DNA of 63,663 nucleotides, filler included, from Choristocarpus tenellus KU-1152 (lineage: Eukaryota > Protista > Phaeophyceae): NCBI GenBank assembly GCA_964200185.2. It is 12 parts of 12 records of this genome, joined end to end, with 100 filler letters (N's around TTAATTAATTAA, not from the genome) between each part and the next. Parts side by side here need not be neighbours in the genome. Positions count along the whole stretch, not along the records: positions 1 to 17,941 come from CAXNAD020000604.1; 11 more parts are not named here. One strand, written 5' to 3'. This document shows positions 1 through 63,663 of the stretch, piece after piece. The translations under genes were made by a program, and so were the position numbers. Position 1 is the stretch's first letter, and each line of letters opens with the position of its first letter. The notes beneath the pieces are model-generated. The model was not told where the DNA came from. It worked only from the letters and a program-made list of their open reading frames with translations, and searched no databases.

Positions 1-40
1 CCCCTCACAAACCACCACCCCCCACTAGATACTTTGACCC
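1..40 (+). mobile_element. MITE family C, 3' terminus
   Basis: cccctcacaaaccaccacccccc..agatactttgaccc matches 56417-56451. Confidence 0.7.
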
Positions 41-340
41 TGGAGCTTGCAAACCCCACTTTCCGCTTGCCCAGTCAGTTCTCTTATGCTTGAATAACCA
101 TTGGCTTGACTGCCTGTGTTTGTCATATCTCTCTTTTCCGTATCCCTGTCCCTGTCCCCACTCCCCTTCGGTCTGAAGAGTCTCTCTTGCCATTTTCCGT
201 CTGTTCCACAGTGGTTACGATGACTAGATATGTGAGCCTAATCAAATACATTACAATACAGCAGGCAAGTACTACATGTGAGGTACGTTCCTTAGTCCAT
301 GATGAAGTAGGAGGAGGAGCGGTAGTAGTAGCAGTAGGTA

Positions 341-837
341 GATGGGTATTACTATGATAGCGATCTTAGCGATGCTCTTATAGAACTTACAATTTTTTCT
401 AATGGTGATGTTGACTTTCGTTAAATTGTGTATGTAGATATCACGGATCGGTTTGTTGAAGATGCGATACAAGAATTGTACGCATACTTGGAAGAAAAAA
501 TGTCAGCAAAAGTAATTGATGAACTATTAAATTAAGGTTATGAAGAGCAAGACTAAAGAATAAGTATTACCAAAGTGGTTTAAAGGAATGCTGCACACAA
601 ACGGTGACCCTGTACAAAGTAGGTTTTCAGGTGTTGAAGTTGACCTTATAGCAGTAGAGTTATCTATGTATGACTTCATAATGGGTAGTGGGTAATGAAA
701 GTTGCACCTAAAACTGTAACTCCGGCACAGATCAATGACTTTGACAAACCTTTAAGGTGGTTTCAAAATAAGAATATTAATGCATATATGGATATATTTG
801 ATTAATTATGGGATTAGGTATTTTATGGTTACAACTA
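341..837 (+). pseudogene. Decayed cluster of small intronless phage-like genes
   Basis: Tail of ORF1 (DGYYYDSDLSDALIEL...SAKVIDELLN*, one internal stop, ends 535). ORF2 at 540-805 (MKSKTKE*VLPKWFKGMLHTNGDPVQSRFSGVEVDLIAVELSMYDFIMGS/WVMKVAPKTVTPAQINDFDKPLRWFQNKNINAYMDIFD*) has one stop and one frameshift. ORF3 starts at 808. Intergenic gaps are 4 and 2 nt. Confidence 0.6.
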
Positions 838-902
838 GCAGCAGTAGTAGTAGTAGTAGTGGCAGCAGCAGCAGCAGCAACAGCAGTTGTAGTAGTAGCA
901 GT
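836..902. repeat. (GTA/GCA)n trinucleotide microsatellite
   Basis: agcagcagtagtagtagtagtagtggcagcagcagcagcagcaacagcagttgtagtagtagcag. Confidence 0.9.
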
Positions 903-3763
903 CAGGTAGAGATAATCCCCATATTAAAATCACAACAACAGTGCGGAAGACATTATCTTAATCATAATAAGCAATATATATGTAATTTATTGTATGTAAA
1001 ATGTATTTGGGACATTGCTTTGATTGCCGTAACCTTCAATGAGATGATCCTCTCTATTTTAAATTGTGTTGGGAAAAACAAGATTTGCATTATATATGTT
1101 GAGATTGCATGTGGTCCTTCCTCCCTGTTTGGGAAATGTGATCCTCATCATGTACCATACGATCATATACAGATACAGTGCTTACAGTACACAATATTCT
1201 ACACAGTGATCCCCACCCCATCCTCAGCACCATTCCTCTAGATCTGCTATCCTGTCTATATGTCTTCCTGCTGCAATGTTTGGGTCAATAATCTTCGTTT
1301 GTGTGCTGGTCCTGTAGTCCATTCTGTGGGTAACTTGTATGAGGAAGTCATTTGGGGCTCAGCACTGAAGAACAATCCCTCAAGCTGTTTGGAGAGGAGA
1401 GATATCTACATGAATAATTTAATGAGGACTCCCTTTGTGTGAACACGGAGTCGGTTCTGAGGTCGTGTAAGAAAATTCCCACTCCGGTTCACAAAAGCAT
1501 TGGGGAAGGGTGGTGTACACCTTGACCACCTTGTACTACAAGTTTTTCAACTGTGACATTTTATCCCATAATATGAACCAACAAAATTAATAAACAACCT
1601 TACAAATACATCATTCCCTACGCTTTTGCACTCCTTCACCTCTTGTGACATGTCCTCTTACATTTGTTGTGTAACTGAGTCCTTCTCTTGCTCTATCCCA
1701 CGCTCAGACTCAATTGTTGGGCAGGTTGTAGTTCAAATGTTTTTGCAAGATGATCTGAACATCATCCCTTCGTAACACATCTTGCATGATGATACACTTT
1801 GCTCATCCCACTCAACAAGGAGTACTTCTCTGTTGACAAATGGTCAAACTCCTGTTGCTCTGCAGCATAGTGATCAGCAAAGTATAGTCAACAGTTCGCT
1901 TCACCGAGAAAGTGATTATCATTAAATGACATCTTCCTCCAATGATGGCGACCGAAGGAATCGAGTATCGACATTTTAGTGAAGAATCTTGACCTTGCCG
2001 AACCAATAAATGAGGACTTACGCCTACCCATCTTCTTCAAACCTACTACCACTGCTGCCTTGAATTCAGCATCCCATAATAGGACTCGGTGCCAGAGCCT
2101 TGAGAAATCCTTTCTTCTCTCCTCTATCACTTGGAGCGTTCAAATGCTCAGTGAATCGGACCCTTGATACAGCTGAAACCCTCACTCCCTATAAAGGTTC
2201 GTGGGTGCAGTATCACAAGAAGGCGTTACATGTCAGACCGATGACATTGATAGTAAATACTGCGAGAGTACACAAAAACTCACACACGGCCACAGCCAAC
2301 ACCGTGGTACAGCAAACAGCCCACAACCGATAATTCAGCTTTTTTTAGCCATGCCTTTATACTCCAAAAATTAACTTGGATATAATATGTAAAAGCTGCA
2401 ACAAAAACACAGTAGGAAACCGAAAAATCATCAATTATTGTCTTCCCCTCTAACCTTTGTCCAACCACTGAAAAGGTACACCTGTTGAAATGGGACTCAG
2501 CATCAGATACGCTGTCCTCTTCCTCTTCACTCATTGCTTCATTGGAGCTTTACCCAACTTCGTCGCCTCCTCCAGTGAGATATACCTAGATATTATGTCA
2601 TTCTTTATGTGACATGGTGAATCTTACTCTCTGGTCCCTTACGCGTCGTATGATCTCTCACTATCGTGACGTCATGAATCCATTTTCGTGACTCTACACC
2701 AAAAAATCGAAACATCTCCTTTTTTCCCTTACCCATAGACCACAGAATATCGAAACCAGATTTTCCCTGAGCAGAAGTTTGACACTGAACCAGATCCTAA
2801 ATAGAGGAGGGATTGTGCTGGCTATCTAATTATTAATCTTTCTTTAGGTATAGAGACGGTTGCACAATAACATATAAGTTATCGAAAGGATGAAATTGAA
2901 AACGGAAAGAATTAGTGTATAGCATTTTACGGAGTAACCAGTAGGAACTAGTTATATGCATAGAAATAGTTTCTAGTATTTCCAGGTGCAGAGTGAGGAG
3001 GAAAAAGGAGAGGCCGCAAAATGCTGTGAGGTCTAACACCACTAATCGTTGTTGGGCAATTTTCCCTGGACTATTTCGGCGACTTGCCCTGGGCTATTTC
3101 GGTGACAGTAAACTTCATACTTTGTAGAGTACATGTACACCAGTGTAGGAATCGTGTAGTTTCTCTACGTCGTACGAGACAACCCTGCAACCTCCAACTC
3201 CAGTCCTTCTTCGTGTTGTAGGTCCCCTTTAGGAAAGCAGCAACAAGGTGGGCTACTCTTAGAATGTCAAGGATGGCAATTTTTAAATAGTGGGCGCATT
3301 GACCTTTAAGTACTCGCCGTTTGTGGCACCCGGTCCACCTGGCGTCGTCGACTAACTACAGAGCCCCTGAAGTCGTGCAGTGCAAAAATATCATGATCGC
3401 TACGTGTTGAATGATCATGCAAATTGTGTTGTCAGAGTTTTAGCCTAATTGTTCCCAGAATAGCAGCCAAAACACTGCATGTGATTGGATCGACAAGTGG
3501 GTGAAAAAACCCTAGTCCTGCATCTATTTAGAGTTGCGTATTGTGAACGAGATAGCTAACCCTGTATTTTCCATTCACTTCTTTTTGCCGTCCTAAGTCC
3601 AACACCATGCCCTGGTTGGTGATCTCAAACCCTTGGAAACCTAATCATTTACTTCGCATTAGTACGTCTCCAGCGTTCAAACACATCTCCGAGGGATGAT
3701 CTTGTCACTATTGATTTTCCTTTCTTTGTCCGTCTCCTCTAAACTGGCTACGTATTTTTCCAG

Positions 3764-3841
3764 CTAATCACACTGAAAGCGGGGTATCAGCGTAAACTTG
3801 ATCTCGAACTTGACTGGAAGGCTTCTAACAAAGACATCAAG
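3764..3841 (+). CDS. Possible upstream non-repeat exon of the ankyrin-like gene (LITLKAGYQRKLDLELDWKASNKDIK)
   Basis: Pyrimidine tract ttttttccag| ... AAG|gtatgg, 78 nt, open in phase 0; no homology support. Confidence 0.35.
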
Positions 3842-4604
3842 GTATGGTTATTCACCACATTGAACACTCAGTACTCCTCTATATGCTGCGGTGTGTGGAT
3901 TATGAATTTAGTGGATATTCAGGCCACCAGGCTGCTACTACATATGTTTCGGTGATTGTGGGCGTTATCAGTGAGTAACATGAGGTTGCAATTTTCCCGA
4001 GACCACTATAAGAATGATTGGAAGGAGCTGTAAACGAAACAGTGGACCTGGTAGGTCTTGTGCTGAGTGCATCAGCTCTGTTCAAAGTCTTCAGGTAAGG
4101 TATATCTTATCTCAAACTTTCAAGGTTTTTAATAAGTACAAGTTGGAGTCGTAAAAATTAATATCCCACAGATTTGACATTTACTTGCGAATGCGTGAAT
4201 GTGGGGTGGCATTAAATCATAAATCGCCCAAAATTCTTCTTGTGCTGATTCGCCCACTCGTGGATACTGGATAAATTGCCCATGCTGCAGAAGAGGAGTA
4301 TAATCGTTATGTGATTATGTTATATACCTTCCTCTTTCACTCCTTTAGTCGGTTTGGGCTGAAGTATATGATCGGTGATGGTCGGTAATACTCCGAATAA
4401 TTGACACACAACATGTTTGGCGAATTTTGGCCTTAGGATATGGGACATAAACATCGCCTCTCAATCTTTGTGGTAGGCTAATTACTCACTTTCTGTGGAT
4501 TCATCGAGACAAAGAATCATTGAGTCTATGCCCCATCAACGTGCATGTCCCTAGTTTCTATGACTACGAGGTTTGAAGACCGGTTAGCCTCTACAACCTT
4601 TCAG

Positions 4605-4730
4605 GTCATGGAGCGACAACTTGATGAGAATGAAGATGGACAGACCCTTGTGATGAGGGCAGCATCACAAGGCAAATGGAAAGTTGTCACTACTATGTTG
4701 GAGAGGCTAATGATACTTCCTGAAGACAAG
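4605..4730 (+). CDS. Repeat exon 1 (VMERQLDENEDGQTLVMRAASQGKWKVVTTMLERLMILPEDK)
   Basis: ttcag|GTC...AAG|gtgagc; 126 nt; divergent, possibly an N-terminal cap repeat. Confidence 0.8.
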
Positions 4731-7700
4731 GTGAGCTTACCTTCTACGATTCGTTGTTGGGTAGGTGGGTCATTTTATGCCTTGTCTTTAGATCCCTCTA
4801 CTGTACTGTGTACCTACTGGTCCTCTTTTGAGTACATGTTGTATTGTCCTTGTGTCCTTGCACCGGGTATGGAGATATGATGAAGTTGAAGCACTCTTAC
4901 CCATGTGGTTTTTGGTGTACCCTCTTGCTCGATACATCAGCAAAACAGACCTTCTTGTTGACCTAACATATTGCACTGGATAGAGTTATTTATCCCGACT
5001 GCTTTCATAGTGTGTTCAGCATAACCAAAGTGGAAGCGACTGGGAATGCCCCTCATTTGGTCAGGTGATGAAGCTACTCACTACCAAGGATGGATGCGGA
5101 CTTACCCTCCTGATGAACGCTATATCAGCACGTGAGAGTGGAACCTTCTCTGAAGTGCTGAGTACTGTGAGGAAGATGATTTCCAAAGATAAGGTGTGAG
5201 GGCAGAATGCTACAAATTACAGTATGCTTTGGCGCCTTGGATGATATCTCACTGAATCATGAGGTTGGCATTCATTGCGAATGTGTAGGTTCTGTTGCAT
5301 TTCCAAGTAGATTGTTCTATGCTTATGATGGATTGATCTGCGGTATTTTTGAGTGTAGAGTGTAGTCTTTCTTAGTGGGAGGTGCAGTGTCAGGAAATCT
5401 TTAATTATATCGTGGTCTGATCATCACCTTAGCCCATCTGTTGATGTATAACATTATCACAAGCTGAAGTAGATGGATGTTCAATGGAACGTTTTCCCCT
5501 ATTGATGCATGAAGTGATTGCAGTAGCAAGGTCCATTACTAGAGCAGGTTGTTATCACATACATGTGTAAATAGGGTTCAAAATGTGTTTGCACCAAGTA
5601 CATGTTAACGGTTGCAGGGTACGGGTGAACTGCAATTTTCCCGCGTCATCCATTTTCATATTATATCATTGATATTCTCTTTATTAATGGATCATATATG
5701 GTATATTTTGGTATTTAGTATGTTGTCGACGAGGCACAGTGTAGTATCCACGGAATGATACTTCCACACTGTTGACATCAATGTGGAAACCTGGACTATC
5801 AATGAGCGCCTCACTGCCTCACAGTTAGGAGCGAGCAGTAGTTGTACATGGTTGTAGACGAGGGGTAGTAGGAGACTGCAGCAATTCAGTGGACCCCGGT
5901 CTCTTGTGCACCACTATGTTCAACACTACCCTGATTGGTGTGATGGATGAAGTGAGTTAAGTTCAAACAGCTCGCTTGTTAGCAGTAGCTGACATGAACT
6001 CAGAGAACACTACTACATATGTACAAGTCATGTTTCTCTGGTACCTAATGATACATAAATTACTGGGGTTAGTCGGCTGTGCTTGGCATGCTACAAGTTA
6101 CTCCAAGACAAATTACTGGGGTAGTAGGAGTGCACTACCGCATCCTGGTCACAAAAGGAAGGCAGTAGCCAGTTGTGATGGTTGCAATTGGGAGACAGGA
6201 GTACGTCACAGGATTATTGCTAAAAAATAGCATTGTCAGTTACAAGTTTGTTTGATCATAGTAGTATTTTTCTGTACATGGATGGAATGCTGGAGACATA
6301 AAGCGCAAAGAGATGATTGCGAAATGGAGTAACCAAGCACACAAGAGTATGTCCAAGAGGCGCCCAGGAGTGAAAGAAAGAGTATCTTCACCACATGTTC
6401 GTCAGAGGTAAAGAGACGAACACAGCAACAACAGGGGGTGCAGACCACTCCCACCTCCGTCCCTCTATTGCATTGTTTAGAGAGTGGATCTCGCATCTCC
6501 CATCTCTAACGTTTTCTACAAATTGGGGGTCCAGTGAAAGGAAATCCTTATCCCCTTGCACCCACATATACTCTTGATGATACCCTCAAGTTCTCAATCT
6601 TGAGTGGCAGTTAGGTTGCCAAGGTGGTCTTAGTTAGACGATGGCCTACAAATCCCACTACCTTTTGGCACCTTGCAAGGGGTCTGATTACACTGGGAGC
6701 AATGAGCGCGGACAGAGGGGTAGAAAGTGCCACACTTCCAACGAACATTGATTGCCGAGGTTACCAAGGGCAAGCCAGGTCAAAAATCCTTGACATATAC
6801 TCACCTGCCCTGTATGTGGCACAGGGTGCAAGGAAAGGCAAGTACCCTCAAACGACCTTTCTGCAAATAATACGATGAAAAGGTGAAAATATCACACAGT
6901 TTGCCATCATACAATTTAGGTCTCAACAACGACCACAGGTACCCAGGTACCTGGGTAGCTTCATTTATGGGGGGCTGTAATCACGCGCCCATATAGTGCA
7001 TGCAAAAACGCCGGCAGGGCTGCATCCCACCCTCCAAAGCGGTCTTGTGCGCGATTTATAAGAAGCTCCGCTCAGTTTCACAATAGCGGTACTTCCATAA
7101 AGTATAAATATCTCCTCGCATCTCTTCGACAATCCTTCCTGCCTTTCTCTGCAATTTCCATTAGTTTGTATTAATTTTCAGTGCCCTGCTGATGACAATG
7201 ACGATATTGGACGTAATAGATCCCTAGTTAGGACCAAAAAAATGCATCTACTGTTTTGTAGTTCATTTCTGTCGTATTTTCCACCCCCCACAGTCATTTT
7301 ACATACATGAGTCATGTGCTTAAGCTATACCTGCATATATATAATCTATATGTGTACGTGTTCCTTTTTTTGCGGAGTTTGGTCGATGATCAGGGATGCA
7401 CCTCAAGATTATTATTAATGTACTGATTGATATACAAAAAGATCAAAGAATAAGAGGCATCATATTTTATGGACGAAATTTACTTGGAGGACACAAGTGG
7501 TAATCATTAAACAATAATATCGTTGTCATTTCTACACGTTCGGAGAGGTCGAGATTCGATTCGAGGATAGTACAAGATGTGGTGCAATAAGATTTGATTC
7601 AAGTAAAAAAAAAAATCGCCATTGATTGTTTAGATCAAGTAAGAAAAATTATATTCAAAGAGCATACTATTAGAATAGTATTATTCCCAGAACCAATGTT

Positions 7701-10700
7701 CCTTACATAAACATGTCTACTATAACGTAACATAAAATCCTTAACCATGCAAACAAAGCACAACAACTGTTATCTGTAGCTAGGTAGAGGCACAACTCGA
7801 CAGGTCTTGCTAACTTTCTCTGGTTGCTGTAGGCTTAAATATTCTTGATGTAACAAACTTGGAGGTAGAAATAATATAGTTTCAAACAAACTACAGACAA
7901 CCTGAACCCTTACATATTATTCCAATATTAAGTACGGCAATATAATTCAAGCATCTAAATATGTTAGCAGGAAAGATACTTGGGACTCAACCGAGAGGAA
8001 GGAGGAGACCAGATAATGCATAGCACTGCTATCAGACTAAGATGTTTATTATGTAACCAAGGTGTGGTGTAAGAAGCAAGAAACTCGAGTAACATGAGAT
8101 AAATTTTGACGTACTATACGATCAAACGGCTCACAAGGTGGGGAACTCCCTATCTTGTTCTTTTCTGGTTTATTACAGGGTTTTTTTGTCGTCTGTTGAG
8201 GCCAAGTGTTTAGAACGTGCGTGCGGAAAAGTCTGCTTCTCGCACGTCTGGATGTATTTATGTGCGTGTAAGTCCAAAGCTCCATACACTGTTAATGCGC
8301 GTGTGTAAGAACGGGGACCTCACGTAATAATCAACATCCTGACCTCAGAGGAAAAGAGATACGGCACAGACCTCCCTTCGACCCGTTCTGTCAACATAAT
8401 TCCCACATCGCTTTGTCATTTGAGCTGTGTCATTTTGATGCCCGTATCGAAGGGGGACAGCGGCTATATAGCTACATAGCATTACCTCAAATATGTCTGT
8501 CTCTGGAATGATCTTAGATGGGGGTGCTGTTAAAGTAGCATTTGGTTACCCTGTGACTCCCTTGTAGTATGTGTGGTTCTAGCACTCTGGAGGGCGATTT
8601 CGTGCTTATTATGTTGATGAATGTCTGTGTTCCCTTTGACAGGCACAAAAAGTGGCACCAGAGGCATTTCAGACATTGGAATGAGGAATCAGGCAAGGAG
8701 GTTTGGAAGTCCTTCATAATACTTGCGAGGGAGTGAAAGTATCTTAGGGGTTACGAATTTTGCCGTGTTTGTCCGTTTGGGGCTTGGCTTCCCAGGGGTT
8801 TTTTAGTGACACTTTCCTACTCTGAAATGTTTCGGAGTCGGTGAAATGTGTACGTATTGAAAAGGTGTGCCCGGGATAAGGATATTGACAAATTCTAACA
8901 AAGACGATAGCCGAAATTATATCAAAATCGAAAAATTGGATTTTGACCTCCAAACGGACGCGGCTCTACCCTAAAAGATACTTTGACTCAAGGGCTTAAA
9001 TATATTTCCTCAAAGAAAGGATGGCTCAGTATGACATGGTTTTTATTAAAGAACTCTTATGTTGCTTTTTGAAAGTTATCCTTATTGAAACATAACATTA
9101 TGTCTAGAATACTTACTGCCTTCACTCCACATAGAGCATACAATATATGTATGGTATACATTGTATCATCCCTTGGATAGCTGCAGGGAACGCCATCGGC
9201 AACTAAGTGTTGATACCATATTCTCCTCAACAATAAAATCTGCTAAATGTCTGTGGGGATAAAATGCCAAATACCACGAAAAAAAATATTGTGATTGTCC
9301 TAGCTAGGGAGATAGAATGAGAGATATAAAGGAAAATTGGTTATACATGGTTGGAAACGAATGTAGGAGAGGATTGTTGAGATTGTTTCATTACTACTTT
9401 CTATTATCGTACTTATCTACACCACACTGCTGTGGAGGATTGTAAAATATCAATAAGCTAACCCTAAACCTTGCGGTGCAGCATCTCCCAGGTCGGCATA
9501 TATGGAGACGAAGAGTCTTTCAATGAGTAGCGTTCGTCACAGAGGGAAGTTGCCTCAACAAGGATTCCAAGTTTTCGAATCAAAGCGTTGATGAGTATAA
9601 TGGACTATCAATGTTATAGTATACTACTTAAGCACTAAAAAAGGATGAGAAAATTAACTTACAATATTAGTGTTATCTTCCTTGCTCAATAAATTGGAAA
9701 TGAGTAGTTTTGTAAACAATACACTCCTTTGAACCCTATCAAGATAAATTACATTATTCAATAAAATACCCTGGAATAAGTCTTTGATTACTGCCTTTTG
9801 AGTAGACATCCTTCGAAACGGGATTGGCATTGTTTTGTCTAAGGTAAGAGCCAAAGCATCTTAGAGGGTGGAGCCGTGTCCATTTGGGGCCCAAAATCCA
9901 ATGTTGCGATTTTGATGTAATTTTGGCTATCGTATTTGTTAGGAAGTGCCAATATCCTTGTTCTGTTACCACCTTTTCATAATGCATACAATTTACCTAC
10001 TCTGAAAAAAATTGTAGTGGGAAAATGTAATAAAAAAAACCACGGGAAACCAAGCCTCAAACGGACAAACAGGGCAAAACTTGTACCCTCTAAGATACTT
10101 TCAATCTAAAATAGACAGATGGTATTTCCAACCATATGGTACACAGACCTTGGCAGGGGCAAAACTTTGTGCGAAGGAAATGTATGCTCCTGCATTGTGG
10201 GGTCATTGCTTCTGTTGGAACCGACCCTTGCGACATGAACATGACAACAAAAAAAGGCAGCCCACACCATCTGTTTGTCACTGAATTATACGACCAATAC
10301 GGACGAGTAGATAACAGAAACAACTCGTTTTCACCTTCGAAACACCAATTCGGCATGTAAAAAGTCAAGTTGACGTGGGGAGTTTGAAGGCTTAATGTCA
10401 GACATTTAGATACATCTCCTAAGTGCTAGTTTTATTCGCTCTAGGCTACTTCAAAGTGTACTTAAGTCAATGGTAGGTTGCTTCAATAAGCACCTACCTT
10501 CCTGTTGCTATTCTAGAAGAAAAGCGAGTTCTTCAGCTGTAGCAGGCACACATGATCATCATACTCCTACCTACCAGGTGTAGGGTGAGGTTCCTATTAG
10601 TTATACTTTATTGTAATTCTCAAAGCACATACTGTACATACTTTGAAATGACTTGGTAGGATGTATATTATATTTTCAAGGGATATATTTCCAAACTGGC

Positions 10701-13700
10701 AAACTCAGACAAGCAACTAGATTGGCTATGCATTTGTGGTGCTTGATCCCTAGTTTGTTCCCATGGCATTTGAATGCACATACAGATCAACCTCTTTTAG
10801 AGCATGTATGTATGTATGTAGTAGTACTCTGTATCATGTCGTGGTCACCTTTAGATTATTTTATCCACTTAATGCAGATAATTCGCGCTAGTAGTACGAA
10901 ACAAAGCTCAAACTCCAGGTCTAGAGACGGATTGACTGGTGACTTCGTTTGAATGTGATGGGATCCATATAGGAGCCATGGATGTAGTAAATGAACTTGA
11001 ATGCGATTTCGTTCTGGACTAGTATTGCTTCTTGAGTGTGTTTCACATGTAGTGAGATACTTTTCTATCTCTCACTATAGTATCTCCGTGCTGACTGGAC
11101 AAAGCCAGTCATTACAAACTAAATATGGCAGCACTCTCATCCGTCTCGATGCCTTGCTAGTTTGTGATGAAGTGAAGCCCGTGCGATTTACTGAACCAGA
11201 AGTACTCATATTGACTTCATCTTCAGTGTTGGAAGTCAAAGAAGTCATAGATGCGTATATGCTGCACCTTGTGGTTGGTCACCAGATGTTGTGTGCAATG
11301 TCAATGTATTCATGTCACTCGGATTGTGCTTTTAATATTGTGATACTTCCATGCCTCTGAAGTTGAAGAATACCTTCTTGCAAACTCTCCTCAGGTGGTG
11401 GAGCTACTCCTGGCCAAAGATGAGTTTGGACTAAACATTTTGATGCATGCAGTACAAAGCCGCACATTTCGCTCTGTACTGAGTGCTCTGGAGGAATTAG
11501 CGCTTCAAGACCAGGTTCTGCTGTCGGTTGTAATTATATATATCGGGATATTGGATCAATTTTTAGGTGGCTAGTATGTAGAAGTAATTCTGTCGCCATT
11601 GGGTGGGATATTGTCACTACTTGATTCTGAATAGTGCTGTAGAAGCTCACGGTTACTTGATGTATATATGTTGGAGTTTTTGCAATTGTGCCAGAACAAG
11701 ATGTCCTGTGTGTGAACCCCTTGGTTGTTGATATAGTGTTTGTTCTATGTATTGTACTTCGAACAACGCCACTTAGAGCATGTTGAACAATTGTACGAAC
11801 CTGATTGATCTATATCTCACTTTCAATTTGGTGTATTTACATGCATGTGATCAAATATCCGTACAGTGGCTTTTTCAAACAGAGTTGCATTCCTCCCTCC
11901 ATAGTCATGCCTTGGGCACAAATGTCATTCTTATGTCATTACATGAAGGGTAGTTTCATCTGTACCGAGTGCACTGTTTCACAACAAAGATAGGGACTGA
12001 TTGTATCCCTGGGCATGCTTCCTTGCTGACAACTGTTAGTTTGTGGAGCTACTCATGGCAAGGGACGGGAACAAGCAAACCATCTTGATGCATGCAGCTA
12101 AAAACCACATCCTAAACTCTGTGTTGGATCATCTGGAGAAGGCTGTGCCTCGACCGAAGGTTAGGTCATTAAACCTATTAGTCCAGATGTCGGGTGGTGC
12201 ATCCGTGGAGGTATTTTCTATTGCTATATGGGTGGGACCTTCGTACTATTTTATGATAAGTGTAAGTGTAGAATTGCATAGGAATTTTAAGCATGCATAT
12301 TGAGTTTTGAACAATGAGTCAGAATAAAAATGCACGACTGAACCACTTGGTTGTTGGTGTCATCTTGTGCTGCTATGGGACTACATATTCTATGATTTCG
12401 TATTGTGATGATTTTTGTCACACTTCTCAGATACAGTTCAATCCATTTTTCTCCAGATCATAAATATTTTAATAATGAAATTTATGACCATGCATTATAC
12501 CCTGTAATGCGAGACACACAATGTGTGTTACATTCCTCCCTCCGTGAACTAGTACATATACAATTTTTTTGCTGTTGTGATAGGGCAGCTCCGTTTGCAG
12601 TTTCACTGCATACTTGAGGACTGAGTTCATGACTGGGCAATCTTCCTTATTTACTGTTTTAAGGTTGTGGAGCTACTCATGGCGAAGGATGAAAACGGTC
12701 AAAACCTCTTGATACATGCAGCTCAAAGTGGATCCGTCATTCTGGGTCACAAACTGAAGCAATTATTGTCACCGACACAGGTACGTTCAGCATTAGTCTA
12801 GCTCTTGATGGCGAAGAATACCGTTTGTGTTTGAGCTAAATTATGCAGTATTGTGAGGGCAGACACGAGAAACCCCTGAGATGTTTGTTTTGTGAAGATG
12901 TTTGACAGGGCCACCAAAACAGTACACAGTTGCACCAAATGTGTGCTCGTTCGGTTGGATACACTGTTGGTGAGTGAAAGTATCTTAGAGGGTACGAGTT
13001 TTGCCTTGTTTGTCCATTTGGGGCTTGGCTTCCCTCGTTTTTTTTAATGACATTTTCCTACTTCCAAATATTTCGGAGCAGGTAAAATGTATACGTTATG
13101 AAAAGGTGTGTCCACAACAAGGATATTGGCACTCCCTAACAAACACGATAGTCAAAATTACATCAAAATCGCAACATTTGATTTTGGCCCCCAAATGGAC
13201 GCGGTTCGACCCGCTAAGATACTTTGACTCTGTTGTGATCCACAAGCGTTAAATATTGTGAAGGCGTGACCTAACTGAAGTCTGAGGGAGAGCATACTTG
13301 TCTTCTTGACTGTTCTCAGGTGGTGGATCTAGTCATGACCAAGGATGAAGCCGGACTAAACATATTGATGTTTGCAACAGCTGATGAGTTATGTTTTTGC
13401 TCCGTCTTGAAAACTCTGGAGGTCTTGTCTCAAGACCAGGTAGAGTTATAATGGTCTTGCCGAAGCATTGGATGATCCATCTATTGTGGACTATGATCCT
13501 ATTCACGTGTGATTATGTCTCTGACGGAAATGCCGTTTGGAATCTGTTATTCGGAGTGTGTTGATCAATATAAGAACCAATATAAAACAAAAGCGCAGCT
13601 GCAGTATGTAATTGCTTGACTAGCCTTGCACAGTATTATAAGTGTTACACGTGACTGCCACAGTTTTTTACGCTTTCATATATCCAAAATCCGATACACG

Positions 13701-16700
13701 CTGCAATTGGCTTTGTTCAGGTGATAGAGGTATTAATGTTCGAGGATGATCGTGGAGAAAATATTTTGATGCATGCAGCAAAGAGTCATGTCTTTAGCCG
13801 TGTGTTGCAGGTTCTGAAGAAAGAGGTACCTCTAGATCAGGTGCGGTCATTGATAGCCTCAGGCCTGGAGTTTGAATGATTCATCTGTGGAAGGTTTTGT
13901 TGTTATGTGGAGGGGGGATTATAACCGTGTTTTCTAACTTGGTGTAAGAGATGGGGGTATTGCATTTTGTGTGTTGTGTAGAGGAGGTTGACAAAAGCCT
14001 CAAAATGAAAAACTCTCCAAAGGACAAACTTAGCAGAACCACTTGTGGTCATTATTTTACTGTTATTTTTGTGCCATAGCGATGATCTGATCTACATTTG
14101 TTTTCTCTATTTAATGCGTATGTTTCTACATTTCTGAATTCTTACAAAAGGTGGCTACAGATTGTGATACTATCGGATCTTGATGCAACCAACGACTTTA
14201 GGGCAGGTACCCAGAGTTGCATTTTGAGGATGCTGACAAATATGTACGAAATTGGTTCATTTTTACAAGTGGTTATAGGATATTTTCTAACTGGTGTCTA
14301 AATTTATATCAACGTTCTTGAGTCAAACTTAGCACTTCATTAATAGAAATATAGGTGAATTGGGAAAGGTGGAAAAATGGACATCAAATGCAAAACACCG
14401 TACCTCTTGTTTATACTATGGCTGATCACCCGCAATATGTAGAGTGTGCCGCTGCATGGTATGTGTATTTTCTATACACATATACATATGCATTCTCGTG
14501 TCTCCCATTGTGGCCTTACTTGGGCAACAGGTCTTCGTTCTTGTGGTATTACACCAAGAGAAGCTATACCTGTACCTTGCAGTCTGATCCATATTGCAAT
14601 CGGGGATTGACTTGGTGCCTGAACTTCCTGTTCTCTTGTGGACTAATGTTGTCAGTTGGTGGAGCTAATGATGGCAAAGAACCAAAGAGGATGTACGCTT
14701 TTGGATGTTGCAGCAAAAGGGTCATGGTTTGATTCCTTGTGGCATCATGTGAAAAAAGTTTTGTCTCCACTACAGGTATGGTCAGTGACAGCTTTGGTCC
14801 TGATATTGGAACTGCTGTGCTGCTGCCCTTGGTGGCCTTGACAATAGTGCAGGTTCATGAGGCTGTAAACTGTAATCTATTTAGATCTGTTGTGTAGTAG
14901 TGCCGCCAAACAGGCGCACAGTTGCTCTATAATATATATTAACGGCAGCTTACTTGACTATTAGTGTGAATAGCGTAATATCACTGTTTGTCATGCTTTC
15001 ATGCCTTTGAGATCTGACTGGGAATGTCCTGTCCCGTGGACCATTTTCAGCTGGCGGAGTTAGTCATGACCAAGGATGAGCTTGGACTAAATCTCTTGAT
15101 GCATGCTGAAGGAATGGTCTTAGGGTCTGTGCTAAGTGCTCTGATGGAGGCATTATGTTCAGGCAAGGTAAGGTGGAAATTGTATTCAACTGATGTTGGA
15201 CGATCTTCCTGGTCATTGCGTAAGATACCCATGATGCAAGGGTTACTCCTTGAGGGTAGTATTATATATTCCTTTTTGCCTTTGAAGTAGTGTCCACACG
15301 CAATAAAATTTGGAAGCAATACCAACAAACACTGTACCTCGTTGTTACTAAAAGGGCTTTCACAGGATGAGTCTTTCACACTGCTTCTGATGTGTTTGTG
15401 TCTCTTAAGTCAGAAATACATCATTCGTTGAATCTGCACAGATAGTGGAGCTAGTCATGGCTACGGATAGGCGTGGTCAAAACCTTCTGATGCATGCTAC
15501 ACGGAACTGCACCCTTAGCTACACATTGCATGTTCTAAAGGAATTGGTTCCTTTGGTTCAGGTACGGTCATCGAGGATATTGGCTCATTTGTTGGATGGC
15601 CAATCTACGGATGGTTTTGTTGTTGTGTTTTCAAGTAGATGGGGTTTTGATACTGTTCCAAAAGGAATGGTATACTTGCTGACGAATGCATTGTGCAGTA
15701 GTGTCAAACAAAACCCAAAAGGTGACAAGTTGAGTAACCTGGTCGGGCATTTATCTCTGCATAGTGTGTGCTGGATGAACTCAACTTACACGGTTTGCTT
15801 GCCATATTGCATCTCTTCACCTTGACTGGGGGCAGTTATGAGTAGTGGTATAATCAAATACGCTATTACATGATCAGATAGGACCTGCTGCAGTGGATGG
15901 TGCACAGGGTAGATACCTAAAATGAATGGGTATATTCACAGGATACTCATTACTAGCCGCACAAGTATTTCAGCAAAAATGATCCCTGAAGTAGTCGAAG
16001 CACCCATTCTCATTCTTGATAGTTCATAATCAAGATGGTATTTCGTACAGATATTATCACCACAGCTCCTACTGCAACTATTATTCCCCTTAAAACTACG
16101 CAAAGCAGTTCATGATTGCGTCTTGTATGCCAAGCGTCCTCGTTTTCACCGGTCACCTACAACAGAAGACTCGGAGTCTTTGGTGTTATTATTATTGCAG
16201 ATGCACCCTTCGATTAATGTTCGTCCCACCCCATAATGGCACTCTCGACAGGTAGTAGTACCCTAGTCTACTTGTTTTCAAATAAGCACCAAGTACTGTT
16301 CCATAATTCGTTTTCCCTACTAATGGGCACAAGGATGCTCTGGGTAATCTTCTGGCGGTAGCTCATGACCTCTACTACACATGATTGACGAGGTGTAGTA
16401 CACCCCTCTCACTCTCACTGTGGCCGTGTTTTGGACATGGATCTTAGTCTTGTTCTAGACCTACAATGACAAGAGTGACTACACCAGGTCTACATACCAA
16501 GTGTACTATTTCACAACAAATGAGTTAGAAACTGACTGGAGATTTGCACGTCTGCAATATGATGTTTTAAATTGTTAGCTTATGGAGCTAGCTATGGCCA
16601 GGGATGAGAGTGGACATACGATTCTCGTTATTGCTACAGAGCGACTATGTTTTTCATCTGTTTTGCATGATTTGAAGGAGGTATTGTCTACGACAAAGGT

Positions 16701-17503
16701 ACGGCAAACCATGTCTGATATTGAAGCTTTTATATGTCCATATGATATACTGGTCTTGTAGGCAGTGAAGTCTCATGGTTTTGTCACATCTCGGTGCTCA
16801 GATACATTGTGCGTTGGAAATTAATAGTATCGCAAGTGTAGATGGGCAAGCCACTGTGTGACTGCTCGCCCAATCTGATCAGTTTGAGTTCAATGTGTCA
16901 ATTACTGTTTTTTATGCTTCCACATCCCTGAAGTCTAACTAGGGTCGCCTTGTTAACTTTTCCCAGTTGATGGAGCTAGCCATGGTCAAGGATAGGAGGG
17001 GACTGAACCTTCTGATGCACGCGGCAGAAAGTACCACATTGTTCGCACTTGTGTTGAATGCTACAAAGGATGTACTATCTCCGGACCAGGTGCAATGGAA
17101 ATGACGTCGTCCAAAGCTTGAATGAGACACCTATATGTGCCCCATGTTACCATCTATACACTGTTCTCTCTTTAAAATCTTGGGGTGTAGGCTTCGACAT
17201 TAGATTGTACATACAGCAGAAGTTGGAAGCAAAGTCAAACACACATGCAGAGGTGTACCATCTACAGTAATATCGCGTCTTGAACTATTGGTGTGATATC
17301 TCTCTGCCATGCTCTGCAATTGCGACGATTTTATGCTTCCTAAGTCAAAAATATCCTCATTGTGTCCTTTCTCTCTGTGCTAGGTGATGAAGCTATTCGT
17401 AGACAAAGATGATTGCGGGAAAACTCTCTTGATGCATGCAGCCCAAAACCAAGTCCTTAGTTTTGGGTTGCATGCCCTGAAGGACTTTGTGCCTCTAGAC
17501 CAG
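4605..17503 (+). CDS. Multi-exon ankyrin-like repeat protein, one ~40-aa repeat per exon (13 exons; 5' start not defined, 3' end truncated by contig end)
   Basis: Thirteen AG..GT-bounded exons of 117-129 nt. All are multiples of 3, phase 0/0 and stop-free. Consensus (V/L)(V/M)EL(L/V)MxKDxxGx(N/T)(L/I)LMHAAx...VLxxLxxx(L/V)(S/P)xx(Q/K) resembles the ankyrin DxxGxTxLHxAA core. Confidence 0.88.
5065..5193 (+). CDS. Repeat exon 2 (VMKLLTTKDGCGLTLLMNAISARESGTFSEVLSTVRKMISKDK)
   Basis: gtcag|GTG...AAG|gtgtga; 129 nt. Confidence 0.85.
5880..6420 (+). mobile_element. Highly decayed Copia-like remnant inside the long intron 5194-11394
   Basis: Broken frames give a protease-like DPG.. segment, HVSLVP, and a pre-integrase-like LPHPG...CDGC motif. 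Confidence 0.3.
8731..8989 (+). mobile_element. MITE family A, full copy
   Basis: GAGTGAAAGTATCTTAG...AAGATACTTTGACTC terminal inverted repeats; ~259 bp; homologous to the other copies. Confidence 0.9.
9848..10106 (-). mobile_element. MITE family A, full copy
   Basis: Reverse-oriented copy flanked by TAA/TAA. Confidence 0.9.
11395..11514 (+). CDS. Repeat exon 3, type A (VVELLLAKDEFGLNILMHAVQSRTFRSVLSALEELALQDQ)
   Basis: ctcag|GTG...CAG|gttctg; 120 nt. Confidence 0.88.
12040..12159 (+). CDS. Repeat exon 4, type B (FVELLMARDGNKQTILMHAAKNHILNSVLDHLEKAVPRPK)
   Basis: gttag|TTT...AAG|gttagg; 120 nt. Confidence 0.88.
12664..12780 (+). CDS. Repeat exon 5, type C (VVELLMAKDENGQNLLIHAAQSGSVILGHKLKQLLSPTQ)
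   Basis: ttaag|GTT...CAG|gtacgt; 117 nt. Confidence 0.88.
12972..13230 (+). mobile_element. MITE family A, full copy in the intron between repeat exons 5 and 6
   Basis: GAGTGAAAGTATCTTAGAGGG...CTAAGATACTTTGACTC. Confidence 0.92.
13320..13439 (+). CDS. Repeat exon 6, type A (VVDLVMTKDEAGLNILMFATADELCFCSVLKTLEVLSQDQ)
   Basis: ctcag|GTG...CAG|gtagag; 120 nt. Confidence 0.88.
13721..13840 (+). CDS. Repeat exon 7, type B (VIEVLMFEDDRGENILMHAAKSHVFSRVLQVLKKEVPLDQ)
   Basis: ttcag|GTG...CAG|gtgcgg; 120 nt. Confidence 0.88.
14656..14775 (+). CDS. Repeat exon 8, type C (LVELMMAKNQRGCTLLDVAAKGSWFDSLWHHVKKVLSPLQ)
   Basis: gtcag|TTG...CAG|gtatgg; 120 nt. Confidence 0.88.
15051..15167 (+). CDS. Repeat exon 9, type A (LAELVMTKDELGLNLLMHAEGMVLGSVLSALMEALCSGK)
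   Basis: ttcag|CTG...AAG|gtaagg; 117 nt. Confidence 0.88.
15442..15561 (+). CDS. Repeat exon 10, type B (IVELVMATDRRGQNLLMHATRNCTLSYTLHVLKELVPLVQ)
   Basis: cacag|ATA...CAG|gtacgg; 120 nt. Confidence 0.88.
16579..16698 (+). CDS. Repeat exon 11, type C (LMELAMARDESGHTILVIATERLCFSSVLHDLKEVLSTTK)
   Basis: gttag|CTT...AAG|gtacgg; 120 nt. Confidence 0.88.
16967..17089 (+). CDS. Repeat exon 12, type A (LMELAMVKDRRGLNLLMHAAESTTLFALVLNATKDVLSPDQ)
   Basis: cccag|TTG...CAG|gtgcaa; 123 nt. Confidence 0.88.
17384..17503 (+). CDS. Repeat exon 13, type B (VMKLFVDKDDCGKTLLMHAAQNQVLSFGLHALKDFVPLDQ)
   Basis: gctag|GTG...CAG|gtgcag; 120 nt. Confidence 0.88.
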
Positions 17504-17941
17504 GTGCAGTCACGAATAAGTTGTCCTGACAGTGGATAGTCCATCCATGTACGTTTCAATTTCACATTTTGGGTAGGGTCCTAGTCTTGTTTACTCTTAT
17601 GAAAGGTGGGATCCTTTCTAAAAGATTAAATCAGTTAGTTTGTTGTATAGGGAAAGTTGCAAAAAGAGTCAAACCAAAGACTCATCAGAACCAGTAAGTC
17701 ATCAATTCTTTCATTGTATGGGTCTGGTGAATGCATGACTCTATCCAATCGCTAATCTGTCCTCGAATTGGTTCCATGTGTATGCTCTTCTGATTGTATC
17801 TTGAAGTAGCGGGTAACGCTCTAGAAATACAAGATATAAATTGGTATGGATCGAAGTACATCTCTTCTCTGTCGCCATGTTTCTGCCATACAGATAACAT
17901 CTTCATGCTATTCAAGCAAGGGGTCAAAGCATCTTGGGGGG

Positions 17942-18041
17942 NNNNNNNNNNNNNNNNNNNNNNNNNNNNNNNNNNNNNNNNNNNNTTAATTAATTAANNN
18001 NNNNNNNNNNNNNNNNNNNNNNNNNNNNNNNNNNNNNNNNN
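17942..18041. other. Artificial contig linker; also at 21792, 26184, 31966, 36965, 41642, 46818, 50658, 53568, 56452 and 59163 (100 nt each)
   Basis: N44-TTAATTAATTAA-N44 gives stop codons in all six frames and is identical at all 11 sites. Confidence 0.98.
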
Positions 18042-18254
18042 GGGACATGGCAATCGACAGGGCAGGGGCACTGAGTTGAGTTGAGGGTCCCTCTATCTTT
18101 AAGGCGGCACGCGTTTTTTAGAGTGCACACTGTCCACCAAGAGGTAATGAGTGCACTTAGCCTATCCCCTGGGTACGCTCAGATGAGCAGAAGCAAATGA
18201 ATCCATATCGATGCCCCTCCCTTCGAGCGCCCTCACATATTCTTCAAACAAGTT

Positions 18255-18345
18255 TGATCACACAAGAATCACGACATGGAAAAATAGGCCCCAAATGGAC
18301 ACAGCCGCCACACATTCCCCCACCCACCCCCAGATACTTTGAGTC
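18255..18345 (-). mobile_element. MITE family B, partial
   Basis: gacatggaaaaataggccccaaatggac...cagatactttgagtc. Confidence 0.8.
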
Positions 18346-18402
18346 TAACTCCTCTTTAAGCATCCACCCTCTCATTGACCCTCCTTCAACAAGTGGTAGT
18401 AC

Positions 18403-20992
18403 CTGCTCTGCAGCTTCAAGCTCATCAAAACCCTCCACCTCCTGCGGAGTGGAAACCTGAAATATAGTGCATCCCAGGTGGTGCCACTGGGTCTGTGGGC
18501 CCCAGGTGCCGTCCACCACCATGCCAATTCTCACTGCATCCTTCGATATTTTCTCGTCACATCTTAAAACAAAGAGCGGTACAGAAGTTTTTTTTTTATG
18601 GGATTAAAAATAATAATAATAATAAAAATTGAGTAGTGGTCACTAGAACTTCAAAGAACCTCAAAGAACCGACCAAATCATATTATTTTTATCATAGTGC
18701 AGCTTGCATTCAGAGTTAGGCAGGAGATGGAGGGGTAGGAGCACAGACAGTACTGAGAGCAACACCAGTCAACACTAACAGGATTAGATTTGAGGGCAGG
18801 AGTGGAGAGGGATTACGTGGGGGGGGTCCAGAATTGGGAAATGAGTGATTCAGTCTTAGGATCAAGTGCAAGAGTCTTGTACAACTAGGTACAGGGATGG
18901 CCTCTTCTTGGGCTGGCTCAGAAGAAGAAGCTGTTGAAGGCTTGAGAGCATTCAATCATACTGATATACTGCACAGCACTCAAAAAGATTCCACACCGGA
19001 CTAATGAAGAGTGATAAGGGATTGAAATCATGTCCTTGTTGGAACATTCATAGCACCTCCTGTATACAAAGGAGACCGCTTTTGCCGGAAAAAAACGCTC
19101 ATGTGGGAAACATCAGAGGGATGTCGCTGCCGCTGGAAAGCAAACAAGACACCATTGTTCAGTCCTCTCAATGGAATAAGCAGCTACCCTGGAGAAATGA
19201 GCATACTCCCCTGCCATAACGGGATGAACTAATATCAACTATTATATGTTCAAGGAAGAAACACATGCATTGGCAACAAGGATGAGCTCAGCTGCATAAT
19301 CAAGCAATGGGGGCCTCCATTAGATATGTAGCAAATTACAGAACATAAGAGGTACAAAAATAAACTTCACAAAGATAGAGTAGGTGGCATAGTGATGAGA
19401 GAGAAAACACATCCTGCCGAGGGGCAGAGAAGATCGTCTCTGATCAACTGTTTTCACCATCTCTCTAAACTGAAGCAACTGAATATATACAGGAGGCAAA
19501 ACAAGAGAGCTCAAAGATGAGCAAAAAGGTCAACAAAGGGGAGGATGGCATCAAAAAACAGCAGACCTTCGACATACTGCACGGCCTGACTTGGCCAAGG
19601 AGCACACATAACGTTGACATTCCTTCTCCTGCGCTCCCTTCAGAGTAGCTACTTCAGCACTCTCCCCCTCGACACCCGTTCCTGAACCAGATCCTGGCCC
19701 AGAGCTCCCTCCGATTGCTACAGAGCTATGTTTCTTCTTGGTAGCGCTCCCAACCCCATTGGCACTGCTGGCAATGGTTCTGGGTCGCTTTCTTGCTGGT
19801 GTTTGACTTTTCCTGCGCTTCGTTTCCTCAAAGTCACTGTCATCTTCCTCTATTGACTTATTGTGAGCACAATGGGCGAGAAAGCGAGGGAGGGGAAGGG
19901 GGAGGGGGAGGGGGAGTTGGGGGAAGGGACTGGAGGGAATGAAAGTGGTACTATACTTCAACTTCCTTGTTGAGACCAGGGAGGCTTTGCTGCAACATTG
20001 GGATGCAGAAGGTGTTGTGGATCAAGATATTTAACAATCTCAACTGTTTTGAGGGTGTGCTTACAACAAATGTGTAGTTGGAGGTTTGTCTCAGGGATCT
20101 ACCATTTCTGTTCCGCAGCAACAAATGTCTGGTAGACTGGTAGGGATAGAAGTAGGGTCATGTCTAGCACTGAGGATGCCTCAGGTGACAAGTCGCCACA
20201 TAAATTTTACCTCGTCTTCATCTTCGTCCTCCTCGATGCCCTCTTCTAGCACAAAATCGCTGTCACTGCTGTTATCTGATGGCGTGTCGTTGGCGTAAGG
20301 AAAATATGTTAATCAACTGTCCCTCAAGACAAAAGATAGATGGTTCAAGAATAAAAGTGAGGGAGGAGCTAGACAACAGTTGGCATCGACAACCGAAATA
20401 ATGAGAAAACTCTTGGGAAAAATGTCTTGTTGGCACGGATGCTTTCATCTTTGGTCACCATGGGTGAGCAAGAAAAGTAGGAAAGACAGCAACTATTGCT
20501 ACTCGAAACTACCAAGGAGTACTCTTTGTTACGCGATGGAGACACATACACGGGTGCATTTATGACAAGAGATAGATTATCAACAGAGAACGTGGATACC
20601 TTCACACCTGGGTCAGTCTGCAGAACATCCCTCTCGTCCCCTGCTTGTCTTTGGTTGCTTCTCGAACATTGTCCATGGCTCACTTCGTCCTACCAAGAGA
20701 TGCCAAGGTGATAGCAGTACGAGGTAAGTGGTACTTATACAGGGAGTGGATGTTAGTATTCCAAGCAGAGGGTTGTTTTGCCACAGCTTTGCATCATGTT
20801 CAGGAAGTTGAGACGATGTGTTAGGCTAGAACTCGCCTCATGTTTGACTGAAGCCTTGCCCTTCCCCTTTCCTTTCCCCTTCATCGTCTCATGAGGTTTT
20901 CCCACGAGTTTCTTCGTTTTAGCAGGTACTCGAGAGTTTGAACGCATCATCCTTCCGGTATCAACACCTTGTACTCCATTGTCTGCCACCAT
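18403..20992 (-). CDS. 5' part of a PARP-type zinc-finger protein (possibly Rad16/SNF2-like repair protein); exons 20837-20992, 20608-20689, 20211-20275, 19567-19856, 18403-18562
   Basis: Splicing 19567 to 18562 gives RYVCSLAKSGRAVCRRCDEKISKDAVRIGMVVDGTWGPQTQWHHLGCTIF, the zf-PARP pattern KSxRAxCxxC...WxHxxC. It follows a basic/acidic low-complexity N-terminus. The three upstream exons are phase-consistent but less certain. Confidence 0.8.
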
Positions 20993-21469
20993 GAGACCAC
21001 ACCAGGTCGGGTCTCGGTGGGGTCGGACTTACAACACCTTAGAGAGGCCAGTCAACCTACAACTTCGATGGAAATCGAGATACTGCAGAGCATATACGAC
21101 TCGCTGTCCTACTTCCCTTTTCAGAAATCGAAGATGTCAAGATACACACCAAACATTGGTGGAAATGTGGATACGACGAGGTGGACTCCACATCGATCAA
21201 CCTTAGATTAGGCGCGTCTAAATAGAATCTGATACAAATTTTCCTTCCAAAGCGGCGAGAAACGCGCGACAACGTCTCAAAGTACGACAGAGGTGTATGT
21301 ATACATACATACCTACAACAATAATAGTATAATATATTTTTATTAGTAGTACTATATTGTTGTTGTACCCTCTGACATTTTGGAGATGTGTCATGGGGGA
21401 ACAAATGAAAACTATACACATGTTAGTATAAGCCCTAAAGAAATAATGTCATAAATGCGAAAAACACTA

Positions 21470-21791
21470 TTTGTTACTTCACCAGTCTATATTGTACTAC
21501 TCTTCTTGTGCCTCCAATCTACCTAGTCCTTCACCTAGGGAGAGCTAGGGAGGCATCCCAAGAATCCAACAAACTCCTCCGTGCCCATCTCCCTGGTGAC
21601 TCCAGCTTAAACGCATAACACGTCTAGACAATGCCACTTGCGTAGTTACTGATACAATTTGGCATAGATAGCCGGGAATCGACCACTCCTTTCCTGCAGT
21701 ATCCTCCCGTTCCTCTCCCCCCTACCATGTGAGTAGCCAGCTCATCCAGGAAGCATTCCGCTTGCTTGCCGAGGCGCCCAAACCTTTCCAC
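21470..21791 (-). mobile_element. 3' remnant of an RLE-type (CRE/NeSL-like) non-LTR retrotransposon
   Basis: Reverse frame VERFGRLGKQAECFLDELATHMVGG resembles the C-terminal restriction-like endonuclease end; frameshifted. Confidence 0.6.
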
Positions 21792-22006
21792 NNNNNNNNN
21801 NNNNNNNNNNNNNNNNNNNNNNNNNNNNNNNNNNNTTAATTAATTAANNNNNNNNNNNNNNNNNNNNNNNNNNNNNNNNNNNNNNNNNNNNCCCTATCAT
21901 TTTACACTCCTTTGTTGCTGGCAGATAGTGACAACAGAACAGAGACAACACCCCTCACCCCCCCCCCTCCCTCCTCTCCCTTCCCCTCCAACACCCCCCT
22001 TCTCAC

Positions 22007-25000
22007 CGCGAAGCTCAGCTTGATATCAGCAACGCCCTTCTTCCTGTCCAACTCCTGCACGACTTCCTTGGGCAGGAGAATTGAGGTGTCCGGCCTCCGT
22101 TCCGCAATGTCCCTCACGCGACACTTGACGTCATGCAGGTTGTGGATCAGCCAGTTGGTGTCAAACACAACCAGCTTCGGTGCCGTCGGTTTCAATAAAA
22201 TCACTCCTGGAAGACGTTGGTGCGCAAATGTGTGTGTGTGCAGAAGGGCAACACCCCATTCATCCATTGTTCAACGGCAGAGTGCATCAAGGAAGACTTT
22301 TCATAACATGGCTGTATTGTTTTAAGTTGCACCACAGCATGGCATATTTGCACCGTATATATATATATATATACACATTCATATATGTGTGTATTTATAT
22401 ATACCATGACTCAATACGGAAAAACAAAAACCTATGCAACAAGTTATACCTTTGCACATAGTGAACCCTAACCCTGGAATCTACACCACACCGTACATAT
22501 TAAAAATAAGAAAACAGTCGATGATACATCGAATATGGTACCACTTTACGTTTCCTACCTAGAGCCAGGCGTTGAATCTATTCAAATAGCACATTATCGT
22601 GTGGTAGGGGAGTGAATGATAGCTTGAATATGGGGGTAAACGTAAACCTTTTCCATCTCTAACAAACCCCCATGGGTGCACCGGCCCCGCAATTTAAATG
22701 GCGCATCAGTCAACTCGATAACAGGTGCCACCCACTTCAGGCCAGTCAACGCCTTCTCTCGTGTGTAACTCTAGCACAGTTCTGTTATTCTTGTGACCTT
22801 TTGTGCAATATAGACTAATAGTCTATATGGTTTATAGTATAAAAGTGAATGAAGTAATATAACTTGAACTTATAAGTGACTGACGTAGTGTAAGTGTCAC
22901 AAACATGTTTAAACATATTTCTGACGTGTTTGATGACGAATGAATTAGAGATAACAAGGGAGAGCACCACCCCCCATTTCTATTCTTCATAAAGACAAAT
23001 AACTTTGGCTTCAGAAAAAAAAATCCAATAGGACCTTGGCAGCACATTCCAGCGAAACATTGTACCATTGTATAGTAGTGCATGATTCCTAATATCTCCG
23101 CACACCCTGTTCATCATCCCCCCCTGTCCTCCCCTCCCCCCCCAATTCTTGAGTGTCACACCACATCATGACCTTCTTGGGTGGACAGAGCTGCGGTCAC
23201 ACAGTCACAAACACACACCTCGTGGCTTTGCTTTGGCCATAACCTCTGCCTCCACCTTTGCCTTCATCTCTGATGCTTCAGCCTTGGCTTTGGCCTCTGA
23301 TGCTTTGAGCAGCTGTTCAGCCCTACTTTCCTGGAGCTTCTTGCCCTCAGCAGCAAGGTCAGCCATGGCCTGCATTTTCTCACGCATCTGCTCGCGGATC
23401 TCTTCTACCCTGGCCTGCATCATTAACCACAGGGCTTTCCGGTTATGAAACAAAACGAGTGTTAACATGGATATGTATTAAACATCTGGAGCACTATTTT
23501 AGTCAATTCCCCAAATTCAACTTCTATCAAGACACACCTCCTCTAAACACAGACAAGGGCTTCACCTCACATGGACAGGCATCTTGATTGCATGAAGTGA
23601 CGAGCATACGTTGCAGAGGAAACATACTGTACCTCGAGGGCTAACTTAACAAAAAGTAGAAATCTCGTTGCAGATGTGATCACTAGATTACACTCTGTTG
23701 ACCTGCATCACTCACTCAACTGTCCTCCCTCCTGCACACCGCCCAAGCACAGAGTAGTATCCGCATTGGCCGTCTAACCCTAACCCTAACCACTCAAACA
23801 ACGCAATAGCATGAAGATAAAATCCCTCTTCCCTCTTTCCTCCCGCCATCCATTCAACACCTTCAAGACCAAAAAACACTGGAGGGAAACAATCTCCTAT
23901 CCGGGGGGGGGGGAGTCACCGTCCTATTCTCCTCATTGAACCGTAGGCTCTCACCTTACCAGGAACACATCCATAGCCTGGTTGCACATAGAACAACAAA
24001 AAAAATAAGACACTATACCAGCAGCGGCACCTTCCCTTACCCATTACCTAACAAAGCACTCAAAAAGAAAAAAAAAGGTTCCATTCCAATCTACAACATC
24101 GTACATAAAATAAACGCCTGCTGCAACAGGCAACATGCAAGCACCGCCTGCATTGGAGTACCGCATACTCACCGTAAGAATTGTGCAGGACTTCATTGCG
24201 GCCTTGTCTTGCTGCCTTGCGGTCTTGATCCAGCGCTTGGAGACAGCGTTATATGCCCACCCATCCGCATACCTTGCATCCACACTCTTGTACTTTGTGC
24301 CAGAGTACCCCGTTACTGTGCCTAAGTCACCAGAGCACGTTATGGGACGGGTGGGGGGATAAAGAGCTAGTTGGATGGTAGCTAGGTGAGTCTTGAGCAT
24401 CTATAACATAGAAACCCACATCATCAACTAGAAACTGTGACAACAACAGCTCAATAGGATGACTGGGGACTGATCAAAACCTCAACAGGTTTTAGGCAGG
24501 CAAATGCAGCACCTTCACATAGGTAATGCAGGAATTAATATACACACAGAAACTTACACAAAACAGAGCATGGACAAGAACACTCTGGCAGTATTCGTTC
24601 TCACCCCCATCCCCTGCATAGTCACCTGCTGCTGTAGCCGCCTTGTACTCCTCAAGAGTGAGGTACTCTCTATCTACAGTTTCAGTTGGTTTTTTCTCTC
24701 CTTTGCTCTCATCCCCTAGTTGCAGCTGCATCATTTGTGACGAGATCTGATCATGTACAAGCAGAGAGTGTAGAGGCAGGAATGGCAAGGAGTTCAACTG
24801 ATATCACTGGGAATAACGAAGTGGTTGTGGAGGGAAGATATCGACCATGAGGCTGACATGGAGCTTCTGGAACTCAGGAGATTAAACTGCTATGGGTGTC
24901 TGCTTTCCTGCAAGGACCAATGGATTGTGCGAAACATGTTTCACAGGGTCCTTGGGGCAAGGGTGAGTGAGAGGACCAGGTCTGTGTACCATCCTGGTTT

Positions 25001-26116
25001 ATAAACCAAAGATAAGTGTGACTTTGGGACATACCTCAATCACAGCCCGGGTACCACTGCAACTCATCAACAAGACTCAGACTGAAACATTAAGGCATCA
25101 AAGGAGATGCATGCATAATATCAGATACTCCTGAGGAAGATTTGAAACCAACAGAGATCCAGTGTGAACAAGGAATGAAAGAGAAAGAGATCCATTCTAT
25201 TAGCAAGGCCAGAAAGGGTTTGTTGAGAATAGATCATCCATAAAAACACCATCAACCACAAGAACCTCATCATATCTCTCACCTCAGCCAGGCGGGAATC
25301 CATCTGAATTATCTCTGGCGAGCCGTCGTCCACCACCTTCCCACCATCTATTCGATTGCCAAGGAAAACGACTTCCCCCTCCTCTTGCTCTTGCGAAGGC
25401 CCCGCCACACTACCGTATCGATGTTTCTCGGCGGATGGTGTCGGAGGGCAGGAACGGTCGCGTGAGACATCCCTCCTCCGGTTGTGGGTCTTCTGGGCTG
25501 AGGACGGTGTCAGAGGGCAGGAACGATCATGTGAGACATCTCTCCTCCGGTTGTGGGCCTTTTCTGCTGAGGACGGTGTCGGAGGGCAGGAGCGTCCTGT
25601 TGCAGTCGTTAAGCGTTGCGTTCTAGCCTTCGAACGACCTCTCATGCGACCGGAGTGCTTGCTAGCGCATGTTTCTTGGGCAGATCCTTTACACCGACCA
25701 CGGTCGTCTCCCCCACGAGAGGTTTGCCTGGGAGATTTCGTTGCCGGTCCTTCAAATCTCTCTCGAGTATTACGCTGGACCCCACCCACGTAATAGCGAA
25801 CACAGGTGTTCCTTTGGAGTCCACCCACCTCATAGGGAACACTGTAGTGAGTATTGGCGGAGGCCTCGTTATCGCCGACCGCCACATGCTGCCTATGCTG
25901 TCTATGATCCTTTTCCCCATCAGAGGAACGCCGAGGAGACTTCGGTGTAGGTCCTCCTCTTTCTTGAGCATTCCACTGGACTTGACCCGAAGGATACGAA
26001 ACACCGCCCAGGGAACTGGCACGGGTTGCGCCAGGAGCATGTTCCTGTATGAGTCCTTGCCCATTGCTCGAGGCATGTTCAAGATGGTTCTTGGGAGGGT
26101 CAGAATGTCGCCGATC
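22007..26116 (-). CDS. Internal part of a PIN-domain (Swt1/PIN_4-like) ribonuclease gene; exons 25283-26116, 24605-24746, 24173-24321, 23219-23414, 22007-22206
   Basis: All five exons join with GT-AG and consistent phases. The last reads KLVVFDTNWLIHNLH...ILLPKEVVQELDRKK (PIN motifs DTN and VxxELD). A coiled-coil-like exon and a disordered exon precede it. Confidence 0.82.
25425..25595 (-). repeat. Coding tandem repeat, 69 nt / 23 aa, about 2.5 copies (RSCPPTPSSAEKAHNRRRDVSHD)
   Basis: Visible in DNA and in the ORF translation. Confidence 0.9.
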
Positions 26117-26283
26117 CTGTGGTAGTGGTAGTGTTATACAATGCTGCACAGTTTGCGTGTATTGGGGGGGCTGTGGAAGGGGGNNNNNNNNNNNNNNNNN
26201 NNNNNNNNNNNNNNNNNNNNNNNNNNNTTAATTAATTAANNNNNNNNNNNNNNNNNNNNNNNNNNNNNNNNNNNNNNNNNNNN

Positions 26284-26343
26284 GCAACATTTGATTTCGG
26301 CCCCCGAATGGACACGGCCCTACCCTCTAAGATACTTTGACTC
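26284..26343 (+). mobile_element. MITE family A, 3' end at contig start
   Basis: ...ggccctaccctctaagatactttgactc. Confidence 0.85.
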
Positions 26344-26398
26344 GAAAAACGTTGTTGTGCACAGATTTTGAAGGGGCATTTGCAACCAAAGGTGTATC

Positions 26399-28329
26399 TT
26401 ATGGGGGTGGGAGTCTTTCGACGTTAGCAGTATACATGGATCCGTCCCACTTAAAAACAAGAGGAAGACCCTCCCCAACACATATATGATACTCATCGCC
26501 AGTTCCCTTTATGGTCACTTCTTGAGCCAGACCAGCAGAATATGAAGAGATAATATTGAAGGTAATCGTCGGCACTAGTGCAGCAGACGCCAAAGTAACA
26601 TGCACCCACTCATCGCGGCCAACATTGAAATTCAAATCAATTTTGCCATACCCTACAATGGGTAGTGATGTCCCTTCAGCCACCGTCATGTTGTGGCCTT
26701 GTGGACATGTGGTGAAATCATACATGCACATCGAGTCTTTCGTCACACTATTGGAGCCCTCCGAATCAAAACACACCTTGTTTCGAGAGCATTCAAACTC
26801 ACCTTGCCATTGTCAGCCACAGCGGCTAACATGATCTTGAATTTCCGCGCACCTCCTTTTCTACCTGGTGCCATCCACGGTCCAGGTAAGTTATCCGTCG
26901 ACTCTAACAGGGTTCCCTCCTCTGGCGACCGACAGCCTCCAGGTACCCTTTGCTCCCACAGCTGTGACACCATCCTTCAAAAGTGCAAGAACCGGTGTTT
27001 CTGACCAAACCACAGTTGAAATATTTTACAATTGCCCTGGTCTCACTCCTGGCACAGGATCCTGTCGTACCACGGTCTGTACGATGACCCTCGTACCTTG
27101 GCCGCCTCCTCGGCTGACTCGTTTTTGACTCCTCGTTGAGCTCGTAGTCCCTACGGCGGGAGCCCTCCCAGGCTCTCCGCGATCAGCTACCTCTCATTGG
27201 AAAGAGAAGTCGTGCGAACGAGCAGCGTTTGGATCGTAGCTCTCAAACGCTCCCTTTTATTATGATGTTGGAAGTAGTGTTTGGTGATCGTGTAATCATC
27301 ATCCATACAGTCTAGCATGGCGATGTGTAGCACCTGTTCGGACATCATATGCCCCATCATTGACATCTGGTCAACCCAGTCCAGCATCATCATAGAAGTG
27401 ATTTTGGGGTCTGACCCCGTGGCACCTTGACCGTCATCACCTTCTTTTGGAGCCTTGCTATCTCCTAGTCTGAGTGGATTTGATACAGGCGCCCCTCAGA
27501 ACTCACCTCCATAGGATATGCAACTCAAATCCAACGACCTTAAAACGACGCCACGAGGGGGGTCCAGAGAAGATAACCGCGTACGGTGTCAGCTTGGTGT
27601 TTATCTCAGTCAATGTCTCGCTATTCGCTTTATCAAAAGAGGTGCATCAGAAGAACTGAGGGCGTGGTGACCCGCATCAGCCTTCTATTAGCATAATCCA
27701 CCATTTTTCTACAGCCAAAGAGTTAAGTGAAGTCTGCAAACTGCTAAGTAGATACTTCAATCATAAATTTTATTCTGCGACTTCCAGGAATTGACATTTA
27801 TTCTGTATGATTATGTTTGAATTTCACATCTTACTCTGCATCTCCTGTCAAATCATCATTTATTCTGTAAGGCTACCTATGTGTTATGTACTAATATCGT
27901 ATATTGTTCGCACTTGTTAGAACGCCAGAAATAATGCTCACATTATATATCTGTCACAAATGTTCGTGTTTGCAAAAACATGGGAAGAAATGCTCGCGCT
28001 ATTCGCCTGTAACATATTAAGAAATGTTCCCTCAGCTGCTGCCAAGCTTCCGATGGTGACGCTGGATTGCGGACAATGTACCTGTAGAAGCAGGTGGTGC
28101 TTCTAAACAAAACATCATAAGCCTTCTTGGCCTTGGTGAATTCCTCTTCACTCACATCCTCCCTCTTAATGAAATCAACATCACCCACTCTAAGAGGGCA
28201 ATCCTTGTACTCCAACGACTCGTTGATATTGCCCTTAGCACCCAGGAAGGCACATGTAGTGGCGAACCAGTCCGCATAGTTGTCGTCCGTAAGTTGAAGG
28301 AGTTTGGTATGAAACCCATCTGAGGCCAT
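26399..28329 (-). mobile_element. Degenerate Ty1/Copia gag-protease region
   Basis: Gag N-terminus LTDDNYADW...FLGAKG, PSEAWQQLREHF; protease-like CFDSEG...MYDF...VAEGTSLPIVGYGKIDL...LVPTITFNIIS; stops and frameshifts. Confidence 0.8.
27481..28014. mobile_element. 534-bp TG...CA insert (solo LTR or short-TIR element) nested in Copia gag
   Basis: Ends TGATACAGGCG / CGCCTGTAACA (11-bp inverted repeat, one mismatch); flanks GATT/TATT; removal rejoins the gag frame. Confidence 0.75.
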
Positions 28330-30629
28330 GAGTGATGTAATACCAACTTAAACCAATCCAGTTCAGCTGCACCTCCCCTAGCTAGAGTTTGTTGATTAGA
28401 CCCTTAAGTGTGTTGATAAGCTTTGCACATGTAAGGCTTGTCGCACAAAGCTGCTGGTTGAGTTACATGGTAAAAATAAAACATACACTGAATTATTAAT
28501 TGCCCGCCAGGTGTCCAATATTGCTGACGTATGGATAAATACTGACTCATCATACCTTTTTGCGCGTTAGAACTTTGTATTGTACAAAACCAAAGATGAA
28601 CGTACATGAAACCTATGTTATATACTTGTATCAGCACATACAACGTAAGGATAACACTAGGTTATTCGACACGCAAGGGACCACTCCAGCTATGGAGGGA
28701 TGTTCAGTGCTGGCGATGAACTGGTGTTCGTTAGAACTTTTAGTGAAGCCCTGTGCTAGAAGTTCTAACAAGGGCTAACCCCGGGGATCGCAAGCTGTTA
28801 GATTTGGTGAGGTTTCGCCCGAGGGTTCCTGTCCCTATGATCAGTAGCTAATTTCGGGGGGGCAATTTACTAAAGTGAGGTGGTGTATCCTGGCGGCGTG
28901 TTTAGCCTTTTGTCGGATGTGTAACCATATCGAGTTTTGATCCCACAAGAGTAGAGTTTGTTAGAACTTTTGGTAAACCCTTGTGCTGCCGAGCAGGTCG
29001 TCAGCTACCCCCCTCCCAGATAGTTTAACGGAACTCGGGTGAGAAAGGAGCTTGCAAAAGTTGTGTTACATTTAATTCCGCACAGAGGAAGTATGTTGCA
29101 GACCCCAGTCCATTGTAACTTTTTTGTGGTGTATCACTCAGATTGGTGTGTCCAGCTATAATTCATCCCACGTTTTTAGTTGGTGATAGTGTTTGGATTG
29201 TAAATTGTATACATGTGTAAGTACTTCTGTCTCCATATCCAACTCCCTTGCAATGCCTGTTACCACAGGACTTAGCATATATTTCCCAGCAGTATCTTGG
29301 CTGGACTCATCCACACTTCTCCCACTTGGACCTGGCCCCACTTCATCAGGTATCAAATCCCCTTCCCCGAAGGCATTGAAGAAGGCCAGCAAGCAGCTCA
29401 AACGCGTGAGGGTGTTATCCTTGCAGGTGGTTCTTGACACCTACGCCGGAAAGATGCAAAACCTTATCTACTGTGGGGGGACCAACCTGGTTTCTACCAA
29501 CACCTGAAAGACTTTGATGTGGAGAGAACCAGACAGGCTGCCTGACTATTTACTATGGGAGCAAACACCGTTCGTGGACTGGTGTAGGAGATAGTTCAAG
29601 TGCTCCTTAAGACCAGGACCATTGACCTCAACCCTCATAGTACTGAATATTAAAACATAGGCTACTCTATGTTTGTTCCTTAATACGATACAACTCCACC
29701 AATCAACATTGACTGTTGATTGGTCTGGTACGCTCTGGACGTGACTGTCACAAGTTCGTCATCACCATGTCAATTACCATTAGAACACCGTAGTACAGAA
29801 CAGTCGCTCTGCGTTCCACACGCAAGAATAGTATACGTTACTTGAGCTGCATCACATATTGGTTCAAGTTTGTTCTGTTGTTCCCTTGTTTGTTTTTCTT
29901 CACTCTTTCTTCTTATCAGCAGAAGATGACAGTTTTATGTTGATTGTTGATTATTATTTCTTTCGTGTGGCATTGATCATTCACAATGCACCAAGCTCAC
30001 TCTACAATGAGTGCACCAGGTGCACACCAGGATGGAATATAATCCGAGTTAAAGCCATCTGCGGAAACCCTTGTCAGTCAAGGTAACAAGCCTCTCCACA
30101 GAGCATGAACTTCTTTCGTTGAGTATCTCATTGAAAGAATACTGAATCCACATCACATAATTCTGGATTGAGCACCAAGAATACTGAATTCACATCTCAT
30201 CATTCTTGACTGAGAGATCAATGACCTCAGTTACAATAGAATAAATACATCGGTGCTTTGCGGCACAATCACATCTATCCATAATATAGACTACACATAT
30301 CACTCATCGGTGCTTTGCAACACCATGATTCCTCATCACTCGTAGTCTATATGCATTTTGCTTACATGTACGATGTATTCGATTCAGGTTTGAACAGATT
30401 ATGAGCCTCAACACTTGATCGACACATACAACAACACATTTTCCCGACCTAGTCTTGCACTTGTCGATTCAGGTTTCAACACTGAAGTCCTCGACCATTG
30501 ACCCACCACATCTATGGCTCTTGCTAATGCACCAACAATGATGGAGGTGACTGAAACATTCTGGTCCAGGTAGTGGAAAATGGGAAGGATGTGGATAGGT
30601 CCCAACAATAGCTCCTTTTTAAAACTTAG

Positions 30630-31935
30630 TCAATTTGAGAAAGATGTGACTATCCTCCAGCGTTTCCATAAAATCATGTTGGCTCTGTGGAACCAGGAAG
30701 GCTGTGCTACAGGCCTGGAAGGATGCGCCTATGGCCATGCTCTACAAGAATAAGGAGCAAACTAATCTTGGCTACTACAGAGCCATTTATTAGTAGCACA
30801 TGCTGACAAAGTCCTTCTCAAGGTTGTTGCACTATAGCTAGGAGGTTTCCTGGAACAGAAGAACGTAACTCGTGAGAAACCTGTGCGGTTTCCAGCCCTC
30901 ACTCTCTACAATAGACATGATGTGTAATTGCCGTCCAAGAGCTTGGGCGAGAAAAACATGTACTCTATTCATGTGTTTTATCTATATATAGAAAGCTTGT
31001 GACTCTGTCGATCTTGACCTCCTGTGAGTTGTGCGGGCCAAATTTGGAGTGCCTGGGAGAAATATGTCTGACATCCACCAATTCCATGATAGAATGAGGG
31101 CACATGTTTGCATGGATAATGGCGAGTGCAAAGGTTGGTTTGAGGTTGTACAGGACCTTCGGCAGGGGTGTGTTCTTGCTCGGATCCTTTCCAACATATT
31201 TACTATAGTGCTACGTGTGGCAGTTTAGATGTTCACCTCTGACTTGGCCATCTCCAAGGAGCTTGCTGTCATCAAGAGAGCGCCCCACAAACAACCCAAT
31301 AAGAGGAGGAGTGTTGAACTATCCCACACTGGACCCGCGGCTTTTATGGTGCTTTAATGAAGGACAAAGAACAGCTTGATATAGATGAGTAAGGTTAATA
31401 TTACAAGGGCCTTTGTGGTCTCGATTCCGCAGACTGAGAAGGTGGGTAAGACCAGTGCAGCCTACCATGTGGGATTTGCAACGTCCACATGAATAATCAG
31501 AACATAATCACATCTACTTATCACACGTGCCATACATGATATATCAACTGATGATCAAGTNNNNNNNNNNCATACACATAAACGTTGTGTAGAGCCCAAC
31601 TGAAATATACGGAAACATATATCTGGCTCTACCTTCCTCCATTACTCCACTATTCCTTTACTCCATTACTCCATTATTCTACTGGTGGTGTTTATCTTTC
31701 CTAATATACTCCACCGATGGTGTCTATAGTGTATCAGCTGCACTATCTACGAACAAGGAGCACCAGGGGGTGAGACAATACATGGGTGGATTGTGTTGGG
31801 TATGCTTTAGGGCGACGATGTTGGTATTGTCTCCAAGACCCAAGTAGGTTTGGGCAGGAAGATGACAGTCCTTGTAAATGTGGCGAAATCATTCAGTCTG
31901 ACTCTATCGATATTAAAGACGGAGACTGTGCCGTT
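30630..31935 (+). mobile_element. Degenerate LINE (RTE-like) reverse transcriptase
   Basis: Motifs WKDA...LYKNK, YRAI..VAHADKVLLKV, CGFQP..STIDM, KACDSVD, WFEVVQDLRQGCVLA and GDD (from YADD); many lesions. Confidence 0.85.
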
Positions 31936-32065
31936 GCCCTCCTATTGTAGCTGCAATATCTGGGGNNNNNNNNNNNNNNNNNNNNNNNNNNNNNNNNNNN
32001 NNNNNNNNNTTAATTAATTAANNNNNNNNNNNNNNNNNNNNNNNNNNNNNNNNNNNNNNNNNNNN

Positions 32066-32269
32066 CAGCAACAGAGTCTGTATCGCTTGCAACAAAGGCC
32101 TTCCTCTACATCAACAGAGAAAGAGAACTCAACCAACACAGCAACAGAGTCTGTATCGCTTGCAACAAAGGCCTTCCTCTACATCAACAGAGGAAGAGAA
32201 CTCAACCAACACAGCAACAGAGTCTGTATCGCTTGCAACAAAGGCCTTCCTCTACATCAACAGAGGAAG
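32066..32269. repeat. 73-bp tandem repeat, about 2.8 near-identical copies
   Basis: Units start at 32066, 32139 and 32212. Confidence 0.95.
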
Positions 32270-32801
32270 GGGAAAATAATCAACTGCCAACTTCCCAGCT
32301 ATACAACAAGTGTTGCCCATAATCTGAAAAAGGAACCATATGACAATACTCTCAAGGATCTATACTTTTATTTACTTATATATATTATGCATGTAGGTGT
32401 TTTAGAAAGGCACATCACAAATGTGAGCCAAATTAACTGAGAGGGGGGTGCTGCTGTATTTCAAGCACGCGATTTGGGAGTACTCAGTCCATAGGAGTAG
32501 AGTGCAATTTTGCCATTTTATGGCTGCATTAAAGTTTGCAGAAGTTGGGGGGGGTTTTTGTTATGCTTATCGATGCCGTTTTCCAAATGCATTGATCTTC
32601 TTTATAAACAAAGTTGACACAAACCCTTCAAACTCAAAACATCCAAAACACACACCATTTTCAGTTACTTCAACAGAACTGATGCTCACCCTCTTTAGTT
32701 TCAACCTTCATCTCAAGTTGATTTTGTTGCATACCCACCAGTCACATGAGTTCAGAGTCTGTTTTGCTCAGCATATGATGGTAGTATCAAGGATTATTTA
32801 G

Positions 32802-32833
<32 letters not shown>

Positions 32834-33229
32834 TATATAGATATATAATAAAACTAAGTGTTGGTTACAGGGTATTAAAAAAAATAGCAACCCCCCCCCT
32901 CCTCCTTCAGATATCAATGATTCTGAGGCCAAATTGAAGATTTCCGACAACCAGATAGTGGGGATTTCGACAGATTAGTACGATGTTATAACGTCATGCT
33001 GCCATCACAACAATTTATATCGATGGACGGTATGAACTAAATAGCACATACCACCATTGAAGTTCCCGTTAGGTACATGATCCGCTTCCTTCCCCTTATA
33101 CTTCCACTATTGATAAAAATAGCAAATACTCCAACCAAACCAAGTATGCACATGCATGGTAGGAACAAGTGCTTACTGATTCTACCAAAGAGCTAAGACA
33201 TATGCGGGTTAGCGGCATGGACATCAAAG

Positions 33230-34480
33230 ACAAAAACTGCTTTGGAGAGATAGGAGTAGGCGAGTCATATGGGTGGCTGAAGGATTGCATACTAGGTCTC
33301 GAGTCGACCAACACGTGAAAGAGCAATTCAAGATGTTAAACGAGGCAAAAGAACAATAAAGTAGTTGCTTGCAGCCCAACCCATCGCCCTAACGCCTATC
33401 GAATACTGGTAATCTATGGCAAAGGGCAGTAAAAAAATTCCAGTAAGTACCTCGTTTAAACATTCACGAGGTGGTTGGGCATTCTATTTCAGTGGTCTTG
33501 ACTCATAGCCTTTCTGCAACATGAACTGAAAAAAGAGTTATTAAAATAGAGACCCTGGACGAAGCAATGTGAATTCCGGTAGATGAAGGGCAAGAAGAAA
33601 GTCAACTAGGAATTGCAGACATTGCGGAGGAGGGCCGCCTATCGCCCAGCCGCAAATCCACCCAATCTACCTGGTTTTTCCACAGGTCGCTCCCGTTCCA
33701 ACCCTCGGACCAGAACCAAACTAGACCGGTGAGCACAACGTCAATGATCATGGTGAACCATGCTGACCTGAGAAGGCGTGGGGGCGCACGGACATACATC
33801 TCCTTGACGGGCGCATCCGACACCTCGTCATCGGGATTGATCCCTGGATAGAGAAAGCGCAAGTGGGATGAGTTTCATGTTCGAGAATTTCGTTGTACAA
33901 TACGTTCAGCCTCTTGTTTAACATCTTCGACAGTGCTAACAAAGAATGTGTCAGATGGACAAGCATCAACTTTGACACATGCTTCTTGTGCAAGGTGAAT
34001 CTAAGAGAGCCTGCGCAACTTTTTGTACCAATCTGGACTGGCCTCACCATAATAGCCGCCCCTCATTGTAAGAAGTCAATATTAGCTCCGATGCTACTGC
34101 AGCACTGAGTTCTTGTCAACCAGACCTTCCAGCGTGCTGCAGTAACCCCAACCAGGGAAATCGACAGATCAAGGACTTACCACAATTTGATACAATAATT
34201 GGCCACGGGGTCTTAAGGATTGAGTATAGTAGTAGTACCATTTTAAGGCAAGCATAAATTGGAAATAGGCATGTCAGGAAATAAGGCGTGTTATTTTTTG
34301 GTTGACAGTTGTTCCATCTCAACTTCAATTCCAAACTTGTCAGGGTCGTCTTGGAGACACATGTCCACCAGTTCTTCTCCTGTCACGTGACTAAGGCTGT
34401 GGAAAGCATACTATCCCAAATTTCTTATATGGTTCCATTGCAATGTATAGCGTCATACCACCGCATCGAATTTCCACCAA
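33230..34480 (-). mobile_element. Decayed intronless coding remnant, possibly a hAT-like transposase
   Basis: Chain of broken reverse-strand ORFs; only a weak resemblance to the hAT C-terminal dimerisation motif near 33270-33360. Confidence 0.25.
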
Positions 34481-36000
34481 GCGGAAAACGAGAAATTTGT
34501 AAATTTTTTACTAAATACTTCTATTATATATTGTTATGCCCTCTGACATTTTGCAGATGTGTGAGGGGGAGGGAGGAAACCAAGACCAGAACCATACCGC
34601 AAAAACTACATCTGTAGATACAAGTGTTGCCATCGTTAATACTGAGGCACCTCCCTAAAATATACTGCGTACAATCTGAAAGCTAGCATTACAAAAATAT
34701 CCCCTTGCATGTTGTTCTCTACTAAATATTTGCACTCCGATATGCTTCTTCTAACCTAACCCCACGCCCATAAAGCTCCATCAAATGCAATATAGGTACA
34801 AATCTCGCATACAACCTAAAATACGTTTAAACAACCCGAGAACAAAGACCCTATCGTTGTACATCCAACATATCACCACAGCCCGAAAAAAATACGACCA
34901 CCTCGTGTAGTTTTGGGCATAAAGCTTTTACATCAGATACTAAAATACCGTATCAAACTATCCAATTTCACGTTCAAGTTTTATTAGATAGAACTATACA
35001 CCTGACCAAATTAATGTATTGATTTTCATTGCCCAAGTGCATTTTGTTTCACGATTTTAGGGCCTGGAAGTGTATGTACTACACATTATCTCAAGGGATG
35101 CCCTAGAATTGGGCAAATCTAGGGCACCGTTCTCGGTTGTGTGCATATTACCTTAATAACGGACACATATTCGACGATGCCAAGCTTTCCCCCTGGCCTG
35201 CCAATTGGAACACAGTCTCACCCGCCCCCCCAATCTTCCCACTTTTGGTAGTCATCTGAGAAGGCTGAGCTTGCTAGTTAAGGGCTATAGCTATATACCT
35301 AAGCTTATTTTCCATCAAACCCTTGTAGCCACTGGCAGGAAACAATATGTTTCAGCTCAACGAGTTGAAGTCTTATCCTGCTGGCAAATGCGAAGAAACT
35401 CAATTCTGTCAGAAAAAGTTTAAGTGAGAACCACTACAAAGGAAATAGGTTCTCCTTCGAAAGATAGTTCTAGTTAGACCCCCATCAATAGGTCATCGAG
35501 CCACTCCCAGTCTTATTCTAGGGGTTAATCAAGACAATCCAACAGCCCTCATCATAGTTCAGAAAAATAGCGGTCAAAACCACCTTCAACCAACATCATT
35601 TGGTCTTCATAGAATATAATATAATCAACGTACAGTTTGATTGTTTCTCACGTGTTAACCAATCAAATATGTCCAAACTCAGATGCAGGAAACAGATGGC
35701 TTGGCGTCACCATCTGTTCAGACGGGCGTCACATCACTTAACACCATTGCATCATTCCTCACCCTTCGAGTTATGAATGCCCCAGACCATGAGTCTGTTG
35801 AGTTTGGTTAGGACTTTTTGGGGGTAATTGGTACAAAACAATTGGATCCATATGTAGTAGTACACTGGAGCAAAAGTGGTGTGAATCGTATTGATTGAAT
35901 GTGCCCGGCTTGAATAATATTGTGTGTGGTAGTATTGGGATAGAAATTTTCAGACCCATCTTTTCCCGTATTATATATTATCGGACTTTGTTTTTTCTTA

Positions 36001-36118
36001 GAATGTTTGTAGGGGAGAACATGGAAGGGGCAACTCATATCCGAATTTGTTTTACTTCGAATGTTTGGAGGGGAGAACATAGAAGGGGTATTTCATATCC
36101 AAATTTGTTTTACTTCGA
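36001..36118. repeat. 58-bp tandem duplication
   Basis: gaatgtttg(t/g)aggggagaacat...atttgttttacttc, two copies. Confidence 0.9.
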
Positions 36119-36730
36119 GCGAATGTTGAAAAGAACAAGATAAAATGTGGGTTCACCATGGCATAGGCGGTTGTGGGTTGTGGGTTGTGGGTTTTTGTTG
36201 AAAGAAGGAATTGGAGTTGCAGATATACAGGCTAAGGTAAAAAGGAGGGTACAGAGAGTGAAGAATCAATGTATTCGGTGTTGTGGTGATTGAGCCCCTG
36301 AGTCTGTGCAAATTGTCAACTAAAACTCAAATCCACAAAATGGAGAACGAGCAGGCCAGACAAATCAGGATGAAGTCATGGAGTACCCGGCCAGCAGGCT
36401 CATTAGCCCAAAGAGGAAGGAACAGACGGGGCATTGGTGTTGATCCGACAGTTTCTGACAAGAAAGTAGCAACATAAATTCGCTATTGTGGAGCTAAAGG
36501 TGGGCAAGATGGAGCTATAATCAGGAATGACTGAGCTCAAGTTGACCCTGAAAGACCCATCGGGCCAGATTGCTGCATCAACCGTCCAGATTGACCAGGG
36601 TGGGCAATGGGGCCAGTGGTACCATCAGGGGAGAATCTTGCCGAAAAGGGCTTGCAAAACTTTGGCAAAAATGGCACGGCAGTAAGGGCAGGGATGCTTT
36701 GCAGTGAGTGGTGTGCTGTGACCCCTTCCA

Positions 36731-36964
36731 GGCTCAAAGTATCTGGGGGGGGGGTGGTGGCTGTCCATTTGGGGCCGATTTTTTCATGTCGCGGTTATTG
36801 GGTGATTTGTCTGCATGCTTCAGATGGATAGTGTAAGTGCGCTTTTCCTGGTTATGGACCAAATGGACACCCTGGTGTAGAGCCCCCCACCCCCACCCCC
36901 CCCCAAGGGTACCCAACAAAGTATGGCTCAAAGTATCTGGGGGATCGGGGTAGCTGTCCACTTG
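36731..36964 (+). mobile_element. MITE family B copy plus the start of a second copy at 36925
   Basis: Homologous to 58100-58279. Confidence 0.85.
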
Positions 36965-37064
36965 NNNNNNNNNNNNNNNNNNNNNNNNNNNNNNNNNNNN
37001 NNNNNNNNTTAATTAATTAANNNNNNNNNNNNNNNNNNNNNNNNNNNNNNNNNNNNNNNNNNNN

Positions 37065-40000
37065 CCGACGGCAAACCTCTCGGCTTCGTGTTCATGTCCG
37101 TAGACGCCGCGAACCAGACAGCACACGCCCTCCCAGCACTTTACCCACCTACCCACGGCGGTGACAGGTAACCACACGCACGCATAGTTCATCCGACAAC
37201 AACTTTGCAGCCGCACACGGAACAGAATAGACGACCATGTTTTATTCTACGAATGAGTGCAAGGCCCTAAGAAATAATCGCCAAAACAAACGCACATAAT
37301 TCGACTACCTATTCCGTTCTTCATGATGACCTTTCTTTACAAGTTCCTTTCGTTCATGTCCCCCTTATCAGGGGCTACTCCAAGCGCCAGAAGATCATGG
37401 CCGCACACGTCGAAGGCCATTTCGTGGAGGTGTTCTTCACTCCTATCAATCTTGGAGGAGGTACGTATTGTGGGTCGTGGCGAACAATCACATGACTGAA
37501 TAGATGCTGGTTGCCCACGCACCGCTTGATTTACCGTCGTGGCGAGTGGACCTGCCGTAGGGTAAATCCGTAAGGATGAGTACATCCTTACACGATGTGC
37601 CTACATATACCGCAGGCCTAGTGAACAGTCGATTAACTGATGATGCGCTGTGCTCCCCTGCCCTCCTACGCCTCAGCTTAGGGTTATGGCGAGAGGAGCG
37701 TAAGAGCAAATCAACGGGTGGTGGAGATCACAGACATGTACATCAGCTGTATGGGTGTATGTCCTCTACATTGCATAAACAAATTACATTACCCCTCTTT
37801 TTAGCTCCCAATAAACAATTCGTAAGTAAGCAGAGTACTTTTTACCAACAGTTGTTGGACATCATTGTTCGCGCAGGTTGTAACTTTGTCTGCACAGCCA
37901 CCCACCTTGCCCTCACAAGACTTATCTACAAGTACCACAACAGCCTCGATCACGCGGGGAATTGCATCATCCAGCACGCTCATTGGCAGGTAAGAAATTT
38001 TCATCTTGACACGACCTACGCAACACATACTCGCTGAATACCAGTCACCAAGTACCTAACTGCACGATCTTTACCCTGTTCCTCCACGAAACGCGGCTAA
38101 ATGGGCTGACATATCGGCCTCACGTCTATCCCTCCCTCGCTCCCAACTCCCCAAACTGGCCAGGTGGACAACTGCGTCTCAGAGAACAAGAACAATTTCT
38201 TTCTCAGATACACGGGGCTGTTGGTTGCGGCGAGTGTCATTCGTGTGGTCGAGATACATTTTATGATGGTGGGGCACACGCACATCAAAATCGATCAGAT
38301 CTTCTCCAGGAAATTAGGCAAGATGTGCAAGTTCGATAGCCACATAGTGTTTTGATACGTTCAGATACTGCCTTGAGGCTTGCACTCACGCTTGTTGCAT
38401 TCCTGGAAGGTTTATGGTCGTAAGCTGTAATTGATTGATTGGCTTTTGATTTCCCCACAACAAAATTGTACGATAAGAGCAGCTGCCAAAACTGTTTCGT
38501 AACATACTCTCGAAACAAAACAATGGAAAAAAATGTACGCATCACCCAATTTTATATTCATTTTTTCATATAAATGCATCAGAGCATGTGCCTGCATATA
38601 TATCTTGCTTCTCCACTTCGCTTCTTTCGCCCCCGCCTCAAAATTAACTTGGTCGCATTTCACCTTCAGGTTCTCACGTGGTCTAAAAGGGAAGAACATG
38701 TTCACAAGAACACAGCTGGGTGAAGAGCTGCAGGCCCCTTACACGGAGGTTCCAGCATACTACAAGACCCTGCGGAACGAGGGAAACTTCATGGGACTCC
38801 TTCGCGGTCGCGTCAACCGTGTCCCCAATATCACGACCTACAGGGTTTTTCACGTTGAAAAAGGCGGTGATGGGCGGGTGAAGGTTAGCGTAAAGCGATA
38901 CATGCACGGTACTGAATGGAGTGGGATAGGTGGAGACCTTGCTATGGACCCCAACGCTCCTCCGCACGACCTCTTCATCGGCCACCCGCCTCGTATCCAA
39001 GATGCACCACCCTACCAGCTCAAGAGCGTTCTCAAAGACGTCATTCTGAAGGTGGAGCAGCGGTATCAGGCGTCGCACGAGCTCCTCGCTGCTGCATACT
39101 CACTGGGTAAGTCGATATTTTCGTGAGGGGAGTTGATAGATTATTTTGATATTCGGTGGCAGCCAAAAAAATTAGGTGAAACTTCTGTACGAGGCAACCT
39201 TTACAGCCCTTACAAAACAATCTTGAAAAATATTCCATTCTCATGTGTAGTGATCGTCGCATGTTACAATAAAAAAGTACCATAGATTACCCCCGATAAA
39301 TGTGTTGGGGGTACCGGTCTTGTACTCAACAGACACAATTCCGACGAAATATACACCCTCCCTCTCACCGCATGCTCCCCGAGCGCATTCATGAAACCTC
39401 ACACCTGGTTGCAAAGTAACATTCATACACCCATACCGTTGATGTTCTCGTGCTCATGGATTCCACCTTCGCAGACGATGAAGCCGTTCAGAGAGCAAAA
39501 CACGAGCAAAGCGAGTCTGTGCGGCTTCTCAAAAAGACAGGGGAACGAGATTTCGACCTCCCAGTCCATTGACTTCCCACTGATGACGATGGCGCTGAAA
39601 CTAGCACCAGCGACGTCAAAGACACCGACCAGGGCGAACGTTCGGGTGGAGGAGGTAATCTCGTCAGCAGTGACAATGATCTCGGCGGGCTCGAGGAAAC
39701 GCACTCTTCCTCATTGGACAGTGACAAGGAAGATCCTGGCTCCTGTCGACGAACTTGACCTTGTGCTACGTTGACATCGGGGAACCATGGAAACTTAGTC
39801 TCAGTGCAGGTAGGCAGGTTTGCCTTTTTGTGGCAACGGAGACGCCGCTCTTGGTGGGTAAGATCCTAGCGGAGCGCGTCGGCGAGGACGGGGAGCGTGG
39901 GGTGGATCTTCACTGGCTTCGGCCAACCAGTGTGACCACACACGTGACAACACCACATTCATGACCCTTGAGAAGTACGGCAAAAGTAGTTTGTAGAAGG

Positions 40001-40846
40001 CTACATTCACGCTGGTGATAGATCCGGGTGAACTGGGAAACAGAAGCGAGTTAAAGACGTAAGCTGGGAACCCGTGGCAGGTATTGTTTCGACTTGCGAT
40101 AAACTTGTTGGGAACGGCAAAGAGCGAAAGTATCTTAGAGGGTACGAGTTTTGCCCTGTTTGTCCATTTGGGGCTTGGCTTCCCATGGGTTCTTTTATGG
40201 TACTTTCCTACCCCAAAATGTTTAGGAGTAGGTAAAAAGTATACGTTATGAAAATGTGTGTCCGGAACATGGATACGGACACTTTCTAACCAAAATAATA
40301 GCCGAAATTATATAAAAACCGAAACATTGGATTTTGGCCCCCCATGGACGCGGCCCTACCCTCTAATATACTTTGGCTCAAAGAGATTCCTACCAAGGTC
40401 TTGACAGTTCTACGGTCTGCTATAGAGGCGAGGGAAAGGGGGGTTTTGTGAGAGAAGGACGGAAGACTACATTCAAGGGACGAGGAGAGGAGAGGAGGGG
40501 GGAGAATGGGGACGAAAGGGAGGACAACACCGGCGACGACAAGGAGGAGGACGAGGAGGAAGATGAAGAGGAGGAGGAGGACGAGGAGCAGCAGAAGGAG
40601 GACAAGGACGAGGAGGACGATGAAGATAAGGAGAACATCGGTATGGGGGAGGGGAGGGGGGCGTCTGCCGGTGCAGGCGCATGTACTGGGGTCCCCTTGC
40701 ATACGTCCATTCAAGGATCTATCCTTGAAGCAGATACAGGACGGAGCAGTACGGCGGCACGGAAGAGACCTTGGCTCCAGACAAACACGCGGGTTAGGTT
40801 TACCACCACACATTTTCGGCCCAATTCTGGCGCTAGGGAAATGTAG
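37065..40846 (+). mobile_element. Degenerate, intron-containing Sola-like DDD/E transposase gene
   Basis: Exon-like blocks: FMSVDAANQ (37065-37167), NFVCTATHLAL (37877-37989), QVDNCVSENKNNFF...FMMVGHTHIKIDQIFSR (38161-38310), FSRGLKGKNMFT... (38670-39106), then acidic C-terminal blocks with stops and a MITE. DNC..NKN..GHT..D is typical of Sola1/Sola2-group transposases. Confidence 0.72.
40122..40379 (+). mobile_element. MITE family A, full copy inserted in the Sola-like element
   Basis: TIRs present, AAA/AAA flanks; removing it restores a reading frame (…CDKLVGNGK|EIPTKVLTVLRSAIEAR). Confidence 0.92.
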
Positions 40847-43695
40847 AGACGTCGGATTAGGAAGCATGTGGCAGATATTCGTGATAGTAAAGTATATCTC
40901 GTAAGCCTCTTGAAGAATGGGAGGTGTGTATTGAGAGCCGAATATGCATATTTGTTGTGGCGGATATTAATAACTGCCGCGGGCGATGGCGGCGACAACA
41001 TGTGTTTAGTTTCATTCATGACGATGTTTTTAGCGCGTTCCAAGCAGCATGTTGTTGTTAGGTACAAAGTGCAAGGGGGTTTTGGTTGCATGGCAGTCTA
41101 AATCCTTTGTTTCCATTCATGATTTTGAGCTCCTTCAATACGGGCTGGTTGTCCTTCATAACATATATTATGTACAAACGATTTATAGATGCAAAAGTAT
41201 GCTTTCAATTGCCAACATATCTGATGTTAGTAGCATTTAGAAGTGTTTTCTGGTCGTACTTATGAACAGTGTTGTTGTGATGTTGTAACAGCGGAGTCGA
41301 CAAAGACACCGTACATCAATATAATTTCTTTCATTTTTGTGTGATATTTCAGACACGCCCAGCGACTTGTTCTACTCAAAAAGGCGACTGCATTAGCATG
41401 GTAGGGGGGAACGAAAGGTGGAGGAGCTTCAATCACCCGACTATGCTATGGTGGAGGATATGCGTACATACGTTAAAGACAAGTCAGCACGCAAAGCGTA
41501 CCAGCGAACGAGAAACTCTCACTGTTGTCTGTTGTGTCCTGTTCGTTGTATACATATTATTTTTTCATTACCAATATCATTGTCAAAGTGTAGGTTGACG
41601 CCGCCTCTGGTATGTACATTGGCTCCTACGTACATACGTACNNNNNNNNNNNNNNNNNNNNNNNNNNNNNNNNNNNNNNNNNNNNTTAATTAATTAANNN
41701 NNNNNNNNNNNNNNNNNNNNNNNNNNNNNNNNNNNNNNNNNCCCCCTAGATACTCTAGCAATGTTTCGGAAATAACATGTGATGTGATAGTAATGTGGAC
41801 TGTAAGATCCACAGTAAATGAGAGGTACCTTGCCGTCTTGGCAGGTTTGCACGTTAAGTCTTTCAAATATTTGCAAATGCACTCATACTTCTCTGGATGA
41901 AGTGCTAGGTCTGGCTTGAGAACAATTGTTGCTCTATTTGTTTGAATCTCTTCCGATACAGTTTACAAAATATCGTAACACACACGCATATATATATATA
42001 TTTTTTTTTTAAGTTGAATTTTTTTTGCACACACTTGTTGGCATCCTTAAAATGCAACTCTGGATACCTCTCGTTTTTCTGTGTCTGCAATATGTACAAC
42101 ATTGACCCGATAGGTGTGATTCGTCCCCTGCAATGTATGTTCCTTTTAGCCACACATCGGTGGGGTTGTTTTTATTGTCACTAGAGTGTTTTTTGGGGTG
42201 GTCGCTGTTAGTTCTAAGGGGAGGTGCGATTGGGGGATGCTAAATAGTCTCGTTATTGCCATGCTTGTCGGCCTTCATCCTGATGAGGTGCGCAGACTTA
42301 CTGTCCTCTGTTGCTGGGTGGGGTACATACACATTCCGTAGCTGGTGAGAATGTTGAAGATATTTGTTTTGTGAAAGGGAGTCGTGCCTGGTAGTAAGTA
42401 TACTGTTGAAGTGGTGATGGTTATTTGTAATGACAATGATAGGCCTTGCGGTGGTTGTCTTATTTCTCCCCTAGCTCATCTACAAAATGTGAGTGGGCAT
42501 AGTGCAGTAAGCTTTACAATAACACGGATCAATATTCATAGTGTAAAATGCGATGCGGTACTTCCCGATTGCGATTTGTTTGTCCACTGTAACATCCCTC
42601 CCCCCCCCCCCCCCCCCCCCCCTCCCCCCCCCCCCAACCAACCCTTGACTCCGTCAACAGTATCGCCATTGATATTTCTAGTGTTTTAGGGTTGGTATTT
42701 TCCACTTGTTTATCGACTGACTGACCTTAACACATTGGAAATTGTTAAAATGATATTATTATCGAGGTAACATTTACATTGTGTAAGGAGAGATGGGAAT
42801 GGACGTGAGTTCGCTGAGTTGGAATTAGGTTCCCTTAGTATTAAATTTAACAAATTAAAACAAGAGTTTTTTTTTTTTTTTTTTTTATTAAAAAAAAAAT
42901 CATTTTATACATACATAAATTATCAGAAGATAAATATTAAAATATGTTACCAAAATTTAAATCGATCAATACAATTTTCTCAAAATTCAACTCTCATGAG
43001 TTGGCGTAGACTCTTTTCCGCAGTTGCAAGTTCATATATTTTTTTCCACTCCAGCTCAAAATTCAGAACATTTTTTTTCATTTTTTTATTAGACAGTCGC
43101 CAGAGATATTTATGTTCCAAAGCGAAATTGTAGTTTTATGCTCTTGTGTTGTGCATCTTGTGTTGTACATGGTTGGTATGATACGTAGTAGGTCATCGAT
43201 CCTCATCCTGTTTGTTCCATGAGAATCGACTGTGCTTGATAACTATTACCTTGTCTATCCAAAAACGATCTTCTGTTATCATCTTCGGTTATCATAGCAA
43301 TAATAATATTGGGTACTAGGTTGTGTTTTTATTGTGTTATTATGAATAACTTGAAGAGAAGTTCACACTTTCTATAAATCTACTCTAAGGTGCTTCTAGT
43401 GGTGATTTCTGTAGCATCACCATCACCGTGCTGTTTATTTGCTGAAAATTTTGTGGAATTATAGGTTACCATTCTGGTGATTTTTTTTTTCCTTGGATTT
43501 GGGCACCCTAGTAGTGCACTACGATACACAGTATATTGTATGCTAACTGGGTGGCAAAAGAAATGCCACGTTGAAGTTAATGAATGAGATTCAAGCAATA
43601 GTCATTGAAGGATGGGTCTCAAAAACAAGAGTCATTGAAAGGCGAGACTTGTTTAGAGTTTGTTGATTTGAATATGTCATCCTACCACCACTGTT

Positions 43696-43721
43696 GGGGT
43701 TAGGGTTAGGGTTAGGGTTAG
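43696..43721. repeat. Interstitial telomere-like (TTAGGG)n; similar tracts at ~23775, ~51220 and ~52934
   Basis: gggttagggttagggttagggttag. Confidence 0.85.
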
Positions 43722-44960
43722 ACAAGTCAAAGGAAACATGAGTTGTTGATGTTGTTGTTCGGAATAAAAGGCGTTTTTGTTTCTTTCTCAGAAATGTCCA
43801 ATTTTGGAACAGAAAACGGTTTTTGCCATTTGGAAAGCGTAAAACTGGGAATATTCTTGCATGACATTACCCCAAAAAATATTAGAATGGTAACTGCGTG
43901 AGAGAAGAACCTAGCTCTGTGTGCAAGAACATATGGGTTCATATGAAGATTGGTAATATGAAGGTTATACCTCTACAAAAATATTTTTCCTTGACAAAGT
44001 CCTACTCTTCTTTCAGTTTCATAAGTTCTTTGTTAAGGATAGATCAGTCCCATGTAATGGAAGTGGTTGAAGTTATGAAATGTAGGCCCTTTTTTGAACC
44101 TTGTATAATGAATGCAACCAGTCAGATATAGCTGTATTGCAATACCAAACCAAATTCGCATTTTGAGATCCACCTTGCCCTCGAAGTACCCCTGGTGGTA
44201 CTGATGTATTGTGCACTGCTGATGGGTGGTCTTCATCTTGCCACCTCCTGCTGCCATTGGGGTCCTGAGAAGTCACTGCAAGAGAAGCAACAGTGACGGG
44301 AGGGTCTTCATTGAGGGAATGTAGTTTTGTGCACTTGCAACCATTGTGGCTGAAGATACAGACCTCTCTACTGGTCATGTTGCTGCTGGCATGCTGTAGC
44401 TTTGTCCGCCGAATTGGGAAAAGCGTTTTGATGACCAACGTAGCATTTGCACTCTGTTTTATTTGCATTTTATTTGCATTTTATTTATCTTAGCTCGAGG
44501 TGTGCACTTTATGTGTTCTGATGTCGGTTTTCTAGTCCGCATTATTATTTTCCATGTGGTGTTTTTTTCTTTTTTCACTTTCGAGAATGTTTTTATTATA
44601 TGATACCTTGTTCTTTGTTCTCCCCATCATAGATAGATATGCCCTACTTCCCAATCATGTACAAGTTTAGACTGACTTTCCGTTGGATACGGACTGTGTA
44701 AGGATATATGGTGAATCTATTTGGAGCACACTCTGCAATTCAAGTTTTTAAAACTCAAGATACAGATACTTCGGAGTGGATTTTTGGAAGAGTACGTACC
44801 TTGCTACATCCACTAAGTTGCTACAGGATGACGATAGCCTTGTCCCTGCTGATACACTAGTAACTCAAGATATTGAATATTTTTTTTGAGAATGTGTAAA
44901 AAGCTTTCTGTCTCCTCCTCTCCTTCCCTTTGCCCGTCCCCCACCACCATTGCTGCACAG

Positions 44961-46420
44961 TGAGCTTCACCCCCCTCAAGATCAAACGACCATCCCCAAT
45001 ATGCAATTGCCAGCAAGTGCGGTAGCATCCCCTGGCAATCTTGATCCCAGACCTGTTCCCTCTCAAGAAGAAGATTCAGGGAATGACTCTGAGTCAAAAC
45101 GTCTGAGTTTTCCAGTTCTGTTGACAATGGCAAACGCCTTGTTGGTGGCAAGTGGAGCTGTGATTCGAATGGTACAAGACAGCGGTAAACATGTGATGTG
45201 GGCAGGCTATGTGGGAGGCATCATTGGTTTTTGCTTTGCGCTGATGCTATTGAACCCAAGCTTCAAGGTGCATAACATTGAAGTTTCTCTTTGTACCTGT
45301 GTTCGATTTGGTTATCTATAGTGAGTGGGCTGTGGGAGTGCTTGGGAGTCATACAGAGATTCAGGGTTAGGGAAGGCCTGCAAGTACAAAAAGGAATACC
45401 TTGGGTAAAAGATAAAATACTGTATATTCACGTTAATTCAAGATGGTGTGTTCAATGTTCTCAATGGTTGGTCAATCCTTTGAATGTAAGAGCTTAGAGG
45501 CTGGTTCGTGGGGTAGGGTGTGGTTGTGTCTTCATCACACTGCAGGAGCGATCGGCGTATTTTGTGGAGCACACTAGCAGACTTTGCAGAGCCTCTTGTC
45601 AAGGGGGTTCTATAGGCCTACTGTTATTACAGGGTGTACCTTGAAACCTATCTCCCTCCTTTCCCCTTCCTCATTCCCCATTATGTCCATCTCCGTGATC
45701 AGTGCGTAGCGTTTGTGTTTACTTGAACTTTGTACCCGACCCTCAGGCACCAATCTCGTAGGCGGTCGACCAACCCTTTTTGGTATGTACACCATGATGT
45801 CATTCCTTTTTCTTTTTTTTCACAATGCACCAACTGCTATCCCGTAGGCATCCCGCAACGAGTGTTCTCTGGCTAGACCTTACTACTGAATGTAAGTTGC
45901 TTTTTTGTCAAGGGTTCGAACACATGGTAGGCAGTCAATCAATCAAAACAGACACAAATTTGCCCCCCTCCCCCTCTGCTCAATGCCTCCCTTACTCTCC
46001 CCTGCCCTGCATATCACTGGCCGTGTACAGCAGTCATCAACCCCAGAACCCACCTGGAGGCGTGTTGTAGATGGCGGTCGGCCTCCAAGTACGGAGATGG
46101 AAATGACTCACTTTGATAATCCAAAGGAAGAAGTTGCTTCCGGTGTCTCTGTTGATGCTGGTGATGGCAGCTTTGGTTCCACAGGAGATATTCCCCGTCA
46201 CCTGGCAGATGAGGAGAAGGCGTTGTTCAGGGTGCCCTTGGTGCCACTGATTCCCATCATAGCCCTTTGGCTGAATTGGTACCTCTTGATCCAGCTAGCT
46301 CCTCTAGAGATGCTGACCCTGTTAGTATTTATTCTTGCTGCAGTAGTGTTCTACATTGCCCATGGTCACTGTGGTGGCGTAAATGGAAGGGGGTGGAAAC
46401 CCTTAGCCGATAGTTCTTGA
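44961..46420 (+). CDS. 3' exons of a cationic amino-acid transporter (CAT/APC family); exons 44961-45267 and 46031-46420
   Basis: FRVPLVPLIPIIALWLNWYLLIQL...VVFYIAHG matches the AA_permease_C terminal motif; the preceding exon has two hydrophobic helices; stop at 46420. Confidence 0.8.
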
Positions 46421-46728
46421 GCAGAGAGTCGTGCCTAGAAAATGCAGCTATCACCTATTACACATTGTTTACTTTCTGTCTCATTTTTATCTGAACCACA
46501 AGAATCATTGAGCCCACGATATAGAATAGTCATGTGGGTTCATCTCCCTCCCCCTTTGCTATAGTACAGATGTTTTGTTGTAGTGACTGAGGTACTTCAG
46601 ATTCTAATTGCTAAGGTTTGGACCCTTTTGCACTCCAAGGCATCTTTCTTACAATGTGTAATAGACTCTGGTTTAATTGCTTTAGATGCACAATAGTGCA
46701 TGCAATTTTGTTTTTCCCTCTTTCTACA

Positions 46729-46817
46729 GGCTCAATAGTATCTTGGGGGGGGGGGGTGACGGCTGTATATTTGGGGCCAATTCTTTCTTTGTCGTTATTT
46801 TTTGTTAATTTGGTTGC
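46729..46817 (+). mobile_element. MITE family B, 5' part at contig end
   Basis: ggctcaatagtatcttgggggg...ggctgtatatttggggcc. Confidence 0.75.
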
Positions 46818-47382
46818 NNNNNNNNNNNNNNNNNNNNNNNNNNNNNNNNNNNNNNNNNNNNTTAATTAATTAANNNNNNNNNNNNNNNNNNNNNNNNNNN
46901 NNNNNNNNNNNNNNNNNCCTGGACTGTGAGAGCCCTCAAGTTCTACCACAGAATACCCCACCCCTCCCCTTCCCCCCCCCCCCTTCACTCCCCACCAAGC
47001 ACCGAGCAGTTCTCTTCTCCTTCCCTATCATATCTCTGTCACCACATCTACTTAGCGCTGGTCCAGATACACCTTTTTAGGTCCAAAATCAACAACCAAG
47101 CAAGAACCACACCGGTAACAGGATCGGGAGAGCAGTTCAAACAGAACCAGGTTCAAAATCGAAAAAAGAAGAAGCCAGAACCACACCGGAAACCGCACCG
47201 GAAACCGCAGTCCAAACCGGAAACCGCAGTCCAAAACATAGCCCTATCCAATATCGGAAAACCAGACCAGAACTGTATTGGCAGTAGCAGTGGGAACTGC
47301 TGTTCAAGTCCGGACTGCAGCACTGGGACCGAGTGCACCAGGGACCGCAGCAGAGGTCCCATACACAGCAAGAGATACACAC

Positions 47383-50300
47383 CTCAGGGTCCTTAGCAAA
47401 CAGAACCAGCGTTGCAGCCAGTGAAGAACTAACGACCCTCCCCGATGCCATGCACATCAATCCCCCCAGCAGCGCCCCCGCTAATGCTGCCATCACCGCC
47501 TCAGTACCCCCAAGACCCAGGCCCCTCGAGTACGCAAGGAGGTATCCAAAAACCCCACAAAGTGAGGCCACCTTGATATATTTTCGGGATGGGGCGTGTG
47601 TACAAAAAGACAGAATTCAAGGTACCACATTCGAGCCGCTTTTTTACCTTGGGTCTCCTATTAAAAACAAAAACAAAAACATTGCATTAAAAAAATAACA
47701 TTTTTTTTTTTTGCACATGTACCACCAACAAAATAGAAGAAAAAAATGTACCACCCCCAATAGCATTGCTGGCACTCATCCTGAAAGCCTCAAATCCCCG
47801 ACACTTTTAACCTAATCCGTTAACCCTTAGCTTAACTCTACCAACCCAAAGGCATTACTGTACCTACTATGGTATGGGGGACATTCCAGAAGTGGGTTAT
47901 GTATGGGGGGGGGAAGCGGAGAGGCCAATCAGAGACAATTGACTATCGTAATATACACCTATAAAATTATAAACAAAATTATACTAGTTTAAAAAAAAGA
48001 GAGTTCTAAGATAATTTTATTTTCCTACATGAATAATAAAAAATCTCAGCTCCTGCCGATGAAATACAAATACTAAAAAATAACCATATGTTTTTCAAAA
48101 GAAGAATAAGCTCATTAAAAAAAAAAACCCCAAAACATTTACGTAAAACACAAAGCATCAAATCTTCCCCATGTTTAGTCTCTTACAGTTCCCAGAGCAC
48201 ACAATCTTTTCCTGCCCTTTAAGGTCTTCTTGTCTAGAACAAAGTACTGATATTAAAATTAACAAATAAAATACCATAAACAAGAACCAAATAATAAAGA
48301 TCTAGCATCAATAACAAAATTATCATTTTTTTTTTCCCCTCACCGCTAAAGACCCCAAAAAGAGTATGCAATCAACTAACACATCTCCGGTCAACGCCGT
48401 CCAGCATCGCCTCCCCAGGACATCCAACACCTCCGCCCCAGATGCCTTATAGCCCCCTCCATAGATAGCTGTGTGGCACCTACCATATCAACAACAAAGG
48501 GTGTTACCATAAACAAACTGAACTCAACACTGGTATATTTGATTGGATGCTTGATGGAGTCGTCAACACTGAAGAGGAAGTTCTAGAGCCCGGGGAAGTA
48601 AATATTGTGTGGCGGAATCTTAGATTCGATTCAAACACTACGATTCAATTATAATTATAATTTGAAACCGAAAATCCAGGGATAGAACCATAAAAATAAA
48701 ATACACAATACGAGAATGTGCACATGCGTGAGGTGAACACAATTGAGTGGAAGATGACAAAAAAAAGTCGGTTACATTTTCTTTTCTTTTTTTGCTTCAG
48801 TCAAGTCCCCGAAATATGATCCATTGCAAGAATATGCAGTACAATATGGAGGAAGAACCACTACCCACTTTACTACTATTATTATTATATTATTATTAAT
48901 ATTTTTATTGTTTTCACTTCAGTCCGAGGATATCCCCCGACCCGTGGCAAGAGGACCTACACTCTGCATGCACTATTTCTGGTATAATTATCAACAATAC
49001 CTATCTACCTACCTACCTACCTACCTACTCAAATAGAAAATCACATTCTCAGAGAATATCCGCATCAAAAAAAGAAGAAGAGTACAATACGTACAAGGAA
49101 AAAAAATAAATCAAAATATTATTATTATTATTACAAAAAAACTTGTTTGAAGTACTGAAAACTCATGGCCTGCATGCAAACAATCAAAAGTCATTAAAAT
49201 CCTAACCCTGAAAACGCACCTACCTACCTACCTACCTACCTACTCAGGGGACATCGACTCTTTAGGGGGGTGCACAACTTCAAGAGAACCACTCGTGCGT
49301 CTAGAAACCACATGCGTCTAGCGAGAGCTTGTCCCTCCAAAATACGCTTCCTCTGTTCATCATCATCAGTTCAGTTCAAAAAAACGATTTTTCAGGGTGA
49401 AAAAAAAAGAAAAGAAAAAACTGTAGTGGGAAGACTTTCCAAACACGAGAGACCACACCACATATTTGCTGGGACATTTTAGGGTATAACCTCACAACGG
49501 GCATTCGCAAGACCCTCAAAAAACAAAGAAAGAAAAATAAATACACGACACCATCCTAGTGGTAAGTTAAGAGTGCACATAACCACCCCAGCAAACTGAT
49601 TTAAAAAAAACAACCTCGTGCTGAAGAGTGGGAAGCTTAAAGCACAGCGCTTCGCCTCTAACAACAATAGCTTGTCTCCAGCAACAATAGCATGTCTCCA
49701 ACAACAATAGCTCGTCTCTAACAACAATAGCTTGTCGCTGGGGCAATAAAAAAAAGGCCTTCCTCTGTTTAACAAAAACACAACGCAGTAGTGGCAGGTT
49801 CAACAGTTCTGATTGGTTGATACACGCAACAGCACACTCAGACCAAGAGTACCTCAGACCATACAAAACTGAACCTTGAAACCACCTCACCACACTCCAA
49901 GAATATCTACTCGTAGGGTGTACATACCGTTCACTCAAATGGAAGTGGTATATGTCAAACTGCACATACTGTGAGAGTGGCATACAACACCCCGTTATAC
50001 CACTTCACCAACACCCAATTCGTTACAACGGAGAGGAGAGGGGCGATTCCTGGATTGAGCATTGTCTGCAGCACGTGTACCCCAACATATGCAGTATTAA
50101 CACCTAGAATGTTTTTTGTTTTTTTTCAACACCTCACACGCAAATAATAATAATAGTAATAATAATAATAATTGCAAGAGCCTGAGGAGTTGCCCGTCGT
50201 AAAAATGAACACGGAATAGGAAACGATTCTTACTCTAAGAATAATTAAATGTGTATCATTATTTAAAGATAAATAAAAAAGAACACATAAAAGAACCTCT

Positions 50301-50441
50301 CTCAACGCAATGCAAACAGGGTGGTGTGTGAGGGGCCCTCACAGGGTGTATCTATTGAAGAAAGCCAGCGCTCCTTCCGCCACTGCTACTGCTCTCTCAG
50401 CGAGCCCTAGAAGAACCTTCAAGGGACACAGCCATGACCGC
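47383..50441 (-). CDS. Internal exons of a choline-transporter-like (CTL/SLC44/PNS1) protein; exons 50343-50441, 48344-48479, 47383-47571
   Basis: The spliced product AEGALAFFNRYTL|CHTAIYGGGYKASGAEVLDVLGRRCWTALTGDVLVDCILFLGSLA|VASLCG...ATLVLFAKDPE fits the CTL C-terminal pattern; phases are consistent. Confidence 0.85.
49655..49736. repeat. 20-bp minisatellite, four copies
   Basis: (a/g)caacaatagc(t/a)(t/c)gtctc(c/t)a. Confidence 0.9.
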
Positions 50442-51512
50442 CTAACCCCCACGGAAATACATGCGTGTATAAAAAAGAAAGGGGAACAGAGATGGGAGGC
50501 TGAGGTAGAAGGACACAGAACACGGAAAGAGTGATGCCAAAGATATTTAAATAGTGGATAATAGTCGATTGAGCCCTCCCCTCCCCTCCCCCCCCCAAAA
50601 GAAAAGAATAAGATCTTGTAATGGTAGCATGGAACGAGATCATCTCGCATGGGGGGGNNNNNNNNNNNNNNNNNNNNNNNNNNNNNNNNNNNNNNNNNNN
50701 NTTAATTAATTAANNNNNNNNNNNNNNNNNNNNNNNNNNNNNNNNNNNNNNNNNNNNCCATAGGCGGCTTTCACCGGTATCTAGTGCTCGGTGCCCAGAG
50801 CGGTTTTTCCCCTACCCACCTCCCCCCCCCCCCCCCCCAATGGACATTCAATCAGGCTGTTTTTTGTTAGATTTTCGCTCTGTGTTAGCTAGCTCCTGAT
50901 GTGTTAGCTCACGAAGGATTGAACAGGTAAGACCCCCTTTAAGCCGATATGATTGTGTGTGGCCCGTACTTGCTGACGAGCGGTCCTCCTGTACCGGAAG
51001 ACAAGCTAGGTCAGTCTACACTACCCTGGTGAATCCCTTGTTGGTGTCGCCCTTTTTGTTCAAGAGGGCTGTGTGCTCCTTTGACTCACGAAGGGCGGAG
51101 TGGGATGGTCTATTCTTCGGGGCGATTGCGTTGATCCTTACCCGAAAGGTTGTGTCCGTTCTTGTGCGCTGTTGTGGCGGAGGCGGACTAGGGGCCGGTC
51201 AATCTCTTGGGGGCAAGTGTTAGGGTTAGGGTTTAGGGTTTAGGGTTAGCTCGCCATCGCGTAGATGTTTTGTTTTGTTCTGTTCCTCTCGGTGAGAGAG
51301 CGCTTTGTTCGGTTCGCTCATGGGTCGAGCAGGTGGCGTGCGTTGTATGGGCGCTCTCGCGCAACGGAAGAGCCAACCAGGTTGATGGAAACCCTTTTGG
51401 GGTGCGTTGCTGTAGAATTGTGTGTTTGGAGAGTGCGAGCGAGCAGAGTGCGTCCAGGTTTGGGAATATTCTTTTTTTTTCTTTTTTCTTTTTTCTTTTT
51501 TCTCTCACACAG

Positions 51513-52268
51513 GTATTGTGGGGGGAAAAGGTTCGGTGAGGTTTGTCGAGCTAAATCTTAAATTCTGGGGAGGACACGCAAGATGGTGCGAGGTTGAAGA
51601 TAGGCGCATCAAGGGTGAAGATAGGCACATGCATGCCTTGATGCACTGGGCTTGTGAGGTAGCCAGTGAGCCTGCCAGGGAGATTGAAGCTCTGGGAGTT
51701 GCACTAGGAACACTTGCGAGCAAGAGTGTGCCCAAACAGAGGGAGTCCCTAAACTATGATGTCCTGGTTTGGAAATGTGAACGCCTTTGTGTGGTTGCCT
51801 CTTGTGTAACTCCCAGCCTTGTTTCTTCCGGGTTTTTTTATTCCTTTTTGGAAGTCTGGTTTGTGGATGCTACGGATAAGCAGACGGGTGAGGGTGTTGA
51901 TGCCCCCGCAAAAGTGATTTAAGAGATTGATCTCTTTGCAGTCGAGTATTTTTCTTTTCAGTTCTTTCCCATCTTGCCTTTCCCACCCCCTCCTTTTGAT
52001 TTGATGTGTGTCATCGCGGTGCTATGTTGCCCCGTTCGTGTGTTATGCGTGTGTCATGTGTGTGTTATGTGTGTGTTATGTGTGTGTGTGTATTTTTTTT
52101 TAAAGGCGGGGTGTCAGGTGGTCCATCGTCAGAGATAGGGTCGGAGGTAGGTAGAAAAAGGGAGGAGGAGGAGGAGGAGGAGGAGGAGGATGAGGGAGAG
52201 ACACTGGGAGTACCCCACTTCTGGATGCAGTGTATTCTTCACCACGAGGCTTTGCACGACGTGGTCTG
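51513..52268 (+). CDS. Exons of a gene with a nucleosome assembly protein (NAP)-like segment (51513-51766; 52106-52268)
   Basis: Poly-Glu followed by GVPHFWMQCILHHEALHDVV, resembling the NAP GIPxFWLxxxxNH motif; strong acceptors; the phase link between the two exons is unresolved. Confidence 0.55.
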
Positions 52269-53950
52269 GTGAGCTGAAACTTGCCCCTCCCAAGAGTAAT
52301 TTTTGATATCTAGACTCTCTCACAGACGTGTATCAACAGTACCTGTCTTTGAATGTGCCTGAATCCTTGCTCCTATCAAAAAGCCCTAACCCTCAATCCT
52401 ATCACGGGCAGGGTACTGATTGTAAGATTTTCCCACTTTGCTGGAACAGTGTTGATTAATGGTCAACTGTGAAAAAGAAACTGTTGATGGTATGTTCTAT
52501 TGATTGAGTACATATTGTAGGTGGTATATATATATATATATATATGTTTGTGGTATACCTTATAATGTTAAACTGACCGGCTGAAATCGCCAGTACTTGT
52601 TCGACGGAGTTGTCTCGACTTGACCTTGAAAACGTTGGTCAGAGTCTTTCTTTTACTGTATTTTGGTACCCCGATAACAAAGCCCTAACCCTGTGAACTA
52701 ACCCGCAGCAAGCTTGGTGCCTGTGAACTAATAGAATAGTTGAAAATAGAATAATAGTGCAACAACACAAAAAAAAAGATATAGACGGTTTTCTGACCTT
52801 TTCCGTATGTATTTACGCCAAAGATCGCCTATGTCTTGGTTCAAAGGTCGTTCACGACTGAGGTGCACCAAAAAGGTGCTAGTGGGTATCCTGGTAACTG
52901 AAGGGAGAAAACAACGGTTTGTTTTAGACGATCCCTAACCCTATAACCCTATAACCCTAATGCACAAAAAATAAGAAAAAAGGGTGTTTCTATGCTTGTG
53001 TTGCGTGAATGTTGATTGATTGTGGAGGTTACTCAAATTGAGGTCATTGGTTCTCACCTACTAGCTAACATCATTCACCCTAACCCTGTAAAAAAAAGGT
53101 GGGGGGGGGAAGTAGTTCTCCATTGCAGGTGTTCATTTTTATTTTTCTTAAATAAAAGGGTTTGATTTTGTAGTTCATGCACAGGCGTGTGTTTGTTTAT
53201 TTTTGTGACTGCTGACACACACAGAAGTATAGTACTATAGGCTGCTGCTGTTGCATCATTGTACTGGCTCTTTTGAAAGTTATTGAACTTCAACATGTTC
53301 AACTATCTGCGTGTTTTTTGCCCAATTATCTGGCACCGAGCAGGTACAGTGTAGATCAACTTCTTGGCATTGTGTTGGGTAAGACTAGTTTGTTGGCGCC
53401 ACCGTTTGAAGTGACGTAGTTGTTGAATCTGAAGGTGGAGAGTCGAGTGCTGCTGCTGCACCAAATTAGAAGTCTTTTTTTATAACCTCGAAAGTGTCCT
53501 TTTTTTCTGTTACCCAATGGACATTTTAAATCAAACGGATGATGTGTGCATGGGGGGGGAGGGGGGGNNNNNNNNNNNNNNNNNNNNNNNNNNNNNNNNN
53601 NNNNNNNNNNNTTAATTAATTAANNNNNNNNNNNNNNNNNNNNNNNNNNNNNNNNNNNNNNNNNNNNCCCCCAGATATGTTGACCCTGCTGTGTTTATAT
53701 CAAAAGTATGCTCAAAGCACAATTTAGCGTGTGCAGTGTTTTGTCCATTATTGAAGGACTACATACCCAGGCCCCTCATGCTTTTACCCACAGGATACTT
53801 GTACTTGCATGGGAAGGACGGAATATGATGAAGTAAGTTGGATGTGTAACCTGCCTTTGGCAAACTCACTTTCTGTCTCCTCTAGATTTTGCTTGTCACC
53901 AACTTGCACCTCACCAACTCACGCTATTGTTTCCCCACTGTCCGATTAAG

Positions 53951-54318
53951 ATATTGTGCGGAAGATTCTTGGAGTGTTCTCCTGCCTCTCTCCATCCTGC
54001 TGGTGTCATCAAGATGCCTCAAAGGAAGGACATGGCCAAGACCCAGTGCCAGTTGCCACACAAGGTCGCTTTGCTGTGCAGAGAGTGTTCAGCAGGGCTT
54101 TGACCTGTCTCGGGGCACTTGGGAAGAGACTAAGGGGGTTGCTGTGCAAGGAGGGATCCGTCATGGAGGACACCCTCAGCGATGGAATTACGTTGGAAAA
54201 GGACAATTTGGAGCAACCCCTATTGGCGGATGAGCATTCATCGTTGCGTATGTCAAACTTAGAAAGTGTATCGCCTTCTCGCTTTCCTAGAAATGGAAAT
54301 AGCTCAGTTTCAGTGTAG
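53951..54318 (+). CDS. Probable terminal exon of an unknown gene
   Basis: Acceptor ttaag, about 120 open codons to TAG, C-terminal EQPLL dileucine-like motif; no family recognised. Confidence 0.4.
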
Positions 54319-55254
54319 ATAGGTGGGTCAAGACCAAGTGTATAGCATATTGTAAGTACAGGGTTATGAAGTGGAACTATGGCTAGGGGCAGGTTTTTCT
54401 GCACTTTCAATTATTTCTGACTAAATGTGTCTGCATGGCTGCGGGAGATTTTTGTTGTTTTTTCTTTTGTTTATACAATATATAATAATAATAATAATAA
54501 TAATATACAACTAGAACACGTTTAGATAGCAGCATTTATAACACTGGTGATGCTGTGTATTGCTGCAAAGGTTTGCCCAGTTGGAAATGAGTTACTCATG
54601 AGGAACATTGCCATATACCCCCGTGCAGCCCATGGCTGAGCCAAATCCTGGCAAGCAAGCATTACTATTCTTCAGCATTGACTTGGGAGCAGCATGTTTG
54701 TCCTGTCTTTCTGAAGTTACGCACATAACCATTACTATTGCACATGCAAAGGCATGTGCATTGCATCTGATGCATCTAGGGTGCACTATCCCAATGGTGG
54801 TCTGACATTTTCCGTTATACATACATTAGAAGCCACACTAGTGGCCTCTGGAATTGCAAACTTACCATTGCTGTGTGGGAGTTTTATGATCAGCACAGTT
54901 CTGTGGTATATGGGTCATGTCTCTCTTCGACAAACGTTGTTGAGGGACAATGCTAAACACTTTGAAAAGTGATTTCCAATGATTCATACGATTATGTTGC
55001 ACCACATCCATAGCATGAGGAGAGCAGTGTTTGGCTTCTATGTTAGTCCCTTGCATATACTACTGTACCTCTGAAGAGTGCGTCCCTCTATATGATGAAT
55101 GGTTTATCCCACCATCTTCAGATAGATATTTCCATGATGCATGAATTGACAACGTAAATGGCTGCTGTATTTTTGGGCATGGTGTAATATTTGTTGTCTA
55201 AAGGTTCAGAGTTGGCAGTATGGCTGGAGGATTCATTGTCCTTGTTTGATCAGT

Positions 55255-55504
55255 GAGCCAAAGTATCTTAGGGGGCAGAGCCGTCCGTGTCCATTTGGGG
55301 GCCATAATCCAAGTTGGTATTTGGATGTAATTGTGGCTATCGTGTTTGTTAGGAAGTGTCAATATCCTTGTTCCGGACATACTTTTTCATAACATACACA
55401 TTTTACCTACTCCGAAATACTTTGGAGTAGGAAAGTGTCGTAAAAACCAAGTCCCAAATGGACAAACAGGGCATAACTCGTACCCTTTAAGATATTTTCA
55501 CTTC
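55255..55504 (-). mobile_element. MITE family A, full copy
   Basis: Reverse copy flanked by (C)AGT/(C)AGT. Confidence 0.88.
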
Positions 55505-55751
55505 AGTATCTAAACTCTTGGGATTGTGGCTGCACTTTGTATGCTTCGACGATATCTGGGTCGAACAAACGGTTGTTCTTCCTAGGATAGTGGCACTATG
55601 ACCAATAGGCTCCAACTATGCTGGAGAACACTAGTAGTATGTATGTAAGGTCAGAATACAACAGTTACCAGTTGGTAAACCCAGAACTGTTCTTGTATAA
55701 AGAATGGATGGATAGGAAGCAATTCTACAGTATCCATCCGATGTATGAAAC

Positions 55752-55831
55752 GAAATCACCCAAAAACCGCGACATGGAAAAAAATTGGCCCCAAATGGAC
55801 AGCCGCCACCCCCCCCCAGTTACTTTGAGCC
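55752..55831 (-). mobile_element. MITE family B, partial
   Basis: gacatggaaaaaaattggccccaaatggacagcc...tactttgagcc. Confidence 0.8.
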
Positions 55832-56099
55832 TGAGGTCAAGATCTAGAACATTAGCCTCTCAGAAGGCATCAATGCGACCATGAACGAACATTTTCACGC
55901 ATGGTTGCGAGGTCATTCCTAGATGATGAAGATACTGAAGCGTAGTTTAGATGAGCTGGCAACCTCAGAAGTGGGTACTCTAGATTTGTGACCCACAACA
56001 TTTCTTAAGTTGCATGATCCTTCACACACATTTTCCTGAAGGATATTGCACTGTGGCATTACAGAAAAACATCAATTTGGACTTTGAATGCTATCATAA

Positions 56100-56451
56100 G
56101 ATCCAAAGTATCTGGGAGTGAAAGTATCTTAGAGGGTACGAGTTTTGCCCTGTTTGTCCATTTGGGGTTTGGTTTTTCTTGAGGTTTTTATGACATTTTC
56201 CAACTCCAAAATATCTCGGAGTAGGTAAAATGTTAATGTTATGAAAAGGTGTCTTCGGAACAAGGATATTGACACTTCCTGGGTCAACGTATCTGGGGGG
56301 GGTGTCAGCGTCCGTTTTCACCCTTTTTCAATTTTCACTTTTTTGGTGTGATTTGGTCGCACGTGTCGGATTTGAAATGTCAGCGAAAAAAAGAGTAGTT
56401 TGACCGAAACGGACGCCCCCTCACAAGCCACCCACCCCCCCCCCGATACTT
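56100..56451 (+). mobile_element. Nested MITE cluster: B/C-type terminus, then family A 5' part (from 56116), then family C (from 56281)
   Basis: ccaaagtatctgg|GAGTGAAAGTATCTTAGAGGG...gacacttcct|GGGTCAACGTATCTGGGGGGG...cccccgatactt. Confidence 0.8.
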
Positions 56452-57029
56452 NNNNNNNNNNNNNNNNNNNNNNNNNNNNNNNNNNNNNNNNNNNNTTAAT
56501 TAATTAANNNNNNNNNNNNNNNNNNNNNNNNNNNNNNNNNNNNNNNNNNNNACACCCCCCCCCCAGATACTTTGTCCCAATTAGACAATAAATCAAATAT
56601 ATTGCCACACCATTTTTTATGTTATCGTTCACCTCATATGAAAAAAAAAGGGTATGGGTCATCAAAATTAGCTAGAAGACCTAAGAAATATTTTGCATTG
56701 CATAACAAATGCATCAAGCAATGACCAGCAGTAGGTGATGCTGTGTATGAAAAATTGTCAAACAAAAGTAGAAGGAATATTGGCAAACACCCCCTAAGAA
56801 TCAATGTTACCATTGTTATTTTGCAACACACAGTACAATCCATCGACGAAAACAAAAGTGGAAAATCCCATGCATTTTTTTCAGAAATCTGATCCGTAAG
56901 CTCCCATTGTACAGAGGGAGGGTAAGATAACAAGAGGGCTAAGGGCAAAGGAAATATGTACAAGAAAACAAGATTGACAAGAATAGAAAAATATGACATG
57001 GGCAGGGCGAGTGTGAAGGAACTGCACAC

Positions 57030-58950
57030 ACGAGAGTCCAAAATTTCAGGAGTGGAAAAATCCCAGGGTTACGGTGCAAACACGTTCATCACCCTAAACT
57101 TGCCTCCACCGAAGGCATTGCCTTTGCCAAGATAATCTTGTACTATATTACATATTGATCATGTATGTGGGTCCATGGACGGTAGATCCACTACTCCCAC
57201 CGGCACTCTCCAACTCATAGATGCGACTAAACCTTTCTCTCTTCTCGCATAATGATTCTTGGTGGGGCCTGAATTGGTGTTGAATGCAAGTATTTCGTAT
57301 ATTCAGTCGGTCTCTTGGTGCCGTCCTTCACCGCCCTGGACAGACAACTATCAACATACTTCTTTGACTTCCCGTTTCCCTTACTGCTTGTCATTGTCGG
57401 GGGCTTGGTACTAGAGGTATCTTCTCCTATATCTTCCTTTTAGGGTCTCCGTTCATCTGCACCATTGATATCCCCAGATAGATCGTGTGTGGTGTCGAAC
57501 CTGCCTGTCCCCCATCTCAGCTCCAGTGTGGCAAATCCTTCGGGGACTAAATGTCGCCCCCCCTGAAATCAGACCAATCGTGTAAGAGCTACAATGGAAG
57601 CTCGCCATGCCAGAAATCGAAGAAGTGCTCAGCATACACACCATTCATCGCTGTTTGATGCAGCCTGTTGTGGCAGGCGGGAGGTGCCATGGGATAGTCG
57701 GTGCTGCTGGGGTAGACTATGTTGTTTTCTCTAGTTGAGACAACAAAGGCCACATGATATCACATCACTCGTTGTCAGTAGAGCAGAATACAAAGGGACG
57801 CAGGAATCACGAACAAGTGATAGAAATTATGCACCAATACATGAGCCCCAACCCGTGCTTGTGCATACACAGTGATAAAAATGGTACCACATGGAAAGAT
57901 CACTGGGTACGGACCACACACCCGTTAGCTGGCGGGCACAAAAATAACTAGAGAAAATATGACAGAAGTCCGATTCACCCTGTATTCAGGATCTCCTTCC
58001 ACCATGACTGAAGTTCCTGTGCGACCACAATCAAGTCGAGGGAGCCATCTTCCTTAGCGAAAACATTCCTCCACCTTGTTGAAGGTCAAAAATACTCGAG
58101 GCTCAAAGTATCTGGTGGGGGTGGTGGCTGTCTATTTGGGGCCCATTTTTCCATGTCATAATTTTGCGTGATTTGGTTGCATGAGTCGAATGGATAATAT
58201 AAGTGCACTTTTCCTGTTCTGGCCCAAATGGACACCCTGATGTAGACCCCTCTCCCCCCCCCCCCAGATACTTTGAGTCTCGGGGGCATCAAGAGTTCGC
58301 TGGAGGTTGCCTGGAGTATCCCCATCGTGATACTTGGGGTTGCTGGAATCCCCTCCTCGTCAATGGCCCGTAATAGGTCGGTGAACGTCCTCCCACACTT
58401 CGTCCACAAGTTCTGCCTTTGTACTCTTTACTATTGGTCAAGGTCTTCCTGCGAAGCTGCTGGATCGCTGACTACAAGAACTTTGAAGAACTGTTACGAG
58501 AAGAGGATGGCCAACAGACGAGTGGCGTCAAAGGGGACTCACCTAAACCTGATCTTGCAACTGTTGTACTTTCCCTCCGACATAAAACTCCTCGGCTTTT
58601 CTTTCGGGAAGGCACATACAACCATTCCAGATCATCCTCGTTGTAGAGGAGTGACATCCAGGCATCCCTCTTCATCAGCGCACTGTTGACCAAATCTCTG
58701 GTCATTTGAAACAAGTTGCTTATTTCATCCCCCCTTCCACTTCCAAACACGCTGGACCTTAATTTGCTGGACCTCCTGATCGCTCCATCCCGTATCTCCC
58801 TAACCCCCCACAATTTTTATTGAGACACCTGCGTCCTTAAAGGTTCGTTGCCAGTCAAATCAACCAGCCTAGCCTCAGATGTCTCTAACTGCTGCATGAT
58901 GAACCCCACAACGTGGTTTCTGTGCAAATTACCTTGGGAGATAATGCTAT
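57030..58950 (-). mobile_element. Decayed intronless coding remnant, probably retroelement-derived, interrupted by MITE B
   Basis: Chained broken reverse ORFs (58086-58813); no diagnostic motif. Confidence 0.3.
58100..58279 (+). mobile_element. MITE family B, full copy
   Basis: GGCTCAAAGTATCTGG(G)n...(C)nCAGATACTTTGAGTC; flanks TCGA/TCGG. Confidence 0.88.
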
Positions 58951-61900
58951 TTGTTAGTAGTGGAGATAAGAAGGTGTGAAGCCTCACACGACCCCCTTTG
59001 CTGAGTGTGATTACATGGTTGATTAGAAGAGAAGAGTGACCTTGGTGTGGTGTCTTCTCATTGCTTGTTTATTATTTATTTGTGCTTCCTATCTAAGTCA
59101 ACGACTATGTCAAAGTAGTTGAATGCGGAATAAATACCAAAACATAATCCCATACATAATCCNNNNNNNNNNNNNNNNNNNNNNNNNNNNNNNNNNNNNN
59201 NNNNNNTTAATTAATTAANNNNNNNNNNNNNNNNNNNNNNNNNNNNNNNNNNNNNNNNNNNNCCCCCCCTCCCAGATACTTTGGGTCAGAAACAGTTGAC
59301 CCCTTCAATATGTGACATTCCGGTGACACATCTGAAAGGTCATCTAATACAGAGCTCGGTCATGGGCAGGGAGAGTATTCCGACTTCACCGGAAGCTGTG
59401 AACCTATGAGTTACACCTTACTGTTGTCAGAATTCGTTACATATTTCGAAGTACTTCAAAGAGTGAACCGTGCTTAGAATGAGGGGGTGTATGAGGGACG
59501 TTGCAGAAGGAATTTATAAACCCAGTTGACACAATTGACGACATGCATAGTTTTTTCTGGACATTTTTTCTTTCCTGCAACATAACATAATTTACCGCTT
59601 GGTCTTATTGTTTCTTATCTTAGCACGCCTCAACGGTTTCACGTGTGCCAAATTCCACTTCATCAATTGTTGATAAAGAAGCGCTCTTTAGTGGTTACGT
59701 ACACACGACTGTATAAGATTTCTGGAACTACTTGAAGTACTAGTTAGTATCAATGCTCTTGAGTCACCTCTATTATTTGATCGCAGACACTCAAGGTGAA
59801 CTAAAACAACCCTTACTATTTGGAAGTTGTTGAGCTTTTTTTGATGAAGCAGAGAATATCACACAGTAATTCAATTTCTGTTCTCAAGCAACTACTACTC
59901 CCTGCATGCCACTACTGCGTCCTATTTTCCTCTCTCTGAGCGGGTGTGGCTGCATTGCTATCCTGACATCTTCTCGTCTCTTCTCTATCTCCTTCAATAT
60001 TTCACCACTTTCATGGGGGGGGGGGGGGGGGGGGGTTGTGTGTGTTACACCACCTTTTTACTCCATCCATGCTCGTACCTTTTTAGTAGAATCGTATTTC
60101 CCGATCACAACATCAACCACACTTGGAGTTGGCATTTCAAGTATGGTCAGTGTGAAGAGGGCAAAGGATCCAGAGCGAGTGAAATTTATAGAATGTCTTA
60201 GGTGAGTGGATGCCTTTTCAGGGACTAATCGCGAAATGATTATTTGCCTTTCTTTGTGACCTGGTAGGCAATATGACACTTTAGAGAAGGTTAATCATTA
60301 ACAGTATTGTGCTGGAGGGGGAAACGACATTATATCAATGGTTTCGATCACTGTCATTCATCATGACTGCATGCGGACCCTGTGAATTTTATTGCAACAA
60401 TCTACTTAGCAGTGAAGTTGTTTTCCCTTGCCAAGTGACCCCATCCCGACAGCCACACTGGAGGCTGGTGCGTTAGTGACAATTTGTGTTTCGCGATGCA
60501 ACCTGTCGCAAAGTTCTTAGAACCTCCGTTGTGAGACCCCTGAGGTAGATCACTTGTACCTCATGAAGGCATTTGAACTCTGTGAATCTGAGACCGTTGT
60601 ACCTCATGGAAAGAAAGAACCCATTGATTCTTTGGACGTCATGAGGTGCAGTCTAATCTCATCCATCTGGATAGGACATCCCCAAATTGACCTCCCAACT
60701 TCTAGGTGCTGCTGTGCAACGGATAGGAATCATCTGCAGATGAAAAATTGGTAGCTACTTGTGAAACGTCAATATCCTGAGGGGTTTGCTGGTGATGGAG
60801 CAAAGAGCGACATCCAAAATGAATTTTGGATCTCAAGATCAACAGCAGTGGCCTAGAAACCGACTATTAATTCCCACTATGTACTATTAGAGCAGGTCTT
60901 TCAGAAATAATACATGTTTTTCGGAGTATCTCCCAGGATGTTGGTGGAAACGTCAAATCGTTTTTTCTCCAATTTGGCTATATTTACCCTCCTGTCTTAG
61001 ACTGTTGGCCGATAATCGAAAGGTAGTCAAAAGGAGGCAATACCAACTCCTCCAGTGATACTACAGAGCAACGGAATTTATCGGAAAACATTGAGAGAAT
61101 AAAGAAAATGAGCACAAATGAGAATAGAAGGAGTCCAATGTATCTAACAGGGTATGGAACAGAGCCTAGGTGGGTGTAATACAATATAATAAAATACTTT
61201 TGTGGAACAGGTGGAAACAGCCGACAGGTTCTTCGTAATGAAGGGGAGCGGAAAAACCCACAAGAGGACAGATCAAAGAGAGACAAGGTCAAAGAGGGCA
61301 TATGGCTCTCACACTTTGGACTATGTATTACTAGAAAAATAAAATTCCAAGAAAAAAAAGAGAATAAAATCAAGTCCATCCAGACCGAAAAGCAACACTC
61401 ATCACATGCCACACAACAAAGAAAACGAAAGGAAAGGGGGAAAAGAGGGACACAAGAATAATTTGATCAAGAAAGAGCAATGCCATTGCATAGCACCGTT
61501 CGGCAAACAGTGGTGGTGGCGGTTGTGGTTATTTGGGCTTTTACCAGAGTGTGTTGTGCCCACTTACTGCACATATTTTTAACGCCTTGGACAACGTAGC
61601 ACTCGAACACCACTTTATATTATGTTGTGCCCAAATACCCCATATGAGAAGAAAAGGTACGAAACGTAACACTATGTTTTGCCCGTGACACTCCAGTCCA
61701 ACTCATAAGACGTGATACCAAGTTATACAACAATACTATGCAATGCCTGTAGAAAAAACCCTATATGTTATGTGCGGAGTACAGGTCATGTATGTTACAC
61801 AATGTCATGAGGAAGGTGTCATGGTATCCATAGTGTGCAACAATGTTTCGCAAAATGGTTGAACTGAAGAGTGGTGGGAGTTGCATATATTAGCCAGTTC

Positions 61901-62034
61901 ACATCTAGCAATAGCAACAAGAAGAGGAGTTGACCAGCAAAAAGGGAGAAACGTTTGATGCTTTTAACGACTAAGAACAATTTGAATAACTGACTAGATC
62001 GTTTTCCTACAGCAAACGCCTGCACGTTATCTCT

Positions 62035-63190
62035 TTGCCCAATTTAGACTATTTTCACGACATGCGAGTGCGAAAAAATACATCTACTGCTTCTTTAACT
62101 GTTTTGTAATTGCCAATGAGGAGCTACATTCCAATTTTGTTGTTGAAGTAATCATGAGGGGATTTCCTTGCGCTATTCCGACTGATGATACGACCCTCAA
62201 GTGCCGAAAAACGTATCCATTACTTTGCACCTGTTTTGTTACCGGGAAAGGAATATCGTTCCATTGTTTTCTCGCAAGTTTTCGTATTGCGATTTCTTAC
62301 TCAAATCAGACTAGTGACACCACCTGGAGGTGCCAATATATATATATACCCTTTCGTACAATATTGTAACTGCCAAAGTGGAGTTACGTACCAATGTCTT
62401 TTTGGATGACCCCATGTATATAATTGTCCACTAACTAGACTAATTTGCTCAAACCAATCACAACAAAACGACAATCTAAAAAAGCTAAGAACAAAATTCC
62501 CCTTCGGCAATTTCGAAGTTGATAGAATATAGTGTACTCGAAGTATATATTTGGCTCCTGGAGATCCTGTCACTAAATTATGGTAGTCCAATAGAATCAT
62601 GGACTGGTCTATACACGAGGATTTGCGCAAAAATGTTGGAACGTAGCTCCTCTATGGAGTTACTAAGCAGGTGTAAAGCAGTAGATGATATTTTGGCACC
62701 TGCCGGTTGCGTCACTAGTCCAATTGTCAACTGCCACACAAGGACTTGTCCCCAGAAGTGTGGAAAGCAATGGCTCTGCGGCAGTTTCAAAATAGGTACA
62801 AAGTAGTTGATATTTTTTTTGTATCTACAGGTCGTGTCGCAAGTCCAATTGCACAAAAATGTCGCCACATGAGAACTTGCGCAAAAACATTGGAATTTAA
62901 GTCCTCTTTGGCAGTTACAAAACGGGTACAAAGTAGTATATATCCCGGTCCAATTGACTGTTTAACAGCGACACACAAGGACATACGCAGAGACATGGAA
63001 CATAACTCCACCTTCGCAGTTTCAAACAGGTACAAGCGAGTACAGATACTGTCTTGGGACTTTGATGGTTGTCCCACGAGTCTAAGTTGCACAAAGAGAT
63101 AATATCGCTGCGTGAAGACTAGCGCAAAAACATGGGAACGTAGGTAATCTTTTTGGGGTTACAAAGCAGATACAAGGTAGTAGCAGTTGA
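62035..63190. repeat. Diverged ~110-135-bp repeat array in two opposed orientations
   Basis: Units like cgcaaaaa..tggaa..ctcc..ggcagttacaaaacaggtacaaagtag..agtccaatt lie on + at about 62500-63190 and as reverse complements at about 62035-62420. Confidence 0.75.
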
Positions 63191-63532
63191 GACTCTTTCT
63201 ATTTCTAGGCGTGAAATAGCTTGTTGGAATGTGGGGAATCAAACCTTTCTCATCTGAACCTGCACTCTCGGTGATTCAACAACACAACCCTTTCTGTTAA
63301 TAGTAGCACACCAATAATTGCGTCACCTTTCAGTTTTTGTCGTTCATGCATCTGACGTGACGAGATATGTTACTAGTTCATTGTTGGGTGAGTGAAGTGG
63401 TACAATGTCGGTGGGCCATGAGAAAAGGAGAGTCGAAATACCAATGGATGTGTATGTGGTGAGGGGTGTGACTAGCAGATACCTAGTCTGTGTATTACCA
63501 AATATAGGGGAGGGAATAGTCCACGTGGTATA

Positions 63533-63663
63533 GAAGGCAAGAATATATTCACCAGAACACAGCTGGGTGAAGAGCTGCAGGCCTCTTACACGGAGGTTCC
63601 AGTATACTACAAGACCCTGCGGAACGAGGGCAACTTTAAGGGACTCCTTCGTGGTCGCGTCAA
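63533..63663 (+). mobile_element. Second copy (fragment) of the Sola-like transposase
   Basis: Closely similar to 38686-38816 (agaacacagctgggtgaagagctgcaggcc...cgtcaa). Confidence 0.88.

Follow-up and report, generated by a model that had tools for sequence, protein, structure and literature searches.

A one-repeat-per-exon ankyrin-type array in Choristocarpus tenellus and its relation to the ankyrin tails of brown algal TRP channels

Layout and transcription of the repeat-exon array

The window analysed is a stretch of 63,663 nucleotides of Choristocarpus tenellus DNA, of which positions 1 to 17,941 are contig CAXNAD020000604.1. Thirteen open phase-0 exons were located on this contig, each encoding one ankyrin-type repeat of 39-43 aa (Table 1). 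All 13 exon lengths (117-129 nt) are divisible by three, and every exon is preceded by AG, followed by GT and free of stop codons, exactly as in the original prediction of symmetric exons with one ankyrin-like unit each. Profile scans at the protein and DNA levels gave no 14th copy, intact or broken, in the piece, and no additional exons within intron 2, the 6.2-kb intron 3' of exon 2 that contains MITEs. Open AG-GT stretches without the repeat motif occur in this intron. The locus is single-copy in the genome at the DNA level, and neither tandem repeats nor RNA families were detected. Length-limited searches returned no annotated protein or ortholog of the window gene. The queries throughout were individual exons or natural proteins from databases.

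Exon 1 contains an ATG in frame at 4608; the frame is also open, with an ATG, from 4545. A candidate upstream exon was obtained in a splice-model scan and had no Pfam match; a second candidate N-terminal exon lies at 3984-4094. No N-terminal exons 5' of 4605 were detected by tblastn with the homologs. Both contig ends lie in MITE sequence, at positions 1-40 and at the break from 17921, about 400 bp past exon 13.

Table 1. Positions of exons, transcribed regions and MITEs in the window
Feature	Position	Strand	Remarks
Candidate upstream phase-0 exon	3764..3841	+	26 aa, open, good donor
Repeat exon 1	4605..4730	+	42 aa, most divergent; RNA inclusion inferred only from X3 record 17 length
Repeat exon 2	5065..5193	+	43 aa; presence in RNA deduced solely from record length
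MITE copy, intron 2	8731..8989	+	~260 bp with terminal inverted repeats; target duplication of 3 bp
MITE copy, intron 2	9848..10106	-	MITE
Repeat exon 3	11395..11514	+	40 aa; presence in RNA deduced solely from record length
Repeat exon 4	12040..12159	+	40 aa; X3 bin depth agrees with record 17
Repeat exon 5	12664..12780	+	39 aa
MITE copy, intron 5	12972..13230	+	present in very many copies in every run
Repeat exon 6	13320..13439	+	40 aa; among the pieces listed for spliced X3 record 17
Repeat exon 7	13721..13840	+	40 aa; X3 record coordinates and bin depth
Older MITE-like repeat, intron 7	14205..14400	.	at least 40 genome matches at 71-76%
Repeat exon 8	14656..14775	+	40 aa; listed piece, X3 record 17
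Repeat exon 9	15051..15167	+	39 aa; X3 record coordinates and bin depth
Repeat exon 10	15442..15561	+	40 aa; 3' end is a branch point in the RNA contig graph
Repeat exon 11	16579..16698	+	40 aa; weakest acceptor among the 13
Repeat exon 12	16967..17089	+	41 aa; spliced to exon 13 in X3 record 19
Repeat exon 13	17384..17503 as repeat; 17384..17539 in RNA seen	+	40 aa to 17503
Transcribed single-copy region, probable 3' UTR	17540..17874	+ as listed; RNA unstranded	X3 records 19 and 21
MITE start at contig break	17921..17941	+	left contig end likewise a MITE end

Transcription was followed in X3, a public run that behaved as RNA and was taken to be so, represented by a low-depth (4-10x), unstranded contig set. 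Spliced transcription, which had been predicted, is real: in the X3 contigs the exons follow one another as they do in the genome, and the joins coincide exactly with the predicted junctions. The length of record 17 (1210) equals exons 1-10 plus 1, and these ten exons are most likely arranged in sequence on a single, apparently unbranched, RNA contig. Record 18 measures 178 nt (30+120+28), and a depth of about 4.2 beside both exon-11 junctions is otherwise unexplained; on these grounds exon 11 is probably skipped in approximately 40% of transcripts, an estimate from depth arithmetic on a shallow contig set, which gives an in-frame form with 12 repeats.

Record 19 is continuous from 17382 to 17586 and passes the GT after exon 13. 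This donor is strong (score 12.5) and is not used as a donor in the RNA seen; it is read through into 11 further codons and a TAG at 17537-17539, making this the terminal coding exon. No splice junction leaving 17503 was present in X3, where the depth is fully accounted for without one, and RNA coverage stops at 17874, before the contig edge at 17941. The read-through to the stop codon and the end of coverage therefore leave the transcript seen without an effector or channel domain, which contradicts the earlier proposal that an effector domain had been lost past the contig end. The predicted AG and GT sites are present at all 13 exons, but that after exon 13 is not used. X3 also contains an unspliced piece of intron 12, and the exon-13 read-through could be immature RNA.

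Fold, selection and age of the repeats

The repeats carry the motif D-x-x-G-x-(T/N)-x-L-x-x-A-A, followed by a helix-turn-helix. In the PDB, the repeat profile matched ankyrin proteins only (best E 1.4e-6 for A1 and 5.9e-14 for A3), and AlphaFold placed helices at 15-21 and 25-39, both of which support the ankyrin-type fold proposed originally. Exon 3 was predicted as helix, loop, helix and helix with a pLDDT of 92. With 39-43 aa and an extra short linker helix, compared to the canonical 33-aa period, the unit is a long variant, and single exons fall below the Pfam cut-offs. A fold search with a single window exon, which is too short, reached Z values of up to 3.6. For the homologous Discosporangium array P0100, an ankyrin solenoid was predicted with a pLDDT of 85, and the Foldseek E was ~1e-8.

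The repeat exons are under moderate purifying selection (omega 0.5-0.7), in agreement with the original prediction. Omega values of 0.49-0.70 fitted better than omega 1, with dS near saturation, and in a neutral simulation the chance of 13 of 13 exons staying open was 4e-6 to 8e-5. Second codon positions were the most conserved (64%, compared to 49-52% at the others).

Pairwise DNA identity between exons is 51-73%, and no pair is recent. A weak three-exon period was observed, with an excess at p ~0.01 in the exons and in both flanks, and exons 4, 7, 10 and 13 cluster in the tree, where the exons of the window and of contig C11132 are intermingled at old depth. This period points to tandem duplication of blocks in the distant past and not to shuffling that is still under way. 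Early tandem duplication of cassettes, each an exon with its flanks and in part three exons at a time, may have built up the array; phase-0 symmetry permits such growth. Of the predicted in-frame skipping and swapping of exons, the skipping finds a probable example in exon 11; for swapping, recent exon copies are absent and the locus is single-copy.

Relatives of the array and interpretation

The closest relatives of the repeat, with an intron at the same position, precede TRP-type channel domains. Such channel-linked arrays, of about 3 to 25 repeat exons, were found in the same genome (C2600; C518 with C2033) and in Discosporangium, Scytosiphon and Pylaiella. Ion_trans/PKD_channel exons follow the repeat exons in C2600, P0039, P0100, P0157, P0152 and P0155, and a channel also follows the array where C518 continues into C2033 by an exact 64-bp end overlap. 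The window gene shares intron position and phase with the homologous N-terminal repeats of the brown algal ankyrin-TRP channels. Its exons scored 33 bits with C11132, 20 with C2600 and C4643, 19 with P0039 and 15 with P0100, compared to 3-5 for bacterial or canonical ankyrins. A conserved Ala occupies exon position 19 in every one of the 13 exons of the window gene, and likewise in most of those of the TRP-linked arrays and of C11132.

The paralogous arrays that were to be sought in the genome thus exist, for instance C11132, C2600 and C518, and C4364, C21917, C8926, C8266 and others were among the further matching array contigs. In C11132, the closest paralog, the array ends with GC replacing GT and an immediate stop, and the next 2.8 kb contain no channel exon. 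It was rejected as the direct continuation of the window contig and treated as a paralog, as the MITE target-site flanks differ (AAG and TTT) and no RNA junction joins the two. No linker, S1-S6 or pore exon was detected on the window contig, and a channel-less ortholog was not found in other species. The small membrane C-terminus of Cladosiphon P0093 had no Pfam match and was not found in the C. tenellus genome with P0093 as query.

The window gene can, with moderate confidence, be regarded as a channel-less offshoot of the N-terminal ankyrin tail of a brown algal TRP channel. Its product would be a soluble ankyrin solenoid of about 535 aa plus a further N-terminus, with a 12-repeat form when exon 11 is skipped. 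Most likely it would act in TRP/calcium signalling, as a scaffold that binds proteins or as a modulator, with channel tails or tail partners as its partners. Counted against this reading were the omega, which is high for a maintained gene, the failure to find a channel-less ortholog in other species, the strong exon-13 donor, the MITE at the contig break and the reliance on a single shallow, unstranded RNA contig set.

The main alternative, judged rather unlikely, takes the window gene for the 5' half of a complete ankyrin-TRP channel, with the other exons located past the MITE on a different contig. The array would then be a cytoplasmic tether or sensor of TRPA/TRPN-like design, and the read-through RNA would be unspliced or early-terminated. 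Almost all other brown algal arrays of this kind found precede a channel, and the strength of the exon-13 donor fits such a continuation, but X3 has no junction from 17503 and its coverage ends within the contig. Several channel contigs in the genome lack a 5' part. C2600 and C8665 both start within this MITE family, with a 3-bp flank (TAG) one base from that of the window contig (AAG), a match that is weak given thousands of MITE copies; the C2600 exons resemble the window exons less than the C11132 exons do.

It was considered improbable that the gene is a relic, still transcribed, left when its 5' part was recently severed from the rest of a channel gene, for example by MITE insertion, with its frame intact and its selection historical. 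Decay is common in the family, as seen in the frameshift and stops of the C2033 channel and the lost donors of the C518 array, and the tail after exon 13 resembles a former intron homologous to other donor flanks. A loss would have to be very recent to fit, since all 13 exons are open, the 12 introns have canonical splice sites and splicing of the transcript extends over 13 kb. Least probable, and very unlikely, was the original proposal of a variable recognition receptor that shuffles its exons, of the Ectocarpus LRR-ROCO or NB-ARC-TPR kind. Homologous arrays precede TRP ion-channel domains, and ROC-COR, NB-ARC and kinase domains are absent from all brown algal homologs found, ROC-COR and NB-ARC also from the window and the transcript end. 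The symmetric one-repeat exons, several hypervariable surface columns (pN 0.6-0.76), the one inferred skip isoform and the widely varying repeat number in the family would suit a receptor. Against it, no exon pair exceeds 73% identity, the locus is single-copy and exons 1-10 are most likely ordered on one RNA contig. Two DNA runs differed from the array locus nowhere outside the MITE; all three runs come from one study, probably of one strain, and showed no difference in exon number or order.

A wider and tentative suggestion, possible at best, is that modular, exon-encoded ankyrin tails tune the expanded sensory TRP channels, their length changing between lineages by duplication (about 3 to 25 units) and within the cell by exon skipping, with channel-less copies as maintained soluble modulators or decoys. 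If true, this would be a third repeat-per-exon system of brown algae, linked to sensing and not to NLR-type immunity. Brown algae have a strongly expanded set of TRP channels, with unknown roles (10.1101/2024.02.19.579948; PMC11085791). No paper describing a repeat-per-exon TRP architecture was found in the literature. In both Discosporangiales and Ectocarpales, TRP ankyrin tails have one repeat per exon, and the arrays of individual genes have expanded separately. Their lengths form a natural series for asking whether gating depends on the number of ankyrin repeats; in animal TRPN, by contrast, this number is fixed at ~28. The window gene itself, a probable channel-less offshoot, is less important.

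Comparison with known systems

In a published screen, which required identical exon length, exon arrays were found almost exclusively in LRR and TPR genes (PMC3341825); the algal TRP ankyrin arrays, with alternating exon lengths, fit poorly with it. Ectocarpus LRR-ROCO and NB-ARC-TPR genes (PMC3341825, PMC11378527) resemble the window gene in having one repeat per symmetric exon, and in-frame alternative splicing is probable in the window gene. The latter differs in its ankyrin rather than LRR or TPR units, its unequal exons (117-129 nt) and its lack of an NTPase domain; its exons are old and divergent, with no shown positive selection or inter-locus shuffling.

By language-model features (0.97-0.98), one window exon looks most like the long ankyrin repeats found in non-LEE type III effectors of enterobacteria (ShET2/EspL2-like). 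The window exons matched neither NCBIfam nor Pfam Toxin_15, the bacterial 39-aa ankyrin arrays tested scored 5 bits, and the window holds a spliceosomal algal gene. This is a resemblance only, with no sign of transfer or toxin function.

In animal TRPN/NOMPC and TRPA1 (PMC4494053), a long ankyrin array precedes a TRP-type pore, as in the relatives of the window gene, a likeness of layout. TRPN has about 28 repeats and divergent intron positions, whereas the algal family has about 3 to 25 units of 39-50 aa, one per exon. The brown algal ankyrin-TRP channels (CAM9436038.1 and CAM9146128.1 of Discosporangium, and P0164 of Ectocarpus siliculosus, 'Transient Receptor Potential Channel') have in common with the window gene the long ankyrin unit, the phase-0 intron position, one repeat per exon and similar intron sizes. 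Unlike them, the window gene has neither a linker nor S1-S6 or pore exons on its contig, and its RNA, as far as seen, does not continue past the stop that follows repeat 13 into any such exon.

Structure, selection and growth of the repeat array

The original prediction of thirteen open exons of 117-129 nt, each divisible by 3, preceded by AG and followed by GT, was confirmed, and no 14th copy, intact or broken, was found in contig C604 (CAXNAD020000604.1) by profile scans. Alignment of the 13 exons gave the consensus V-V-E-L-x-M-x-K-D-x-x-G-x-N-L-L-M-H-A-A, followed by a long helix and a final Q or K. Conservation was highest at the second codon position (64%, against 49% and 52% at the others), pairwise dN/dS was 0.54 and the probability of all 13 exons staying open under neutrality was 4e-6 to 8e-5 in simulations. 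Codon models of the window exons and those of contig C11132 gave an omega of 0.49-0.70, and the fit was poorer by 6.5 log units with omega fixed at 1. The proposed purifying selection on the repeat exons is therefore real but moderate.

Single window exons fell under the Pfam cut-offs and 10 of 33 aligned exons matched Ank_2 weakly. Exon profiles matched PDB ankyrin proteins with a best E value of 1.4e-6 for the window alone and 5.9e-14 with paralogs added. In the AlphaFold model of one window exon (pLDDT 92), a short helix and a loop precede a pair of helices, and the homologous array of Discosporangium protein P0100 (predicted pLDDT 85) matched ankyrin solenoids at an E of about 1e-8. The ankyrin-like fold was thus borne out, and the repeat unit, a long variant of the ankyrin repeat, has an additional helix in its linker. 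Language-model look-alikes of exon 5 were ankyrin repeats of enterobacterial type III effectors, a resemblance without a family match.

The short intron flanks of the exons are faintly homologous to each other, so exon and flank were copied as one. DNA identity between exon pairs was 51-73%, with no recent pair among the 13. Pairs three positions apart were more alike than others by 2.6-3.2 points, both in the exons and in the flanks on either side (p 0.006-0.011 in each of the three comparisons, for a period picked by eye). In the tree, exons 4, 7, 10 and 13 came together (86/73), and the lengths of the introns showed roughly the same period. This suits old tandem duplication, partly as three-exon blocks. 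The locus is single-copy in DNA, MITEs aside. The MITE family is very abundant (~260 bp, terminal inverted repeats, 3-bp target duplications), and many contigs in the assembly break at its poly-G/C subfamily.

Coordinates of features in contig C604 and in related sequences
Feature	Sequence	Strand	Coordinates
Exon 1	C604	+	4605-4730
Exon 5	C604	+	12664-12780
Exon 13	C604	+	17384-17503
Stop codon (TAG)	C604	+	17537-17539
MITE copies	C604		8731-8989, 9848-10106, 12972-13230
MITE ends	C604		1-40, 17921-17941
Surplus X3 depth	C604		12545-12664
X3 record 21	C604		17607-17874
Last repeat exon, closest paralog	C11132 (L022)	-	2859-2978
SPRY domain	L024 (Choristocarpus)		6851-8146
SPRY domain	P0039 (protein)		249-371

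Transcription of the array

The stretch is contained in three public sequencing runs from one study. X1 and X2 were DNA-like, with even depth, and identical except in the MITE; the X1 contig ends at 17941. X3 had zero depth in most introns and joined exons, and we therefore read it as RNA, at a depth of 4-10, unstranded and also holding an unspliced piece of intron 12. In assembled record 17 of X3, exons 6, 8 and 10 lay at the exact positions predicted by in-order splicing, and exons 4, 5, 7 and 9 were placed from bin depth. The presence of exons 1-3 is suggested by the record length of 1210 nt, one more than the 1209 of exons 1-10. Surplus depth just 5' of exon 5, not accounted for by record 17, would be a retained intron piece or an alternative acceptor.

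Record 18, at 178 nt (30+120+28), is as long as expected of an exon 11 inclusion arm. A depth of about 4.2 (9.81 minus 5.6) was unaccounted for beside both junctions, with none in the adjoining introns, which implies an exon 10-12 junction. Exon 11, whose acceptor is the weakest of the 13, would thus be skipped in frame in roughly 40% of transcripts, the 10-12 junction being absent among the records listed.

In record 19, exon 12 was spliced to exon 13 and the sequence then ran unbroken up to 17586. All X3 depth at 17503 was accounted for without a junction, the frame closes at a TAG past exon 13, and no X3 coverage was found past 17874. An effector domain lost beyond the contig end, as originally supposed, is contradicted by this read-through.

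Relatives in the genome and in other brown algae

An exon-by-exon search of the Choristocarpus tenellus genome returned 59 matches on about 18 contigs. Downstream of three repeat exons, contig C2600 carries a linker exon of 371 aa, then a membrane exon, then a pore exon matching Ion_trans (E 6e-13) and PKD_channel; related pore exons occur on at least 8 contigs. About 17 repeat exons of 39 aa make up an independent array on contig C518 (L025/L026, minus strand); in some of them the donor has been lost or the frame is shifted. The end of C518 equals the start of C2033 (L053) over 64 identical bases, the TRP-type channel of C2033 carries a frameshift and stops, and the joined locus is probably a pseudogene. 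The closest paralog, on C11132, ends like the window array: of its four closely related repeat exons, the last shows GC where a GT donor is expected and then an immediate stop. No channel exon was found within 2.8 kb beyond, and this may be where a second channel-less paralog has its 3' end. Spaced repeat-profile matches were also seen on C4364 (seven), C21917, C8926, C5584, C8266, C22917 and C6902. Two TRP-type locus pairs, L060/L062 (C16707, C11201) and L055-56/L059 (C731, C12025), are 94-98% identical in DNA and are recent duplicates or haplotypes.

A search of 1.8 billion proteins returned chiefly ordinary 33-aa ankyrins and two proteins sharing the long unit, from Discosporangium, a member of the same order and source of the closest protein relatives. 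On their contigs, each repeat of both proteins has a phase-0 exon to itself, with the cut at the window's Q|V position, and the same channel exons come next. One of the two has a SPRY domain set within the ankyrin array of its TRP-type channel; such an insertion also occurs in Choristocarpus, on C4643. In Scytosiphon promiscuus P0157 (L069), 25 phase-0 repeat exons coding 40-50 aa each follow one another in a clear two-exon period ahead of a TRP-type channel; this largest and most regular array seen is a better object than the window for questions of spring or shuffling. About three repeat exons precede the channel in Scytosiphon P0152 and about seven to nine in Pylaiella P0155, and an Ectocarpus relative carries the name Transient Receptor Potential Channel. 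In Cladosiphon okamuranus P0093, the same long ankyrin repeats lead, in place of a channel, into a short hydrophobic domain at the C-terminus that has no Pfam match.

Window exons scored 33 bits with the C11132 profile, 15-20 with TRP-linked Discosporangiales arrays and 3-5 with bacterial or canonical ankyrins. Alanine at exon position 19 is conserved in 13/13 window exons and in most exons of the TRP-linked Discosporangiales arrays. In the tree, exons 2-13 clustered weakly (87/70) with repeats of C11132, C2600/C4643 and P0039, and the C518 exons formed a separate clade (96/94).

Identity of the gene and comparison with known systems

In its build the window gene follows the ankyrin tail of brown algal TRP-type channels, from which it descended. 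On present evidence it does not count as a channel, because its transcript is seen without the membrane part. A maintained ankyrin scaffold without channel is the reading we favour, by a modest preference, in keeping with the selection on its exons and the stop after exon 13. That the gene is part of a full channel split by assembly is a weaker candidate; both contig ends lie within MITE sequence, and X3 coverage stops before the contig's 3' edge. A transcribed relic is improbable, with all 13 exons open and the transcript spliced across 13 kb. The variable immune receptor originally envisaged, akin to the exon-shuffled ROCO and NB-ARC-TPR genes, is the least credible: the gene architecture is common to both, but the equal exon lengths and recent exon copies of those genes were not found, and ROC-COR, NB-ARC and kinase domains were absent from every brown algal homolog found. 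As a channel-less scaffold, the protein may, from its ancestry, act as a modulator in TRP signalling.

The TRP expansion in brown algae (10.1101/2024.02.19.579948; PMC11085791) and repeat-per-exon LRR and TPR genes (PMC3341825, PMC11378527) are already published. A screen of Ectocarpus, which retained identical-length exons only, found repeat-exon arrays almost confined to LRR and TPR genes (PMC3341825). Within an incompletely covered literature, no paper was found on repeat-per-exon ankyrin tails of algal TRP channels. This family-wide architecture is more interesting than the window gene itself, and its pattern is opposite to that of animal TRPN, in which about 28 repeats are retained despite divergent introns (PMC4494053).
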